Below are positions 1 through 63,513 of a stretch of 63,513 bases of DNA, one piece after another. Origin of the DNA: a virus (lineage: Duplodnaviria; Caudoviricetes); the IMG/VR virus record IMGVR_UViG_3300021964_006691, positions 1 to 63,513 of that record; one strand, written 5' to 3'. Both the position numbers and the translations under genes were made by a program. Positions within the stretch are counted from its first letter, which is position 1. The number at the start of each line of letters is the position of its first letter. The notes beneath the pieces were generated by a model. The model was not told the DNA's origin, did not search any database, and saw nothing but the letters and a program-made list of their open reading frames with translations.

Positions 1-19
1 GGGATATTTAGATAGTAAT

Positions 20-2611
20 TTGGATCATTTTAATGACAAAGTAAACCAATCCAAAGTTTATGTTATACCTTCCAGTCACTGGAGTGATGCCGTAGATGCC
101 ACAAACGGTTTAGAACTTATAGATACATTTGAAAAAAATAAAAACTATTATCACACCTGGCGTAAAAAGGGTTATAAAAATATAGTAAATAGGTTCACTA
201 GGATATATGGTTATAGTTTGGAAAATTTACTTGACCCAGATAAGTTCATTCAAGGCGATGGTGATGTATATCAAAAATTACAAGGACTTGGTATTGAAAT
301 CACTCACAAAGGCGACAGCAGAAAAGGAGCACCTGGACAAGAAGATTTATTCCCAGATGAAGAAACACAAAATCCCAAAAGCGGAGAGCCATTAAACAGA
401 AGTAGTGGCATAAGTTGGGAAAATATGGATGACGAGGCAGAGCAAAAACGTTTTGATGCATTTGATTGGGACTATTATCCAGCAAAAATGAAAGATGTGG
501 TTGCAAAAGAAATGGCCAATAAAGAAAGTAGTGCAGGTAGTTTTAAAGTAGCATTAGATAATATTCTTAAAAAAGTACTTGACGGTGATGTAGGTATAGA
601 CAAAGACGATTTAGGTAAACCCATAGACAAGTTAGCCATAGCGGGTGGCCATGAGCCAGACAGTGGTGGCTCCTCAAATGGCATAGCAAATGAAACAAAC
701 TGGGGCAACTTGGCAGACTACTTAGGTATAGAACGTGGCGTAAATGACCAGGGTGTAGAGTTATTGAGAGTTGTAGTTAATCGAATTGACGGTAACCACA
801 ACTGGAAACCAAAAGAAACCGACGAGAATGGCAACAATGTAATTGGATTGCCTAGATGGGCCGCCGCAGTAAGAGAAGCAGAAAAATATATCAGAGACAA
901 CTACAATGTTAGTGGTGGCAACTATTTTAGAAAAGATGCAGACGGTAATGATGGCGATGATGTAAGTGGTGTATATAGTACACCTGACCAACAAGTGAAC
1001 ACAGATTACGATAAAGCCAGATCAGATTGGCCAGGCTTTGATAGAATGATGCAAAATGGTATGCACAATTACTTAGCACGTGGCGAAGTAAATCACTTAG
1101 TAGGATTTTTAAACAATCCAGATAATGATAATGTTTTCAAATCAAAGGTTTTACAAACTATCAAAGGCACAATATACCCTTTTAATAGTTTCCAAGATGC
1201 ACTAGCGGCCACACGTAGAAGTAATGAAAGTGTGTTTACCAAGTTTGATAAATTACCGTTAGAAGAACAGTTGCGTATAGTATCAAAATCCACAGTACTG
1301 GAAAAATTAAGTAAAAAAAGTGAAGGCCCGGCCAGTGACGCCTTGCCAGACAATAGTATACCTCACTTACTTAACAAATTATTATCACAGCCAATGCCGG
1401 CAGGCGACTTAAAGAAACAAATGGATGCCTATTGGGCCATGCCAGTACCACAAATGCTATCAGATTTCAGAGCTGTTAGAGGCACAGGTGGAGATAAATC
1501 AGATTTAAGGAATGTACTTAAAAGATATATTAACTCTCAGTTAGATCCTAGTATAAGGAAACAAGTAAAGTTAGTTGAAAACAAAGATGACGTGATTGAT
1601 AAAATACGAGACTTACCGGATGAAGACGAGCAGACAAGTAAAATAGTTTCTTATATTGAGCAATTATTAGATGATATGGGTGTTGGAGGCAGACTAGCAA
1701 GTTTAACTGCAAAATTAGATGATATAGATGACGCAGAGGTTAAAAGAGCAAATATAAAACTTGCAAAAATGATTGCTAGTATAGATATGACTCCTTTAGA
1801 AAGAGCACAACTTTTTGCTAGTTGGAAAAAAGATAAAATTATTGATATTAATAAAATGCTGTCTGGTGGCTCATATCATTTCTCAGAAATATTTAAAGGG
1901 TATAGTAAAGAAAATTACATGACAGAATTTGTAGATGATTTATCTGATATAGATTCTTATGGAGTAGGCGCTGGAGAATTTTTACTGTCAGTTTTAAGTA
2001 GAAAAATTAGAGGGATAGGCTCTACAGGAGGTTCAGGAGATTTAATTGTTGATGGCAGAAGTGTTGAAGTAAAAACAAAGACTAAAGAGAATGCTCGTTT
2101 TTATGATGACAATGTAAAGCCAGATCAATCATGGGCTGGTAGAACTGAAGGATTTAAAAAGGATTTTGCAGATATAGAAGAAGTAGCAAATATGCCTAGT
2201 TCAGGAATGAATCAAAGCCAGTTAGTGAGTATGCTCCAGAATCCAAAATTACAACAAGATCCTGCTAGAATGAAAAAGGTGCTTAGATCACTTGCTGGAA
2301 TTATACAAGCAATTATGCCTAATATAAACTCAAAACAGGTTAATTTAATAGTCAAAACAGCACAAAGTAATGATGCTAATGCATTTAAGCAAACTTATGG
2401 AGCATATAATATTTTAAATTATCTTAATGTTAAACGTAATAAAGGTGATTTAGAAGGAATATTATTTATGAACAAGCAGACTAAAATGTTATCATATGTA
2501 AAAGACTTAGATGATATTAAAAATAATTTTGTGTTAGTTGTTAATACAATTTATCCAATTAGTAGTATAATAAGGAATCCGTTCCCACAAATAGGATTGA
2601 AAACAAAATGA
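20..2611 (+). CDS. Large phage protein (5' end probably outside window) with C-terminal PD-(D/E)XK-like nuclease motif; possible virion/internal protein
   Basis: 863-aa ORF; C-terminal GAGEFLL...GDLIVDGRSVEVKTK resembles a restriction-endonuclease-fold active site. Confidence 0.5.
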   Translation: MDHFNDKVNQSKVYVIPSSHWSDAVDATNGLELIDTFEKNKNYYHTWRKKGYKNIVNRFTRIYGYSLENLLDPDKFIQGDGDVYQKLQGLGIEITHKGDSRKGAPGQEDLFPDEETQNPKSGEPLNRSSGISWENMDDEAEQKRFDAFDWDYYPAKMKDVVAKEMANKESSAGSFKVALDNILKKVLDGDVGIDKDDLGKPIDKLAIAGGHEPDSGGSSNGIANETNWGNLADYLGIERGVNDQGVELLRVVVNRIDGNHNWKPKETDENGNNVIGLPRWAAAVREAEKYIRDNYNVSGGNYFRKDADGNDGDDVSGVYSTPDQQVNTDYDKARSDWPGFDRMMQNGMHNYLARGEVNHLVGFLNNPDNDNVFKSKVLQTIKGTIYPFNSFQDALAATRRSNESVFTKFDKLPLEEQLRIVSKSTVLEKLSKKSEGPASDALPDNSIPHLLNKLLSQPMPAGDLKKQMDAYWAMPVPQMLSDFRAVRGTGGDKSDLRNVLKRYINSQLDPSIRKQVKLVENKDDVIDKIRDLPDEDEQTSKIVSYIEQLLDDMGVGGRLASLTAKLDDIDDAEVKRANIKLAKMIASIDMTPLERAQLFASWKKDKIIDINKMLSGGSYHFSEIFKGYSKENYMTEFVDDLSDIDSYGVGAGEFLLSVLSRKIRGIGSTGGSGDLIVDGRSVEVKTKTKENARFYDDNVKPDQSWAGRTEGFKKDFADIEEVANMPSSGMNQSQLVSMLQNPKLQQDPARMKKVLRSLAGIIQAIMPNINSKQVNLIVKTAQSNDANAFKQTYGAYNILNYLNVKRNKGDLEGILFMNKQTKMLSYVKDLDDIKNNFVLVVNTIYPISSIIRNPFPQIGLKTK

Positions 2612-3216
2612 AACTAAGAAATATCTTTGAAAACCAACCAAGTCTACCAGGTATACAAAATGCTAAAATACAAATGACTTATCTACCCAAAGATAAATGG
2701 GATTGGACTGATTATGCAAAAGATGTATATAATCAAGGTGGTTTAAATGCATTATTTGATTTTCTTGCTAAAAAGTTTAAGCAATCCGCAGAAGAAATTA
2801 AACAAGATTATGATGGTGACAGAGCACAATTTACTTCAGAAATAGAAGCAGTAGAAGAATACCTTGACATTATGAGTAAAATACCATTAAATGCTGAAGC
2901 CGGAGGCGGTGGTGGCGGTGGTGCCGGAGGCGGTGGTGGCGGTGGTGCCGGAGGCGGTGCTGGAGCCGGAGCAGGTGGCGGTGCAAGTGCTGGTACAGGA
3001 GCAAGTTCAGGTGGTGATGGTGGCGGAACAAGTTCAAGCGGAGACGGAGGGTCTGCAGACAGTGGCGACACTGGTTCCTCTGACTCTGCCCCTACAAGTG
3101 ATGCTCCTGTCAGTAGAGGGTATGCATTTTTAGGTAGTATGGTACCAGGCAAAAAGAAAAAGAAGAAAAAGAAGAAAAAAACAAAAGATTTTGATTTCGG
3201 TAAAGGCGTTTATTAA
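2608..3216 (+). CDS. Gly/Ser-rich protein with poly-Lys tail; putative head cargo protein
   Basis: N-terminus MKLRNIFE; long G/A/S tract; KKKKKKKKKKTK; overlaps the upstream stop (ATGA). Confidence 0.7.
   Translation: MKLRNIFENQPSLPGIQNAKIQMTYLPKDKWDWTDYAKDVYNQGGLNALFDFLAKKFKQSAEEIKQDYDGDRAQFTSEIEAVEEYLDIMSKIPLNAEAGGGGGGGAGGGGGGGAGGGAGAGAGGGASAGTGASSGGDGGGTSSSGDGGSADSGDTGSSDSAPTSDAPVSRGYAFLGSMVPGKKKKKKKKKKTKDFDFGKGVY
2899..2959 (+). repeat. 24-nt tandem repeat (2.5 copies) encoding AGGGGGGG
   Basis: GCCGGAGGCGGTGGTGGCGGTGGT at 2899 and 2923, partial copy at 2947. Confidence 0.85.
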
Positions 3217-3218
3217 AG

Positions 3219-5201
3219 ATGAAATTATTTGAATTACAAGACAGACCTGAGCAAGAAAAGAATTTTGACAGAAATGTTATGCCTCAGATCAGAAAAGATA
3301 ATTTACAAAACTCACCTTTTCAATTTAAAAAAGGTAAAATTCGTCTGGATAAACTAAAACCGGTACAAAGCCAACGTGTAGAAGGTATGCATGATAAAGC
3401 AAAGCAGGGCTTTGCTGATGGTAGCATTAGACCCATAGTTATAGATAAAAACAATTATATCGTAAATGGACATCACAGATATGATGTTGCAAGAGGGTTA
3501 GAGCTAAAGAAAGTCAGGGTGTTAAAAGTAGAAGCCTCAGTAGAGGATCTTATTGAGTATTTTACAGACACAGCAAGTCCTGAGCCCACATATGAACAAA
3601 TTATGAAAGCAAAAGTAGATAGTTTAATGGAAACTATTGAAGCATCACAAGACATAAGTGCATTAATGAAAGCCATAGAGGCAGACTTAAAGCAACGTGA
3701 AAAGGACTTAAAACGACTGCCTAAAAAGAGTGTGTACGAAGCACCTATAATTAGACCCCAAGGATCTTATGATCCAGATGCCAACGATGCATATAATACT
3801 GCTACAAATAGACGTCCTCCTAAATATGATTATGATCCTGAAATGGATTACAGACCAGGTAAAAGTTTAGGTAGTATTCCAACTATACAATCTGAAACTG
3901 AAGTAGTACAGATGCCTAATGGAGATTTGTATTTGTTTTATGCTAATACTAAACCTAAATCTACTACACCGGAACAAAAAAGCATATGGCAAAAGTTTGT
4001 TACCACAATACTAAAAAATCCTAAAGCAAACCAAACTGGACCTAACAAAGAAAAAAATGTACTAGGTTTCTTAAAACTAAACCCTTTTGAGGACGGATAC
4101 AGAGTTGCTGGTGTTGGTATGGACCCTGAAATACGAGGACAAGGCAAAGCAATAAAATTGTACTTGGCCTTTAGTGCCTGGAAAGGCGTCCCTATATATT
4201 CAGATTTTTCACAAACGCCTAGTGCTAAAACAATGTGGAGCAGTATAACAGCCCGATATCCCAAAAGAGTCGTTGCTTATGACCAGAAAAGTAAAAAAGA
4301 TATACCTTTAGTCAAAGCAGGAGATATGTATCAAGATCAGCCAGATGATTTTGATAAAATGACTCAGCAGAAAGCCACAAAAGTTTTAGGCGGTACTAAA
4401 CTGTTTAAGTTGTTACCAGAGGGCGAAGTTATACACAAGAACTTTGGACGTGATCAATCAATTGAAAAACAAATAAATCCAGGTGAACCACAAAAAGCCT
4501 ATGATGCCTATGATGGTGATTACCTTCCATTTTATTTCAGCAATGGTTGGAAACTAAACGTAATGGACCCAGAATACTCAAATTATGAACATGAAGTTTG
4601 GGTATTAAAAGATGAAAATGGTAAACAAATAGAAAAAGGCGAAAAACAATCTGATCTTATATCAACATTACAAAACATGACACAAATACCTATACGAGAA
4701 AACTTTCCTGTACCACCAACTAATGATAAGTTATTGCAAAAAATTAGGGACTGGAAAATAAGAGGTCACCATGGTGACGTTGCTCGAGCTCCAGGGATAC
4801 CTGCATTAGGAGTAACTCCTGGAGATAGTGAATTATTTAGTATGTGTGATAATTATTTATTGAACCCAGATAAACCTATGGCAGGTAAAATAGAAGTAAT
4901 ACAAAAACTAGATCTTGCAATGGATATGGATTCATCTACAACTCCTACAGAAAAAGATGTTTATGATTATATAAGAGGTACAGGAGTAGATATGCCATTT
5001 ATACCACCAGACATAGATGAAAACTTTGCTGACGGTAAAGTGAAAGGAAAAAGTCGTCCAGGCAGAGTAAAGAAGTCAGGTGCAAGTTGTAATGGCTCAG
5101 TGACAAGTTTACGCAAAAAAGCAAAAAACAGCAGTGGTGAGAAGTCAAAAATGTATCACTGGTGTGCCAACATGAAGGCTGGCAGAAAAAAATTTAAATA
5201 A
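3219..5201 (+). CDS. Multidomain protein: ParB/Srx-like N-domain, GNAT-like middle domain, basic C-terminal module
   Basis: PIVIDKNNYIVNGHHRY (ParB-like); MDPEIRGQGKAIKLY (acetyl-CoA motif A); terminal ENFADGKVKGKSRPGRVKKSGASC...HWCANMK. Confidence 0.65.
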   Translation: MKLFELQDRPEQEKNFDRNVMPQIRKDNLQNSPFQFKKGKIRLDKLKPVQSQRVEGMHDKAKQGFADGSIRPIVIDKNNYIVNGHHRYDVARGLELKKVRVLKVEASVEDLIEYFTDTASPEPTYEQIMKAKVDSLMETIEASQDISALMKAIEADLKQREKDLKRLPKKSVYEAPIIRPQGSYDPDANDAYNTATNRRPPKYDYDPEMDYRPGKSLGSIPTIQSETEVVQMPNGDLYLFYANTKPKSTTPEQKSIWQKFVTTILKNPKANQTGPNKEKNVLGFLKLNPFEDGYRVAGVGMDPEIRGQGKAIKLYLAFSAWKGVPIYSDFSQTPSAKTMWSSITARYPKRVVAYDQKSKKDIPLVKAGDMYQDQPDDFDKMTQQKATKVLGGTKLFKLLPEGEVIHKNFGRDQSIEKQINPGEPQKAYDAYDGDYLPFYFSNGWKLNVMDPEYSNYEHEVWVLKDENGKQIEKGEKQSDLISTLQNMTQIPIRENFPVPPTNDKLLQKIRDWKIRGHHGDVARAPGIPALGVTPGDSELFSMCDNYLLNPDKPMAGKIEVIQKLDLAMDMDSSTTPTEKDVYDYIRGTGVDMPFIPPDIDENFADGKVKGKSRPGRVKKSGASCNGSVTSLRKKAKNSSGEKSKMYHWCANMKAGRKKFK

Positions 5202-5209
5202 ATAGTAGT

Positions 5210-6391
5210 ATGTCCAAATACAGTAAAAGATTTTACACTGGTAAATCTATATCTAGTCAAGATAAAAACATTGCATTACCAGAATACTTAAATGAAGTAA
5301 AAGAAAATACCAGTTATGGTGAAAGAAGCCGCAACTCAGATTCCTCTACGAATGAACTGGAACATCCGCCAGACCAATACAAAATAGACTTGCATGATAT
5401 GAGAACAGCTCTTAATTATCATCTACAAGGGTTTACTAAGTATCTTAAACAGAACGAACTATCACCAGATAGCAAATATTCTAAATCTGTAAATTGGTTT
5501 CCTTCTGATACTGAAGATTTATTTTATACAAATATGAAAGACGAAGTCACAAGTGGACTCATGGAAAAGGCAGGTTGGTGTAGTAAAGATAAAAAACCTA
5601 AGGATGATCTTACATACAATGTAAATAAGCATGGATTCAGGTGTATTAATTTTAGAGGAAAAGATCCAAGACCTGGAATTTTAAGTTTAGGGTGTAGTTT
5701 TACATTTGGTATAGGTTTAAAAAATAGTCAAACATTTGCACAAAAAGTTGCTGATAACTTTGGTATGGAAAATTATAATCTTGGTGTCCCAGGACGCGGA
5801 CTAGATGTATTAGCAATATATCTCAGTATGTTTATAGAAAGGGAAATAGACATCAACTTGATAAAGGCTATTGTGGTGTTCCTGCCACCACCAGGAAGAG
5901 AAACGATTTTTAATTATAGTCATGGATGTTTAAAAATGACTGATGCTCATTTAGACGTTTTAGCATCTACTAATTATTATCAAGATAGTTTTTTAGATGA
6001 ACTAGAAGAGATTGATGATGACATATTACAGAAATTTGGTAAATATGATGCAATCGACAACAGAGAGAAAGTTAGAGGAATGTTAGAGGACGGGTTATAT
6101 GGACACCTGCAAAAATTTAGATCTAGTCTATATGAACACAACTATTTTACACAGGAAAATAATTTTAAAAGAGACATACTTAATGTTAACTCAATAAAAT
6201 TGTTTGCTATGACGCATAATATTCCATTAGTAATACAACAAAATAAATCACTTATTTATAAAAGGTATTTAAATACCTTTGCAAATGCTCCAGACTTTGA
6301 CCTTGCAAGAGATATGAGGCACCCTGGGACAATAACGCATCATAACATTGCACAAAGTATCATATCAAAATTAAATATTCATTTAACATAG
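5210..6391 (+). CDS. SGNH/GDSL-like hydrolase-fold protein
   Basis: LGCSFTFG, YNLGVPG and C-terminal RDMRHPG (DxxH) blocks. Confidence 0.55.
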   Translation: MSKYSKRFYTGKSISSQDKNIALPEYLNEVKENTSYGERSRNSDSSTNELEHPPDQYKIDLHDMRTALNYHLQGFTKYLKQNELSPDSKYSKSVNWFPSDTEDLFYTNMKDEVTSGLMEKAGWCSKDKKPKDDLTYNVNKHGFRCINFRGKDPRPGILSLGCSFTFGIGLKNSQTFAQKVADNFGMENYNLGVPGRGLDVLAIYLSMFIEREIDINLIKAIVVFLPPPGRETIFNYSHGCLKMTDAHLDVLASTNYYQDSFLDELEEIDDDILQKFGKYDAIDNREKVRGMLEDGLYGHLQKFRSSLYEHNYFTQENNFKRDILNVNSIKLFAMTHNIPLVIQQNKSLIYKRYLNTFANAPDFDLARDMRHPGTITHHNIAQSIISKLNIHLT

Positions 6392-6398
6392 ATAAATA
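6391..6398 (+). promoter_or_regulatory. T4-like late promoter GATAAATA (representative; other copies at + 7608, 10340, 12980, 16702, 24197, 25851, 51309, 53358, 62576 and - 20514, 30319, 34130, 37641, 42673, 42919, 45245)
   Basis: Recurrent intergenic octamer resembling the T4 gp55 consensus TATAAATA, generally oriented toward the adjacent gene; exact TATAAATA at 21619, 22441, 34327. Confidence 0.8.
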
Positions 6399-6403
6399 GT
6401 TAT

Positions 6404-6988
6404 ATGCTTATAAGAGATATAATAAATGAGACTACCAGTGCTGGTGGTATAGCCACAGTTGCTCAACCTATGGGTAAAATGATTAAGCGACCTAATCCTA
6501 GTATATATGGGAAGAAGAAAAAAACTACTGAAGATCAGGTACCTTATCTACAAAGACCTAACACAGGATATGCAAAAGCAATAGCAGATTATTTAAGATT
6601 AAATCCTGGTAAAACAGAAGAAGATTTTAAACTGCTTACACCTAAAAAACAAGAGAAGTATCTAGACAAGTATTTAGAAAGCAAAAAACAGAAAATCAGA
6701 GTCGCAGAAAGTAATCCACGCAGAGAAGCCGCAGTAAAAGTATTAGTAGATAAGATTAAGGCTAAAGGTTTAGACCAATTCAGAGAATATCAAGGTAACA
6801 TTGACCGCGATGCAATAGAATCATATATGGCTCGTAACATGCCGGATAGTTATAGAGGTCGTGATACAGGCAAAGCCATAGAAGACGCTATGGCAGAATT
6901 AGAATCATCGTTTGTTGAAGGCAAAAGCCCACACAAAAAAGGCACCAAAAAATACAAAAAACATATGGCGGCAATGCACGCCGGATAG
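6404..6988 (+). CDS. Putative head cargo protein
   Basis: MLIRDIINE N-terminus; C-terminal basic module EGKSPHKKGTKKYKKHMAAMHAG; late promoter 5 nt upstream. Confidence 0.65.
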   Translation: MLIRDIINETTSAGGIATVAQPMGKMIKRPNPSIYGKKKKTTEDQVPYLQRPNTGYAKAIADYLRLNPGKTEEDFKLLTPKKQEKYLDKYLESKKQKIRVAESNPRREAAVKVLVDKIKAKGLDQFREYQGNIDRDAIESYMARNMPDSYRGRDTGKAIEDAMAELESSFVEGKSPHKKGTKKYKKHMAAMHAG

Positions 6989-6989
6989 T

Positions 6990-7214
6990 ATGAGAGCAGT
7001 CAAAGATAAAAACAAATATTTAAACTTAATCAGTAGTACTGAAGCAAGGTTATTCAATAAAGTTGATTTATCAGGCTTCGTAAGTGTAAATACATTAGAC
7101 GAAAGAGAGCAATATATTGCAGAAGAACTTTATAAAAAAGATGTACTGCAAAAAATACAAAAAGGTGAGCAAGTTGGCTACAAAATCTACCCACAAAAGG
7201 AAAAACTACAATAA
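6990..7214 (+). CDS. Hypothetical phage protein (start reassigned to ATG 6990)
   Basis: MRAVKDKNK...; begins right after the upstream TAG. Confidence 0.6.
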   Translation: MRAVKDKNKYLNLISSTEARLFNKVDLSGFVSVNTLDEREQYIAEELYKKDVLQKIQKGEQVGYKIYPQKEKLQ

Positions 7215-7587
7215 AAAGTTTTTAGCAAAAAAATTAGATGGTTTAGCAAAGAAAGTTGCTAAACGTGATGTTTTTATTGTTAAAAAAACTGATCCTGGAT
7301 ATAATATAGTAAACTATGTAACTAAAGAAGTTCTAGTTGAAAATGTGCCTTTTCTAAATGTTGCAAAAAGAGCCTGCAAAAGTTTTAATGCTTCGAAAGA
7401 AAAAGTAAACGGATCCTCAATGCAAAAAGATGTAGATATCTATTTTAAGCACTATATGGATATACAATTTTATAAAAATACAGTAAAAACAAGCCAAGAT
7501 AAAAACAGAGTATTTAATGCAGGTGTAAGAATGGCAGATAGTTTAGACTACATAAGAGAAGCAAAACTCAGACTGTCATATTTTTAA
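7174..7587 (+). CDS. Hypothetical basic phage protein (probable TTG start at 7174)
   Basis: In frame with ORF 7117-7587; AGGTGAG just upstream of the TTG. Confidence 0.55.
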   Translation: MATKSTHKRKNYNKKFLAKKLDGLAKKVAKRDVFIVKKTDPGYNIVNYVTKEVLVENVPFLNVAKRACKSFNASKEKVNGSSMQKDVDIYFKHYMDIQFYKNTVKTSQDKNRVFNAGVRMADSLDYIREAKLRLSYF

Positions 7588-7648
7588 GACAAAAAATCTA
7601 ATAAAATGATAAATAAGGAGTATATAGAATATACTTTAGGAAGAAACT

Positions 7649-8947
7649 ATGTTTATTAGAGATTTTAATCAGCAAGGTCAAACAAAGATCAACAAAATTA
7701 ACGAATTGTTAAGTAAAGAATTCGGTATGTCAATTAAGACATCTTTCCCTAAGAAAGAAAAATTAAATAACATATTAGAAATGTCAAACAAAGCAATTAT
7801 CAAACTGAAAGATTCCAGCAAGAACTTTCAGTTAGAACCAGAATATGCAAAATTTTTAGGCATTAAAGATATAATGCAAACTATGATTGCAGAAGGCATG
7901 TATGCTGAATCACCTGCAAATATCCAAATGAAAGAAAAACTGTGTGCAGAAGTACAACAGTTGATGGATAGCGGATGTACTGAATCAGAAGCAGTCACAA
8001 ATTGTATGGTTAACTTTAAAAAAGGTCCAACAGCTCACAGCGAAGAATGGGCACTTCCTATAGTAATGATGGCGGCAAAACAATATATGCAAGACAGTAA
8101 TTGTGAATCATTAGAAGAGATTGCTGTTGAAGGTCCTAATACAGATTTAAACGAATACCTACTAAGCGAACTAGCAAAAGAAGTAGGTGTTGAACTTACA
8201 GACCCTTCAAGCATAGATGCTATAGAAGAAAAACTTGGATTGTTTGCTGAAGTATCAGGTAAGAGCAGAGACTCAGTTGTTGGCTTCCTAAACGGCTTAG
8301 AAGAAGATGCATTACCACAAGGTATTAAATTCTTTGGTGCTAAAGTAAGTGAACAAAATAAATTTACTGGTGCTAGAAAAGATGCTATTCTACAAGGTAA
8401 AGACGAGTTTGAAGTAGACGGTGAGACATATAAAGTTACAGGCGATACTAAAGACGAAAAGAAAAACGAAAGTATGTTTGATGACATTATAGATGACATG
8501 TTATCAGAAGAAATTGAAGGCACAACTGTAGAAGAAGCAGAAGTTGTTATGGCTGTTAGAGCATTAGCAGACGACATTCAGGACCATGTTGAAAGACTAG
8601 GCAGAATGGTAAACGAAGATATTCCTGCTATTGCAGATCAAATGATACACGAATTTGGTGCAGATAAATCAGCACAATTTAAAGCATCAGCAGAAGAGAC
8701 TTTAAGCTCAGCATTAGAGAGTGCCAAACAGGCAAAAGAAGGTGTTAACCAACTAGTTGGTGGCATTACAGGCGAAGATATGGGACTGGCTGGAGATGAT
8801 ACTGGAAGTATAGATGACATGCCATTGGGCGGAGATAGTCCTATCGATGATATGGAAGAATTACCAGAACCTGAAATGGATGTAAACGAACCAGCGGCGG
8901 CAGGACCAGAAGAAGAGCCTCTAGGCAGAGCACCTATAGAGGTGTAA
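7649..8947 (+). CDS. Acidic helical protein, probable prohead core/scaffold-type protein
   Basis: Very Glu/Asp-rich, many hydrophobic-x-E sites; late promoter at 7608. Confidence 0.5.
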   Translation: MFIRDFNQQGQTKINKINELLSKEFGMSIKTSFPKKEKLNNILEMSNKAIIKLKDSSKNFQLEPEYAKFLGIKDIMQTMIAEGMYAESPANIQMKEKLCAEVQQLMDSGCTESEAVTNCMVNFKKGPTAHSEEWALPIVMMAAKQYMQDSNCESLEEIAVEGPNTDLNEYLLSELAKEVGVELTDPSSIDAIEEKLGLFAEVSGKSRDSVVGFLNGLEEDALPQGIKFFGAKVSEQNKFTGARKDAILQGKDEFEVDGETYKVTGDTKDEKKNESMFDDIIDDMLSEEIEGTTVEEAEVVMAVRALADDIQDHVERLGRMVNEDIPAIADQMIHEFGADKSAQFKASAEETLSSALESAKQAKEGVNQLVGGITGEDMGLAGDDTGSIDDMPLGGDSPIDDMEELPEPEMDVNEPAAAGPEEEPLGRAPIEV

Positions 8948-8948
8948 A

Positions 8949-9293
8949 ATGCTTATTAACGAAGTAGTACTTAAAGAAAAAAACACTGATTATGAAGCAG
9001 GGCTTTTATCCAAAATTCAGGATGTCTTAACAGTTGCTATGTCTCGTGATATTAAAAAAGTATCAACAGAAAAATTCCTTAAAATACTAGATTCTAATGG
9101 TTACACAGATTTAACTATGGACCAATTAAAGTTAGCAGTCAACAAGAGTGGGTTTGCTAACAGTATAGATGACGATATTATTGTACCCAAAGATGAATTA
9201 GGTGCAGATATAGACACAGAAGTAGAGCCTACTGTAGATGTAGGAGCAATGGCAGGTGATCAAGCCATGTCAGATATAAAGGCAGAATTATAA
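8949..9293 (+). CDS. Hypothetical late protein
   Basis: MLINEVVLKE N-terminus; directly follows the upstream gene. Confidence 0.65.
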   Translation: MLINEVVLKEKNTDYEAGLLSKIQDVLTVAMSRDIKKVSTEKFLKILDSNGYTDLTMDQLKLAVNKSGFANSIDDDIIVPKDELGADIDTEVEPTVDVGAMAGDQAMSDIKAEL

Positions 9294-9613
9294 TGGCTAA
9301 TATTTTTGTAAATGCCACACAGGCAAGAGCTAACAGCAGGAATAACGTAGTTATTCATGGCGAAATAAAAACTATTGAATCAGAAGTTTTTTCAAATATA
9401 GATTCAGGCGTACTATACGCAAATGTAGTTTCAAATTCTACAATGACAAACAGTAATGTATATTACTATGTTTGGAATGGAACCACAACAGATCCCACAA
9501 AACTAGATCAAATTAATTATGTTAAAAAATATTTTACTGATCTAGGGTATGGTGTAAACATCACCACAAATACCAGTTCAAATAATACTATTTCCTGGAA
9601 CGTTTCCTGGTAA
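9293..9613 (+). CDS. Hypothetical, probable virion protein
   Basis: Asn/Thr/Ser-rich; ends ISWNVSW. Confidence 0.6.
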   Translation: MANIFVNATQARANSRNNVVIHGEIKTIESEVFSNIDSGVLYANVVSNSTMTNSNVYYYVWNGTTTDPTKLDQINYVKKYFTDLGYGVNITTNTSSNNTISWNVSW

Positions 9614-9647
9614 ATAGACATATAACGAACAACTTAAAACAATTTTA

Positions 9648-10325
9648 ATGCTAATAAACAAATTCGAATACCCCACTCTGCGAAGAGAAACCCAAGCAAA
9701 CGGAAAAAGACAATATGTTGGTGACGACAGTATTCCTGTACCTAGTGTGACCACAGTACTAAGTGAAACAGGAGATAAAACTGCTTTAATGAACTGGCGT
9801 AAACGTGTAGGAGATGCAGAAGCAAATCGTATTAGTCAGGAAGCCGCAGGTCTTGGCACCAAAGTACATAACGCAATCGAAAAATATGTACTTAACGAAG
9901 AATATGAAATAAAAGGAAACAATCATATCAGTATTATGGCTAAAAATATGCTGGAAGAAATGATTGAACAAGGACTAAGTAAAGTAGACGAGTTATGGGG
10001 TGTTGAAGTAGGATTAATTGCGTCAGGATTATATGCTGGTACCTCAGATGCTATAGGAGTATATGAAGGCCAAGATGCTATAATTGACTTTAAGACTGCT
10101 AAAAAAATTAAAAAACGCGAATGGATCGAGGACTACTTTATGCAAGGTTGTGCCTATGCATTAGCCCATAATGAAATGATGGGGACAGAAATCAGTAAAG
10201 TTGTTATACTAATGGTTGATAGAGAAGGTAAATTTGCTGAGTTCACCATTGAAGGTGAGGAATTCGAACAATATTGTGAGAAATGGTCAAATAGACTAGC
10301 AGATTATTACGCAAAGATTTCATAA
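9648..10325 (+). CDS. PD-(D/E)XK exonuclease (phage exonuclease family)
   Basis: PSVTTVL, GTKVH, E..AGTSD...IIDFKT, Q..AYA motifs. Confidence 0.85.
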   Translation: MLINKFEYPTLRRETQANGKRQYVGDDSIPVPSVTTVLSETGDKTALMNWRKRVGDAEANRISQEAAGLGTKVHNAIEKYVLNEEYEIKGNNHISIMAKNMLEEMIEQGLSKVDELWGVEVGLIASGLYAGTSDAIGVYEGQDAIIDFKTAKKIKKREWIEDYFMQGCAYALAHNEMMGTEISKVVILMVDREGKFAEFTIEGEEFEQYCEKWSNRLADYYAKIS

Positions 10326-10372
10326 ACTTTTCAGAAAATGATAAATACTAGGTAATAGGAGACTTATTTAGT

Positions 10373-12508
10373 ATGGCAACAGGTAATAACACAGTAGTAG
10401 TATCAAGAATACAAAATCGTAGAGGGTTAAAACAAGACCTACCTCAACCACTCCGCTCTGGAGAAATTGGGTTAGCAACTGACAGCCGTCAAGTATTTAT
10501 TGGTGGTAGTGAATTAAACTCTACTTTCAATAAAACAGTAATATATGAAACAACTGATAATGCAAAGCAAGTTGTAGACAGTATTGCAAACAACCAAATT
10601 ATTCAGTTCACTGTACCACACAGGAGATATAACACTAGTTTAGATGGTTTAGATGGTACTGCTAAAAGTTTTACATATACAGGTAGCAGTGATGTAAGCA
10701 TCACTAATAGTAATAGAGATGTATTTAAGAATACTGTAGGTGCAGGAAATGTCGTAAGTATAGAATCAGGTGCGGCTTTTGATGCCGACGATTTAACAGT
10801 AGTAAAAAATGGTACGGTATTAGTAGGAAATACTACAGCATCAATAGGTACATTAACAACTGAAGATTATATTTTTACATCAGGCACAACACTAGGTAAT
10901 GACCATACAATTACTTTTAAAACTATACCTTTAACAAGCGACGATATTGGTATTACTTATTACAGTAATTCAGCAGTAATAAGGACTCTTGATGGTGCTA
11001 GTAGTAGCGACCAAAACATTAAACCTGGTTATGGTAATGTAAGTTTAGGTGAATTAACAAATTTTTATAACAGACAAGATATACCTACATTTTTACAAAT
11101 ACCTACAGATTTAATTGTGGTAAATGCAACTACTGGTACAGGGTATATTGGCTTACAACATAAGCATACAGCAGTAATATCGTCAAGTACTGCAGATATT
11201 ACTATTTTAGGATTATCAAACTTACTAGTAAGTAGAACAAGTGAAAAAGTATCAAATGTACCTTACACGGCTTCAGGGTCTAATGTTACAGTTGCATATG
11301 ATTATGCAGATCAAAAATATACAACAAATGCAAATAATTATAATCATGTTTACATAACAGATGGAACGGATGCCAATGTAAATGGCAATGTTCAAATTAC
11401 TAGTTCTAATAGCACTCATTTTACATTTACTGTGAGTGGCACTCCAGCAACCAGTGGAAATTTATCACATACAAGAATTATGCAGTTTGATTTATCAGGA
11501 GCGCCTAGCAGTGGTAATATTTCTACAGCATTAAATACGGTAACCGGAATTGTAAATAATACTGGAAATATTACGACAGGTTCAAATGTTACTCAGGCTT
11601 GGCATAGTTTACAATTATTACCACAATATGATCCTGCAACAGGCACGCAAGTATCCTCTACCAAAGTTTACTTTACACATAAGTCAGCTCAAAGCAGTAC
11701 ACCAGCAAACTTTACATTACATGAAGATGGAAGTACACTATCAAGACTTAATCTAACTGAAAGAGAATATACCAGAGCAAATGCTACAGTTAAAGCACAA
11801 TTAGAAGACTTTTTATATGATGCTATGATAGATTCTGCTCTTAATGTGTTTGAGTCTGTTGATACTAATCAAACATATACAGCAAATTCTACTGTAGATG
11901 CAAGTATAGGTTCATACAGTTTAAATACTAACACAGAAGGCACAGAAATTACATTTAATAGTAATGAAGAAGCCAGGAACTTTTCTACATTAGTAAACAA
12001 GTTGTATTTTGAATACAGTATTTATAATACACCTGGTGCAGGAGGATTGGGGAGTTTAACAGTAAGCTCAAAAGGTTTAACTAATGTAAAAAATAATATC
12101 CAATTACAAACAGCCGAAGGAGCCGCAAGTGGATTACCTGATGTAGCATATGACTCTACAGAAACTGCAAGTATTCCAGAAGCCGCAAATACAAATATTA
12201 AAACCTTTGATATGACAGCATACGATACTTTTGTAATAGATTATAGTATAGACTTCAGAAGTGGTTCAGATCTATATAGAAAAGTTGGTCTGTTACAGTT
12301 ATCCAGTTACGACTATGGCTCAGGCAACCCAGCAGATGTAGTTATACAGGATTACGGTACAGACAAAGCAGTTGGATCAGTAACAGGTAATGTACAATTT
12401 ACAGCAAATGTATCCAGTAGTGTACTAACACTTACAGCAATTAGTAGTGTAACTGAATCTTGCAATATGAAATATCTTGTAAGAAAATGGAATGCACCTT
12501 TAACTTAA
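10373..12508 (+). CDS. Virion structural protein / tail-fibre-like protein
   Basis: N-terminal RIQNRRG..LP..LRSGEIGLATDSRQVFIG (fibre attachment-type domain); T/S/N/G-rich body; late promoter 10340; GGAG RBS. Confidence 0.75.
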   Translation: MATGNNTVVVSRIQNRRGLKQDLPQPLRSGEIGLATDSRQVFIGGSELNSTFNKTVIYETTDNAKQVVDSIANNQIIQFTVPHRRYNTSLDGLDGTAKSFTYTGSSDVSITNSNRDVFKNTVGAGNVVSIESGAAFDADDLTVVKNGTVLVGNTTASIGTLTTEDYIFTSGTTLGNDHTITFKTIPLTSDDIGITYYSNSAVIRTLDGASSSDQNIKPGYGNVSLGELTNFYNRQDIPTFLQIPTDLIVVNATTGTGYIGLQHKHTAVISSSTADITILGLSNLLVSRTSEKVSNVPYTASGSNVTVAYDYADQKYTTNANNYNHVYITDGTDANVNGNVQITSSNSTHFTFTVSGTPATSGNLSHTRIMQFDLSGAPSSGNISTALNTVTGIVNNTGNITTGSNVTQAWHSLQLLPQYDPATGTQVSSTKVYFTHKSAQSSTPANFTLHEDGSTLSRLNLTEREYTRANATVKAQLEDFLYDAMIDSALNVFESVDTNQTYTANSTVDASIGSYSLNTNTEGTEITFNSNEEARNFSTLVNKLYFEYSIYNTPGAGGLGSLTVSSKGLTNVKNNIQLQTAEGAASGLPDVAYDSTETASIPEAANTNIKTFDMTAYDTFVIDYSIDFRSGSDLYRKVGLLQLSSYDYGSGNPADVVIQDYGTDKAVGSVTGNVQFTANVSSSVLTLTAISSVTESCNMKYLVRKWNAPLT

Positions 12509-12514
12509 TGGTTA

Positions 12515-12946
12515 ATGTTTCTTAATACTAATAGCTCAGAAGATAGATTAAAAATTTGGCGAGAGGTAAGAAACACTGATGTTTCATCAGCCCAAGACCT
12601 AGTCAAAAAATTTATAGATATCAAAATACTTCCACGTTATTTAGATTACTATACCCCAAAGAGCTGGCCTAACCCTTTTGAGATATTATTTGAGGGTTAC
12701 TTATGTCAATCAGGAGTAACTATTTTACTTACTTCCACATTAATAAAAAAAGGATTCATTACTAGCAATGAACTTTCTTTTCCTGTGATAAGTAATAACA
12801 TAACAGGAGATTCAGGTATAGTACTGTTAGATGGAAATGACGTTTACAACTTTACTCCTGGAGAAATTGTTAGTTGGGAATTTGTAAAAAACAACTCCAC
12901 GATATTTCAAACACATAAATTAAATAAAGAAAAGTTTTCTTATTGA
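12515..12946 (+). CDS. Hypothetical protein
   Basis: 143-aa ORF in operon context. Confidence 0.65.
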   Translation: MFLNTNSSEDRLKIWREVRNTDVSSAQDLVKKFIDIKILPRYLDYYTPKSWPNPFEILFEGYLCQSGVTILLTSTLIKKGFITSNELSFPVISNNITGDSGIVLLDGNDVYNFTPGEIVSWEFVKNNSTIFQTHKLNKEKFSY

Positions 12947-13023
12947 CTTTTATACAGTTATATAGTAGAATAATTCTGCGATAAATATAACTTTACAATA
13001 CAGAATTTTAAGGACAAACACAC

Positions 13024-15312
13024 ATGCAAGTTAAGAAAAGAGATGGTACTTTAGAAGACTTAAACATAGAAAAACTACACAAAGTGGTGATGTATGCATG
13101 TGAAGATATTTCTGGTGTAAGTGCATCAGAAGTAGAAATAAATTCTAAAATTCAATTCTTTGATAAAATAGTTACAGAAGATATACAAGAGACACTTATT
13201 AAAAGTGCCGCAGACCTTATCAGTGAAGAGTCTCCAAACTATCAGTATGTGGCAGGTAGACTGATTAACTACCATCTGCGTAAACAAGTATATGGAACAT
13301 TTGAACCTCCTTGCTTATGTGATATAATTCAGGATAATATAGACGCAGGGTTTTATGACTCTGAGTTTGTTGAGTTGTACACAAAAGAAGAAATCAATCA
13401 ATTACAAGAATATATTGACCATAACAGGGACGAAGTATTAACTTATGCGGCTATGGAACAATTCCGTGGCAAGTATCTAGTACAAAATAGAAGTACAGGT
13501 GAAATATTTGAAACACCACAAGTAGCATATATGATGATTGCGGCAACATTGTTTAGCAAGTATCCAGCAGAAACTAGAATGAGTTATGTGAAAGCATACT
13601 ATGATGCTATAAGTACTTTCAAAATTTCTTTGCCTACGCCAGTTATGGCAGGTGTGCGTACGCCACAAAGACAGTTTAGCAGTTGCGTACTAATTGAAAC
13701 TGGTGACAGTTTGGATAGTATTAATGCAACTAGTAGCAGTATTGTAAAGTATGTAAGTCAAAAAGCAGGCATAGGTATTGGTGCTGGTAGTATAAGAGCG
13801 GTAGGTTCTAAGATAAGGAGTGGAGATGCTACTCACACTGGAGTTATTCCTTTCTATAAAATGTTCCAATCTGCTGTAAAGAGTTGTAGTCAAGGTGGAG
13901 TACGTGGCGGAGCGGCTACATTATACTATCCTATTTGGCATTTAGAAGTTGAGGACTTACTAGTATTAAAGAACAACAAAGGCACAGAGGACAACAGAGT
14001 GCGTCACATGGACTATGGCGTACAGTTTAACAAACTGATGTACGAAAGACTTATTACAGGTGGTAATATTACGTTGTTTAGTCCACAAGACGTACCAGGA
14101 CTTTATGATGCTTTTTTCCAAGACCAAGACAAGTTTCAAGAGTTATATGAAAAAGCAGAACGTATGACAAGCATAAAGAAAAAATCTATTCCGGCTATAG
14201 AACTCTTTAGTTCCTTTGTGACAGAAAGAAAAGATACAGGTAGAATATATTTGATGAATGTTGATCATGCTAATACACATGGAGCATTTATAGAAGAAGT
14301 AGCACCAATTAAACAAAGTAATTTATGCTGTGAAATTGATCTACCAACTAAGCCTTTGTCAGATGTAAATGACCCAGAAGGTGAAATTAGTTTGTGTACA
14401 TTAAGTGCCGTAAATTGGGGTGTAGTAAAGGACACAACTGAAATGCAAAAGATTTGTAACCTAGCAGTAAGAGGATTAGACGAACTTTTAGATTACCAAG
14501 AGTATCCTATATTAGCGGCAGAGCTTAGTACTATGAACAGACGTCCTTTAGGCATCGGTATAATTAATTTCGCATATTGGTTAGTTAAACATGATACAAC
14601 TTACCAAGAACCTAATCTAGAGCTAGTAGACGAATGGGCAGAAGCATGGAGTTACGGACTGATTAAAGCAAGTAACGAGTTAGCACAAGAAAAAGGTGCA
14701 TGTCCTAAAACAATGGAAACAAAATACGGACACGGTATTACACCTAACCAAACATACAAAAAAGATGTTGACGAGTTAGTAAAACACAAAGAACGTATGG
14801 ATTGGAAAGGATTGCGTAAACAGTTAGCAGAAACAGGTATTAGAAACAGCACACTAATGGCACTTATGCCTGCTGAAACATCAGCACAGATTTCAAACAG
14901 CACAAATGGTATTGAGCCACCGCGTAGTTATGTTAGTATAAAACAAAGTAAGCATGGTGTATTAAAACAAGTAGTGCCAGGGTATCCTTATTACAAAAAT
15001 AAGTACGATTTACTTTGGGATCAAAAGAGCCCACAAGGATATTTAAAAATAATGGCAGTATTGCAAAAGTATATTGACCAGGGTATTAGTGTAAATACCA
15101 GTTATAATCCTGAGCATTATGAGGACGAAAAGGTTCCAATGAGTGTTTTAATACAAGATATACTGACTTTTTATAAATACGGTGGCAAACAATTATACTA
15201 TAATAACACCTATGACGGACAGGGCGAAATCGATATTCATAAAGATGACGCTCAGGGCGAACTTGCCATTACTGAAATAGACGAAGAAGATTGCGAGAGT
15301 TGTAAAATATGA
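13024..15312 (+). CDS. nrdA: Ribonucleotide reductase class Ia alpha subunit
   Basis: ATP-cone VKKRDG; FSSCVL; SNLCCEI; MPAETS; C-terminal CESCKI. Confidence 0.98.
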   Translation: MQVKKRDGTLEDLNIEKLHKVVMYACEDISGVSASEVEINSKIQFFDKIVTEDIQETLIKSAADLISEESPNYQYVAGRLINYHLRKQVYGTFEPPCLCDIIQDNIDAGFYDSEFVELYTKEEINQLQEYIDHNRDEVLTYAAMEQFRGKYLVQNRSTGEIFETPQVAYMMIAATLFSKYPAETRMSYVKAYYDAISTFKISLPTPVMAGVRTPQRQFSSCVLIETGDSLDSINATSSSIVKYVSQKAGIGIGAGSIRAVGSKIRSGDATHTGVIPFYKMFQSAVKSCSQGGVRGGAATLYYPIWHLEVEDLLVLKNNKGTEDNRVRHMDYGVQFNKLMYERLITGGNITLFSPQDVPGLYDAFFQDQDKFQELYEKAERMTSIKKKSIPAIELFSSFVTERKDTGRIYLMNVDHANTHGAFIEEVAPIKQSNLCCEIDLPTKPLSDVNDPEGEISLCTLSAVNWGVVKDTTEMQKICNLAVRGLDELLDYQEYPILAAELSTMNRRPLGIGIINFAYWLVKHDTTYQEPNLELVDEWAEAWSYGLIKASNELAQEKGACPKTMETKYGHGITPNQTYKKDVDELVKHKERMDWKGLRKQLAETGIRNSTLMALMPAETSAQISNSTNGIEPPRSYVSIKQSKHGVLKQVVPGYPYYKNKYDLLWDQKSPQGYLKIMAVLQKYIDQGISVNTSYNPEHYEDEKVPMSVLIQDILTFYKYGGKQLYYNNTYDGQGEIDIHKDDAQGELAITEIDEEDCESCKI

Positions 15313-16406
15313 CAGTACTAGATACCAAAAATAAAACACATCATACTAAGGCTAAGATGTTCTTAGATCCTGCTGGAGGCGTAGCCGTACAGAGATATGA
15401 TACATTAAAATATAAACAGTTTGATAAACTGACTGATAAACAGTTGGGTTTCTTTTGGCGACCAGAAGAAGTAGATATTACTAAAGACGCAACAGACTTT
15501 AAAAATCTTACTGACTTTGAAAAACACATTTTTACAAGTAATTTAAAACGACAAATTATATTAGATAGTGTACAAGGTCGCTCACCAAATTTGGCTTTTC
15601 TGCCTATAGTAAGTCTGCCAGAATTAGAAACCTGGATAGAAACTTGGGCATTTAGTGAAACAATTCACAGTAGAAGTTATACACATATTATCAGAAACGT
15701 ATATCCTGACCCGAGCAAGGTTTTTGATGAAATGTTAGACATAAAAGAAATTTGTGATTGTGCAGATAGTATTACTGAAAATTATGATAAACTTATCGAG
15801 TATAACTTGTTAAGACAAAAAGGATATAAAACTTATGACGAATACGAGCATAAGAAAAGGATTTGGTTAGCACTTATGAGTGTAAACATTTTAGAAGGTG
15901 TACGTTTTTATGTATCTTTTGCCTGTAGTTGGGCATTTGCTGAGCTAAAAAGAATGGAAGGTAATGCTAAAATTATAAAACTAATTGCTAGAGATGAGAA
16001 CGTTCACTTAGCAAGTACTCAGCAAATGCTAAAGTTTTTGCCACAAGACGACAAAGACTTTGCCAAGATACAAAAAGAATGTGCCGAAGAGTGTAAACAG
16101 ATGTTTATTGATGCAGTAGAGCAAGAAAAAACCTGGGCAGAGTACTTATTTAAGGATGGCAGTATTATAGGACTAAATGCCGAACTTTTAAAACAATATG
16201 TAGAGTTTATCGCCGCCAAAAGAATGAGAGCAGTAAACCTAGAAGCGATATATAATAGTGGTACTAACCCTTTACCTTGGACACAGGCATGGATTACAGG
16301 TGGATCAGTGCAAGTTGCTCCACAAGAAACAGAAATATCGTCATACGTTATAGGTGGTACTAAACAAGACGTTGACAACAAAACATTTAAAGGATTTAGT
16401 TTATAA
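15309..16406 (+). CDS. nrdB: Ribonucleotide reductase class Ia beta subunit
   Basis: FFWRPEE, ETIHSRSY (radical Tyr), ILEGVRFYVSF, RDENVH, QVAPQETE. Confidence 0.98.
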   Translation: MTVLDTKNKTHHTKAKMFLDPAGGVAVQRYDTLKYKQFDKLTDKQLGFFWRPEEVDITKDATDFKNLTDFEKHIFTSNLKRQIILDSVQGRSPNLAFLPIVSLPELETWIETWAFSETIHSRSYTHIIRNVYPDPSKVFDEMLDIKEICDCADSITENYDKLIEYNLLRQKGYKTYDEYEHKKRIWLALMSVNILEGVRFYVSFACSWAFAELKRMEGNAKIIKLIARDENVHLASTQQMLKFLPQDDKDFAKIQKECAEECKQMFIDAVEQEKTWAEYLFKDGSIIGLNAELLKQYVEFIAAKRMRAVNLEAIYNSGTNPLPWTQAWITGGSVQVAPQETEISSYVIGGTKQDVDNKTFKGFSL

Positions 16407-16699
16407 TGTACACAGACATATTAAAAAATAGTTTAGGAAAAGTAGTATCAGTAAAAACTACAGCAGGAATAGAACTTATAGCAACACTAATAGGTTATGA
16501 TGAAAAGAATTTAACTTTAACATTAAATAAACCCAGATTAGTAGTTGTTGCTGAAGAAAACATTGCCGTAGTTCCTTATACTTTTACAAGTAAATCAGAA
16601 GAAGTATTTGTTTTAAGAGAACAATACTTGTCAGTAGATACAGCATTAGAGAATAGTTCAGCAGATTACCTACAACTACTTAAAGACAACGAATCATAG
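16406..16699 (+). CDS. Small Sm-like-fold phage protein
   Basis: VVSVKTTAGIELIATL..L.KP pattern; similar to 50414-50707. Confidence 0.5.
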   Translation: MYTDILKNSLGKVVSVKTTAGIELIATLIGYDEKNLTLTLNKPRLVVVAEENIAVVPYTFTSKSEEVFVLREQYLSVDTALENSSADYLQLLKDNES

Positions 16700-16714
16700 T
16701 AGATAAATAATACT

Positions 16715-16987
16715 ATGCCTAAAGTAGCAAGATTCATGGACATGGTTGGAACTGGTGTTATCCAAAACACCAAGCCTACTGGCGTCTTTGTAGAAGGCAG
16801 ACCAATAGCAACACTAGGAGATATTGTATCCACACACGGTGAAGCACCGCACATTGGTGCCAGTATAGTAGGCGCATGTTCTACAACAGTATTTGCAGGA
16901 AATATACCAGTTGCAATGGTAGGTTCTAAAGCAACATGTATGCATTCTGTAACAATGGGAAGTTTTACAGTTAATGTAGGACTGTAA
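16715..16987 (+). CDS. PAAR spike-tip protein (T4 gp5.4-like)
   Basis: PKVAR..D, VFVEGRPIATLGD, H..PH, VFAGNIPVAMVG, C.H, GS.TV. Confidence 0.85.
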   Translation: MPKVARFMDMVGTGVIQNTKPTGVFVEGRPIATLGDIVSTHGEAPHIGASIVGACSTTVFAGNIPVAMVGSKATCMHSVTMGSFTVNVGL

Positions 16988-18021
16988 TGTCCAATCTAGT
17001 TTCTGTACGTGGCCCCCACGCCAGAAACAATACCAACACAATAAGAATACAATGGAACATGGGTAATTCATGTAATTACAAATGTGAATATTGCCCTCCT
17101 ATTTTACACAATGGAACCAAGCCCTGGTTAGACAAACAGCAATACATAGATGCAATCATACGCCTATCAACGCATTACAGCACCTTAGACAAACAGACAG
17201 AGTATGAGTTAATAGGAGGAGAAGTTACTGTTATACCAGGCTTTGAAGAAATAATTAAAACAATAAGCGAACACAATAGTACCAGTATTGTATACACAAA
17301 TGGTAGTAGAACAGTTAAATGGTGGAGCAAAGCGAAACAATATATGGATAGTGTTGTGCTAACTTACCACCCACAATCACAAGATTCCGAGCATTTTAAA
17401 GCAGTTATAAACGAGATAAAGGATTATGTACATATTGATGTAAACATCGCTGGAATAGGCGGAGACGTGCTCAAATTGGGCGAATTTGCAGAGGAATTGC
17501 GTGATTTATTTAAAGGCTGTAAACATAATGATTACAATATGGTAAGTATATGTGTTAAAACCATGTATAAGAAGCTCTTAGGACGTCAGAACAAGCAGGA
17601 AACATATTGGCAATACACTACAGAAGAGCAAGATGTATTACAACGCCCTGGAATAAAAGCACAAATATTGCCTGAAGTAGAGAAAGTAAACATACCAGAT
17701 GCTGAGTTTACACCAGACCCTGAGCCAGACCCAAATGCCTGGATGACAGAATTCTTGTATGATGATGGTACTGCTACTTATGTTCAAAGCCATCAAATTA
17801 TAGACAAGAGACTAAACAGTTTTCAGGGTATGAGATGTCATCTAGGATTTGAAAGTCTTAATATAGATGCCAGTGGAGATATGTATAGTAGTTGGTGTGG
17901 TGCTGTAAACTTTGGTAATATATCTGATAAAGATTGGAATTTACCACAAAGCAAAACTACCTGCCCTTATGCTTTTTGTAACAACATAAGTGATATATCT
18001 ATAACAAAGACTTTAGATTGA
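16987..18021 (+). CDS. Radical SAM protein with C-terminal twitch/SPASM-like cysteines
   Basis: CNYKCEYC; GGE; YTNGS; C-terminal CHLG...SWC...CPYAFC. Confidence 0.9.
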   Translation: MSNLVSVRGPHARNNTNTIRIQWNMGNSCNYKCEYCPPILHNGTKPWLDKQQYIDAIIRLSTHYSTLDKQTEYELIGGEVTVIPGFEEIIKTISEHNSTSIVYTNGSRTVKWWSKAKQYMDSVVLTYHPQSQDSEHFKAVINEIKDYVHIDVNIAGIGGDVLKLGEFAEELRDLFKGCKHNDYNMVSICVKTMYKKLLGRQNKQETYWQYTTEEQDVLQRPGIKAQILPEVEKVNIPDAEFTPDPEPDPNAWMTEFLYDDGTATYVQSHQIIDKRLNSFQGMRCHLGFESLNIDASGDMYSSWCGAVNFGNISDKDWNLPQSKTTCPYAFCNNISDISITKTLD

Positions 18022-18930
18022 TTTGATATTTTGTTTAAACGATGCACTTGTTTGTAGAAAATCAGGATTTTGAAGTATTCTTTTGTATTCCCAATCAGGA
18101 ATATATGTATTAGTTACAAAGTTTCTATCAGGTACAGAGTTATGTATAAATCCTTTATAACAAACAGAAAGCTCATTAAATTTATGTTCTGATAAGTTCT
18201 GCCTAGGCAAACTGGTTTCTAATAAACTTTTACCTTGTATAGGACGTAAAAAAGTTTTTAATAAATGATACCCTACTACAGTTTTCACTATACCAGTATC
18301 TTTGACATCTAAATCCTTTAATGAATTATAATTATAATTTGATTCATCAATGTCTAAACTGTGTACATCATGGTACCATTTTCCGTCTATTGACATAACA
18401 TGATTGATATCATGACCTACTGTAGGGCCAGGAAAGTATTCTACTTCTACATTGTATTCATTTTCCTGCACAGCAGAAATATCTGATAAATTTTCTTTAT
18501 AAACATAATAATGAATTTTATTGCAATATTTTAAATTTTTTTGTATGGATTCAAATTTTATGTCTGGTGTTACGATACTGATGGTCTTTTTAAAACCATA
18601 TAATTTGAATATACAATATGAATCACAATTTTTTAGTAAATGTATTTTGTCTGACACACCATTGGTTATACAAATAATTTGTATATTATTACCATCACAA
18701 AAATTTATGAATTCCTCTATTTTATAATATTCTAAAGGATCTCCAAAAACTGATTCCAAAATAATTTGGTTGGGATTTTCTGCCAGTAGGAAGTTCGTAA
18801 TTTTATTGAAATCTAAATGTTCTTCTGGAATAGCTCTTTTACCAAATCTATGATCTATAAAAGAGCCCTGATTATCGAAACTAATAAAAGAGTTATTTTT
18901 AGAGGTAAGATCTATAAAAACTTTTTTCAT
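18013..18930 (-). CDS. Radical-SAM-fold-like protein lacking CxxxCxxC
   Basis: SVFGDPL and CITNG parallel GNFGDPI and INTNG of the rSAM at 34621; no Cys triad. Confidence 0.45.
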   Translation of the reverse strand: MKKVFIDLTSKNNSFISFDNQGSFIDHRFGKRAIPEEHLDFNKITNFLLAENPNQIILESVFGDPLEYYKIEEFINFCDGNNIQIICITNGVSDKIHLLKNCDSYCIFKLYGFKKTISIVTPDIKFESIQKNLKYCNKIHYYVYKENLSDISAVQENEYNVEVEYFPGPTVGHDINHVMSIDGKWYHDVHSLDIDESNYNYNSLKDLDVKDTGIVKTVVGYHLLKTFLRPIQGKSLLETSLPRQNLSEHKFNELSVCYKGFIHNSVPDRNFVTNTYIPDWEYKRILQNPDFLQTSASFKQNIKSI

Positions 18931-18954
18931 ACCCTGTATTAATTAATTTTCCGT

Positions 18955-20466
18955 CTATACGCCTTGTTCTTTTAATTTTGCCGCATTAAAATTAACAACT
19001 TGGTCGTAACTAGCATCATCGTCATCATAGTAAAACTCTGATGCTCCTGATAACTCTGACTCTGAAGTAGCATATATACCCACAGTAAATTCTTCTATAG
19101 AATATGTTCCACTAACATTACCTGACATTGAGAAGTGATAAAGTCCTGGTACTGTGACTCCTGTCATATTTGCTGAAGTATCAATGTTTAAGTTTCTGTC
19201 TGTTCCAGTACCTGTAATTGTTAAAAATGGTGGTAATGGGCTAAAATCTGCTACTTCTATCTCAGTAACACCATCTTTGATTTGTAGGTCAATAGTCTGA
19301 GTCTGACCTGATGCCAGTGTAGTTATAATACCAGAAGGTAAATTTGTAAAAGTCTGATCTGTAACTTGAGGACTTACACCTATAGATTGTTTAAGTTCGG
19401 CTTCAGTTATTCCGGTATCTGTTAAAAGAGTAGCATCAAAAGATACTGAAGTACCTCTAAATTCTACCATTCCTTCTGAAATCACATATGATTTTATTTG
19501 AAAGGCGTCTGAGTTTGGATATAAGTCTGTATATTGAGCTACAAGACCACCTATCTGAGCCGCCGATACTGATGTACCACTTGCTGTAGTGTATGCTGAG
19601 TTGTCAGTAAAATTAATTACGGAAACACTATCACCTAATGCATAAATATCGTTTTCTTCACCTAGGTTACATTTACCGCCATCTAGTTCTGCAACATGTC
19701 CTCCACTGTTCATTGCACCTACTGTAAGTACACTATCAAGACCTGCTGGTGAGTAGTTATCTGTATCTGCACCTTGGTTACCTGCCGCGGCAACAATAAC
19801 CATATTATTATCTTCTAATTGTTTAAACTTGGAGTCAATCAAACTATTTTTTGATGCTGTCCAACATGCAACCACCGTCTTTGTTTGACTTGGTGTGTTT
19901 GCATTGTGGTGTACCTGAATTGCTTCTAAGGCATCTATAACATCTGCTACTGTTCCTGTATAAGGGTTAGTATTCATCATTCTGACATTATGTAGTGTGG
20001 CATCTTTAGCAGTACCAATATTAGCACCTACAATTAAACTTGCCATTACAGTTCCATGACCGTCTGCATCTGCAAAATCACTAGCAAAACCTGTGTATAA
20101 ATTATTAACAGTACGACCTGTAAACTCTGTATGAGTTGTATTTACACCTGTATCTAGCAAATATACATGTTCACCACTTCCACTACTCTGTGCATTATAA
20201 GTAACATCTGTATTACCTATTTTGTTACACATCATAGTTAAATGATCGGTATTAAATGCTGGTGTAACTACTTTTTCTGCATCTACTAATTCGCCGTATT
20301 TTTTTCCGCTAATTGCATCATATTGTGCTGTCTCGGCTGTGACTTTATAAGTCATAGCAAAACTATATGTTTTGGTTATGGTACCACCTGCGTCTGTAAT
20401 TGCCGTTTGGGCCGCAGTTGCATCAGCATGTACTGACGAATCCATTTCGATTATGTATTCTGCCAT
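18955..20466 (-). CDS. Subtilisin-like S8 serine protease with prodomain and C-terminal extension
   Basis: YLLDTG, GHGT, AAAGN, SGTSVSA catalytic motifs; AGGAG RBS; late promoter 20514-20521. Confidence 0.92.
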   Translation of the reverse strand: MAEYIIEMDSSVHADATAAQTAITDAGGTITKTYSFAMTYKVTAETAQYDAISGKKYGELVDAEKVVTPAFNTDHLTMMCNKIGNTDVTYNAQSSGSGEHVYLLDTGVNTTHTEFTGRTVNNLYTGFASDFADADGHGTVMASLIVGANIGTAKDATLHNVRMMNTNPYTGTVADVIDALEAIQVHHNANTPSQTKTVVACWTASKNSLIDSKFKQLEDNNMVIVAAAGNQGADTDNYSPAGLDSVLTVGAMNSGGHVAELDGGKCNLGEENDIYALGDSVSVINFTDNSAYTTASGTSVSAAQIGGLVAQYTDLYPNSDAFQIKSYVISEGMVEFRGTSVSFDATLLTDTGITEAELKQSIGVSPQVTDQTFTNLPSGIITTLASGQTQTIDLQIKDGVTEIEVADFSPLPPFLTITGTGTDRNLNIDTSANMTGVTVPGLYHFSMSGNVSGTYSIEEFTVGIYATSESELSGASEFYYDDDDASYDQVVNFNAAKLKEQGV

Positions 20467-20547
20467 TTTGTAAACTCCTAATTAAAAATAATTGATAACT
20501 ATACTATATAATGTATTTATCATATTTTAAGATATACAGGTCATTAA

Positions 20548-21573
20548 ATGAGTATTAAAAACGAAGTCAGATTACCAGGAATAGATATGAATCTTTCCAG
20601 TATGCCTTATGTTAAGATATATGCTGAAGAAACAGACAAAAAACTTTTAGACTGCATATCTGATATTTTAAAAGATAAACAAGACGTAAACATAGCATTA
20701 AGTGGAGGTTTAGACAGTCAGTTTATGTTATATTGCTGTTTAGAGTTAAACAAGAATATTACACTTTTTACATATAGGTCTCTTTGGGAAGATGTAGTTA
20801 TAAACTCTAGTGATGTATATAATACTGAGCAACTTGCTAAAAAGTTTAATTTAGAACATCATATCATAGATATAGACCTTAAAAAGTTTTTTGATAATCT
20901 AGAACATTTTAAGTATAGTAAAGATTTTTTTAATACGTCACCACAAATTTCTGTTCACTTTCATTTTATAAAACAGATAAAGGAGCAGTTTGGTATACAG
21001 CATTTAATTTTGGGAGGTGAAGCGCCAACGTTTACATACAGTGACTTTGAAACTAGTAACAATATTAGACTCATGGCGGTAGGTGCTTATTTGAATCATG
21101 TTGCACCTTATTACTTGTTTTGTGAAAGTATAGGTTTAGAATGTATAAAAGATATTTTTTATCATAGTAAAGAATGTGTGTATGCAGGTTTCAAAATAAA
21201 TTTAGATCTTTTAAAAAAGGAAAATATATATGGTCTTACGAATACAGGAACAAACTACCGTAGCGACAACTACAGATATAAGACGAGTTACTATAAGGAA
21301 ACTTTTCCTAATATCACCCCTCAACCATTTGCCTTCACTGGATTTGAGACACTGAAAAAAATACTAGCATCTGAAACTGGAAATTACAATCAATTTGATA
21401 TATTATACAGGTATCCTCAAGTAAAATTAGTTCCCGAATTTATTTCAAACAGACCCAAATTACAAAAAAATATGTTTTACGATAGTAAAATAATAGATCT
21501 TTTTAAAGAATTTACTAAGTATATACAACAAAACGATTGTAAAAACGTAAGTACATATACCTTCGATTTCTAA
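20548..21573 (+). CDS. PP-loop adenine nucleotide alpha-hydrolase (asparagine synthetase-like)
   Basis: IALSGGLDSQ. Confidence 0.65.
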   Translation: MSIKNEVRLPGIDMNLSSMPYVKIYAEETDKKLLDCISDILKDKQDVNIALSGGLDSQFMLYCCLELNKNITLFTYRSLWEDVVINSSDVYNTEQLAKKFNLEHHIIDIDLKKFFDNLEHFKYSKDFFNTSPQISVHFHFIKQIKEQFGIQHLILGGEAPTFTYSDFETSNNIRLMAVGAYLNHVAPYYLFCESIGLECIKDIFYHSKECVYAGFKINLDLLKKENIYGLTNTGTNYRSDNYRYKTSYYKETFPNITPQPFAFTGFETLKKILASETGNYNQFDILYRYPQVKLVPEFISNRPKLQKNMFYDSKIIDLFKEFTKYIQQNDCKNVSTYTFDF

Positions 21574-21678
21574 ATCGTTCAAAATTACCCTATAATCTAC
21601 ACTATTCAAACACCTATATATAAATACACTTTATATAATGACATAAGTTATTAATATATTAACCTCCATTACACAGAT

Positions 21679-21804
21679 ATGAAGAATTTAGTTTGTATAT
21701 GGTTAGTTTGCACCATCCAAGTAAACGACCAACTGTACGGCGCTCTAAGAAGTGTGAGGGAAATAACGACTTGGAGTATAGCAGGTGAGCCAAAAACAAA
21801 TTAG
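21679..21804 (+). CDS. Small hydrophobic protein (41 aa, not in ORF track)
   Basis: MKNLVCIWLVCTIQVNDQLYGALRSVREITTWSIAGEPKTN; downstream of late promoter 21619. Confidence 0.45.
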   Translation: MKNLVCIWLVCTIQVNDQLYGALRSVREITTWSIAGEPKTN

Positions 21805-21886
21805 AAAATTTCGTGAAAACATAGAACTATTTGCATTGATGACTATTTTTGTATCAAGCATTTTTGCTATTGCTCCGGTATCATAA
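21785..21886 (+). CDS. Small single-TM protein (33 aa)
   Basis: GTG start with GGAG upstream; MSQKQIRKFRENIELFALMTIFVSSIFAIAPVS. Confidence 0.5.
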   Translation: MSQKQIRKFRENIELFALMTIFVSSIFAIAPVS

Positions 21887-21904
21887 CGGAAAAAATAGAA
21901 CAGA

Positions 21905-22033
21905 ATGAGAACGATAGCACTAACGATTATAGATAAATCAGGCATATTTAAAAAGGTCCACCAAAAAGCAGAAGTACTTTGTTACGCCATGCTTTGGGGA
22001 AGTTGGATTTTATGCTTGTCAGTATTATTTTAA
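21905..22033 (+). CDS. Small single-TM protein (42 aa)
   Basis: MRTIALTIIDKSGIFKKVHQKAEVLCYAMLWGSWILCLSVLF. Confidence 0.45.
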   Translation: MRTIALTIIDKSGIFKKVHQKAEVLCYAMLWGSWILCLSVLF

Positions 22034-22081
22034 TCATATGAAAAAATTAAAAGAGATAATCTTTTTATACTGGATACTACC

Positions 22082-22270
22082 ATGGGCACCAATACCTTAC
22101 AAGTAAGAGAAGCAACACCTGACGAACAAGCAGAGTGGTTCGAAACAGACTACTTCATGAAAGGAGACTTTGATGTAATGAAACTGTTTGTGGTAATACC
22201 TGCAGTAATACAAATTGTTGTATTTGGTATGATGTTAGCCGTCATGTATTTAAATACATTTCTCTTTTGA
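22082..22270 (+). CDS. Small single-TM protein
   Basis: 62 aa, C-terminal hydrophobic helix. Confidence 0.6.
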   Translation: MGTNTLQVREATPDEQAEWFETDYFMKGDFDVMKLFVVIPAVIQIVVFGMMLAVMYLNTFLF

Positions 22271-22425
22271 TTAACGAAGCAATAAAGGCCGTCATTGGCG
22301 TGGGTAAAAATGGCGGTCAGTTTCAACCCTCCCCCATGCGAATTATCCTATTCGCATTTTTAGTAGCAGGTATATTTTTAGGTACAGTTGCATTGTTGCT
22401 TACATTTGCTAGTATTGTAACATAG
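22267..22425 (+). CDS. Small membrane protein, DUF2970-like
   Basis: TTG start overlapping upstream stop; AIKAVIGVGK...SPMRIILFAFLVAGIFLGTVALLL; family recalled from memory. Confidence 0.5.
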   Translation: MINEAIKAVIGVGKNGGQFQPSPMRIILFAFLVAGIFLGTVALLLTFASIVT

Positions 22426-22436
22426 TTGTAACATTA
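22415..22436 (+). promoter_or_regulatory. Pho-box-like tandem repeat
   Basis: TTGTAACATAG-TTGTAACATTA, 11-bp period, directly upstream of TATAAATA and a PiT-like gene. Confidence 0.6.
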
Positions 22437-22559
22437 GTGTTATAAATAAGTGTGTAAAGGCACCAATAGGTGTAAATTACATTTATAAAAAATTAAATGT
22501 AGAACTACTAGACACACCATTAGGTAATAAGTTTATAATGTTCTAATTGAGGAATTAGA

Positions 22560-23504
22560 ATGGATATAATGACCTTACTATGGACCTGTGTGGGATTTGG
22601 TTTCGCTTCTTATACAGTTATCGCTAACGATAGCATTCAAACATTAGGCACATGGATACAGTCAAACAAAGAAAAGTTTGATTGGAAAACATTATGGCTT
22701 GGAGCAAGTAGTGTTCTGCTATTTGCATTATGGTATGGCTGGACTGTTAATGGTGGAGACATCGCATACGGCAGACTGGACAGAATACCTTACTTGGAAC
22801 CACAATGGTACCATGCATTAGCACCAGGTGTATTACTTGTACTAACACGTTTTGGTGTACCAGTAAGTACATCGTTCTTGGTGTTAAGTGCATTTGCTAG
22901 TACGTTTGTATTAGAGAAGATGTTAATTAAATCGTTTGCTGGATATGGAGTTGCGGCAGTTAGTGCCTATGCCATATGGGCAGTCGTAACAAAGTGGATG
23001 TCTAATGTAAACTTAGGTGGTAGCGAAAGCAACTGGCGTATAGCACAATGGACAGTAACAGGTTGGTTGTGGTGGACATGGTTATCACATGACATGGCTA
23101 ACATGGCTGTATTCTTGCCACGTGAAGTAGATGCTTTAACATTAACAGGTATATCAGCATTGTTTATTGCTGGTATGGGTTGGATGTTTAAAGAGCAAGG
23201 TGGTAAAATACAAAACGTAGTTATTAGTAAAACAGATACTAATTATGTTAAAAGTGCTACACTGATTGACCTAGTGTACTTGGTTATACTTTGGTACTTT
23301 AAGCAGTATAACAATATTCCAATGTCAACAACATGGGTATTCATTGGATTGTTAAGTGGTAGAGAACTTGCCATTGCTACATTTAGTGGGGGAACGAAAA
23401 ACTTTAAAGAAGTATTCCCAATAGTAGCAGGTGACTTTGGTAAACTAATGATAGGTGTTGCGGCATCAATGGGCATTATAATAGGTATTCATACCTTAAC
23501 ATAG
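22560..23504 (+). CDS. Multi-TM membrane protein, PiT/PHO4-like phosphate transporter family
   Basis: IANDSIQTLGT, GVPVSTSF, SHDMAN, PMSTTW match the duplicated PiT signatures; GAGG RBS. Confidence 0.7.
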   Translation: MDIMTLLWTCVGFGFASYTVIANDSIQTLGTWIQSNKEKFDWKTLWLGASSVLLFALWYGWTVNGGDIAYGRLDRIPYLEPQWYHALAPGVLLVLTRFGVPVSTSFLVLSAFASTFVLEKMLIKSFAGYGVAAVSAYAIWAVVTKWMSNVNLGGSESNWRIAQWTVTGWLWWTWLSHDMANMAVFLPREVDALTLTGISALFIAGMGWMFKEQGGKIQNVVISKTDTNYVKSATLIDLVYLVILWYFKQYNNIPMSTTWVFIGLLSGRELAIATFSGGTKNFKEVFPIVAGDFGKLMIGVAASMGIIIGIHTLT

Positions 23505-23532
23505 TTGACAATCGTTATTAAATGTGTATAAT
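23505..23532 (+). promoter_or_regulatory. Sigma70-type early/middle promoter (representative; same architecture at 29506, 30345, 31273, 33755, 35243, 45258, 50712, 52722, 59154, 59425; 17-bp variant at 62034)
   Basis: TTGACA-N16-TATAAT. Confidence 0.8.
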
Positions 23533-23555
23533 AGCATTTTAAGATAAGTAGTGGT

Positions 23556-23891
23556 ATGAGTTTTGTAGTAGGTAGTCCCTGTGTCGGGTGTAAAGATACG
23601 AAATGCGTAGAGGTTTGTCCTGTAGATTGTTTCTACGAAGGACCTGACATGCTGGTAATTGATCCTGATGAATGTATCGACTGTGCTTTATGTGAACCAG
23701 AGTGTCCTGTAGAGGCAATCTGGAGTGACGATGAATTACCTGCAGAGCAAATACCCTTTATAGAAATAAATGCAAAGATGGCTGACATATGGCCTAACAT
23801 TGCAGAAACAAAAGAACCAATGGCACACGAAAGTCCATACAGTACAGAAGAAGCAATAGCAATAGGTGAGAAACATGTCGAAGAAAGTTAA
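23556..23891 (+). CDS. fdxA: 7Fe ferredoxin
   Basis: [18 protein letters not shown] and [12 protein letters not shown]. Confidence 0.93.
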
Positions 23892-24024
23892 AAAGCCGTT
23901 AAGTAATACTACAAGGTCACACTTGCAGTTGTTTACTCACGATACTCCATTCGGGCATAAGGTACAAAAGGATAAAACTAAAATTATACCTCGTAAAGAG
24001 AAGTATAAGGATGAGAAAAAATAA
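23875..24024 (+). CDS. Small basic protein, ArfA-like (49 aa, not in ORF track)
   Basis: AGGTGAG RBS; [30 protein letters not shown]. Confidence 0.5.
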
Positions 24025-24194
24025 TGGACGGAGTATTACTGGCGGCAGGTATGATAGCAAGTTTGATTGCTATTGTACATTTATTAATCAACGAAGGTGG
24101 TGGCACAAAAGGTATTGAAGAAGAGCCTTACTATGGTCGCAAGACTGGACAAATACACACAGCCAAGAAGGAAAGGGTAGATTATATAGTCTAA
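24024..24194 (+). CDS. Small membrane-anchored protein (56 aa)
   Basis: TAATG overlap; N-terminal TM helix. Confidence 0.55.
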   Translation: MDGVLLAAGMIASLIAIVHLLINEGGGTKGIEEEPYYGRKTGQIHTAKKERVDYIV

Positions 24195-24239
24195 CTGATA
24201 AATACTACTATAATAATTTTATTATTAAAGGAGTAACAA

Positions 24240-25046
24240 ATGTCAGTAAAAGATATGTCGTATCGCGATCGCGGTTTATTGTTGAGTATGTATGCTCATC
24301 AATGTTATCAATCACCAGAAGAATTATTACAAGCAAGACCTGGAATAAAAGATTTAAGCCCTCTTAAAAAATTCTTAAATAAACCACTTCCACCTACATT
24401 TATAGATGTTGATGGAGCTCAGGCTTATGTAATGAGTGACAAAGACGATGTACTTATTGCATGTAGAGGAACAGAGCCCACACAAATAAATGATATACTA
24501 GCAGACTTAAAGATGTTTCCAGTAAAGCATCACATAGCAGGTAGAGTCCACAGAGGTTTTTATGCAGAGTATGAAAAAGTTATCCCTGGTATTAAAGAAG
24601 CACTAGCCAAACACAATAAGAAAGGCGATAAGACTATGTGGGTAACAGGACATAGTTTAGGTGGAGCAATGGCAGTATTAGTTGCGGCTGAACTACAACC
24701 AAACGGTGGATTACATACATTTGGACAACCTAGAGTAGGTACAAAAGCATTTTTACCAGCATTAAGTGGTATTAAGTATTATAGGTACAGAAATAATAAC
24801 GATGCCGTTACAGCAGTACCACCCTCTTTCCTATTATTTAGACATGGTGGTGTATTAAGATATATTAATACTTATGGTAATATTAGACCTGCAACTTGGT
24901 TCCAACGTTTTAAAGATAAATGTAGAGGATATTGGCAAGCATTGAAATCATTTAATCTTATTGACGGCTTTGCTGATCACAGTATGGGATTATATCATGA
25001 GTACCTATATAACATGGACGACAATGGCGACCAATTACCAAAATAA
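24240..25046 (+). CDS. Class 3 lipase
   Basis: IACRGTE, VHRGF, VTGHSLGGA, TFGQPRVG, NNNDAV, DHSM. Confidence 0.92.
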   Translation: MSVKDMSYRDRGLLLSMYAHQCYQSPEELLQARPGIKDLSPLKKFLNKPLPPTFIDVDGAQAYVMSDKDDVLIACRGTEPTQINDILADLKMFPVKHHIAGRVHRGFYAEYEKVIPGIKEALAKHNKKGDKTMWVTGHSLGGAMAVLVAAELQPNGGLHTFGQPRVGTKAFLPALSGIKYYRYRNNNDAVTAVPPSFLLFRHGGVLRYINTYGNIRPATWFQRFKDKCRGYWQALKSFNLIDGFADHSMGLYHEYLYNMDDNGDQLPK

Positions 25047-25055
25047 GGAAACAAT

Positions 25056-25313
25056 ATGAACTGGTTAATAATTTTATCTCTAAAGGCTATACTATCAAGT
25101 ATAATTGGTAGTAGTTTTTATCAGTGGTTTAAAAATACTAAAATGGGCGTATGGTTCCAAGTAAAAATGGATAACACAATGGAGTGGGTAGCAAACAGAT
25201 ATGATATAGAAATTGCTAGTCGTGAAGAAAAGTGGCTTAAACAATATCCATTACTTGGACAACGAATTGTAGACTTAGAAAAAGAAGTAGCCAAACTAAA
25301 GAAAAATAAATAG
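25056..25313 (+). CDS. Hypothetical protein
   Basis: 85 aa; AGGA RBS. Confidence 0.65.
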   Translation: MNWLIILSLKAILSSIIGSSFYQWFKNTKMGVWFQVKMDNTMEWVANRYDIEIASREEKWLKQYPLLGQRIVDLEKEVAKLKKNK

Positions 25314-25317
25314 ATGT

Positions 25318-25821
25318 ATGATACAATCCATACATGATAGATGTACTGCTATTCTCACATCTAAAAAACCACCTGTAACAAAACTTACAGAAGTTCATGA
25401 TATAATTAATGATTCATTTACGGAAAAGAATAGAGATGTCGTAAATTTACTCACTGAGTTAGCAAACCAAATAAGAATTTTAATAAGACAATCTGCATGG
25501 CAAGGATCAGAACCTATTTCATTTAAAAAAGCGGTTAATGGTTTTTTAGAATTAAACGACAATGAGTGGCAAGAATTAGAAGAGGTTATAGATCATAATA
25601 GAGATTATTCATGGAATTATCTCAATTTATTAGAGTTCAACTACAAGTATAATCGCAAACCAAATTTAGAATTTTTTCTATCACCCCAACATTATAGATT
25701 GCTTGGAATAGTTAAAGCAACTGGAGACATTCAATTATCGAAAACTCTATATAAAAAGCCTGATCAGATTCCTAAGTTCATTTTACCTACATTAAAAACT
25801 ATAAGCAAAAGTTTGATATAA
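25318..25821 (+). CDS. Hypothetical protein
   Basis: 167-aa ORF. Confidence 0.6.
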   Translation: MIQSIHDRCTAILTSKKPPVTKLTEVHDIINDSFTEKNRDVVNLLTELANQIRILIRQSAWQGSEPISFKKAVNGFLELNDNEWQELEEVIDHNRDYSWNYLNLLEFNYKYNRKPNLEFFLSPQHYRLLGIVKATGDIQLSKTLYKKPDQIPKFILPTLKTISKSLI

Positions 25822-25890
25822 ACATAGTTATAACACTAATCTATATATCTGATAAATATATGCATATAAAAAATTTATAGGGTAACATAG

Positions 25891-26061
25891 ATGTCGAACA
25901 AAACTCCGTATGAGATACGTTTAGATTTGGTCAGAGAAGCAAAAGAAATATTACAGGCTAAAGCAAAAAATCCTGAAGAAATGCCTACGACAGAAGAAGT
26001 GTTATTGGAGGCAGAACGGCTTAACGAGTTTGTTTCTAAAAAACCCTTTAGTGATAGATAA
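25891..26061 (+). CDS. Small T4-like phage protein (56 aa, not in ORF track)
   Basis: MSNKTPYEIRLDLVREAKEIL...PTTEEVLLEAERLNEFVSK; own late promoter 25851 and terminator. Confidence 0.7.
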   Translation: MSNKTPYEIRLDLVREAKEILQAKAKNPEEMPTTEEVLLEAERLNEFVSKKPFSDR

Positions 26062-26077
26062 AAAATAAAAAATTAAC

Positions 26078-26110
26078 AAAAAAAGGGCGGTCTAAGATCG
26101 CCCTTTTTCT
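26078..26110 (+). terminator. Intrinsic terminator (likely bidirectional)
   Basis: A-tract, GGGCGGTC-TAA-GATCGCCC stem-loop, T-tract. Confidence 0.85.
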
Positions 26111-26155
26111 TGACTTTTAAAAAAACTAATCAATAAATAGTTGCTGTAATAAAAG

Positions 26156-26231
26156 GCTGGTATAGCTCAGTAGGTAGAGCAACTGATTTGTAATCAGTAG
26201 GTCGTCAGTTCGAACCCGACTACCAGCACCA
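26156..26231 (+). tRNA. tRNA-Thr(UGU)
   Basis: Cloverleaf; anticodon arm ACTGA-TTTGTAA-TCAGT; GTTCGAA T-loop; encoded CCA. Confidence 0.95.
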
Positions 26232-26268
26232 TTACTTAATAAAAGTGCAATAGCACAGGAAGGACATT

Positions 26269-26457
26269 ATGCCAAAGGCAAAGACAACAAAAGCAAAGGC
26301 TCCAGCAAAAAAAAGAGCAACTAAAGTAACACCAAATCCCTGGAGTGGAGAAGTTATTGCGGCAAACATTCAAAAGAATGCAGAGCAAATTAGCAAAAAT
26401 ATTAGTGCAAATGCTGAAAGAATTAGTGCTAATATAAAAGCATACATGCATAGATAA
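26269..26457 (+). CDS. Small basic Lys/Ala-rich protein
   Basis: AGGA RBS; PKAKTTKAKAPAKK, repeated NA..IS.NI. Confidence 0.6.
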   Translation: MPKAKTTKAKAPAKKRATKVTPNPWSGEVIAANIQKNAEQISKNISANAERISANIKAYMHR

Positions 26458-26463
26458 TAATTT

Positions 26464-26539
26464 GGGGCGGTAGCTCAGTTGGGAGAGCGCCTGGTTTGCA
26501 ACCAGGAGGTCGGAGGTTCGATCCCTCTTCGCTCCACCA
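26464..26539 (+). tRNA. tRNA-Ala(UGC)
   Basis: GGGGCG...; anticodon arm CCTGG-TTTGCAA-CCAGG; GTTCGAT; ends CTCCACCA. Confidence 0.95.
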
Positions 26540-26553
26540 TTTAAGGAAGATGG

Positions 26554-27690
26554 ATGGAATTAAACAAGTTAAATTATGAATGGGATAATCAATTAATTGA
26601 TCATGACCATGAAAAATATAATTGGCGTCAGTATTTTATAGATGCTGTACAAGAGAAATACCCACAAGTAACTGAACTTGAAAAATTACATGAGGTAATG
26701 GACCCAAATGAGATTAACGATTTTGTTTGGGACGTCCAACGCATCTGTAAGACAGAAGAGTTTGCTAGAAAGTTAGATGATTTTGTAGAAGATATTGCGA
26801 GACCTCGTCTAGGCGGATCAGACTTTATGGTTCAAGACGTAGTAGGCGTAAGGGTAGTTATACCCAACCAAGCAAAACACGGTAGAACATTAAACTTCCA
26901 TCAGGGTATATGGTTTGGGCATGGTCCAGGTATGTTTAGTATCTGGAGTCCAATTACGGAGGCATGGGATTCTAATACTATGCAGATACTCCCTTGGCAA
27001 CAAAGCAGAATGATAACACAAAAAACTTATGATGAGCATTTAAGTTATCAGGAAATACAAAAACTATGTTTAGAGCATAGTATTCCATGTACGGCATCTC
27101 CAGGCCAAAGTTGGTTATTCCAACAAGGACATCTACATGGTAATATAAACAACGAAACAGACATTACTCGTTGGAGTTTTGATACCAGAGTGTTGGTTAA
27201 AGGCGGTAATTACGGCAGGCGTAGACCCGGCGGATACTTTAGATTACATGGAGAATATAGACAGCCATTAGACAATATTGAAACTAATAAAACCTGGATT
27301 AATTATATAGATATGAATAGTAGATTCTGTGAAACTACTCCGTTCTTTGTTACCAGTATGGTTATGCAACAATTTTGTAAAGACGTTGGTATTGTACCAG
27401 CAGATTACCCATTAGAACTAAGTTTTTGTCATTGGGAGCCAATGTTAGAAGACTTTATTAAAGATCCAAATATTCATGGCATACTTTTTCCTAGTATATT
27501 AGGAATCACATACGATAAAAAGAGAAGAGATGAGCTAATTGATCTAGCATTAGCAAATAATACCGATCTTTTATTTGTTGATGAAAGGATATTGTTAAAT
27601 AACGACAAGGAAAGAAAGTATTTAGATAAAATATTTGAATACATTAATGACGAAGAAGATCCAGACTTATTACTAGGACACACAAGATAA
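26554..27690 (+). CDS. 2OG-Fe(II) oxygenase (StrG / sporadic-carbohydrate-cluster type) with fused C-terminal domain
   Basis: LNFHQG, SIWSPIT, HLHGNINNETDITRWSFDTR jelly-roll motifs. Confidence 0.65.
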   Translation: MELNKLNYEWDNQLIDHDHEKYNWRQYFIDAVQEKYPQVTELEKLHEVMDPNEINDFVWDVQRICKTEEFARKLDDFVEDIARPRLGGSDFMVQDVVGVRVVIPNQAKHGRTLNFHQGIWFGHGPGMFSIWSPITEAWDSNTMQILPWQQSRMITQKTYDEHLSYQEIQKLCLEHSIPCTASPGQSWLFQQGHLHGNINNETDITRWSFDTRVLVKGGNYGRRRPGGYFRLHGEYRQPLDNIETNKTWINYIDMNSRFCETTPFFVTSMVMQQFCKDVGIVPADYPLELSFCHWEPMLEDFIKDPNIHGILFPSILGITYDKKRRDELIDLALANNTDLLFVDERILLNNDKERKYLDKIFEYINDEEDPDLLLGHTR

Positions 27691-27692
27691 AA

Positions 27693-28640
27693 ATGGCAAA
27701 GAAAAAAACAAATAAAAGAACAGAAGCAGTTGATAAAGCACAACAGCAAAATAATAATGATGTAATGTTTAACTTGTTAGACTCAAAGATAGAAATACCT
27801 TTAGGTTTACTAAGACAAAAACATATCTTTATTGCTACTCCTTGTTATGGTGGACAAATTGGTGAACCCTACTTTAGGAGTATGATGCGACTTGCTATAT
27901 TATGTAATAAGTATAATATTCAGTACACAGTAAGCACACTTGCAAATGAAAGTTTAGTTACCAGAGGCAGAAATACACTCGTAAGTTTCTTTATGGAAAA
28001 TCCACAAGCAACACATTTGTTTTTCATAGATGCTGATATTGAATTTAATCCAGAAGATATATTGAGAATGGTAGCATATGACAAACCAGTTGTGGTTGGT
28101 GCTTATCCTAAAAAAGCTCTTAACTGGACTAGTATTATTGGAGCCGCAAGAGCTAACGAAGAAGAAACAGAGGAAACTATTGAAGGTCATAGTTCAAACT
28201 ATGTTGTAAATTTTGACTTCTTAAAGGACAAAGACGGTAACCATACTCCACAGGTTCAGATTGAAGACAATTTAGTTAAACTAAAAGACGCAGGTACAGG
28301 GTTCATGTGTATCGAAAAATCAGTTATACAAAAACTTTTTGATAAACACCCTGAAATGAAGTATGTTAATGATATTAATGTAGACCAAAAGTTTGAACCA
28401 TTTATGTATGCATTATTTGACACAATGATTGACCCAGATAGCAGACGTTACTTATCAGAGGATTATACATTCTGCAGACTTTGGCAAAACATGGGAGGAA
28501 CTATTTACTTAGATCCACGTACTGCCCTTAATCATGTAGGACATTATACATTTAGAGGAAACATAAGAAAGTTATTTACAGGCGAAAACAATTACAGCAG
28601 AAAACAAGAGGTAACATCAAATGGCAAAACAACAACCTAA
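27693..28640 (+). CDS. GT-A fold glycosyltransferase-like protein
   Basis: IFIATPCYGG, FFIDADI (DxD), AGTGFM, YLSEDYTFC, HVG. Confidence 0.8.
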   Translation: MAKKKTNKRTEAVDKAQQQNNNDVMFNLLDSKIEIPLGLLRQKHIFIATPCYGGQIGEPYFRSMMRLAILCNKYNIQYTVSTLANESLVTRGRNTLVSFFMENPQATHLFFIDADIEFNPEDILRMVAYDKPVVVGAYPKKALNWTSIIGAARANEEETEETIEGHSSNYVVNFDFLKDKDGNHTPQVQIEDNLVKLKDAGTGFMCIEKSVIQKLFDKHPEMKYVNDINVDQKFEPFMYALFDTMIDPDSRRYLSEDYTFCRLWQNMGGTIYLDPRTALNHVGHYTFRGNIRKLFTGENNYSRKQEVTSNGKTTT

Positions 28641-29502
28641 GAAGCAGGTAAGCAATACAGTTATCTCAGTATTATTGCCCACAAGAGGTAGACGTGACGT
28701 TTTAAAAACTAGTGTAATGACATTAGTAGAAAAATGTAACCAAACAGATAAGTTAGAAATACTTTTTGGTATAGATGAGGACGATGAAGGTATAGGCGAA
28801 TATATCAAAGAAGAATTAGCACCTTTTTTTAATGAACACAAAGTTGAAGCCAGAGCAAGTGTATTTAAACCATTAGGATACGAAAATTTACATATATACG
28901 TCAATACACTAGCAGGTGCGGCCACTGGAGAATGGTTATTCTTTTGGAATGATGATTGTTTGATGATATCAGAAGGCTGGGACGACGTAATAAGAAGTTA
29001 TGATGGACAGTTTAAACTGTTAGGGCCTAAAGATAACCATGAAGGACATCCTTATGCTATATTACCTATAGTGCCTAAAGACTGGTTTATACTTATGGGA
29101 CATCTAAGTCAAAACGCACAGAACGATGCTTGGTTAAGTCATATTGCATATATGTTAGATATCTTTGAAAGAGTAGACTTTGAGTTTATTCATGACAGAG
29201 CAGATATTACAGGCAATAATGATGACGAAACTTTCCAGAACAGAAAGTACATGGAAGGCAATCCCTCTGATCCAAAAGACTTTGGACATACAGATATGCA
29301 AAATGCTCGTGTAAATTCTGCACATAAAATAGCATGGTTCATGGACAAAATGGGTAATCATAATGATTTTTGGGATAAAGTGGTTGCTGGAGAACAAGAC
29401 CCATTTGAAAAAATGAAATGGGCTGACGGTGTTAAAGGTGCAGGACAACTAAATGCTGTAGATGAAGAAGAATTACCTGACGACACTATTATTTCCCTAT
29501 AA
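28621..29502 (+). CDS. Glycosyltransferase family 2-like
   Basis: ISVLLPTRGR, GIDEDD, FWNDD. Confidence 0.75.
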   Translation: MAKQQPKKQVSNTVISVLLPTRGRRDVLKTSVMTLVEKCNQTDKLEILFGIDEDDEGIGEYIKEELAPFFNEHKVEARASVFKPLGYENLHIYVNTLAGAATGEWLFFWNDDCLMISEGWDDVIRSYDGQFKLLGPKDNHEGHPYAILPIVPKDWFILMGHLSQNAQNDAWLSHIAYMLDIFERVDFEFIHDRADITGNNDDETFQNRKYMEGNPSDPKDFGHTDMQNARVNSAHKIAWFMDKMGNHNDFWDKVVAGEQDPFEKMKWADGVKGAGQLNAVDEEELPDDTIISL

Positions 29503-29556
29503 TACTTGACATAAGTACATAATTTGCTATAATATACTTCAAACTGGAGTAATATT

Positions 29557-30096
29557 ATGGCCACACATGCAATGATAGATATAGAAACACTAGGCACTGA
29601 GCCTGGAAGTGTAGTATTAAGTGTGGGTGCTGTAAAGTTCAATCCTTTTAATAATATAGAGCCTAACAACGGTAAACACTGGATGTTAGATGTAGACGCT
29701 CAAACAGAAAAAGGCAGAATAGTGGATGAGAGTACACTAGCCTGGTGGGGTAAACAAGAACAAAGTATTCAGGACAGGGCATTTTCAGATGTTGGCAGAA
29801 CAGATGTTGATGTATTTATGAAAGATCTTAATGGTTGGCTTACTGGATGTGAAGCAATATGGTGCCAAGGTCCTCAGTTTGATATGGTAATTTTAGAAGA
29901 CCTATTTAAGAATTTTGACCATCATATGAATTGGTTTTACTGGCAAGTAATGGATTGCAGAACATTATTTAAAATGATGCCTGCAGATCCCAGAAAAGCA
30001 GTACAAGAAAATTTACATGATGCTCAGGCTGACGCACACTGGCAAGCAGTATGCGTTCAGCAATTTTATCGTGATTTTAATATATTACCTAGGTAA
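29557..30096 (+). CDS. DEDD 3'-5' exonuclease (DexA-like)
   Basis: MIDIETLG, GPQFD, DCRT, HDAQADA. Confidence 0.88.
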   Translation: MATHAMIDIETLGTEPGSVVLSVGAVKFNPFNNIEPNNGKHWMLDVDAQTEKGRIVDESTLAWWGKQEQSIQDRAFSDVGRTDVDVFMKDLNGWLTGCEAIWCQGPQFDMVILEDLFKNFDHHMNWFYWQVMDCRTLFKMMPADPRKAVQENLHDAQADAHWQAVCVQQFYRDFNILPR

Positions 30097-30211
30097 TCAT
30101 ATTTGCGACATTTGTAATTCTGCCTGATTTCATTAAATTATGAAATTTTTTAAAGTAAACCGATGCTAAACGATGAGTTTGACCGGCTACTATTCCTAAG
30201 GACTTCGCCAT
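30089..30211 (-). CDS. Small basic protein (40 aa, not in ORF track)
   Basis: AGGAG RBS; MAKSLGIVAGQTHRLASVYFKKFHNLMKSGRITNVANMIT. Confidence 0.6.
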   Translation of the reverse strand: MAKSLGIVAGQTHRLASVYFKKFHNLMKSGRITNVANMIT

Positions 30212-30274
30212 TTTTTTCTCCTATATGTGCATAACAAATTGCAAATGTTGAATAACTTTATCACTAGTGTGAAC

Positions 30275-30314
30275 TGTTACATTAATACAACATTTATGTT
30301 ACAATCATGTTACA
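30275..30314 (-). promoter_or_regulatory. Pho-box-like phased repeats
   Basis: TGTTACA (minus strand TGTAACA) at 30275, 30297, 30308, all in 11-bp phase. Confidence 0.55.
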
Positions 30315-30407
30315 AAACTATTTATCTTTTTACCCAAAAAAGGCTTGACATATCTGAGTTTGGTGTTATACTATATGTATAGTTTAAATAATTAGGTAGG
30401 AGTAAAT

Positions 30408-30920
30408 ATGCAAACTTTAGTAATAAACACTCAATATAGAGAGAACTATGCGGCTCATAACGAAGGTTATGAACATGGTGTTGATGAAGCACATTGGAAA
30501 TTTAAGGGTGGTAGCACTTATTTTGTTACTGACTTAACTGAAGCCAATATCAACAGCATCGTTGCTAATGGTATTCCAACACTTTCTAAACTTATAGAAT
30601 ACAAAAACGAGGCTTTTGAAGAGTATATCATCGACTGGGAGATACGTGATCTTGGTAAAAATGGCGACGGTAAAGGACCAATTTGTGAGAGTTGGGAAAT
30701 TGCTACTCAGTTCTATTACGAGAACAAGCAGTGGAAATGTCGTACCCATCACACCCCAGGCGATGAATCCTATTGGAACCCTGCTATTATAAGCAGAGCG
30801 GAACAATGGATACCTGGTGAGGGTAGTACTAGAAATGACTACCAGTGTCAGTATAAAACTGCTAATGGTTGGTTTGATCGTAATGATCCTCAACTTAAAA
30901 CAGAAGTGGAGGCGGCGTAA
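30408..30920 (+). CDS. Hypothetical early protein
   Basis: Sigma70 promoter 30345; AGGAG RBS; INTQYRENYAAH...WKFKGG. Confidence 0.75.
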   Translation: MQTLVINTQYRENYAAHNEGYEHGVDEAHWKFKGGSTYFVTDLTEANINSIVANGIPTLSKLIEYKNEAFEEYIIDWEIRDLGKNGDGKGPICESWEIATQFYYENKQWKCRTHHTPGDESYWNPAIISRAEQWIPGEGSTRNDYQCQYKTANGWFDRNDPQLKTEVEAA

Positions 30921-31267
30921 TGATTAAAGATAGAAATACAACCGTACTTTCTAAAGATGTTCAACCTACAGAAAGTTTAAAAAGGTTTATTAAAAGGTGT
31001 ACTGGTGCTAAAATGACACCGGTAAAAGGGAACAACAATGCATTTTGGGTATCGGGTGACAAAAGAGGCGACTACTATGAGCAAAAATATTACAAAATAG
31101 TTTTTGGTCCAGTCACCCAAGTTTCTTACACACCAAATAGAAGTGAGAAATCAGGCTATGGTTTTGATATACAGACATCAGGCGACCTTAATGGTTGGCA
31201 GTTAATGGGCGAATATCGTAAAATGATTAAAGAAACCATGGAAAATTATAAAGAAAAGAATGCTTAA
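30920..31267 (+). CDS. Hypothetical protein
   Basis: GGAGG RBS; TAATG coupling. Confidence 0.7.
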   Translation: MIKDRNTTVLSKDVQPTESLKRFIKRCTGAKMTPVKGNNNAFWVSGDKRGDYYEQKYYKIVFGPVTQVSYTPNRSEKSGYGFDIQTSGDLNGWQLMGEYRKMIKETMENYKEKNA

Positions 31268-31332
31268 AAGGCTTGACAATATCTTAAAAAATGCTATACT
31301 ATATGTATATTAAATAAACGGGAGTAATTAAT

Positions 31333-31704
31333 ATGACAAACTTAAACACAACAAACCAAAGCAAGGACAAAATTGTATCTGTACCAGGATATCATATTGG
31401 TTCTTTTACTTGCTATAATGCAAACAATGATGATAGTGTTAATATCCAACTTACTAGTTTAGAAGAAATGTGGTATGGGCACGAAGAAAACATAGATCAT
31501 CCAGAAGGTTCAGAATACCCAGTAAGTATAAATGTTCCTCACATGAAGGTGATGAGAGAAAGAGTTTTTGATAGTGTTCTAAATAGAACTGGTATTGACA
31601 TTAGAGATTTTGACAGTATTATACATGCTTCAACATCTCCTGGCAGAGATGAGAAAGGTAACATTATCGAAAATGGTAATGAAAACATTATTAGGAACGT
31701 ATAA
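31333..31704 (+). CDS. Hypothetical early protein
   Basis: Promoter 31273; GGAG RBS. Confidence 0.7.
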   Translation: MTNLNTTNQSKDKIVSVPGYHIGSFTCYNANNDDSVNIQLTSLEEMWYGHEENIDHPEGSEYPVSINVPHMKVMRERVFDSVLNRTGIDIRDFDSIIHASTSPGRDEKGNIIENGNENIIRNV

Positions 31705-32981
31705 TGAATCCTTGGAAGATCATACAAAAATTGGAATCTGATAACAGCAGACTTTTTAAAGAGTCTGTTGTTGCTGATCATATTGATAACGAAGAATTTG
31801 TTATGGGTGCCAAGTATGCACTTGACCCTCTTGTAACTTTTGGTGTACAACAAGTACCCTTTAGTGAAACTGATGGCAATGGTATTAGCAGTTCATCTTT
31901 TTATGAAATTGCTGACAAGTTAATTAATAGACAATTAACAGGACATGCGGCTCGTGATGCTATACAAGAGTTATGTGATAGTGCTACTAATGAGCAATGG
32001 AACGACTGGTACAGACGAATCCTTATTAAGGACTTTAGATGTGGTACTAGTGTAAAAACATTTAATGGTGTTAAAAAAGGTATTATTCCAGTATTTGGTT
32101 GTATGTTGGCACATGACGGAGCAAAACATCCTAAAAAAATAAAAGGCGAGTGTATGGTTGAATACAAATACGATGGCGTAAGAGTTATTGCTATTGTACA
32201 AAATGGTGATGCTACTTTGTATTCACGTAATGGCAAATTACTTCCTAACTTTCCTCATATTGAAGAGGCACTAGGCAAGCCAGAGTTTGAAGGACTTGTA
32301 TTTGATGGCGAGGTAATGAGCGAAGACTTCCAAACACTTATGAAACAGGTACACAGAAAAACTGGTGCTCAAACAGAGGATGCCTACTTGGCTGTGTTTG
32401 ATATGCTTACCCTTGCAGAATTTAATGCAGGTGGTACAACTAAAAATGCTGAAGTAAGACGCGGCAGACTTATAGAATTAGACCATGCTAACTTACTTCC
32501 AGACAGCATTAGAATAGTTGATGCATATAGTGTAAACTTTGATACTGAAGAGGGTAAAGCAGAGTTTGATAAACTAAACAAAACAGCATTAGCCGAAGGT
32601 TATGAAGGCTTAATGATTAAGCCCATAAACGAAGGGTACAAGTGTAAACGTTCACATGCTTGGTTAAAGGTCAAACCTTTTATTGAAGTAACACTTAAAG
32701 TTATTGCATTAGAAGAAGGCACAGGCAAAAACGAAGGCATGTTAGGTGCTCTAGTTGTTGAAGGTGAAGACGATGGTAAGTTTTTCCATGTAAATGTGGG
32801 TAGTGGACTTACTGATGACATGCGTAAGGATGTTTGGGCGGCACAGGATAGTGTTATTGGTCAACTTGTAGAGATCAGAGCTGATGCGGCAACACAATCA
32901 CAAGATGCTGAAGATACTTGGAGCCTCAGGTTCCCAAGGTTTAAGACCTTTAGAGGTTTTGAACTAGGAGAAAAAATATAA
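31704..32981 (+). CDS. lig: ATP-dependent DNA ligase
   Basis: EYKYDGVR, YSRNG, FDGE, EGLMIK, WLKVK, SLRFPRF. Confidence 0.96.
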   Translation: MNPWKIIQKLESDNSRLFKESVVADHIDNEEFVMGAKYALDPLVTFGVQQVPFSETDGNGISSSSFYEIADKLINRQLTGHAARDAIQELCDSATNEQWNDWYRRILIKDFRCGTSVKTFNGVKKGIIPVFGCMLAHDGAKHPKKIKGECMVEYKYDGVRVIAIVQNGDATLYSRNGKLLPNFPHIEEALGKPEFEGLVFDGEVMSEDFQTLMKQVHRKTGAQTEDAYLAVFDMLTLAEFNAGGTTKNAEVRRGRLIELDHANLLPDSIRIVDAYSVNFDTEEGKAEFDKLNKTALAEGYEGLMIKPINEGYKCKRSHAWLKVKPFIEVTLKVIALEEGTGKNEGMLGALVVEGEDDGKFFHVNVGSGLTDDMRKDVWAAQDSVIGQLVEIRADAATQSQDAEDTWSLRFPRFKTFRGFELGEKI

Positions 32982-33060
32982 TGCAAACTTTAATAAATGC
33001 GGTAATTTTAGGGCAACTACTTATTATGTGGGTAGTTTGGGTTGTAAGCCAGGCAATATA

Positions 33061-33423
33061 ATGACTAAAAAGCAAAAGCAAAAAATTCATAATATAGTAC
33101 AGAGTACATTTAAAATTGTAGGTTGTGCATTTTTATTCCTTGGTATGACTATGGCACTAGGAGTAAATCCTCACATGGAACTTACTTCTTACTTGCTGTT
33201 ATTTGCTGGTACTCTAATGATAATAGTGCATAGTTTTAGAGATAACGATCACATGTATTTGTTAGTATCAAGTGCAGGATTTGTACTTGTTGGCGGTGCA
33301 TTCTTAGACACAGAAACAGCAATAATGATAGCAAACAACTATGGCATTGCACTAACCGAAGAACAAGGTTGGTTTGCAAAATATGGTAAAGTGTTTGTAG
33401 AAATTATTAAAGCAGTAACTTAA
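33061..33423 (+). CDS. Membrane protein
   Basis: Three hydrophobic segments; ATG 33061 preferred as start. Confidence 0.6.
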   Translation: MTKKQKQKIHNIVQSTFKIVGCAFLFLGMTMALGVNPHMELTSYLLLFAGTLMIIVHSFRDNDHMYLLVSSAGFVLVGGAFLDTETAIMIANNYGIALTEEQGWFAKYGKVFVEIIKAVT

Positions 33424-33434
33424 TAAATATATAC

Positions 33435-33758
33435 GTGGGCCAATATACAGATAAGATAAATGCTATTGCAGAAGATTTTGCTACAATAGATTTTTATGAA
33501 AAGTTATCTGCCTTAGAAGCTCGAAATGGAATGATGATAATACATTATAATCATGGTGGTAAAAAAATTACATTTAGCCGAGATTCAGAATACGAAGGAA
33601 CGTCAGGAAAAGCAGGAGATGAAATTACAATTCCTGCTATAGATAAAGATTACATCAGTCTTAAAGAAAAATATCAGTCTGAAACCTGGGGAGCCCAATT
33701 GGGCAAATGGTGGAAAAAAATTACCAATAAAGAATATAATCCTAATAAAAGGTATTGA
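33435..33758 (+). CDS. Hypothetical protein
   Basis: 107-aa ORF, GTG start. Confidence 0.55.
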   Translation: MGQYTDKINAIAEDFATIDFYEKLSALEARNGMMIIHYNHGGKKITFSRDSEYEGTSGKAGDEITIPAIDKDYISLKEKYQSETWGAQLGKWWKKITNKEYNPNKRY

Positions 33759-33797
33759 CAATAAAATACTTTATGTTATACTAGTTAAAAATTAAAT

Positions 33798-34028
33798 ATG
33801 CCAAACAACAAAAACGAAGAAAGTGAACAAGTAAATGTTCAAGCAGTATGTAAACATCTTAATGTAGGTAGATTCCAGGTAGTTTTAATCGCTACACAGG
33901 TTGCCAGAATGGAAGGTATTAGACCACATGACGCATTAAAGAAAATGCTTGAAATAGAAGATATGGATGTCTATTTTAAAGAAATGAAGGAAAAACAGAT
34001 AAAGGCAGAATTTAATAAAAAGTTTTGA
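33798..34028 (+). CDS. RNA polymerase omega-subunit-like protein
   Basis: VGRFQVVLIATQVAR...DAL..M resembles RpoZ GNRFDLVLVAARRAR...AL.EI; own promoter 33755. Confidence 0.45.
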   Translation: MPNNKNEESEQVNVQAVCKHLNVGRFQVVLIATQVARMEGIRPHDALKKMLEIEDMDVYFKEMKEKQIKAEFNKKF

Positions 34029-34125
34029 GGAGCCCGTGTGGTATTTCGTAAACTGGGTATGGCAAAAGTGAAAAGTGTAGTCAACAACCACTCCATAGTA
34101 AAGTCCCAAAGTGTACCGCTCCTCA
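34026..34125 (-). ncRNA. Candidate ~100-nt late small RNA
   Basis: Terminal inverted repeat TGAGGAGC/GCTCCTCA; minus-strand GATAAATA at 34137-34130 just upstream. Confidence 0.45.
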
Positions 34126-34162
34126 CACCTATTTATCAATAGGGGGTTAATACCTCGGGTAA

Positions 34163-34237
34163 GGGACAGGTCCACGAAGCAACACCAGTCCACAATATAA
34201 TACACGATCTGAGTGTAAAGTGTGGACCATCCCTCCA
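34163..34237 (+). ncRNA. Candidate structured RNA ending in CCA, immediately 5' of tRNA-Glu
   Basis: AGGGA/TCCCT, GGTCCAC/GTGGACC and TACAC/GTGTA pairings. Confidence 0.4.
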
Positions 34238-34243
34238 GTTTTT

Positions 34244-34318
34244 GCCGCATTCGTCTAGTGGTTAGGACACCGGGTTTTCATCTCGGCAACAGGAGTTCGA
34301 TTCTCCTATGCGGTGCCA
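34244..34318 (+). tRNA. tRNA-Glu(UUC)
   Basis: GCCGCAT/ATGCGGT acceptor stem; CCGGG-TTTTCAT-CTCGG; GTTCGATT; CCA. Confidence 0.95.
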
Positions 34319-34339
34319 TTAATTCTTATAAATAACTGT

Positions 34340-34618
34340 ATGAAATTTACACCAAAGTGTGCAAACGATGGTAAACTTGGTTATGTGTCTGCAGATGGAT
34401 ACTTTAGACCCTGCTGTTGGAGGCCTTTTAAAGATAAAACATTCGATAAAGATGACTTTAACTTATCAAAAGTAACTTTAGATGAAGCCGTAGAAAACAC
34501 AAATCAATGGCTAAAAGAGACGATTAAAAAAGATATAAACGATATAGATCATGTATGTAAGGTACATTGTGTATATAATTTAACATCTAAATATAGCAAC
34601 CAAGATGAGAGGTTGTAA
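34340..34618 (+). CDS. Stand-alone SPASM/twitch-like Fe-S protein (start reassigned to ATG 34340)
   Basis: PKC...YVSADGYFRPCCW...CKVHC; TATAAATA 5 nt upstream. Confidence 0.65.
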   Translation: MKFTPKCANDGKLGYVSADGYFRPCCWRPFKDKTFDKDDFNLSKVTLDEAVENTNQWLKETIKKDINDIDHVCKVHCVYNLTSKYSNQDERL

Positions 34619-34620
34619 AA

Positions 34621-35262
34621 GTGTCTAATGAGTACATTAAGCCTAGTAGATTACATCTAGAAATAACTAAAAGATGTACTTTAAAGTGTCCTAAATGCCC
34701 CAGAACGTCATATAAAGGCATGTATGACCCTAATACAGATTTATCTTTAGACACAATAAAGAACCTTGTAGACAAGAATAAATTTAAAACAATCTTGTGT
34801 TGCGGTAATTTTGGAGATCCCATTTATCATCCTCAGGCATTAGAAATATTTAAATATTTGTCAGATAATAGCAACGTTCTAAGTATTAATACGAATGGTA
34901 GCGGTAAAAAACTAAATTGGTGGAAAGATTACTATAATACAATAGGGAAAAAGGATATTACAGTATTTGGTGTTGATGGCTTAAAAGATACAAGTAAATT
35001 ATATAGAGTAAATCAAGATTGGGATAGTGTTTTTCAAGCAATGAAGTTAGGAGCAAAATTAGGCCATAGAGTAGCCTGGCAATGGATACCATTTAGTTTT
35101 AATGAACACCAAATACCACAAGCACGCCTATTAGCAAAAAGACATAATATACATTTTATGCTACTAAAAAGTGAACGATGGGATAAAGATGATCCAATGA
35201 AACCAAACAACAAAGATCTTTACATAGAAAATGAACCTTTTCTTGACAAAATAATAGAATAG
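34621..35262 (+). CDS. Radical SAM protein
   Basis: CTLKCPKC, GNFGDP, TNGS, FGVDG, FNEHQ. Confidence 0.9.
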   Translation: MSNEYIKPSRLHLEITKRCTLKCPKCPRTSYKGMYDPNTDLSLDTIKNLVDKNKFKTILCCGNFGDPIYHPQALEIFKYLSDNSNVLSINTNGSGKKLNWWKDYYNTIGKKDITVFGVDGLKDTSKLYRVNQDWDSVFQAMKLGAKLGHRVAWQWIPFSFNEHQIPQARLLAKRHNIHFMLLKSERWDKDDPMKPNNKDLYIENEPFLDKIIE

Positions 35263-35278
35263 TGTATCATATACAATA

Positions 35279-35689
35279 ATGAATATCAGTATAACAGGTA
35301 GAATTGCAAAAAGAAAGCAAGTAGAAACTTTTATATTTGATAGTCTAGAACACCTTATGCCTAGACTCAGACGAGATATAGACATAGATGTTCGTATAGT
35401 AACACGATGTGATGAAAATCATTATGCATTGTGTTTAGGCGATAAGAATAGTGTGGAAATAGAACTTGCACGTGGTAGTGGTAATACAACATTTACTTTA
35501 AAAGAGATGATGGTGAACCTGGCACATGAATTAGTTCATGCCAAACAGTTTATTAAAGGAGAGTTACACCCTAGTTTAAATAGATGGAAAAAATTAGACT
35601 ATAGTAATACTGCTTACAGTAGACAACCTTGGGAAAAAGAAGCATACTTATTAGAAGATAAATTAGTTGAAAAATTTTGGAATAAATAA
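35279..35689 (+). CDS. HEXXH zinc metallopeptidase-like phage protein
   Basis: LAHELVHAKQ...Y..QPWEKEAY. Confidence 0.75.
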   Translation: MNISITGRIAKRKQVETFIFDSLEHLMPRLRRDIDIDVRIVTRCDENHYALCLGDKNSVEIELARGSGNTTFTLKEMMVNLAHELVHAKQFIKGELHPSLNRWKKLDYSNTAYSRQPWEKEAYLLEDKLVEKFWNK

Positions 35690-35856
35690 TGGCAAAAGCA
35701 AGTAGAAGAAAAGTAAATAAATCACTTATTAATGGCACAGGTAAAAAATGCACATCAATAGGTAAAGGTGGTAGAGGACGCAAAGTAAAAATTGCTATGT
35801 CTACTATGAACAAAGGTAAAAAACGTTCTATGTCTATTAATAGAGGTCAAGGATAA
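35689..35856 (+). CDS. Very basic small protein (55 aa, not in ORF track)
   Basis: MAKASRRKVNKSLINGTGKKCTSIGKGGRGRKVKIAMSTMNKGKKRSMSINRGQG; TAATG coupling. Confidence 0.65.
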   Translation: MAKASRRKVNKSLINGTGKKCTSIGKGGRGRKVKIAMSTMNKGKKRSMSINRGQG

Positions 35857-35867
35857 TAAATAAACGT

Positions 35868-36413
35868 ATGTTAGAACCTTCAGATAAATGGCTATGTAAA
35901 TTAGTAGAACCTAAGCATCCTGCACTCCACAGACCTGCGAATATAGATCCATTTTCTGCTCCAGATGATGCCAATTGGGCTCAAAGAGAAGTAGATATGT
36001 TTGAGCTCATGCATAAAAGAATTGGCATAGGCTTGGCAAGTCCTCAAATCGGTAACAGTTACAATATGTTTGTAATGAATATGAAAGATACTGGAGATGT
36101 AGGTGTTTATAACCCTAAGATAATTGAGTTTAGTGAAGAGACTATTTTAATGGAAGAGGGTTGTTTAACATTTCCATTACTATTTGTACACATTACCAGA
36201 CCAGAAAAGGTAAAAGTTAGTTACACATTGTATGATGGAGTAACAGAAGTAGAAGGTTGGCTAGAAGGAATGGATGCCAGATGTTTTCAACATGAATACG
36301 AACATTTGCAGGGTGATCTTTTTATAGATAAAGTAAGTGAATTTAAGTTGCAGAGAGCAATGAAAAAACGAGAAAAATATCTTAAAGAAATCCAACGCAA
36401 AGTCAAGATATGA
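35868..36413 (+). CDS. def: Peptide deformylase
   Basis: GIGLASPQ, EGCLT, QHEYEHLQG. Confidence 0.93.
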   Translation: MLEPSDKWLCKLVEPKHPALHRPANIDPFSAPDDANWAQREVDMFELMHKRIGIGLASPQIGNSYNMFVMNMKDTGDVGVYNPKIIEFSEETILMEEGCLTFPLLFVHITRPEKVKVSYTLYDGVTEVEGWLEGMDARCFQHEYEHLQGDLFIDKVSEFKLQRAMKKREKYLKEIQRKVKI

Positions 36414-37252
36414 TCAATTATCCTTTTTGGGTAAATGACTTCGATAGAGTCAAAGACCACAGACTTACCCATCCAGACGTAGCAAAAATATTTGAGCAAC
36501 CTGTTGCATTTTGGTACGGCGCCAAAAAAAATAAAAATGCTAATAAAAACTTAGATAAAAGTCTTAAACGACTATTAAAAAGAACCTTACCTGGATTACC
36601 TTATTTTGTTTTATATAACTTACCTAATAGAGATATAGGACAATACAGTAAAGGAGGCGCCGGAGATGCCACAGAGTATCTTTTATTCCTCCAAGAGTTT
36701 TGTAAAGGTATTAAAGGGCATAGTCCTATAATTATATATGAGCCTGATGCCTTACCACATACTACAATGATGACGCCCAAAGAAGCTCAGTATCGCATTA
36801 ATTTAATGAAGGCAGGTATTGATGTGCTTACAGAAGAAAGCGATGCATTAGTGTACATAGACATTGGCCATAGTAATTGGCTAAGCCCAGAACAAGCATC
36901 AGAGCTAATTTCCAGTGTATCTAACGACAAAGTAAGAGGGTTTAGTGTTAATGTAAGTAATTATAGAACTACAATAGAATCAGCCAAATGGGCAAATAAA
37001 ATATGTGAGCACAGACCTATGGATCAATATGTGATAGATACTAGTCGTAACGGCAATGGCCCACATGGTAATAACTGGTGTAATCCCCCTGGAAGAGCAG
37101 TAGGCGAACCACCTACATGCAATACAGGATTAGAAAAATGTGATGCATTTCTTTGGGTAAAGATTCCTGGAGAATCAGATGGTAAAGGCAATGGTGGACC
37201 CAGAGCTGGTAAGTTTTGGCCTGAAATGGCAACAGAATTAATTAAAAATTAA
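36410..37252 (+). CDS. Glycoside hydrolase family 6 (cellulase-like)
   Basis: YNLPNRD, YEPDAL, YIDIGHSNWL, NVSNY, VIDTSRNGNG, WCNPPG, WVKIPGESDG. Confidence 0.9.
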   Translation: MINYPFWVNDFDRVKDHRLTHPDVAKIFEQPVAFWYGAKKNKNANKNLDKSLKRLLKRTLPGLPYFVLYNLPNRDIGQYSKGGAGDATEYLLFLQEFCKGIKGHSPIIIYEPDALPHTTMMTPKEAQYRINLMKAGIDVLTEESDALVYIDIGHSNWLSPEQASELISSVSNDKVRGFSVNVSNYRTTIESAKWANKICEHRPMDQYVIDTSRNGNGPHGNNWCNPPGRAVGEPPTCNTGLEKCDAFLWVKIPGESDGKGNGGPRAGKFWPEMATELIKN

Positions 37253-37635
37253 CTAACACCACTAGGATCTTGATCATCCATGTCTGGCATATCAGGTTTC
37301 TCAGGCATTTCTTTATTATCTCCCCTTGGTGCATTTAATTCTGCATCTAAATAGTTTCTAGCACCGTCTAAATAATTTTGTGCTTTCACTATTTTACTTT
37401 GCCACCAATGTGGGAAATCTGAATCTGGTAAATCTTTTAACATTTTGTGCATGTCTATAGAAGCCTTACCTATTAAGTATAAGTTCTTCATTAACATGCC
37501 TCTTTCGTTATCTACATGTCCAACAGCAACCTTTTCAACCTCACCTTCGCCTGTGTCTGATTTGTAATCAACTCCAGGCTCGCCATCTTCGTTTACTATT
37601 CCTGCTAATTTTTGTAATCTATCTATTTCGTTCAT
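37249..37635 (-). CDS. Putative head cargo protein
   Basis: MNEIDRLQKLAGIVNE; FPHWWQSKI; late promoter 5 nt upstream. Confidence 0.65.
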   Translation of the reverse strand: MNEIDRLQKLAGIVNEDGEPGVDYKSDTGEGEVEKVAVGHVDNERGMLMKNLYLIGKASIDMHKMLKDLPDSDFPHWWQSKIVKAQNYLDGARNYLDAELNAPRGDNKEMPEKPDMPDMDDQDPSGVS

Positions 37636-37636
37636 A

Positions 37637-38854
37637 CTAGTATTTATCTAATTCTGCAATTAAACCTTTTAATGGTTCTAATCTTGTTAGTAATTTTCTA
37701 TTGTGTTTTAAATGGCCTAAAGCAATTTCAGAGTTAAGTATGCTACTCAGCTCATCTATACTCATATTATTAATAACATGAAGTAAATTGAAGTCATTAT
37801 GTAAGTAATGATGGTATGATGTTACAGGTATTTTGTTATATTCAAATAAATGTTTAAATGTTTTATAGCCTAAACTTTCTAAATACTTTTCCAGTGGATA
37901 TGATATATGTAAAAAAGGTATTCCATACCAAAAGTTTTTATATGTCTTTTCTGTTAGGAAAAAATTATTTTTACCACTTTCAGAACTACTGTATAATATA
38001 GAAGGATTATCTCTAGATGCTGTTGTTTCAACAAAAATATTAAAGGCACATCTATTATATATTTCATCATCCATACACCATTCATCATTAGTCATATAGT
38101 CATCATAAATTATAGGAGTACTAAATAATTCAAAGTTAGTTTCTATGTTATACTCTTTACATGCTAGTTCTAAATGGCTATCCCATTTATTATCACTTCC
38201 TTCATTGTGCCAGGAATATATAGACTTTTTATTCATTTTATTATGTATAAAAAAAGCATGAACTATTTTTCTAAAATATCTGGCATTTTTTTGCAGTAAA
38301 CAGTAATGTAGATCAAAATTCCTATGTTTTATTTCAGGTGGCGGGATATTTTTACCTGATTGATGTATCATAAAACTTGTACTAAATCCGTCATAAGAAA
38401 AAATTTCTATTTTTTCAAATTCAGGTATATAGTTACTGCAATCTATGTCAGATATAAACTCTCCTGTGAGCCATTGTTCTCTAAAGAACTCTTGAGGATT
38501 ACATGACGTAATTAGTTTTATATTACAAGCAGGTACGCCCTTATCAATTAGTTTAATAAGGTATTCTATAAATGGTACATTTATGAAATCTTCTATGATT
38601 GTATCAAGTATTAGTATATTTTTATTATTGCTAACAGATTTCTCAACAACCTGTTCTATCATTTCTTCACTTATGTGATCGTATGTCTGATTGCCAGCAT
38701 ACGAAAATATCATACAGGGATAGTAAGCATTGTCTGTAAACTCTGCTTTTAAATTTAATTTTTCGTTATAAGTTTTTATATGGCCATATAAAGTTTTATG
38801 GATTAATACTTCAGATGGAGCAAAGAACTTGTCGTATATAGGTAGCATATACAA
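37637..38854 (-). CDS. Glycosyltransferase-like protein (GT10-like C-terminus)
   Basis: FNIFVET...FLTEKTYK....PF...LESLGYKTF. Confidence 0.5.
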   Translation of the reverse strand: MYMLPIYDKFFAPSEVLIHKTLYGHIKTYNEKLNLKAEFTDNAYYPCMIFSYAGNQTYDHISEEMIEQVVEKSVSNNKNILILDTIIEDFINVPFIEYLIKLIDKGVPACNIKLITSCNPQEFFREQWLTGEFISDIDCSNYIPEFEKIEIFSYDGFSTSFMIHQSGKNIPPPEIKHRNFDLHYCLLQKNARYFRKIVHAFFIHNKMNKKSIYSWHNEGSDNKWDSHLELACKEYNIETNFELFSTPIIYDDYMTNDEWCMDDEIYNRCAFNIFVETTASRDNPSILYSSSESGKNNFFLTEKTYKNFWYGIPFLHISYPLEKYLESLGYKTFKHLFEYNKIPVTSYHHYLHNDFNLLHVINNMSIDELSSILNSEIALGHLKHNRKLLTRLEPLKGLIAELDKY

Positions 38855-38894
38855 CTATTTAGTTTTTAAGTATGAGATTTTTTACTATTGCGGT

Positions 38895-40733
38895 TTAACT
38901 ACAGCCACATGATGAGCAAGCCATCAGTTTATGTTTTTTATTACCACATTTAGGACATTCGCCTTCTTCTAAACCTGCTAATTTTTTAAGTTCTTCCATT
39001 GCGGCTTCTAATGCCTTATTACCAGTATCTTCAACAGATTCTTCGTAGTCTGCATCTGCAGGTTCCATACCATCTGCGGCATCCTGACTGATGTCATGTG
39101 CGGCTGGTTCAAGTACCTCTTCTCTGTACTTCTCAAAAGTTTCCTCGTAGTTATCTTTGTGGAGAAAGTCAGGAGCAATATGTTGTTGCATATCATCTAT
39201 TAATTCTTCTTCTTTTTGTCCAACATAGTCCATAAGATCTTCATCACTCATGTCACTAATAGACTGTTCAGAAGGTTGTGATTCATTAACACTTTCGTCT
39301 TTTTTATGTTTACCGATATATTTTTTGTATGCGGCTTCGTTATCGTCTATTTCTTCTTGTGAAGGTTCATTTGGGTCGTCATCAAATTGTACATACCCGG
39401 AACCATTACAATGTTTACAGTCTTCATCTTTTCCATCACAATGGTAGCAGTCCCCACCTTCTGCAATTTCTTCATCCTCTTCAACGCCATCTTCACACTT
39501 TGCCATTTCTTTGCACTTGCTACAACGACCTACATTATCTTCAATTTCGCCTTCGATAGGAGCATCACAGCAATTACTGACTTTATCTTTTCCTTCTTCA
39601 ATACCGTAGTCTGATTTAATGTCTGATAAGTCTAAACTTTCTTCAGGCATTTCTGGCTCATCGTCTATTACTGGTGAGTCATCACCTGCTTCTAAATCCA
39701 TTTCTTTAATTGCTTTCTTTACAACTTCCATTGTAAATTTTTTATCATCATCACTAAGTTTAGTAATTCCGCCTTCTTCTTTTTCTAATTGTTTAATTAT
39801 GTTATTAAGTTTTTCGCCTGCTTGTAGTCCGTTATCATTTGCAGGTGAAATTCGTTCGTTGATCTCAGCCAGTAAGTTTGCTGGGCTTCTTAAAAGTGCC
39901 TGTATAAACTCCTCTTTCTTAACTTCAGGATCATTTACATCTGAACCTTCAGGAAATCTGTTTGCTATACTGTGAAAAGAAGAACTTTTGCTAGGTGGTG
40001 TAAACTCAATATCCTTTACTTCCACATTAGTTTCAAATTCTACAGGAGCATTTTCTTGGACTTCTAATCCTGCTAATTTCATTAATATATTTAAATCTTC
40101 GCTCATTTTTTCACCTACTATTTTATCATATATGAGATTAAAAACTGTCTCGTTATATTCTTTAAATTGCTTTTCAAAAACCTGTTTAGCAGATTCTTTA
40201 TCTGGACTATTTTTTAAAGCATTTCTAAATGCACTTGCACTTTCAACTTCACCATCACTTTCTATGTTAGGCACTTCAAATAAGTAACCTCTCTTATCCA
40301 TTGTTTGTGGTGTATCACCAATACTATTTATCATTTGATAGTATTTTGGTTCAAATTCTCCAGTATCCTTATTAGCTCTAACCTTCATATCTAACCCAGT
40401 ATCAGGATCTATGTTGTTCATAGCAAATCTGGTATTCATATCCTTTTCGCCCACAGCAAAGATCACTATAGTATCACTGTGATCAAATTGATTATAAAAT
40501 GTATGTACATAAGGCTGTTGAGCCTCTAATACTCTTTCGGGGGCTATACCCTGTGCCTGAGCAATCATTTGTTTTTGTTTAAAATTAAAGGGAGACTTTT
40601 CTTCGTCAACTTTGTTAGATGTTCCTATGTAAACTTCATAGTCTTTGAAATGTGTTTTAAGGTAATCAAATACTTTCACATGATGTGATAGCATGGGCTG
40701 AAATCTACCTGGATATATAACAACCTTTTTCAT
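38895..40733 (-). CDS. Cytidyltransferase-like (HIGH superfamily) domain fused to acidic and Cys-rich modules
   Basis: VVIYPGRFQPMLSHH, AVGEKD, SASAFR; two L.KLAGL motifs; several CxxC modules. Confidence 0.7.
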   Translation of the reverse strand: MKKVVIYPGRFQPMLSHHVKVFDYLKTHFKDYEVYIGTSNKVDEEKSPFNFKQKQMIAQAQGIAPERVLEAQQPYVHTFYNQFDHSDTIVIFAVGEKDMNTRFAMNNIDPDTGLDMKVRANKDTGEFEPKYYQMINSIGDTPQTMDKRGYLFEVPNIESDGEVESASAFRNALKNSPDKESAKQVFEKQFKEYNETVFNLIYDKIVGEKMSEDLNILMKLAGLEVQENAPVEFETNVEVKDIEFTPPSKSSSFHSIANRFPEGSDVNDPEVKKEEFIQALLRSPANLLAEINERISPANDNGLQAGEKLNNIIKQLEKEEGGITKLSDDDKKFTMEVVKKAIKEMDLEAGDDSPVIDDEPEMPEESLDLSDIKSDYGIEEGKDKVSNCCDAPIEGEIEDNVGRCSKCKEMAKCEDGVEEDEEIAEGGDCYHCDGKDEDCKHCNGSGYVQFDDDPNEPSQEEIDDNEAAYKKYIGKHKKDESVNESQPSEQSISDMSDEDLMDYVGQKEEELIDDMQQHIAPDFLHKDNYEETFEKYREEVLEPAAHDISQDAADGMEPADADYEESVEDTGNKALEAAMEELKKLAGLEEGECPKCGNKKHKLMACSSCGCS

Positions 40734-40740
40734 TTAGATC

Positions 40741-42666
40741 TTACCACTTACGGCAAGACCAATATCTGGCCTTTGTCTTTGGTCCTGGATTGTCGCAATT
40801 ATGTCTTGCTCTGAAACTTTTCCTGGCTTTGGGATTGCTCTTTCTGATACGCATTGTCTTACGTTTTGCTGATGTTCCACCGTGTCCAAAATTTACTTTT
40901 TTTACATTTCCTGTTTTAGGATCTTTAACATAAACTTTAAACTTCTTAACATCTCCACGCATAGGCTTATTAAGTTTAACTTTACGTCCTTGGTATTCTG
41001 CTTCAAATGTATGTTCTTGATCTTCACTGTAGCCTAATACTCCAAACTCTTCGTGGAAGTCTTTATTGTCTTCTAATGTGATTTCATCTTCTCTAATTTT
41101 ATGGACCCTACCATCGAGTTTGTCTTCTTCATCACTGGTTACACCATCAGGATGTCCCAGGTTTCTGTTATCTATATAGTCAGCATTGCAATTACAATGT
41201 GGGCAATCTGATGGACACTCACAGTCTTTTCTTTCTACATCTGCACCACAACACTTATCTGAGCAATGTGTATCTCTTTTGTTTTCTGATAGTTTAACAC
41301 CATAAATCATTTTAGCAACATCTTTAACCATGTCTGCCATTTCTGAGTTTTGGCTTTCCAGTTCAGCATATAGTTCTGCGGCTGACATTTCAGTCCAGCG
41401 ATTCTCATCACCTAATGCTTTGGCAATCATTTTTGCTACTGCTGATTCTGAAGCATCGCCTTCTGCATCTTCTGGAAGTTTAACACCTTTTAATCTAGCG
41501 GCTTGGTTTTTTCTCAAACGGATTAATTCTCTATGTGCTCTACTACTAGGATCTACCTCTTCTGGACCGCCCGGGTAAGTTCCATCAGTTCCCACAAACA
41601 TTCCCTTTTCAGGTTTAAATACATATTCTTTGCCATTAGGAAGTTTTACTATATCAGCAAGATCTAAACTTTGAAAAGGACGCCCTTCTGTTTTAATACC
41701 AGATAGATGTTTAAGTAATTCAAGTTCTATTTTCTTCTTCTCTTCTTTTTTCTCTGATTTTTTAATTTTTTTGTCGTGTTTATCAATATTATCTGTAGCG
41801 AATGTTTGATCTATTGTGCCTTCTTCAAAATTAACATCTTCTTTAGTTAATCCTGCGGCTTTCATACCTTTAGCAACTAAACTGGCTCTTTGTGCCCTGC
41901 CCATATGCGGATAATCTACAGCCATTTGTTGCATAGCCATTCTGGGATCATCCATGCCTTTAACCATATTAGCAATTTGTTTTACGATTTCTTCATCGCC
42001 TGGGTAATTTGCTTTAGCATCATCTCTGTCTGCTTTACGTTTGTCATGTTTAATAATTTCTGCCCAGTTAGGTAAGCCATCATCGTTTTGCGTCATCTCG
42101 CCGCCATCACAACCAAAGTTACCCCAGCCATAACAACTGTCTTCACCGTTCTCTTCGTCACCATCCATGCAACTGCTACCAGCACACTCAGGACATATAC
42201 CATCTACCACAGTTTCTTTCTGCCAATCATGTCTGCAGTCGTCTGTAGCATCTTTTAAATCTTTAAATGCTTCTTGTCTTTGTTCAGCATCATAGTAATC
42301 ATCTGGTGTGCCAATCATATCGTCTGACAGATCTGGCATATCCATTTCTTCTAAATCTATATGTTGTTCTTGTATGCCCTCAACTATTTCAAAATCATCA
42401 CTACTAGTGCCAGTATAACGTGATGCTGTTCCACCATGTTGAGCCTTTGCTTTGTCTATTGCACTCTTGCTATGCATAGCAGTAACTTTATATTCTTTAC
42501 CACTTGATTTATGTTTAACTGTATAATGTTGGAAGGATTCTTCAACAGATTCTGATTTCTTTTTTGCTTTGCCTTTTTTGATCTGTTTGCCTAAGCAACC
42601 TGACTCACTAGGCTCCTGAAAGCCTGATCCGATTTTAATGTTTTCGAAGAAGTTTACTAGTTTCAT
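40741..42666 (-). CDS. Modular putative head cargo protein with basic C-terminal domain (DUF6321-like)
   Basis: MKLVNFFE; C-terminal EAEYQGRKVKLNKP...KKVNFG...SFRARHNC...ARYWSCRKW; family recalled from memory. Confidence 0.65.
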   Translation of the reverse strand: MKLVNFFENIKIGSGFQEPSESGCLGKQIKKGKAKKKSESVEESFQHYTVKHKSSGKEYKVTAMHSKSAIDKAKAQHGGTASRYTGTSSDDFEIVEGIQEQHIDLEEMDMPDLSDDMIGTPDDYYDAEQRQEAFKDLKDATDDCRHDWQKETVVDGICPECAGSSCMDGDEENGEDSCYGWGNFGCDGGEMTQNDDGLPNWAEIIKHDKRKADRDDAKANYPGDEEIVKQIANMVKGMDDPRMAMQQMAVDYPHMGRAQRASLVAKGMKAAGLTKEDVNFEEGTIDQTFATDNIDKHDKKIKKSEKKEEKKKIELELLKHLSGIKTEGRPFQSLDLADIVKLPNGKEYVFKPEKGMFVGTDGTYPGGPEEVDPSSRAHRELIRLRKNQAARLKGVKLPEDAEGDASESAVAKMIAKALGDENRWTEMSAAELYAELESQNSEMADMVKDVAKMIYGVKLSENKRDTHCSDKCCGADVERKDCECPSDCPHCNCNADYIDNRNLGHPDGVTSDEEDKLDGRVHKIREDEITLEDNKDFHEEFGVLGYSEDQEHTFEAEYQGRKVKLNKPMRGDVKKFKVYVKDPKTGNVKKVNFGHGGTSAKRKTMRIRKSNPKARKSFRARHNCDNPGPKTKARYWSCRKW

Positions 42667-42686
42667 GTAAACTATTTATCACTTTT

Positions 42687-42893
42687 TTAGTCTTCGCTAG
42701 GAGTTTTCCATACGATGTCTATACCGCGTCTAGCAAGTTCATTCATACATTTTTGTTTAATTTTAGGCTTTTGACCATTATTAATGTAATCGAATAACTC
42801 GTCTTTAGATATGTTTTTGATGTAAAAGTTTTGTGTTACCCTGCCTTGGCCTTTGACCATTGTTGTCTGACTGGGTTTAAATTTTGTTGGCAT
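42687..42893 (-). CDS. Small basic hypothetical protein
   Basis: AGGAG RBS; late promoter 42919. Confidence 0.7.
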   Translation of the reverse strand: MPTKFKPSQTTMVKGQGRVTQNFYIKNISKDELFDYINNGQKPKIKQKCMNELARRGIDIVWKTPSED

Positions 42894-42950
42894 GACTACT
42901 CCTAATTTATTAAAACAGTATTTATCTAATTAGGAGTAATCAATAATATG

Positions 42951-43133
42951 TTAGCCTTCTTTTTTAACTAGTGTGTAGATTCCGTAACCTAATCCTACCC
43001 AAGCGGCTAATTTTACTATGCCACCAAATAGTATTATGCTACCTGATATTGCAATTAGAGCAATTCCATCTAGACTTGTTCTCTCACCTACTCTGTCTGT
43101 GATCCAATCTTTTGCTAATGTTATATATTTCAT
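42951..43133 (-). CDS. Small two-TM protein (holin-like size)
   Basis: ERTSLDG followed by two hydrophobic segments. Confidence 0.6.
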   Translation of the reverse strand: MKYITLAKDWITDRVGERTSLDGIALIAISGSIILFGGIVKLAAWVGLGYGIYTLVKKEG

Positions 43134-43141
43134 AATTAATC

Positions 43142-43720
43142 CTATTTCTTTTTCTTTCTTACTGTATTACTTACATTCTTTGCCTTACCCTTTCTGTTTT
43201 TATTGGGGTCGTTACGTCTTTTCTTTGATACTGCTTTACCAATTGCGGCTTTACCGCCTTTGGCTCTTAAACTTGCGGCTCTGCTTTTGCTTAAACATTT
43301 AGGTTTACCTTCGCCTTTCTTACTGTCTCCGCACTTGCCAATACGTTCGCCTTTGGTGTTGTATCTGTCCCAACCGCCACCACCGGCTCCACCTTTCTTC
43401 CCTTTGCCAAACCAGGCTCTTAAATTTTCGTCTATGCCCTCATTAGTTATTCCAAATTCTGGCATAGCAATAAACGTATTGTTCATCATAACTTTGATGT
43501 TTTCTGCTTTAAAATTATATGGAGGACCCATAAGTTCTGAAATCTTTTTACTTAATTCGTTTTTGTCTTTTATGTTATCGTCTACCCAACTTTCTGGTTT
43601 TGCGGCGCCTACTGGAGTAAATGCATGAAGTTCAAACTTATCGTTACTTGGGGGAGATGGGGGAGATGGAAAGTTACCCTGAATGACTTCGCCTTCACTA
43701 ATTATTTCACGGATAAACAT
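43142..43720 (-). CDS. Putative head cargo protein with basic C-terminal module (start reassigned to ATG 43720)
   Basis: MFIREIISE; ENLRAWFGKGKKGGAGGGGWDRY...KPKCL. Confidence 0.65.
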   Translation of the reverse strand: MFIREIISEGEVIQGNFPSPPSPPSNDKFELHAFTPVGAAKPESWVDDNIKDKNELSKKISELMGPPYNFKAENIKVMMNNTFIAMPEFGITNEGIDENLRAWFGKGKKGGAGGGGWDRYNTKGERIGKCGDSKKGEGKPKCLSKSRAASLRAKGGKAAIGKAVSKKRRNDPNKNRKGKAKNVSNTVRKKKK

Positions 43721-43721
43721 G

Positions 43722-44054
43722 TTATTTCTTTTTAGATTTTTTCTTCTTGGAACTGTTGCCCCAATTCTTAGCACCTACTTTACGGCACTTGACTAAGGCA
43801 CCACTGGCGTATGCACTGGGCCATACTTTGTATCTGGATTTTACTTTGTGATAACAAGCATCTTGTTTTTCTGCTAACTGATCAAATTCTTCTTCTGTAA
43901 TTAAATCACTTGCTGATTTATTTTTGTTATTCTTACTACCAACTAACATACCTGTATAAGGGTGTGGTTGTTCTCTGCCTGTTACTGGCTTACTGAGTTT
44001 AGGTTTAGGATCAGAGGCTCTGACTACTTTAGTAGCGACTTCCGAAATTTTCAT
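43722..44054 (-). CDS. Basic protein with DUF5872-like module
   Basis: MKISEV; EKQDACYHKVKSRYKVWPSAYASGALVKCRK; family recalled from memory. Confidence 0.65.
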   Translation of the reverse strand: MKISEVATKVVRASDPKPKLSKPVTGREQPHPYTGMLVGSKNNKNKSASDLITEEEFDQLAEKQDACYHKVKSRYKVWPSAYASGALVKCRKVGAKNWGNSSKKKKSKKK

Positions 44055-44590
44055 TATTCAATTGAGCCTGTGTAAAATACCTTTACTGTGGCTGTACCGG
44101 CACTGGCTCCGCCCTGAGTTACTATTGCACTAATGGCTGTTGAAGCCGCATATACATGATCATTTTCAAATATGTGCTGTCCACCTGCAGGTTCGAATCC
44201 ACTAAACAGTCTGTCAGTGTCATCAGCATCACCTACAACTATTTCTGTTGTTGCATTTGCACCAGTCCAGTTACCTGTACCTTTTTCAACAACAACTTTT
44301 TGTATAGTAGTATTTGCGGCGGCTGTACCAATTGATACTGTACCACCGTCGTAAGTTACACTTGCGGAAATATAATTAAGTTTTTGACTACCACTAGCAT
44401 CTAACTGCCCTTTAGTAACAGCATGGCTACTTGCTGTTCCGTTTGCAATGGCAATATTTTCTAATGCATCTGCATTGTCTTTTAAACTAATTACTGAACT
44501 ATCACTGGCATCTATTACTGCACCTTGTTTACCAAGTTCTAAAGTAGTACTAACGCCTGCTATACCATAGTTTTTTACTGAGTCTACCAT
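44054..44590 (-). CDS. Virion structural protein (paralog of 44605-45210)
   Basis: VKNYGIAGVSTTLELGKQG; AVTKGQLD; GASAGTATV. Confidence 0.7.
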   Translation of the reverse strand: MVDSVKNYGIAGVSTTLELGKQGAVIDASDSSVISLKDNADALENIAIANGTASSHAVTKGQLDASGSQKLNYISASVTYDGGTVSIGTAAANTTIQKVVVEKGTGNWTGANATTEIVVGDADDTDRLFSGFEPAGGQHIFENDHVYAASTAISAIVTQGGASAGTATVKVFYTGSIE

Positions 44591-44604
44591 AATAGTTTCC
44601 TATA

Positions 44605-45210
44605 TTAAGAAATGTTACCTAAATCGCTATTGCTGTTTTGTGCATTATTAATTGAACCGTAATCTGTTACACTTACACTATCACTTGCTAATACAACACT
44701 AACTGTGGCTGTTCCGGCACTTGCGGCACCGTTAGTTACTTCTGCTGTTAATACTGATTCTGCTGAGTACTCATATTGGTATTGTGAATGATATTGTCCT
44801 ACTTTAGTTACATCAACATCTCCGCTTCTGATAAACCTTGAACCGTTTGATGTATCACCAACTTCAACATAGTCACCTGCTCCACCACTTGTCCAAGCAC
44901 TAGGAACATCAACTGTTACTGATATTATTCTACTACCTGCCGCAACAGTGGCAATATTACTTGCACCTGATGTATTGTAGTCAACATCTAGAGTTACATG
45001 CTGAACTAAATCAGACGTTGTTGCATCTAACTGAGCTTTAGTAACAGCCTGTGTTGATGTTGTTGCGTTTGCAATAGCAATTTTTTGTAATTCGTCACCT
45101 GATGTATAAAACCCTATAGCATCTGCATTACCTGTGATGTAGGAACCCTGTTTACCAAGTTCAACATTAGTACTAACACCTGCTAAGTTATATTTTTTAA
45201 CTGTGGCCAT
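44605..45210 (-). CDS. Virion structural protein
   Basis: VKKYNLAGVSTNVELGKQG; AVTKAQLD; AASAGTATV; late promoter 45245. Confidence 0.7.
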   Translation of the reverse strand: MATVKKYNLAGVSTNVELGKQGSYITGNADAIGFYTSGDELQKIAIANATTSTQAVTKAQLDATTSDLVQHVTLDVDYNTSGASNIATVAAGSRIISVTVDVPSAWTSGGAGDYVEVGDTSNGSRFIRSGDVDVTKVGQYHSQYQYEYSAESVLTAEVTNGAASAGTATVSVVLASDSVSVTDYGSINNAQNSNSDLGNIS

Positions 45211-45291
45211 TTAAATCTCCGCGTATATTTAAAATCTATAATTGTATTTATCTTATCTTGACATATTACTGGTTTGTGTTATACTTATCCT

Positions 45292-46359
45292 ATGTTTGAT
45301 GACTCTATAAAACGTATTGGTTTTTGTTGTAAGTATCTGGAAGAAGACCAGACACAAAAACCTAAAATACTAAAAGAAAAACAGCAGATGTATACTGAAA
45401 AGTCTACTACAAGACTGTGGTGTAACAATAATCCTGACAAAGCAGAACAGAAGTTATTGGATTGTGTTGAACACAATATGCAAAGTGCATACAATCTTGT
45501 GGAGTATGTGAGTACACTACCTGAAAATATGCGTATGGTAAGACTAGGCAGTAACCAAATACCCATGGCAACTGAACCTACATGGAGATATGTCTTTGAG
45601 GATAAAACAGTAATTAAAGAACTTGAGAAAGGATTTAGCAAAGTAGGAGAACTTGCCAGAGAAAAAGATGTCCGTTTAAGTTTCCATCCTGGACAGTTTT
45701 GTGTACTTGCTAGTGACAAACCTGAGGTTGTAGAACGAAGTATTGATGAGTTTGAGTATCATGCTAACATGGTACGTTGGATGGGTTTTGGTAAAGAGTT
45801 TATGGACTTTAAAACTAATGTCCATATTTCGGGTAGACAAGGATATCAAGGTATCATAAATATACTAGATAAATTGAGCCCAGAAGCTCGTAACACAATC
45901 GCTATTGAAAATGACGAAATGTGTTGGGGATTAGATGAGTCCCTACAATTAGAAAAATATGTTGCACTGGTGTTAGATATACACCATCACTGGATTAGAG
46001 ATGAAGAATATATACAAGCGAATGATGACCGCGTTAAAAGGGTTATTGATAGTTGGCGTGGTGTCAGGCCTACTTTACATTATAGTTATAGCAGGGATGA
46101 ATGGTTACCTGAACCATCCGTGCTTGGTGCAAACCACCAACATGGAGACATGCATGATATCAACAACCTACTCGATTTAGGTTGCAAAAAACAAAAACTA
46201 AGAGCCCACTCTGATTTTTATCCTAATGAACAAGTAAACGAATGGGCATTGACCTTTTGGCAAAACTTTGACATACAATGTGAGGCCAAAGCCAAAAACT
46301 TGGCAAGTAAACAGTTATACGAAACAGCATTGGAATTAAATCTATGTCAGAGCATATAG
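45292..46359 (+). CDS. uvsE: UV DNA damage endonuclease (start reassigned to ATG 45292)
   Basis: RIGFCC, RLSFHPGQF, IENDE, LVLDIHHH, RAHSD, CEAKAK. Confidence 0.92.
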   Translation: MFDDSIKRIGFCCKYLEEDQTQKPKILKEKQQMYTEKSTTRLWCNNNPDKAEQKLLDCVEHNMQSAYNLVEYVSTLPENMRMVRLGSNQIPMATEPTWRYVFEDKTVIKELEKGFSKVGELAREKDVRLSFHPGQFCVLASDKPEVVERSIDEFEYHANMVRWMGFGKEFMDFKTNVHISGRQGYQGIINILDKLSPEARNTIAIENDEMCWGLDESLQLEKYVALVLDIHHHWIRDEEYIQANDDRVKRVIDSWRGVRPTLHYSYSRDEWLPEPSVLGANHQHGDMHDINNLLDLGCKKQKLRAHSDFYPNEQVNEWALTFWQNFDIQCEAKAKNLASKQLYETALELNLCQSI

Positions 46360-46961
46360 AAGGCCAATATAGAAAATCCTTACTGCCAGAAGCAAAATTT
46401 AAAGGTAAAAAGGTCTGCGTACTCACTAATTATAGAACAGGTAGTACTTTTTTTATAAGAGAAACTTTCTTAGAAAACAGACTTATGCCCATGGAAAATT
46501 GGGAACATTTTAATACTAATAAACAATTTGATTTTTTAGTAAATGAACTGCACGAAAGATCGGCATTTGTCTTCAAATTAATGCCAGATCAAATAAACTT
46601 AGACAAGGAAAAATATCACACAGTATTAAGTGAATGTGATGAAATAGTTTATCTTTTTAGACGAGACTTTAAAGCCCAAGCAAGAGGCTGGATAGCCTGG
46701 AATCTATCTGGTGATCATGAGCATCATTATGGTGAGATTAAAAAGTATGATATAAATGTTACACAAGAAATTGCTGACTACTATAGTAAGGAACTTATAG
46801 ATAATTACAAGTTTATGAACTACTCATTTAAAAGGTATCCTGGTAGTGTTTACTGTTTGGAGGACTTCCCTATACAAGTTCCTTATAGCAGAATTTATAA
46901 TTGGCAAACAAATATAAAAATTCCTGAGTTTAATACTCATAAAGAAGTGTTCAGATCTTGA
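46344..46961 (+). CDS. Sulfotransferase-like P-loop protein
   Basis: TNYRTGST; FKLMP; YLFRRD. Confidence 0.55.
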   Translation: MSEHIEGQYRKSLLPEAKFKGKKVCVLTNYRTGSTFFIRETFLENRLMPMENWEHFNTNKQFDFLVNELHERSAFVFKLMPDQINLDKEKYHTVLSECDEIVYLFRRDFKAQARGWIAWNLSGDHEHHYGEIKKYDINVTQEIADYYSKELIDNYKFMNYSFKRYPGSVYCLEDFPIQVPYSRIYNWQTNIKIPEFNTHKEVFRS

Positions 46962-46994
46962 ACATTTACAAAAAATATTCTGGTAAATAGCACT

Positions 46995-47921
46995 ATGAAG
47001 GTTTTAATTATTGGTGGCTGTGGCTATGTAGGCTCAGCAATTGGTAAGCATCTCGCAGACAAACATGAGATTACCAATATAGATTTAGAATGGTTTGGTA
47101 ATCATTCCTATGCTCATACAATTAATATGGACTACAATGACTTAACACCTAAATTTTTAGATAAATTTAATGTTGTAGTACTCACAGCAGGTCACAGTAG
47201 TGTAAAAATGTGTGATACAGACTTGCAAAGCAGTTTTAATAACAATGTAAGGAACTTTGTAAACCTCACTAATAAACTGACAACACAAAAATTTATATAT
47301 GCCAGTAGTGCCAGTGTGTATGGTAATACATCTGATACTGAAATATCAGAGGACAATGTAAACTTCAGTCCTATAAATTATTATGATATGACTAAGTTAC
47401 ATATAGATCACATCATGCATTTAAGTCCTTTAGACTATTATGGATTACGATTTGGTACAGTAAATGGTCCAGCACCCAGTATTAGAACAGATGTAATGAT
47501 CAATGCTATGGTGAATACTGCTATGCAAAAAGGTGAGATACATGTATTTAATGCTGATACTCGCAGAAGTATATTAGGAATAAACGATTTATGCAGAGCA
47601 GTGGATACAATTATAGACGATAATATAATGTCCAACAGAGGTATATACAATACAGCAAGTTTTACAAATACAGCAGGAGAGATTGCAGAAGCAGTAGGCA
47701 AACATGCAAACGTTCCTGTTATAGATAAAGATCCTCCTAGTGTTATCTTTAATGAGAAGTTACAAAATAAAACATACGACTTTGGTATTAGTACTACAAA
47801 GTTTGAAAACACATTTAACTTTAAATTTACAGACACATTAGACAGTATCACACAGGAGATGGTAGATCAATATGCAAAATGCAATAGAGACCACAGAGCA
47901 GAACTCGTACACTACACTTGA
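46995..47921 (+). CDS. NAD-dependent sugar epimerase/dehydratase
   Basis: IGGCGYVG, YASSASVYG, YDMTK (YxxxK), LRFGTV.G. Confidence 0.92.
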   Translation: MKVLIIGGCGYVGSAIGKHLADKHEITNIDLEWFGNHSYAHTINMDYNDLTPKFLDKFNVVVLTAGHSSVKMCDTDLQSSFNNNVRNFVNLTNKLTTQKFIYASSASVYGNTSDTEISEDNVNFSPINYYDMTKLHIDHIMHLSPLDYYGLRFGTVNGPAPSIRTDVMINAMVNTAMQKGEIHVFNADTRRSILGINDLCRAVDTIIDDNIMSNRGIYNTASFTNTAGEIAEAVGKHANVPVIDKDPPSVIFNEKLQNKTYDFGISTTKFENTFNFKFTDTLDSITQEMVDQYAKCNRDHRAELVHYT

Positions 47922-49092
47922 TAAATGTGTAGCATGTGGCGGTTCTAACTTAGAACAATTTTTAGACTTGGCCGAACAGCCACTTGCTAACAACTATCAT
48001 GACGGCACAGGCGGTGGTGAGTCGTTTAAGTTAGGATTAAACTTATGTACTGATTGCTATCATACTCAACTGCCTGTTAGTGTAGACCCTACAGCAATGT
48101 TTGATCATTACTTATATGTAACAGGCACAAGTCAAACACTCAGAGACTACTGTGATTGGTTTGCACAATTTGTTACAGACAGAGAGCAACTAAAATATGG
48201 AAATGTTTTAGACATAGCATGTAATGACGGCACCCAACTAGATAGTTTTAGAAAACTGGGTTGGAAAACATATGGTGTTGATCCTGCTAAAAATTTATTT
48301 GAGATAGCATTAGAGAAAGGACACATGGTGCGTAATGCATATTGGCCTATAAGTTATCCGCAAATGGATGTGATAACAGCACAGAATGTTTGTGCCCATA
48401 CTCCTAATCCATTAGAGTTTTTAGAGGGTGTAAAAAGGGCACTAACTACAAATGGTACAGCATACATACAAACAAGCCAAAGCCAAATGTATCAACGTAA
48501 TGAGTTTGATACCACATACCATGAGCATATAAGTTTCTTTAGTGCAAACAGTATGAAGACACTAGCCGAACGAGCAGGCTTAGTATTAACTGATATACAC
48601 ATTACTCCTATACACGGAGACAGTTATGTGTTTGTACTAAAACATCAAGGTGCTGATGTACAGAGTTCAGTTACAGAAACAATTAGGAAAGAAGGTAAAG
48701 AAGGCAGACACAATCCTAACTTCTATCAAATATTTGGATTAAATGCTAGAAGCATAGTTGGGAAATTAAAAGATCTAGTTACTAAATGCCAAGCAGAAGG
48801 CACACCTGTGGTAGGGTATGGTGCGGCGGCTAAAGGCATGACTGTATTAAATGCAAATGGCATACAGTTAGACTGGATTGTTGATGACAATGAACTCAAA
48901 CAAGGTTTACTTACACCGGGTACCGATATACCTATAAAAGACAGAAACAGTTTAGATATAGATGAACACATAGTTGTTATACCTTTGGCATGGAACTTCT
49001 TTGATGAGATAAGAGCTAATGTAGAAGAAGTAAGACAGGACAAATCCACACAATATGTACAATACTTTCCTAGAGTTATGTTTGTAGCATGA
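47872..49092 (+). CDS. NDP-sugar C-methyltransferase
   Basis: CVAC..C..C zinc site, QPLANN, LDIACNDG, YHEHISFF, GYGAAAKG, LAWNF. Confidence 0.9.
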   Translation: MQNAIETTEQNSYTTLDKCVACGGSNLEQFLDLAEQPLANNYHDGTGGGESFKLGLNLCTDCYHTQLPVSVDPTAMFDHYLYVTGTSQTLRDYCDWFAQFVTDREQLKYGNVLDIACNDGTQLDSFRKLGWKTYGVDPAKNLFEIALEKGHMVRNAYWPISYPQMDVITAQNVCAHTPNPLEFLEGVKRALTTNGTAYIQTSQSQMYQRNEFDTTYHEHISFFSANSMKTLAERAGLVLTDIHITPIHGDSYVFVLKHQGADVQSSVTETIRKEGKEGRHNPNFYQIFGLNARSIVGKLKDLVTKCQAEGTPVVGYGAAAKGMTVLNANGIQLDWIVDDNELKQGLLTPGTDIPIKDRNSLDIDEHIVVIPLAWNFFDEIRANVEEVRQDKSTQYVQYFPRVMFVA

Positions 49093-49823
49093 AGAACTAT
49101 TTAATAAGAAGCCTATACAAGATTAAATCTCCTATGTGGTTTGAGGATCGCAGTAGTGAGGGAGACTTATATGACTGGTATATGAAAATGCACGATATAA
49201 GTTTAAGAAGTTTTAAGAAACATTTGCAGGGCGATTGGGAGTTCGTCTTTTTTAATAAGGAAGTAGAGAATATCCAGGAAGTATTTAAGGATCATTTCTT
49301 TGAGATATATGATATATGGAAACAGGGCGATACTAATATTTTATACTGTGGACCGGACAACATAATGATGAAGCCTACTAAATTTTTTGGTGAGTACGAT
49401 GAGTTTCGTATGTTTAACTACACAGACCCAAAATCAAGTATAGAACCTAATCATTATGATGTACAACACGAACATTTCTTTAACGCAGACGTCAGATATT
49501 ACCCAAGTACAATGAGCCAAGACATCTGGGACATGGGTTTAGAGATGGCAGAGAATTGGGACTTTAACAGTTGGAACACAGAGCAATTTATACTTAACAA
49601 AATGTTATGGGATCAAGAAGGCAGAACAATAGAAAACACACTAGACCCCACAGTTGCATATCAGGGCCATCAGTTGTTTATAGAAGATTGGGAACAAAGG
49701 AAAAGTTACTCAAACGACTGGAATGGATGTGATATAAAAGATGCACAAATTATACACCTACATGGAAGTAGGAATGCACCCAGAAAGTTTTCTCTAATGA
49801 AACAATTAGAGAAACTTTCCTAA
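49089..49823 (+). CDS. Nucleotide-diphospho-sugar transferase-like protein
   Basis: ILYCGPD, FFNADV, EQ.ILN, IIHLHGS; cluster context. Confidence 0.55.
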   Translation: MKNYLIRSLYKIKSPMWFEDRSSEGDLYDWYMKMHDISLRSFKKHLQGDWEFVFFNKEVENIQEVFKDHFFEIYDIWKQGDTNILYCGPDNIMMKPTKFFGEYDEFRMFNYTDPKSSIEPNHYDVQHEHFFNADVRYYPSTMSQDIWDMGLEMAENWDFNSWNTEQFILNKMLWDQEGRTIENTLDPTVAYQGHQLFIEDWEQRKSYSNDWNGCDIKDAQIIHLHGSRNAPRKFSLMKQLEKLS

Positions 49824-50006
49824 TTAAAATGCTTGGTGGCCACCTTGCAAATATGTTGAACAGTCATTTTGCAGTTCTCCTGCTCTATTCTAGGCTTTAC
49901 TACGAGGGAGCCGATTTTTTATTACTGTTAGACTGAAATCTATTCTGCCCAACAAATATATTTAACAAAAAAGTAACAAAACAGTTAAATTAGCGGTAAA
50001 AATGCC

Positions 50007-50035
50007 AAAAAAAAGCCCTGAACTAGTCCAGGGCT
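50007..50035 (-). terminator. Intrinsic terminator for minus-strand gene 50054-50284
   Basis: AGCCCTG/CAGGGCT stem with adjacent A8 (T-tract on minus strand). Confidence 0.75.
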
Positions 50036-50053
50036 CCCTATCTGACGTGTATG

Positions 50054-50284
50054 TTACTTCTTGTTAAAGACGTGGTATAGTATCCAAACACCTACTAATC
50101 CTAGTAAGCCTTCGTTACTCAATCCATTCAAGATAGCCATGATGTTTGTAACAACCTGGAAATCTCCTAGGAAAGGAACTGCTCCACCAAATAATACTTC
50201 AAGTACTACTCCAAGAGCAATAACACTGATACCGACTTCAGTAAGTTGTTTGGCCCATCCGCCAACACTTTTAAGAATATCCAT
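50054..50284 (-). CDS. Small membrane protein
   Basis: GGAGG RBS; LEVLFG..VPF; GLLGLV. Confidence 0.75.
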   Translation of the reverse strand: MDILKSVGGWAKQLTEVGISVIALGVVLEVLFGGAVPFLGDFQVVTNIMAILNGLSNEGLLGLVGVWILYHVFNKK

Positions 50285-50413
50285 ATATCAACCTCCATTT
50301 GAATATCAGTAATTTGACATTCAGATATTATTTAAATCTCCAGTTTCACTAGTTAAACTATTATATAACATTTAAATACAGTTATAATACAACAAAATGG
50401 GCAGATAAAACAG

Positions 50414-50707
50414 ATGTTAATAACAAAACAAATAGAGAAAAATGACGTAATAACAATAAAATTACTCACAGGAGAGGAAATTTTAGGTAGATTTGAAGGT
50501 GAAGATGAAAATGGACTTCATGTTTCCAGAGCTAGTGTTGTGGCGGCAAATCCAGAAGGAGGACTAGGATTAGTTCCTTGGATGATGAGCTCAGCACCAG
50601 AAAAAATTAGTATAAATAAAAGCACGGTAGTAACTTACTCACCCACAGTTGAACAGATTGCAGACAAATTCACAGAAGCCACTACAAACATTCAGATAGT
50701 AAAGTAG
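50414..50707 (+). CDS. Small Sm-like-fold phage protein
   Basis: DVITIKLLTGEEILGRF...GLGLVPW. Confidence 0.6.
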   Translation: MLITKQIEKNDVITIKLLTGEEILGRFEGEDENGLHVSRASVVAANPEGGLGLVPWMMSSAPEKISINKSTVVTYSPTVEQIADKFTEATTNIQIVK

Positions 50708-50763
50708 ACACTTGACACCATACAAAAATTTGCTATAATATAGGAGCAATAGGAGAAATCTAT

Positions 50764-51303
50764 ATGTTGGAAACTGGATATATGACTGCTAAAGCACTAA
50801 TGATGACTTTGATGTTATCAGATGGTGTAAACCTAAATGAACATACTGTTGAAGAAACATATTGTATGTCATTAAATATATATTATGAAGCTCGAGGAGA
50901 AAGTTGGAGAGGTAAGACAGCCGTTGCCCATGTAACTCTTAACAGAGTAAAACACGAAAAATATCCTAACACAGTTTGTGGTGTTGTATTACAAGCAAAA
51001 CTCTGGAAGGGAAACCCCATCAGAGATATGTGTCAATTTGCATGGTATTGTGATGGCAAAACAGACATTCCACAACTAAGATACAAAGCACAACCTAGAA
51101 AAAATAAAGCAATTAAACCCAACGTAAGAGATTGGGAGAATAGTGTTGCTACAGCAATACAAGTTATGGAAGGTTATAGCAGAGACATAACACAAGGTTC
51201 TACACACTATTTTAATCATAATATTTCAACACCCAGTTGGAGTACTATATATCCCACAAAAACTATCATAGGAAACCACACATTCCAAAAACGTAACGAC
51301 TAA
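50764..51303 (+). CDS. SleB-like cell wall hydrolase
   Basis: CMSLNIYYEARGE, AVAHVTLNRV, CQFAWYCDG, IGNHTF. Confidence 0.9.
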   Translation: MLETGYMTAKALMMTLMLSDGVNLNEHTVEETYCMSLNIYYEARGESWRGKTAVAHVTLNRVKHEKYPNTVCGVVLQAKLWKGNPIRDMCQFAWYCDGKTDIPQLRYKAQPRKNKAIKPNVRDWENSVATAIQVMEGYSRDITQGSTHYFNHNISTPSWSTIYPTKTIIGNHTFQKRND

Positions 51304-51352
51304 GATACGATAAATATATACTGTTATAATACACACAATTAGGAGTAACAGT

Positions 51353-51841
51353 ATGTATGAATATAGATGTAAAGTTCTGAAAGTCGTTGATGGAGACACG
51401 GTAGATGTAGACATCGATCTAGGATTTGGAGTTTGGTTAAAAGACGAAAGAGTTCGTATAATGGGTATTGATACGCCTGAAAGCAGGACGTCAGACAAGG
51501 TAGAAAAGTTATTTGGTTTAGCGGCAAAAGAAAAACTTAAAAGTATGTTAGGCAAATCACCTACTTTAAAGACGCAGGTAAACAAAGACGGCGAAGACAT
51601 GAAAGGTAAGTTTGGTAGAATACTAGGCGACTTTGATGTTTATGATGCAGAAAAAGATGCATGGCGTCCAGCAACAGATGTACTTATTGAGACAGGAAAT
51701 GCAGTAGCATATTTTGGTGGAAGTAAAGAAGAAGTACAAGCCAAGCATATGGTAAACAGAGATAAATTATTGCGAGAAGGTTTTGTTAGTAAAGAAGACT
51801 TTGATAAAGCAACAGCAATAATGGAAACAAAGAAAAAGTAA
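51353..51841 (+). CDS. Thermonuclease (SNase-like)
   Basis: KVVDGDTVD, RVRIMGIDTPE, GKFGRILG. Confidence 0.88.
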   Translation: MYEYRCKVLKVVDGDTVDVDIDLGFGVWLKDERVRIMGIDTPESRTSDKVEKLFGLAAKEKLKSMLGKSPTLKTQVNKDGEDMKGKFGRILGDFDVYDAEKDAWRPATDVLIETGNAVAYFGGSKEEVQAKHMVNRDKLLREGFVSKEDFDKATAIMETKKK

Positions 51842-52716
51842 TGAACAAATTATTTTTTAGTTTATCCCTTCTACTGTTTTCTACATTTAGTTTTGGATGG
51901 TGGAACACAGGACATGCAACAGTATGTCAGATTGCAGAAAATCATTTAACACCAGAAGTAAAAGCAGAAGTAGATAGACTTTTAGACAATAAAAGTTTTG
52001 CAGAAAGTTGTAATTGGCCAGACTATGTTAGACCAAACAGATATAATACTTTTCCTTGGCATTTTGTAAACATACCTAAATCTAAATTAAAAGTTGAGGC
52101 AAGTGATTGTCCTCCAGAATCCTGTGTTCTCGAAGCAATACAAATGCATATCAGATTACTTAGAAATAAAAACTTACCTGATTCAGACAGAGCAGAAAGT
52201 TTAATGTTTTTAGGACACTTTGTAGGTGACATTCATCAACCATTGCATGTAGGTGAAAAAGAAGATAAAGGTGGCAGTGGCCATGAGGTTAATATAGATC
52301 AAGCAACGCAAGATGCTCTTAACTATCAAGGCTATAACGAATGGCTTAAATTAAATAAATTACAAGTACATCAGTTAGCATTAAGGGAACCTAAATATCC
52401 ACCACACATAAAGAAATCAAATATGCATAGTATTTGGGATGGTGCTGTACTACAACATAAACTAATCAAAGATGATATTGCATGGTATGATTATGCAGAT
52501 AATTTAGCAAAACGTAAACCCACAGTACTGTTAGGAAACCCTGTGATGTGGGCACAAGAAAGCAAAGACGTATTAGGCTTACACAGTTTTGGATACAATG
52601 TAGAGATAGAAGACATTGATGCAGAGTACTTAGAACATCATTTACCTGTATTGGAGCAACGCCTAGTTCTAGCAGGATACAGACTTGCTACAATACTGAA
52701 CCAGATTACACTATAA
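51841..52716 (+). CDS. S1/P1 nuclease with signal peptide
   Basis: Hydrophobic leader then WWNTGH; WPD; WHFVN; HFVGDIHQPLH; HSIWD; AGYRLA. Confidence 0.92.
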   Translation: MNKLFFSLSLLLFSTFSFGWWNTGHATVCQIAENHLTPEVKAEVDRLLDNKSFAESCNWPDYVRPNRYNTFPWHFVNIPKSKLKVEASDCPPESCVLEAIQMHIRLLRNKNLPDSDRAESLMFLGHFVGDIHQPLHVGEKEDKGGSGHEVNIDQATQDALNYQGYNEWLKLNKLQVHQLALREPKYPPHIKKSNMHSIWDGAVLQHKLIKDDIAWYDYADNLAKRKPTVLLGNPVMWAQESKDVLGLHSFGYNVEIEDIDAEYLEHHLPVLEQRLVLAGYRLATILNQITL

Positions 52717-52774
52717 AATACTTGACAATGCCTAAATAGAGTGTATAATAGGATATACATATAGAGGTAATGTA

Positions 52775-53263
52775 ATGGCAAAAAGATTTTACTCAGGTAA
52801 AACATATACCCACGCAACTGGTCACAGTTGTGCATTTAGACAATGGAGAGCAGATAGTCACTGTAACTTAATACACGGCTATTCTCTACAGTTTGAATTT
52901 GAGTTTGGTTGTGAGGAATTAGATGATCGCAACTGGGCAGTAGACTTTGGCGGTCTAAAAGAACTTAAAGAATGGTTAAAATTTATGTTTGACCATACTT
53001 ACTTGTTAGCAAGTGACGACCCAGAGTTCCAAACATTTCAAGATCTAGCAGATAAAAATCTAATAGACTTGAGAGTTGTTGGTGCTGTAGGTTGTGAAAG
53101 ATTTGCTGAACAGGCCTTTGACGAAGCAGATAAAATTGTAAAAGATATCAGCAATAATAGATGCTGGGTTCAAAAGGTCACTGTAAGAGAACATGAAGCC
53201 AATAGTGCAACATGCGAACTTGCAGACACTCAGAAGATACGATTTGTAGACTCTGAGAAATAA
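52775..53263 (+). CDS. queD: 6-carboxytetrahydropterin synthase / PTPS family
   Basis: HCNLIHGY, VDFGGLK, FDHT, GCE. Confidence 0.8.
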   Translation: MAKRFYSGKTYTHATGHSCAFRQWRADSHCNLIHGYSLQFEFEFGCEELDDRNWAVDFGGLKELKEWLKFMFDHTYLLASDDPEFQTFQDLADKNLIDLRVVGAVGCERFAEQAFDEADKIVKDISNNRCWVQKVTVREHEANSATCELADTQKIRFVDSEK

Positions 53264-53299
53264 CGAAGAAAGATAGATGATGAACGAATAGTTTTGAAT

Positions 53300-53340
53300 G
53301 GGGGCAGGAGTGATATCTACTTGCCCTTCACTTTCTTATT
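53300..53340 (+). terminator. Probable terminator hairpin after queD
   Basis: GGGGCAGG/CTTGCCCT stem followed by T-rich run. Confidence 0.5.
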
Positions 53341-53373
53341 TTCCATACTGAAATAACGATAAATAGTGGTATA

Positions 53374-55326
53374 ATGCTATTTGGTATACTCACATTAATC
53401 ACAGCACTTGCTATTGCAGGTGTGGCCGCCTGGTTCAGTATCGCTGGACTTATGATATTCTTTGGCGGAATGCCAATGAGTGTAGCCATTATGGCTGGTA
53501 CATTAGAAGTAGGTAAACTACTTACAGCAAGTTGGCTTTACAGATACTGGAACGAAACATCAATACTACTCAAGACATATCTGACCACAGCAGTTGTAGT
53601 TCTGATGGTTATAACATCTGCAGGTATATATGGTTACCTGTCTAAGGCCGCCAGTGATGTATCTAGTGACGGTGCTGTAGCCTTTGCAGAAGTAGAACGT
53701 GTTGACGGACTTATTCTCAGAGAAGAAAATAAGATTGCCATTATAGAGGATAGGATAATAAGTGTAGGTGGTAGTGTTGATGTAAGTGAAAGTATTGAAC
53801 AACAGGAAACTATCAGAGATGGTGCATGGCAAAGAGTACAAGGTGATATAGATTATGCACAAGGACAAATAGACAGACTCAGAGACCAACTCGCAGTATT
53901 AGATAAAGCAGTAAACGATCTAAGAAACAAAGGTGTAGAAGTTGTTGTAACAGATGAGGGTGGTATATTCCAGGGAGATACCACAGAAAAGATAGACTAT
54001 GTTGCACAGGCAAACGACTTATACAACCAACAAGAACAGCAACGTGCAGATATCAAAACAGATATAGACAAGCAACAAGCAAATATAGATGCATACCGAC
54101 TACAAGCACAAGATACAATTAACGGTGCTAATGCAGAAATAAACAGACTTAGGAACACTAGTTCCAATCAGCAAGATGCAAACATTGAAAAGATAAATGC
54201 TTTTAACACTGATATAGACGCAATTTACGACAATATCGCAGTACTTAAAGACAGTAAATTTGAAGCAGAAAGCAAAGTAAGAGATTTAGAAAGAGAAATA
54301 GGCCCAATCAAATATGTAGCAGAGCTTCTTTATGGTAGTTCAGACCAATCTGTTATGGACAAAGCAGTAAGAATATTCATACTGTTATTTGTTTTTGTAT
54401 TTGACCCTTTAGCAATTATGTTATTGATTGCGGCTAACCAGACATTACTTAGGTACGGTATTAATTTAGAAAGCACAGGACCAAAAGAACCGCCAAGAGA
54501 CCCAGAAGGTGATCCAGGAAGTTTTTGGGATAGTGACTTTGAAGAACAAAGCAGAGAAATATATGGCGACAATATGCCAGACCTTCCTAGTGCGGCAGAA
54601 GATGCCGCAAAGGCAATGGCCGAATCGGCTTCCGAAAAAAAAAGAACGGAAAAATTAAAAAAGGCCTTGTCGTTATTGGAAACAAAATACAAAAAAACAT
54701 TAAAAGCTCTTGACGATAAGCCTAAAGAAGTTATAATAGAAAAAGAAGTCGAGAAGATAGTAGAAGTTCCGGTTGAAGTAATTAAAGAAGTGGTAGTTGA
54801 AAGGGAGGTGCCAGTTGAAAAGATCGTTGAGGTTGAAGTCGCAAAAGAGGTTGAGGTCATCAAGGAGGTTGAACGAATTGTCGAAAAGGAAGTTCCAGGA
54901 CCAGAAAGAATTGTCGAAGTCCCAGGACCAGAAAGAATTGTCGAAGTCCCAGGACCAGAAAGAGTCGTCAGAGTTGAGTCCTCAGAAGGAGTAAAAAGGT
55001 TAAATAAAGAAATAGAAACATTACAAAACGAATTGCAAATATTAAGATCTAAAAAACCTGAGACTATAGAAAAAATAGTTGAAGTCGAAAAAGAAGTTCC
55101 AGTCGAAGTCGAAAGGCCAGCATCAGGTGATTTAAAAGACGCCGCACGGTTAATGGCAACTAGTGAATTAAATAAAGAAGATTTATCTGAAGCACAGATA
55201 TTAGAATTGTTACAAAAGTCTTCTGAAGAAGAAGTAAAACGTAAACTGGGCTTTTGGGCAGTATCATTACCTAAAACAGATGTAGTTAAAGAGCCCACTA
55301 ATAAAAAATACATAGGTAAAAAATGA
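53374..55326 (+). CDS. Membrane-anchored coiled-coil protein with V/E/K/P repeats
   Basis: N-terminal TMs ([18 protein letters not shown]), coiled coil, [16 protein letters not shown], then IVEVP repeats. Confidence 0.8.
54889..54969 (+). repeat. 27-nt tandem repeat x3 (EVPGPERIV)
   Basis: GAAGT(T/C)CCAGGACCAGAAAGA(ATT/GTC)GTC. Confidence 0.9.
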
Positions 55327-56615
55327 GCGAAGATAAATCATTAACCTGTAATTTTTGTGGTAAAAAACGTGAAGAGGTAGAAAAACTAATCGCTGGACCT
55401 GGTGTTTATATATGTGATGAGTGTGTTCAACTAAGTTATGGTATTGTATCCCAAGAAGACGATCATGATTTTGGTAACTTAGATTTTGATAATCTCCCAA
55501 GACCGTCTGAAATAAAAAAATTCTTAGATCAGTATATTATGGGCCAAGACTCAGCAAAAGAAATATTGTCTGTAAATGCCTATAATCATTATAAACGCAT
55601 AACTAATATCATACAAGATGTAGAACTAGATAAGTCAAATGTGTTATTACTAGGACCTACAGGCACAGGTAAAACACTACTTGCAAAAACATTGGCCAAG
55701 AAACTTCAGGTGCCTTTTGCAATAGCAGATGCAACTACACTAACTGAAGCAGGTTATGTGGGAGAAGATGTAGAAAGTGTACTAGAACGTTTGCTAATAT
55801 TATCTGATTTTGATATAGAGTTAGCCCAAAGAGGTGTTGTTTTTATAGATGAGTTAGATAAAAAAGCTCGTAAGTCAGAAAACAATACAGCAACAAGAGA
55901 TGTGTCAGGTGAGGGTGTGCAACAAGCATTACTAAGACTCATAGAAGGCACAAATTGTAAGATTAAAATGAACGCAAAAGCAAAGTATGGTGATGATTTT
56001 ATCGAGTTTGACACATCAAATGTATTGTTTATATTAGGTGGAGCATTTGTAGGCATAGAAGAAATTATAGAAAAACGATTAAAGAGTAAAAGTAAAATAG
56101 GTTTTAACAGTAAGATACTAAGTGATACAGACAAAAATCAATTACTCACAAAGATTAATGCACAAGACATTGTTACATACGGTTTAATACCTGAGCTGGT
56201 AGGTAGGTTACCACTAATAGCAACTATGGATAATCTATCTAAAGATCAATTAGTAAATATATTGACAGAAGTTAAAAATAGTATTATAATACAGGTTAAG
56301 TCTTTATTAAAACTAGACAATTTAGAGATTAAATTTTCTAAAAACTATTATGAACAGGTATCTGTGTTAGCAGTAGAGTCTAAAATGGGTGCCAGAGCAT
56401 TAAAAAGTTTAGTAGAGAACAGTTTAATAAACATTATGTTTAGGATAGAGGATTTCAATAAAACAGGTGTACAAGCCATTAGATTTGATAACTATCCAGA
56501 CAGAGGAAATAAACCAATATTAGTATTTAACGATAGAGAAGAAGTAGATACTAATTATAAATTATACAGAGGAATAGATGAGTTGGAAAAACAACGATCA
56601 CAAAAAGAACTTTAA
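55323..56615 (+). CDS. clpX: ClpX ATP-dependent unfoldase
   Basis: CNFC...ICDEC zinc domain; GPTGTGKT; [16 protein letters not shown]; [13 protein letters not shown]; IGF loop. Confidence 0.96.
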
Positions 56616-56991
56616 TAGTAAACGTAAGCCTTTCGCTAAAAAAGACGAGCATTATTTAGATAAGTTTAAAGGCAGAGCTATTGAAGTTAGAAACGATGAC
56701 GTAAATGGTGCAATGAGACGTCTTAAAAAAGTTTTAGAAAAGATGGACTTCCAAAAAGAATTATCTAAAAGAGAATTTTTTGAGAAACCTAGTGCTAAAC
56801 GCAAACGTATGAAGGACCAAGCAATCAAAAGAGAGAAAAAAGCAAAAGAGACAATGATAATGAGAGGTGAATGGTTACCTCCAGAGCCTACTGGTCAAAG
56901 TCATTTAAAAGGCAAAAGGCAAAAACGCAAAGCCTGGAATCAAGTAGAACGAGTAAAAGTATTAAGAAAAAGAGGTAGAGGCTCAGACTAA
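56578..56991 (+). CDS. rpsU: Ribosomal protein bS21 homolog with N- and C-terminal extensions
   Basis: [17 protein letters not shown]...[17 protein letters not shown]. Confidence 0.85.
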
Positions 56992-56992
56992 T

Positions 56993-57772
56993 ATGAAAAT
57001 TTCTGTAGTAAGTGGAGGTTTTGATCCACTACATTCAGGTCATATAAATTTATTAGAGCAGGCGGCTACATTTGGAGACAAATTAGTAGTGCTGGTAAAT
57101 AGCGATGACTGGCTAACTAGAAAGAAAGGCAGACCCTTTATGCCTTTTGAAGAAAGATCAACTATTATTCAACGTATGGACATGGTAGACAATGTGTATG
57201 CTGTTGATGATGCTGATGGAAGTGTAACTAATGGACTTATACAAGTTCGCGATGCATTCGGACACGATCATGATTATGTATTCTGTAACGGAGGTGATAG
57301 AGGAAAAGATAACATACCCGAAATGGCAGTAGATGGTTACACTTTTGAATTTAGTGTTGGTGGAGATAACAAAGCCAACAGTAGCAGTTGGATATTGAAA
57401 GAATGGCAGTATCCAACAGAACGCAGAGTATGGGGCGAGTTTAGTGATTTGTTTCAGGACTCAGCAGTCAGAGTTAAAGAGCTAGTAATTGAGCCTGGTA
57501 AAGGTATTAGTTATCAACGTCACTTTAAAAGAGATGAAATATGGTTTGTAAGTAAAGGACAATGTGTTGTAAAACATGGTAGAGATACAGACAAACCGGA
57601 AGAATACGATACAATTAATTTAAGAACAGATGAGTCTATACATATTAAAGTTAAAGATTGGCACCAGATTATAAATGTTAAGTCAGAACCTTGCCATATT
57701 ATAGAAATACAATATGGTAAAGAAACTAACGAAGAAGATATAGAACGTTTAGAGTACTACGACGGAGAATAA
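56993..57772 (+). CDS. Cytidylyltransferase fused to mannose-6-P-isomerase-type cupin
   Basis: SGGFDPLHSGH, NGGDR, NSSS; ISYQRH..RDEIW, WHQ, IIEIQYG. Confidence 0.88.
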   Translation: MKISVVSGGFDPLHSGHINLLEQAATFGDKLVVLVNSDDWLTRKKGRPFMPFEERSTIIQRMDMVDNVYAVDDADGSVTNGLIQVRDAFGHDHDYVFCNGGDRGKDNIPEMAVDGYTFEFSVGGDNKANSSSWILKEWQYPTERRVWGEFSDLFQDSAVRVKELVIEPGKGISYQRHFKRDEIWFVSKGQCVVKHGRDTDKPEEYDTINLRTDESIHIKVKDWHQIINVKSEPCHIIEIQYGKETNEEDIERLEYYDGE

Positions 57773-58216
57773 ATGGAGATGCGACAACTTAATGAGCAAC
57801 GTGTTTGTGAAATACTAAATGATATAGTTGAGTTAGAAATGGCTGGAGTTGTTAGATATGCTCACAGTTCACTAATGGTTACAGGACCTAACAGAATACC
57901 TATTGTAGCATTCCTGCAAGAACAAGCAACTGAAAGTTTAGACCACGCCTTAATAGCAGGTGAATACATCACAGGCTTTAACGGACATCCTAGTCAGCAG
58001 ATTGCTAACATTGAAGAAAACCACGATCATAGTGTTGAACAAATTCTACAAGAAAGTTTAGCACACGAAATGGCGGCAGTTGAAAAGTATAAAGAACTAC
58101 TTGACGAAGTTGCTGATGCAAGTATAATGTTGGAAGAATATGCCAGAGGGCAGATTGGTATGGAAGAACAACATGCCTTAGAGATAAGGAAGATGCTAAT
58201 GGATTATGGATCATAA
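57773..58216 (+). CDS. Ferritin/bacterioferritin-like protein
   Basis: E18-type ligand, ESLDH, HE, EEQH di-iron pattern. Confidence 0.85.
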   Translation: MEMRQLNEQRVCEILNDIVELEMAGVVRYAHSSLMVTGPNRIPIVAFLQEQATESLDHALIAGEYITGFNGHPSQQIANIEENHDHSVEQILQESLAHEMAAVEKYKELLDEVADASIMLEEYARGQIGMEEQHALEIRKMLMDYGS

Positions 58217-59129
58217 AACCAAAAAAGTTGTATTTGTACTCACATATTTAGAACAAAAAGAATGGAATAAATTTTATCCTGCGTGGATGTTTAACCAAGT
58301 CTACACAGATTATCAATTTATAATTTTAGATAATGGCAACCAGTCCATAATGAAGGAATGGTGTAACTTAACTGGCTCCTACTATTACTCTTCTGAGTAT
58401 AATATTGGAAGCAGTGGCGGTTATAACTGGATTTTTAAATCTGCAGAGCTATTAGGATTAAAACGAGCCGCATTACTACAAGCAGATGTAGAAATAATTA
58501 ATAAAGAATGTTTAGATAAGTTATTTGATGACAAATGGCAGGAAAACGACATACCTTTTTGGCCACAAGAGCCTAGAGCAAATTGGGACCAAAATCCAGA
58601 TAACGAAGGCGGAACCTATAACTTAGGCCAGTTTTTTAGTTTTAATCCTACATACCTATTAGAAAACAACCTGTTAGTAGACGAAAACTATGTTGTAACA
58701 CATTTTGATGATGCTGACTTAATGAGAAGAATGCTGGAGGCAGGCACAAAACCACATAACCTTTTACTAGACTTTCCGTCTTTAGATTGTATGCCTGACA
58801 AAGATAACTTAGCAAACTCTGTGCCAGGTTTATATAACATGCACCACTTTAGCAGTAAGCAATCTGGCTCAGACAACCACAAAGAATGGGAAGTTTTAAA
58901 TCAGCCATATCATAATAAAAAATGGTTTAAGAATTCAGACCATGCCTGGGAAACACCATTTGGTCATTGCGAGCCAGAATCTAAACCCACAATTACAGAC
59001 TATAAACGCCTTGATTACAATAAAAAAGAGCCACATAGTCATAAATGGTTACCACTTGGCTATCCACCTTATCCAGTAGAGCATGAGTTAAATAGATTTT
59101 GGGAAGAACTAACCAAAAATAGTACATAA
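58206..59129 (+). CDS. Glycosyltransferase family 2-like
   Basis: IILDNG, NIGSSGGYN, QADV, FDDAD. Confidence 0.7.
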   Translation: MDHKTKKVVFVLTYLEQKEWNKFYPAWMFNQVYTDYQFIILDNGNQSIMKEWCNLTGSYYYSSEYNIGSSGGYNWIFKSAELLGLKRAALLQADVEIINKECLDKLFDDKWQENDIPFWPQEPRANWDQNPDNEGGTYNLGQFFSFNPTYLLENNLLVDENYVVTHFDDADLMRRMLEAGTKPHNLLLDFPSLDCMPDKDNLANSVPGLYNMHHFSSKQSGSDNHKEWEVLNQPYHNKKWFKNSDHAWETPFGHCEPESKPTITDYKRLDYNKKEPHSHKWLPLGYPPYPVEHELNRFWEELTKNST

Positions 59130-59223
59130 TGTACTATATCTAGTATAAAAGGCTTGACATACATACAAGATATGCTATTATAAGACAGTAAGAAATTAAT
59201 CTTACACATTATAGGAGTAATAA

Positions 59224-59424
59224 ATGAACTTTATAACTAACACATTAATTGGAATAGGTGCTTTTTCTGTAATCGCAGGAACAATTTTAATAGCAGAATA
59301 TATTTTATCAGGAATAGGCTTTACGTCAGAGCAAATTGGCACAGGCTTAATGATTGGCGCCTTTTTAATTATTGCACCACTATTTGGGGATCTAACCAGA
59401 TCAGTATTTAAGCTCAACAAGTAG
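59224..59424 (+). CDS. Small two-TM protein
   Basis: Promoter 59154; AGGAG RBS. Confidence 0.65.
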   Translation: MNFITNTLIGIGAFSVIAGTILIAEYILSGIGFTSEQIGTGLMIGAFLIIAPLFGDLTRSVFKLNK

Positions 59425-59458
59425 TTGACAAACTAACACAACCTGTTATAATAGATGT

Positions 59459-59941
59459 ATGACTATGCATTTAGATAACAGGTTTTCTACGATCAATACC
59501 AAAAAGTATAAAGCCAAGATTACAAAAGGTAAACTTAAAGAGCTGGAACTTAGATGGCGTCAGCATAACAAACGTATGAAGCAGAATCATATGCATCATT
59601 TAAGGTACGACACTCTACAGGAGTATATGGATTATTGTTATGGTAAAGTCAGTATGCCTGACCCTCGTGACTACAGAACATTCAAACCATTACGTGAACA
59701 ACGTAACTGGCGAGCAGTACAAGATGATGAACACAGAGAGAAGTATCCTAGTCTTATGGAAGAACAAATGAAGGCAGGTACATTTAATAGTGAAAGTATG
59801 GGACAGGGCACTAAGAAGGAGCCTATGAAGTACACAGGCGATCTTATACAAGGCATTGCTACTATGCACAAAAGTAACGCAGTACCTGTAATGAAAGGCA
59901 CAGATCAAGCAAAAGATATAGCAAGGATGCGTAGAGGATGA
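59459..59941 (+). CDS. T4-like phage hypothetical protein
   Basis: YTGDLIQGIATMHKSNAVPV...DIARMRR. Confidence 0.75.
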   Translation: MTMHLDNRFSTINTKKYKAKITKGKLKELELRWRQHNKRMKQNHMHHLRYDTLQEYMDYCYGKVSMPDPRDYRTFKPLREQRNWRAVQDDEHREKYPSLMEEQMKAGTFNSESMGQGTKKEPMKYTGDLIQGIATMHKSNAVPVMKGTDQAKDIARMRRG

Positions 59942-60168
59942 AGAAAGAAGAAATAGTTACACTAATAGAAAACCTGCACCCAGAAGATAAACAAGGAAAT
60001 ATAGAAGCAATCTTTATAGGTAGGCACGGTGAGGTTATTAAAACAGACAGTATCAGATTAGATATGGATGGTGGACGATTAATAATTGTACAAGAAGGCA
60101 CAGACCAATATGTTAGTAATAAGGAAAATTGGGAACAAGAGCTAGAGTTTTGTAGGAATAGGCAGTAG
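59938..60168 (+). CDS. Hypothetical protein
   Basis: ATGA overlap. Confidence 0.6.
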   Translation: MKKEEIVTLIENLHPEDKQGNIEAIFIGRHGEVIKTDSIRLDMDGGRLIIVQEGTDQYVSNKENWEQELEFCRNRQ

Positions 60169-60359
60169 TGAATCTAGATCATATTATGATACCCAAAGGC
60201 TGGAAACTGCCTGAGTGTAATCACCCAATAGAAAAATGGTGTAGTAATTGCGACAGAGATTATGTTACATATGAAAAAATTCCACACTTTAGGAAGTATA
60301 AAGAGTTTCATGTGTGGACAGATAAAGAATTTGACGAGGAAATGAGGAATGCCAAATAG
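60168..60359 (+). CDS. Hypothetical protein with CxH/CxxC
   Basis: CNH...WCSNC. Confidence 0.5.
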   Translation: MNLDHIMIPKGWKLPECNHPIEKWCSNCDRDYVTYEKIPHFRKYKEFHVWTDKEFDEEMRNAK

Positions 60360-60651
60360 ACAAGAGTTTCATCCAGATGAGATTAAGAACAGTAATAGAA
60401 TTCAGAAGAGTGCTACCCCCAAATATGATGTAAGTTGGTATGTAAAATGGACAGCCAGCTCATTTATTTTAGCAAGTATGACTATGAGAGGAATACCTGA
60501 ACTGGCATTTTACGATATTATGCTGAGTCTATTCGGTGTGACAGGCTGGTGTATAGTAGGAATACTTTGGAAAGACAGGGCACTGATACTGTTAAACGGA
60601 GTAGGCATAGTATTATTTTTAAGAACATTACTACAGGATTATATGTTATAA
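60349..60651 (+). CDS. Small membrane protein
   Basis: WYVKW, GW..VG.LW.DRALI.LN. Confidence 0.7.
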   Translation: MPNRQEFHPDEIKNSNRIQKSATPKYDVSWYVKWTASSFILASMTMRGIPELAFYDIMLSLFGVTGWCIVGILWKDRALILLNGVGIVLFLRTLLQDYML

Positions 60652-61028
60652 TGGAAAAATCATTTAAAGAACAGGTAAAAACATTAGACACTACCAGCAA
60701 GGCAGGACAACTAGCACGTGAGTTAAATGCAGAGCGTAACAGACTTAAACAGGAACTAGAAGAAGCACAGGTACAGGTTGAGGACTTAACACCGGTCACG
60801 CCTGAGGGTACTATAGACAGTTATATAAAATGGTTAGCAACTGGTTTAGCAGTTACAGGTGTCTTTTTACAGAGTGCTGAGTTTATGACAATGGGCAAAA
60901 TAGCCTATGCACTCAGCAGTATTGCCTGGGTATATGTAGGAAATTGCTGGAACGATAAAGCAATTATGATAGGTAGTGCTATAACAGGCACAGCAGTACT
61001 AATGAATTTAGCAGAGTTAATACAATGA
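60651..61028 (+). CDS. Membrane protein related to the upstream gene (start reassigned to ATG 60651)
   Basis: SYIKW...W.YVG..WNDKAIM parallels 60349-60651. Confidence 0.65.
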   Translation: MEKSFKEQVKTLDTTSKAGQLARELNAERNRLKQELEEAQVQVEDLTPVTPEGTIDSYIKWLATGLAVTGVFLQSAEFMTMGKIAYALSSIAWVYVGNCWNDKAIMIGSAITGTAVLMNLAELIQ

Positions 61029-61273
61029 CAGAGATACCAAAAGGGCATGGCGCATGGCACGGCGGAAAAGGTTCAGTACCTAAAGATGCCAATAATAAAA
61101 ATTATGCAGATAATTGGGATAAGATATTTGGTAAGGATAAGAAAGTAAAGGACGATTTTTCAGACAGAGCTAGACCAGATGGACTTATATGGGAGAGAGA
61201 TAAAATTAAAAACGATGGGCCACCAATGCCTAACGGATTACAAAGAGCGTGGGAACGCAAGGATAAAAAATGA
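61025..61273 (+). CDS. Small hypothetical protein
   Basis: HGGKGS....Y.DNWDKIF. Confidence 0.65.
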   Translation: MTEIPKGHGAWHGGKGSVPKDANNKNYADNWDKIFGKDKKVKDDFSDRARPDGLIWERDKIKNDGPPMPNGLQRAWERKDKK

Positions 61274-61518
61274 TAACAATACCAGACTTAATTGGATTTA
61301 CAGGAGTAGCATTATTAATAATAACTTATGCTATGTTACAATTAGATAAAATAGACCCCAAAGGTTTTTGGTATAGTTTTAATAATTTAATAGTTGCTAT
61401 CCTTGTTACTGTTAGTTTAGTTTACACACCCAACTTAGCAAGTTTAGTTATAGAGTTCTTTTGGTTTATTATAAGTGTCTATGGTATTGTGATGTACTTT
61501 AAAAGACGTAATGTATAA
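61270..61518 (+). CDS. Small three-TM membrane protein
   Basis: DLIGFTG..L...Y..LQ; IEFFW..IS.YG. Confidence 0.7.
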   Translation: MITIPDLIGFTGVALLIITYAMLQLDKIDPKGFWYSFNNLIVAILVTVSLVYTPNLASLVIEFFWFIISVYGIVMYFKRRNV

Positions 61519-61798
61519 ACACAGGATTATAGAATGCAACGTTAATGATTCTTCTGATTGGGATTGGATATATGACGAAGCAGTACAAAACACTCTAGCA
61601 AATTATTTTAATTGGGCTGAGGAACATAAATCAGAAGTACATTTTGAGAAGAGCTGGGCAGACGTATCTTACAGTTTGACTATGCAGGTAGATGCAAAGT
61701 TTGATGACAGAGATACTTATGCATTATTTAAATTAACGTTTGGTAATGAGCCTTACACTAAGTTAGACACACATAAAATGGAATTCACACATGGCTAA
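61511..61798 (+). CDS. Hypothetical protein
   Basis: 95-aa ORF in operon. Confidence 0.6.
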   Translation: MYKHRIIECNVNDSSDWDWIYDEAVQNTLANYFNWAEEHKSEVHFEKSWADVSYSLTMQVDAKFDDRDTYALFKLTFGNEPYTKLDTHKMEFTHG

Positions 61799-62042
61799 AG
61801 CAAGTAAAAGACAAGCATTTAAAGAATCATTAAGCGATACAGCATTAGCATTTGCAATGAATGTGCCTATAGGATTTGGTATAATTGCATTTGCAAACTG
61901 GGTAGGCATTGTTGCTGTCACATACGAACAAAATGTACAATTGGTTATATTACAGAACATAGTTTTTACAACTGTAGCAATTATCAGAAAGACTTATGTG
62001 CGAGTATGGTTTGAAAATAGACGTATTAAAGGGTTGACATAA
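61791..62042 (+). CDS. Small membrane protein
   Basis: KESLSDT; two TMs; IRKTYVRVWF. Confidence 0.65.
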   Translation: MAKASKRQAFKESLSDTALAFAMNVPIGFGIIAFANWVGIVAVTYEQNVQLVILQNIVFTTVAIIRKTYVRVWFENRRIKGLT

Positions 62043-62068
62043 ACACACATCTGTATCATAATACTATT

Positions 62069-62569
62069 ATGAAAATACAAAACTATACACAAGACGGATT
62101 TGAGAAGGTTTGCGATGTTATTATACATCCTGACAGAGAAGACCAATGGTCATATGAAAATGTAAACAGAAAATATGTTGGTGATGACCATACAAGTTGG
62201 TTATACTTTATTGTTAAAAACGATGATATAATGAAGTGTGGCGAGTCAGGAAATCCTTTATTACTACAAACTTCTAACAGTGACAAGAAGAATCCAGTAT
62301 GGAAAAAAGGTACATTCAGTAGACTAGGCAGGTATATGAATGGCGACACAACTGATGTTGTAATACGTGAAGCTCTATTTGAAGATGTAAGAACAGGTAC
62401 AGTTAGCATTTGGGCTAAAAAATGTAAGATCACAAAAGTTAAAGTAGACATTATGGGCGAAGCACATTTTGTAGAGAGAACATCACACAAAGATATGGAA
62501 ATGCTATATCTGGACCATTTTGTAACAGAATATGGTAGTTTGCCGCCATTAAATAAGGGCAGAAAGTAG
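62069..62569 (+). CDS. Hypothetical protein, possibly divergent GIY-YIG-like nuclease
   Basis: LYFIV....MKCGES...RL..Y...E...L....G.LPPLN. Confidence 0.5.
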   Translation: MKIQNYTQDGFEKVCDVIIHPDREDQWSYENVNRKYVGDDHTSWLYFIVKNDDIMKCGESGNPLLLQTSNSDKKNPVWKKGTFSRLGRYMNGDTTDVVIREALFEDVRTGTVSIWAKKCKITKVKVDIMGEAHFVERTSHKDMEMLYLDHFVTEYGSLPPLNKGRK

Positions 62570-62609
62570 AAAAAAGATAAATAACTTTGCAATAAAGAAG
62601 AGCAAGGGC

Positions 62610-63001
62610 AAAAGGATCGTAAGTGAATGGAGTCTACTGCAAATCCAAATTGCATGTAGAGTCAATGGAGATGATACACAAGGTAAGTGAATCGTAAGAA
62701 ACACAAACCGAATGGTAACAAGGAAGTAGACCTACATTATGTATTAGGGGGTTGGCAACAACTCGGTAATACAGGAAGATTAAATCTTCAAAAGAGCACG
62801 GGCTATTGCTATATGGAAATAGTCTTCAAAAGTGCTCGGATTTATTCATCCAAGTTTAGAATGATGCTTAGGCATTATCTATTTGGGGTATCCAACAAAG
62901 GACTGAGAATGGCAACACTCGAAGTAACCAAGAAGTATACCAAGTAGGATAGAGGAACAGGACACACACTAACGAATGCTCCTCTACCCCGCGATCTTTT
63001 T
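62610..63001 (+). ncRNA. Candidate large structured non-coding RNA (~390 nt)
   Basis: Late promoter 62576; 11-bp closing helix AAAAGGATCGT/GCGATCTTTTT; at least 7 internal hairpins. Confidence 0.6.
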
Positions 63002-63043
63002 ATTCGCCAATAGGGTTTAAAAAGAACTAGTAAAATAAATTAA

Positions 63044-63071
63044 CTTGCTTTTTAAAGGAGATAATATCATG
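63044..63071 (+). promoter_or_regulatory. ROSE-like RNA thermometer hairpin
   Basis: CTTGCT pairs with SD AGGAG with a bulged G, upstream of hsp20. Confidence 0.55.
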
Positions 63072-63513
63072 GTAAGCAAACAATTTCGTATCACTTCTGA
63101 TACACTAAACCCACTATATAGAGCCACAGTCGGATTTGACAGACTATTCAATGAGTTCGAAACTCAAATGAATTCTGCAACAAATTCACAAGGCTATCCA
63201 CCATACAACATCAGTAAAGACGGTGATGATCTGTATTCAATTACATTGGCTATTGCAGGATTTAAAAAGTCCGAAATAGATATTGAGTTGGAAGACGGCA
63301 ACTTACTTATTACTGGTACCATTAAACCTGATGAGTCCGGATATATGGATGACATCGAGTTTTTACATAAAGGTATTGCAGAGAGAGACTTTGTAAGAAG
63401 TTTTAAACTTGCTGAGTATGTGGAGGTTAAGAGTGCAAAATTAGAAGACGGTCTTCTAAAAGTCGAACTATTCAGAAATGTTCCTGACGCACTTAAACCA
63501 CAAAAAATCAAAG
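63069..63513 (+). CDS. ibpA: Small heat-shock protein Hsp20/IbpA (runs off window end; missing from ORF track)
   Basis: LYRATVGFDRLF, YPPYNI, LAIAGF, FLHKGIAERDF.RSF.LAEYVEV..A.LEDGLL. Confidence 0.95.
   Translation, partial: MVSKQFRITSDTLNPLYRATVGFDRLFNEFETQMNSATNSQGYPPYNISKDGDDLYSITLAIAGFKKSEIDIELEDGNLLITGTIKPDESGYMDDIEFLHKGIAERDFVRSFKLAEYVEVKSAKLEDGLLKVELFRNVPDALKPQKIK

What the first reader, a model, noticed from the sequence alone, without database searches (positions are those of the whole stretch)
62576..63001. Candidate ~390-nt ornate non-coding RNA driven by a phage late promoter
Seen: an ~490-bp gap in an otherwise gene-packed genome begins with the late motif GATAAATA (62576). Its ends pair (62610 AAAAGGATCGT with 62991 GCGATCTTTTT). 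The interior is a run of hairpins: TCTACTGCAA/TTGCATGTAGA (62633-62660); GTATTA..GTTG-GCAA-CAAC..TAATAC (62741-62772, GNRA loop); GAAGAT/ATCTTC (62775-62789); GAGCAC/GTGCTC enclosing GGGCTATT/AATAGTCT (62794-62837); GGAT/ATCC; TAGA.TGATGC/GCATTATCTA (62857-62881); TAGAGGA/TCCTCTA (62950-62986). These are joined by A-rich linkers, and GTAAGTGAAT occurs twice. It lacks the RNase P GAGGAAAGTC core and tmRNA tRNA-like ends. Known: phages carry large ncRNAs of unknown function (GOLLD, ROOL). Inference: this could be a new class or a divergent member, expressed late and possibly co-transcribed with hsp20.
Basis: partly seen in the sequence, partly recalled or inferred. Interest (0 to 1): 0.85.

Follow-up and report, generated by a model that had tools for sequence, protein, structure and literature searches.

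The report
New large structured phage RNA family
The gap before the hsp20 gene of this uncultured marine giant phage encodes a roughly 400-base, intricately folded non-coding RNA that matches no catalogued RNA family and whose function is still unknown.

Summary
Window 62576-62994 (+ strand) is a non-coding, strongly structured RNA gene.

- Homologues were found in 20 viral stretches and 116 metagenome stretches. They gave 99 distinct full elements of 186-619 nt (98 of them under 600 nt).
- Covariation is very strong. In the invariant core (62880-62994), 26 of 26 pairs show compensatory changes. 86.9% of cells are paired, against 58.5% in shuffles and 31-43% with slid partners. Arms A and B are also supported.
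- Rfam 15 gives no match, in the window or in 15 homologous loci.
- 50,697 phage records give no blastn match. Two pattern scans of 185,579 species genomes gave no confirmed copy.
- The 86-aa ORF is not conserved.

The element is a cassette with its own T4-type late-promoter motif and a sharp 3' edge (RCGA). In 98 of 108 distinct loci it abuts a ROSE-like hsp20 leader. In the other 10 it faces a convergent phoH and still shows compensatory change. A 340-kb relative has hsp20 but no such RNA.

It is therefore most likely an autonomous RNA, usually co-transcribed with hsp20. Its function is unknown, and no expression data could be obtained.

The parts
62576..62583 (+). T4-type late-promoter motif GATAAATA
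   Evidence: [TG]ATAAATA occurs 25 times in the window, and 13 of these lie within 60 nt upstream of a same-strand ORF. TAAATA is present in 105 of 106 distinct 650-nt upstream flanks of homologues. The T4-like late-promoter word TATAAAT is quoted in PMC9004378 (passages read).
62586..62591 (+). Conserved TTTGCA after the promoter. The transcript start is inferred near 62589.
   Evidence: 96 of 106 flanks have TAAATA followed by a TTGCA-like word. The start position rests on the recalled T4 promoter-to-start spacing and was not shown.
62602..62640 (+). Arm A1. Helix 62602-09 with 62632-40. The apical loop carries UC[GUAA]G at 62617-23.
   Evidence: 98.6% paired in 52 sequences; 4 of 7 pairs have double changes; the G.U at 62606/62635 is invariant, 52 of 52.
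62641..62671 (+). Variable linker.
   Evidence: The hairpin is 63.9% paired in homologues and excludes A1. The length varies between homologues.
62672..62720 (+). Arm A2. Helices 62672-88 with 62703-20. The apical UC[GUAA]GA lies at 62692-99.
   Evidence: 93.7% and 98.1% paired; 6 pairs have double changes; the loop-closing pair is C-G in 49 and G-C in 3.
62721..62773 (+). Lineage-specific insertion with a GCAA-capped hairpin at 62741-72
   Evidence: Occupancy is 10-60% of 98 homologues (the coordinates printed there are 2 too low). L004 keeps the hairpin through compensatory changes.
62774..62851 (+). Module B, a long irregular hairpin. B0 is 62774-87 with 62838-51. B2 is 62794-99 with 62832-37. 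B3 is 62800-04 with 62821-25. Two UCAAAA bulges lie at 62788-93 and 62826-31.
   Evidence: 30 sequences. B0 has 9 of 14 pairs with double changes and is 76% paired. B2 is 98.9% paired and B3 100%. G.U pairs are invariant at 62800/25 and 62787/38.
62852..62884 (+). Variable arm: hairpin 62857-81 in the window
   Evidence: Present in about half of homologues, with insertions. Examined by eye only.
62885..62946 (+). Core arm C. C1 is 62887-91 with 62937-41. C2 is 62900-01 with 62928-29. C3 is 62902-10 with 62917-25. The hexaloop GGCAAC lies at 62911-16. Conserved junctions are CCAACAAA and AAGAAG.
   Evidence: C1 is 100% paired in 97 distinct sequences, with 3-5 pair types per position. C2 and C3 are 78.9% paired, and all 11 pairs have double changes.
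62947..62989 (+). Core hairpin D. Stem 62947-56 with 62980-89. The 23-nt loop 62957-79 is nearly invariant.
   Evidence: 89.2% paired; 10 of 10 pairs have double changes. The loop is conserved in two variants among loci found through hsp20 alone.
62990..62994 (+). 3' tail CGCGA, the 3' edge of the unit
   Evidence: In 10 distinct loci the sequence changes 2 nt after the RCGA word (after GCGAAC) to the end of a convergent phoH.
62995..63068 (+). hsp20 leader, not part of the RNA family. Hairpin E is 62995-63025. UUGCU at 63045-49 faces the SD AGGAG at 63056-60.
   Evidence: Hairpin E covaries and folds at -8.4 kcal/mol, z -3.25. The motif is present in 89 of 89 distinct hsp20-side flanks. The leader is also found in relatives without the RNA.
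63069..63513 (+). hsp20 (runs off the window)
   Evidence: PF00011, E 1.7e-15.

Best explanation
**What it is.** Window 62576-62994 is a gene cassette for a previously uncatalogued family of modular, highly structured non-coding RNA. The family is carried by uncultured marine giant phages with T4-type late-promoter motifs.

**Transcription (inferred).** The + strand is probably transcribed from the ATAAATA motif, starting near 62589.

**Architecture.**
- An invariant core holds a three-helix arm C capped by a GGYAAC loop. It also holds hairpin D, which presents a 23-nt nearly invariant unpaired loop, and a tail RCGA.
- Optional peripheral domains surround the core. Arms A1 and A2 are each capped by a GUAA tetraloop. 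Module B is a long hairpin with two symmetric UCAAAA bulges. Insertion hairpins differ between lineages.

**Relation to hsp20 (inferred).** In most genomes the transcript probably runs on into a short ROSE-like two-hairpin leader and then hsp20. Late hsp20 mRNA would then carry this RNA at its 5' end.

**Function (inferred).** The RNA acts on its own account. It is a folded RNA or ribonucleoprotein particle, and its conserved loop and A-rich bulges bind a partner, which could be a protein, another RNA, or further copies of itself. It is not a sensor controlling hsp20.

**What is shown and what is not.** The structure, boundaries, strand, distribution and non-coding nature are shown. The transcription start, co-transcription with hsp20 and the mode of action are not.
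For: **Conserved structure**
- Core seed of 49 sequences: 85.5% paired against 69.9% in shuffles (0 of 500 reach it), and 20 of 26 pairs have double changes.
- Covariance-model alignment of 100 loci: 86.9% against 58.5%, 26 of 26 pairs, and 31-43% with slid partners.
- Arm A: 93.2% against 85.2%.
- Module B: 86.4% against 78.4%.

**Strand**
- Outside two mismatch-prone pairs, there are 47 G.U against 14 A.C.
- Purine-purine mismatches number 247, against 19 pyrimidine-pyrimidine.
- Unpaired columns are 43% A and 13% U.
- Several G.U pairs are invariant.

**Not coding and not a known RNA**
-.

**Discrete unit**
- There is one hit per locus in 100 of 100 sources, and only one in the window.
- A promoter motif lies at the 5' edge.
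- The 3' edge is sharp.

**Independent of hsp20**
- 10 of 108 distinct loci have a convergent PhoH gene instead.
- Those copies differ from one another by compensatory changes in stem D.
- The 339.8-kb relative G001, 91% complete, has hsp20 but no core.
- Relatives without the RNA keep the same leader.

**Co-transcription**
- No promoter-like or terminator-like site lies on the + strand between the RNA and hsp20.
Against: - No expression data could be obtained, because the look-up of sequencing runs did not complete. RNA ends and abundance are therefore unknown.
- 98 of 108 distinct loci keep the RNA at a fixed 93-111 nt before hsp20, while the upstream genes vary. This linkage would also fit a role in cis.
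- Overall G.U and A.C counts in the core are equal, 57 against 58. The strand call therefore rests on excluding two positions and on composition.
- The metagenome set was collected with an exact 19-mer of the D loop. Loop invariance in that set is partly ascertainment.
- The covariance-model alignment is fitted to the structure.
- No partner or activity is identified.
Confidence: 0.55

Rival explanations
1. It is a long cis-acting 5' leader of hsp20. As a riboswitch-like, thermosensing, stabilising or processing domain, it sets how much Hsp20 is made late in infection.
For: - It is adjacent and co-oriented in 98 of 108 distinct loci, with fixed spacing.
- No promoter-like or terminator-like site lies between it and hsp20.
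- Upstream neighbours vary while hsp20 stays.
- The conserved core of about 115 nt, with conserved junctions, is aptamer-sized.
Against: - 10 distinct loci have no co-oriented downstream gene, yet keep the fold through compensatory changes.
- hsp20 with the same ROSE-like leader exists without the RNA.
- Whole domains A and B come and go.
Confidence: 0.27
2. It is a divergent member of a known large RNA class: GOLLD, ROOL, a group I or II intron, RNase P RNA, or tmRNA.
For: Size, A-rich linkers, GNRA loops and a phage setting resemble the ornate phage-associated RNAs (abstract start of bioRxiv 10.1101/2024.12.08.627333).
Against: - No family reaches its gathering score in the window.
- Nothing meaningful appears at E up to 10 over 62400-63200.
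- Nothing appears at E up to 0.1 in 15 homologous loci, 52.7 kb in all.
- ARAGORN finds no tmRNA or tRNA.
Confidence: 0.03
3. It is a DNA-level element, such as an origin, a packaging site or a recombination site, whose hairpins form in DNA.
For: The - strand folds nearly as well (z -4.31). Total G.U and A.C counts in the core are equal.
Against: - G.U pairs are invariant on the + strand.
- The purine/pyrimidine asymmetry of mismatches and loops is strong.
- GNRA loops occur on the + strand only.
- A promoter motif always lies at the same end.
Confidence: 0.03
4. It encodes a small protein, the 86-aa ORF 62687-62947.
For: The ORF is open in the window.
Against: - There is no Pfam match.
- The frame carries a stop in 39 of 51 homologues around the core.
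- The median longest ORF in 98 elements is 49 aa.
- Substitutions are compensatory in helices.
Confidence: 0.01

Closest known systems
ROOL and GOLLD (large ornate RNAs of phages and prophages)
   Same: - They are hundreds of nucleotides long, with many helices, conserved loops and A-rich linkers.
- They are phage-borne and of unknown function.
- They are reported to fold into elaborate RNA-only assemblies (abstract start of bioRxiv 10.1101/2024.12.08.627333, seen).
   Different: - There is no sequence or structure match to any Rfam model.
- The hosts and habitat differ: these are marine giant phages.
- This RNA is linked to hsp20 and a late-promoter motif. My recollection that ROOL and GOLLD lie near tRNA genes comes from no call.
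- This RNA is smaller and modular: 186-619 nt among the 99 distinct elements, against about 580 and 800 nt as recalled.
ROSE-like RNA thermometers of small heat-shock genes
   Same: - The stretch just downstream, 62995-63068, is a two-hairpin leader.
- Its UUGCU faces the SD, which is the defining motif according to PMC3669281 (passages read).
- ROSE elements always go with small heat-shock genes according to PMC4166951 (passages read).
   Different: - The resemblance concerns the leader, not the 400-nt RNA.
- The big RNA has no SD-masking part and also occurs without hsp20.
- The leader itself does not hit any Rfam model, ROSE included.
Candidate structured RNAs catalogued from IMG/VR (Fremin et al. 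2023, PMC10690425)
   Same: The source data are the same, and so is the kind of evidence (covariation in viral intergenic regions). Pieces of this RNA may be among their 8,495 candidates.
   Different: - Their candidates are 29-151 nt long (passages read).
- hsp20 and heat shock are not mentioned in the main text.
- The supplementary lists could not be opened, so overlap is untested.

Membership tests
Any Rfam 15 family (including GOLLD, ROOL, introns, RNase P, ROSE) | Match to the family covariance model | tested here: not met
   - Only 3 tRNAs elsewhere in the window reach a gathering score.
- 62400-63200 at E up to 10 gives two chance-level hits, E 3.8 and 7.3.
- 15 homologous loci give 0 hits at E up to 0.1.
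Structured non-coding RNA (generic) | Helices kept by compensatory changes beyond controls | tested here: met
   In each, 0 of 500 shuffles reach the observed percentage paired or covariation score, and slid controls give 24-46% paired.
Structured non-coding RNA (generic) | No conserved reading frame | tested here: met
   39 of 51 homologues have a stop in the window's ORF frame.
Structured non-coding RNA (generic) | Transcribed, with defined ends | not testable with these tools
T4-type late promoter | TATAAATA-like word placed just upstream of genes | tested here: met
   - GATAAATA lies at 62576.
- 13 of 25 [TG]ATAAATA hits lie within 60 nt upstream of same-strand ORFs, in zones covering 6% and 1.9% of positions.
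- The total count of ATAAATA is not above chance: 37 against 40.5 expected.
T4-type late promoter | Use by a phage late sigma factor; late timing | not testable with these tools
   This needs transcript mapping during infection.
Riboswitch / cis-regulatory leader | Always upstream of a co-oriented regulated gene | tested here: not met
   10 of 108 distinct loci face a convergent phoH instead.
Riboswitch / cis-regulatory leader | Conserved alternative pairing with an expression platform | tested here: not met
   The candidate stem 62610/62991 has at least 9 of 10 pairs in only 9 of 39 combinations, with no compensation.
ROSE-like thermometer (hsp20 leader 62995-63068 only) | U(U/C)GCU facing the SD in the 3'-proximal hairpin of a small heat-shock gene leader | tested here: met
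   - 89 of 89 distinct hsp20-side flanks carry the motif.
- The motif definition comes from PMC3669281.
- The predicted SD hairpin is very weak at 37 C, -0.6 kcal/mol.
ROSE-like thermometer (hsp20 leader 62995-63068 only) | Temperature-dependent melting and translation | not testable with these tools
   This needs reporter assays or structure probing.
tRNA / tmRNA | ARAGORN detection | tested here: not met
   0 genes in 62300-63200.

The most novel reading that the evidence does not exclude
This is a new class of large phage RNA with an activity of its own. One possibility is an RNA-only higher-order assembly, built through its three GNRA-type loops and the two-fold symmetric UCAAAA module. 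Another is a decoy whose invariant 23-nt loop captures a host factor late in infection. In either case it is deliberately produced together with the chaperone Hsp20.
Probability: 0.2. Interest if true: 0.9.

Novelty: new variant of a known kind. Interest (0 to 1): 0.75.

Why it matters
- **Rarity.** By my recollection only a handful of large, elaborately folded non-coding RNA classes are known in bacteria and phages. Each has opened questions about what RNA can do without protein.
- **A tractable case.** This family is abundant in ocean metagenomes. It has a compact core of about 115 nt with exceptionally clean covariation and optional plug-in domains. That makes it a good subject for structure determination and for asking what giant marine phages gain from such RNAs.
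- **Link to proteostasis.** It is wired to a late-promoter motif and a small heat-shock gene, and the same window encodes a ClpX-like ATPase. This hints at a connection between an RNA and phage-controlled protein quality control.
- **A side finding.** The phage hsp20 genes carry ROSE-motif leaders.

Tried and rejected
- **Public phage records.** blastn of the whole gap and of the core against 50,697 records found nothing.
- **Upstream gene.** A locus search with ORF166 found no relatives.
- **Species genomes.** The D-loop 19-mer had 0 hits in 185,579 species genomes. A degenerate arm-C pattern gave 9 hits. None was confirmed by the model, and the best (13.5 bits, E 0.46) lies in what I read, untested, as coding sequence.
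- **RNAalifold on MAFFT alignments.** It recovered only hairpin D in the 102-sequence set, because arm C was misregistered. A covariance model fixed this.
- **5'-end pairing UUGC/GCGA.** RNAalifold suggested it, but it shows no compensation: 86.7% paired, with A.C and C.A where it varies.
- **Pairing of the tail with UCGU of arm A.** 94.5% paired, but only one-sided change.
- **Search for pseudoknots.** Mutual information in the core found only lineage-linked signals and one extra pair inside the D loop, 62958/62978 (C-G in 90, U-A in 7).
- **CsrA-like ACA(R)GGA words.** I noted them by eye but did not pursue them. My rough mental estimate, from no call, is that GGA is not clearly enriched.
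- **Literature.** Searches found no description of this RNA.
- The window coordinates printed are 2 too low. All coordinates in this report use the ruler.

Full report
**Setting**

- The window is an IMG/VR viral contig of 63.5 kb, estimated 18% complete. A relative of 339.8 kb is rated 91% complete. These are therefore giant phages of roughly 350 kb.
- The window encodes ribonucleotide reductase, a DNA ligase, a subtilase and a ClpX-like ATPase.
- The nearest cultured phages by Hsp20 are only 43% identical: Methylophilales phage Melnitz and Pelagibacter myophages.
- The finding lies in the 499-bp gap between ORF166 (62069-62569, no Pfam match) and hsp20 (ATG at 63069; PF00011, E 1.7e-15).

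- The stretch 62590-63010 folds at -113.3 kcal/mol on the + strand, against -88.6 +/- 5.4 for shuffles. That is z -4.62, with 0 of 100 shuffles as good.
- The - strand gives z -4.31. Energy alone therefore does not give the strand.
- Rfam 15 has nothing. At gathering score only three tRNAs elsewhere in the window match. Over 62400-63200, E up to 10 gives two chance-level hits. In 15 homologous loci, E up to 0.1 gives nothing.
- ARAGORN finds nothing.

**Homologues**

- An hsp20-based search of viral contigs gave 32 loci. blastn and nhmmer found the gap sequence upstream of hsp20 in 20 of them, and the upstream genes differ.
- Pattern scans with the two variants of the hairpin-D loop gave 10 and 10 viral stretches and 116 metagenome stretches. 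Contig names such as TARA indicate ocean samples.
- In all, 99 distinct full elements of 186-619 nt were delimited; 98 of them are under 600 nt.
- Nothing was found in 50,697 phage records.
- In 185,579 species genomes the exact 19-mer had 0 hits. A degenerate pattern had 9 hits, none confirmed by the model.

**Structure**

*Core, 62880-62994*
- Seed alignment of 49 sequences: 85.5% of cells paired against 69.9% in shuffles (0 of 500 reach it). 20 of 26 pairs have changes on both sides. Slid controls give 24-46%.
- A covariance model found exactly one copy in each of 100 sources (746 kb) and only one in the window.
- Its alignment gives 86.9% against 58.5%, 26 of 26 pairs with double changes, a covariation score of 0.689 against 0.196, and slid controls of 31-43%.
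- Helix C1 (62887-91/62937-41) is paired in 100% of 97 distinct sequences, with three to five pair types at each position.
- That alignment is fitted to the model and so leans towards it. The MAFFT-only seed tells the same story.

*Arm A, 62601-62721, 52 sequences*
- 93.2% paired against 85.2% in shuffles.
- Helix A1 is 98.6% paired. Helix A2 is 93.7% and 98.1% paired.
- Each arm is capped by UC[GUAA]G.

*Module B, 62771-62856, 30 sequences*
- It is best described as one long hairpin.
- The long-range helix B0 has 9 of 14 pairs with double changes. B2 is 98.9% paired and B3 100%.
- Two UCAAAA bulges lie on opposite strands, so the unit CU-UCAAAA-GWGCWC-GG occurs twice in two-fold pseudo-symmetry.

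- The local hairpins (GAAGAT/ATCTTC and GGAT/ATCC) are nearly invariant, so covariation can neither support nor reject them. They overlap B0, which covaries better.
- Hairpin 62633-60 is 63.9% paired and excludes A1.
- The end-to-end stem has at least 9 of 10 pairs in only 9 of 39 distinct combinations.

*Whole-element fold*
- A fold of 62589-62994 constrained to the supported helices costs -96.6 kcal/mol, against -104.3 unconstrained.

**Strand and coding**

- Total G.U and A.C counts in the core are 57 and 58. The A.C cases sit in two mismatch-prone positions. Elsewhere there are 47 G.U and 14 A.C.
- Purine-purine mismatches number 247 against 19 pyrimidine-pyrimidine. Unpaired columns are 43% A and 13% U.
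- Several G.U pairs are invariant.
- GNRA-type loops, the promoter motif and hsp20 all lie on the + strand.
- The 86-aa ORF is broken in 39 of 51 homologues.

**Boundaries and context**

- TAAATA lies upstream in 105 of 106 distinct flanks, and in 96 it is followed by a TTGCA-like word.
- In the window, [TG]ATAAATA is strongly enriched just upstream of genes. The bare 7-mer is not over-represented overall.
- The word matches the T4-like late-promoter sequence quoted in PMC9004378 (passages read). Use of the motif as a promoter is inferred.
- Of 108 distinct loci with at least 300 nt downstream, 98 have hsp20 starting 93-111 nt after the D-loop motif.
- The other 10 change sequence right after GCGAAC to the end of a convergent gene. 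In L111 this gene is PhoH (PF02562, E 2.1e-65).
- Those ten keep the promoter word. They differ from one another by compensatory changes in stem D.
- The 339.8-kb relative has hsp20 but no core anywhere.
- No sigma-70-like promoter or intrinsic terminator is predicted on the + strand in 62300-63300.

**The hsp20 leader is a separate thing**

- 62995-63068 holds a covarying hairpin (62995-63025; -8.4 kcal/mol, z -3.25). It also holds UUGCU (63045-49) a few bases before the SD AGGAG.
- All 89 distinct hsp20-side flanks have this arrangement. So do relatives that lack the big RNA.
- U(U/C)GCU facing the SD in the 3'-proximal hairpin is the hallmark of ROSE-like thermometers. Short two-hairpin forms are known (PMC3669281, passages read). 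ROSE elements go with small heat-shock genes (PMC4166951, passages read).
- Rfam's models do not match it, so I call it ROSE-like in architecture only.

**Interpretation**

- The element is a cassette: promoter word, modular folded RNA, sharp 3' edge. It survives, and keeps evolving under structural constraint, without hsp20.
- hsp20 and its leader also exist without it.
- This favours an RNA with its own function that is usually co-transcribed with hsp20 (about 55%).
- A cis-acting leader comes second (about 27%). The near-constant linkage to hsp20 keeps that rival alive.
- The likely working surfaces are the invariant unpaired 23-nt loop, three GNRA-type loops and the symmetric A-rich bulges. 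What they bind is unknown.

**Novelty**

- My searches found no paper describing it.
- A catalogue of 8,495 viral candidates of 29-151 nt (PMC10690425, passages read) might contain fragments.

**Limits**

- There are no expression data.
- The metagenome set was selected on the D loop.
- The variable arms were judged by eye.
- The host is unknown.

Noticed in passing
window 62995-63068; also L007, L024, L027, L028 just upstream of hsp20: The phage hsp20 genes carry a short two-hairpin leader with the ROSE motif UUGCU facing the SD. It is present in 89 of 89 distinct flanks and also in relatives without the big RNA. No Rfam ROSE model matches it.
   Followed up: partly
L057, L069, L075, L087, L094, L111, L112, L146, L156, L165: In 10 distinct loci the RNA is followed within about 10 nt by the stop codon of a convergent PhoH gene instead of hsp20. 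Read-through from the RNA would be antisense to phoH.
   Followed up: partly
G001 (record of L009), 339,794 bp: A 91%-complete giant relative has hsp20 (66% identical) with GATAAATA directly before the leader hairpins. It has no copy of the RNA core anywhere, so the RNA is accessory in this phage group.
   Followed up: yes
L036/L006 and L040/L066, arm A: L036/L006 carries a tandem duplication of the arm-A1 motif. L040 and L066 have a GCAA-capped hairpin inserted inside the AUCG|GUAAG loop of arm A2. Domains are gained by insertion at loops.
   Followed up: no
window 55323-56615 and 63069-63513: The phage encodes both a ClpX-like ATPase (zinc finger plus AAA domain) and Hsp20. Together these suggest phage control of protein quality.
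   Followed up: no
window 26133-26228, 26464-26536, 34244-34315: There are three tRNA genes. The late-promoter word ATAAATA lies 17 nt before the first.
   Followed up: no
L039 and L041, about 40 nt upstream of the RNA: Some homologues have a sigma-70-like promoter (TTGATT, spacer, TATAAT) just upstream of the late-promoter word. Those copies may be transcribed both early and late.
   Followed up: no
L139, upstream of the RNA: This is the one flank of 106 that lacks TAAATA within 650 nt. The sequence there is G+C-rich and unlike the others, so it may be a chimeric contig.
   Followed up: no
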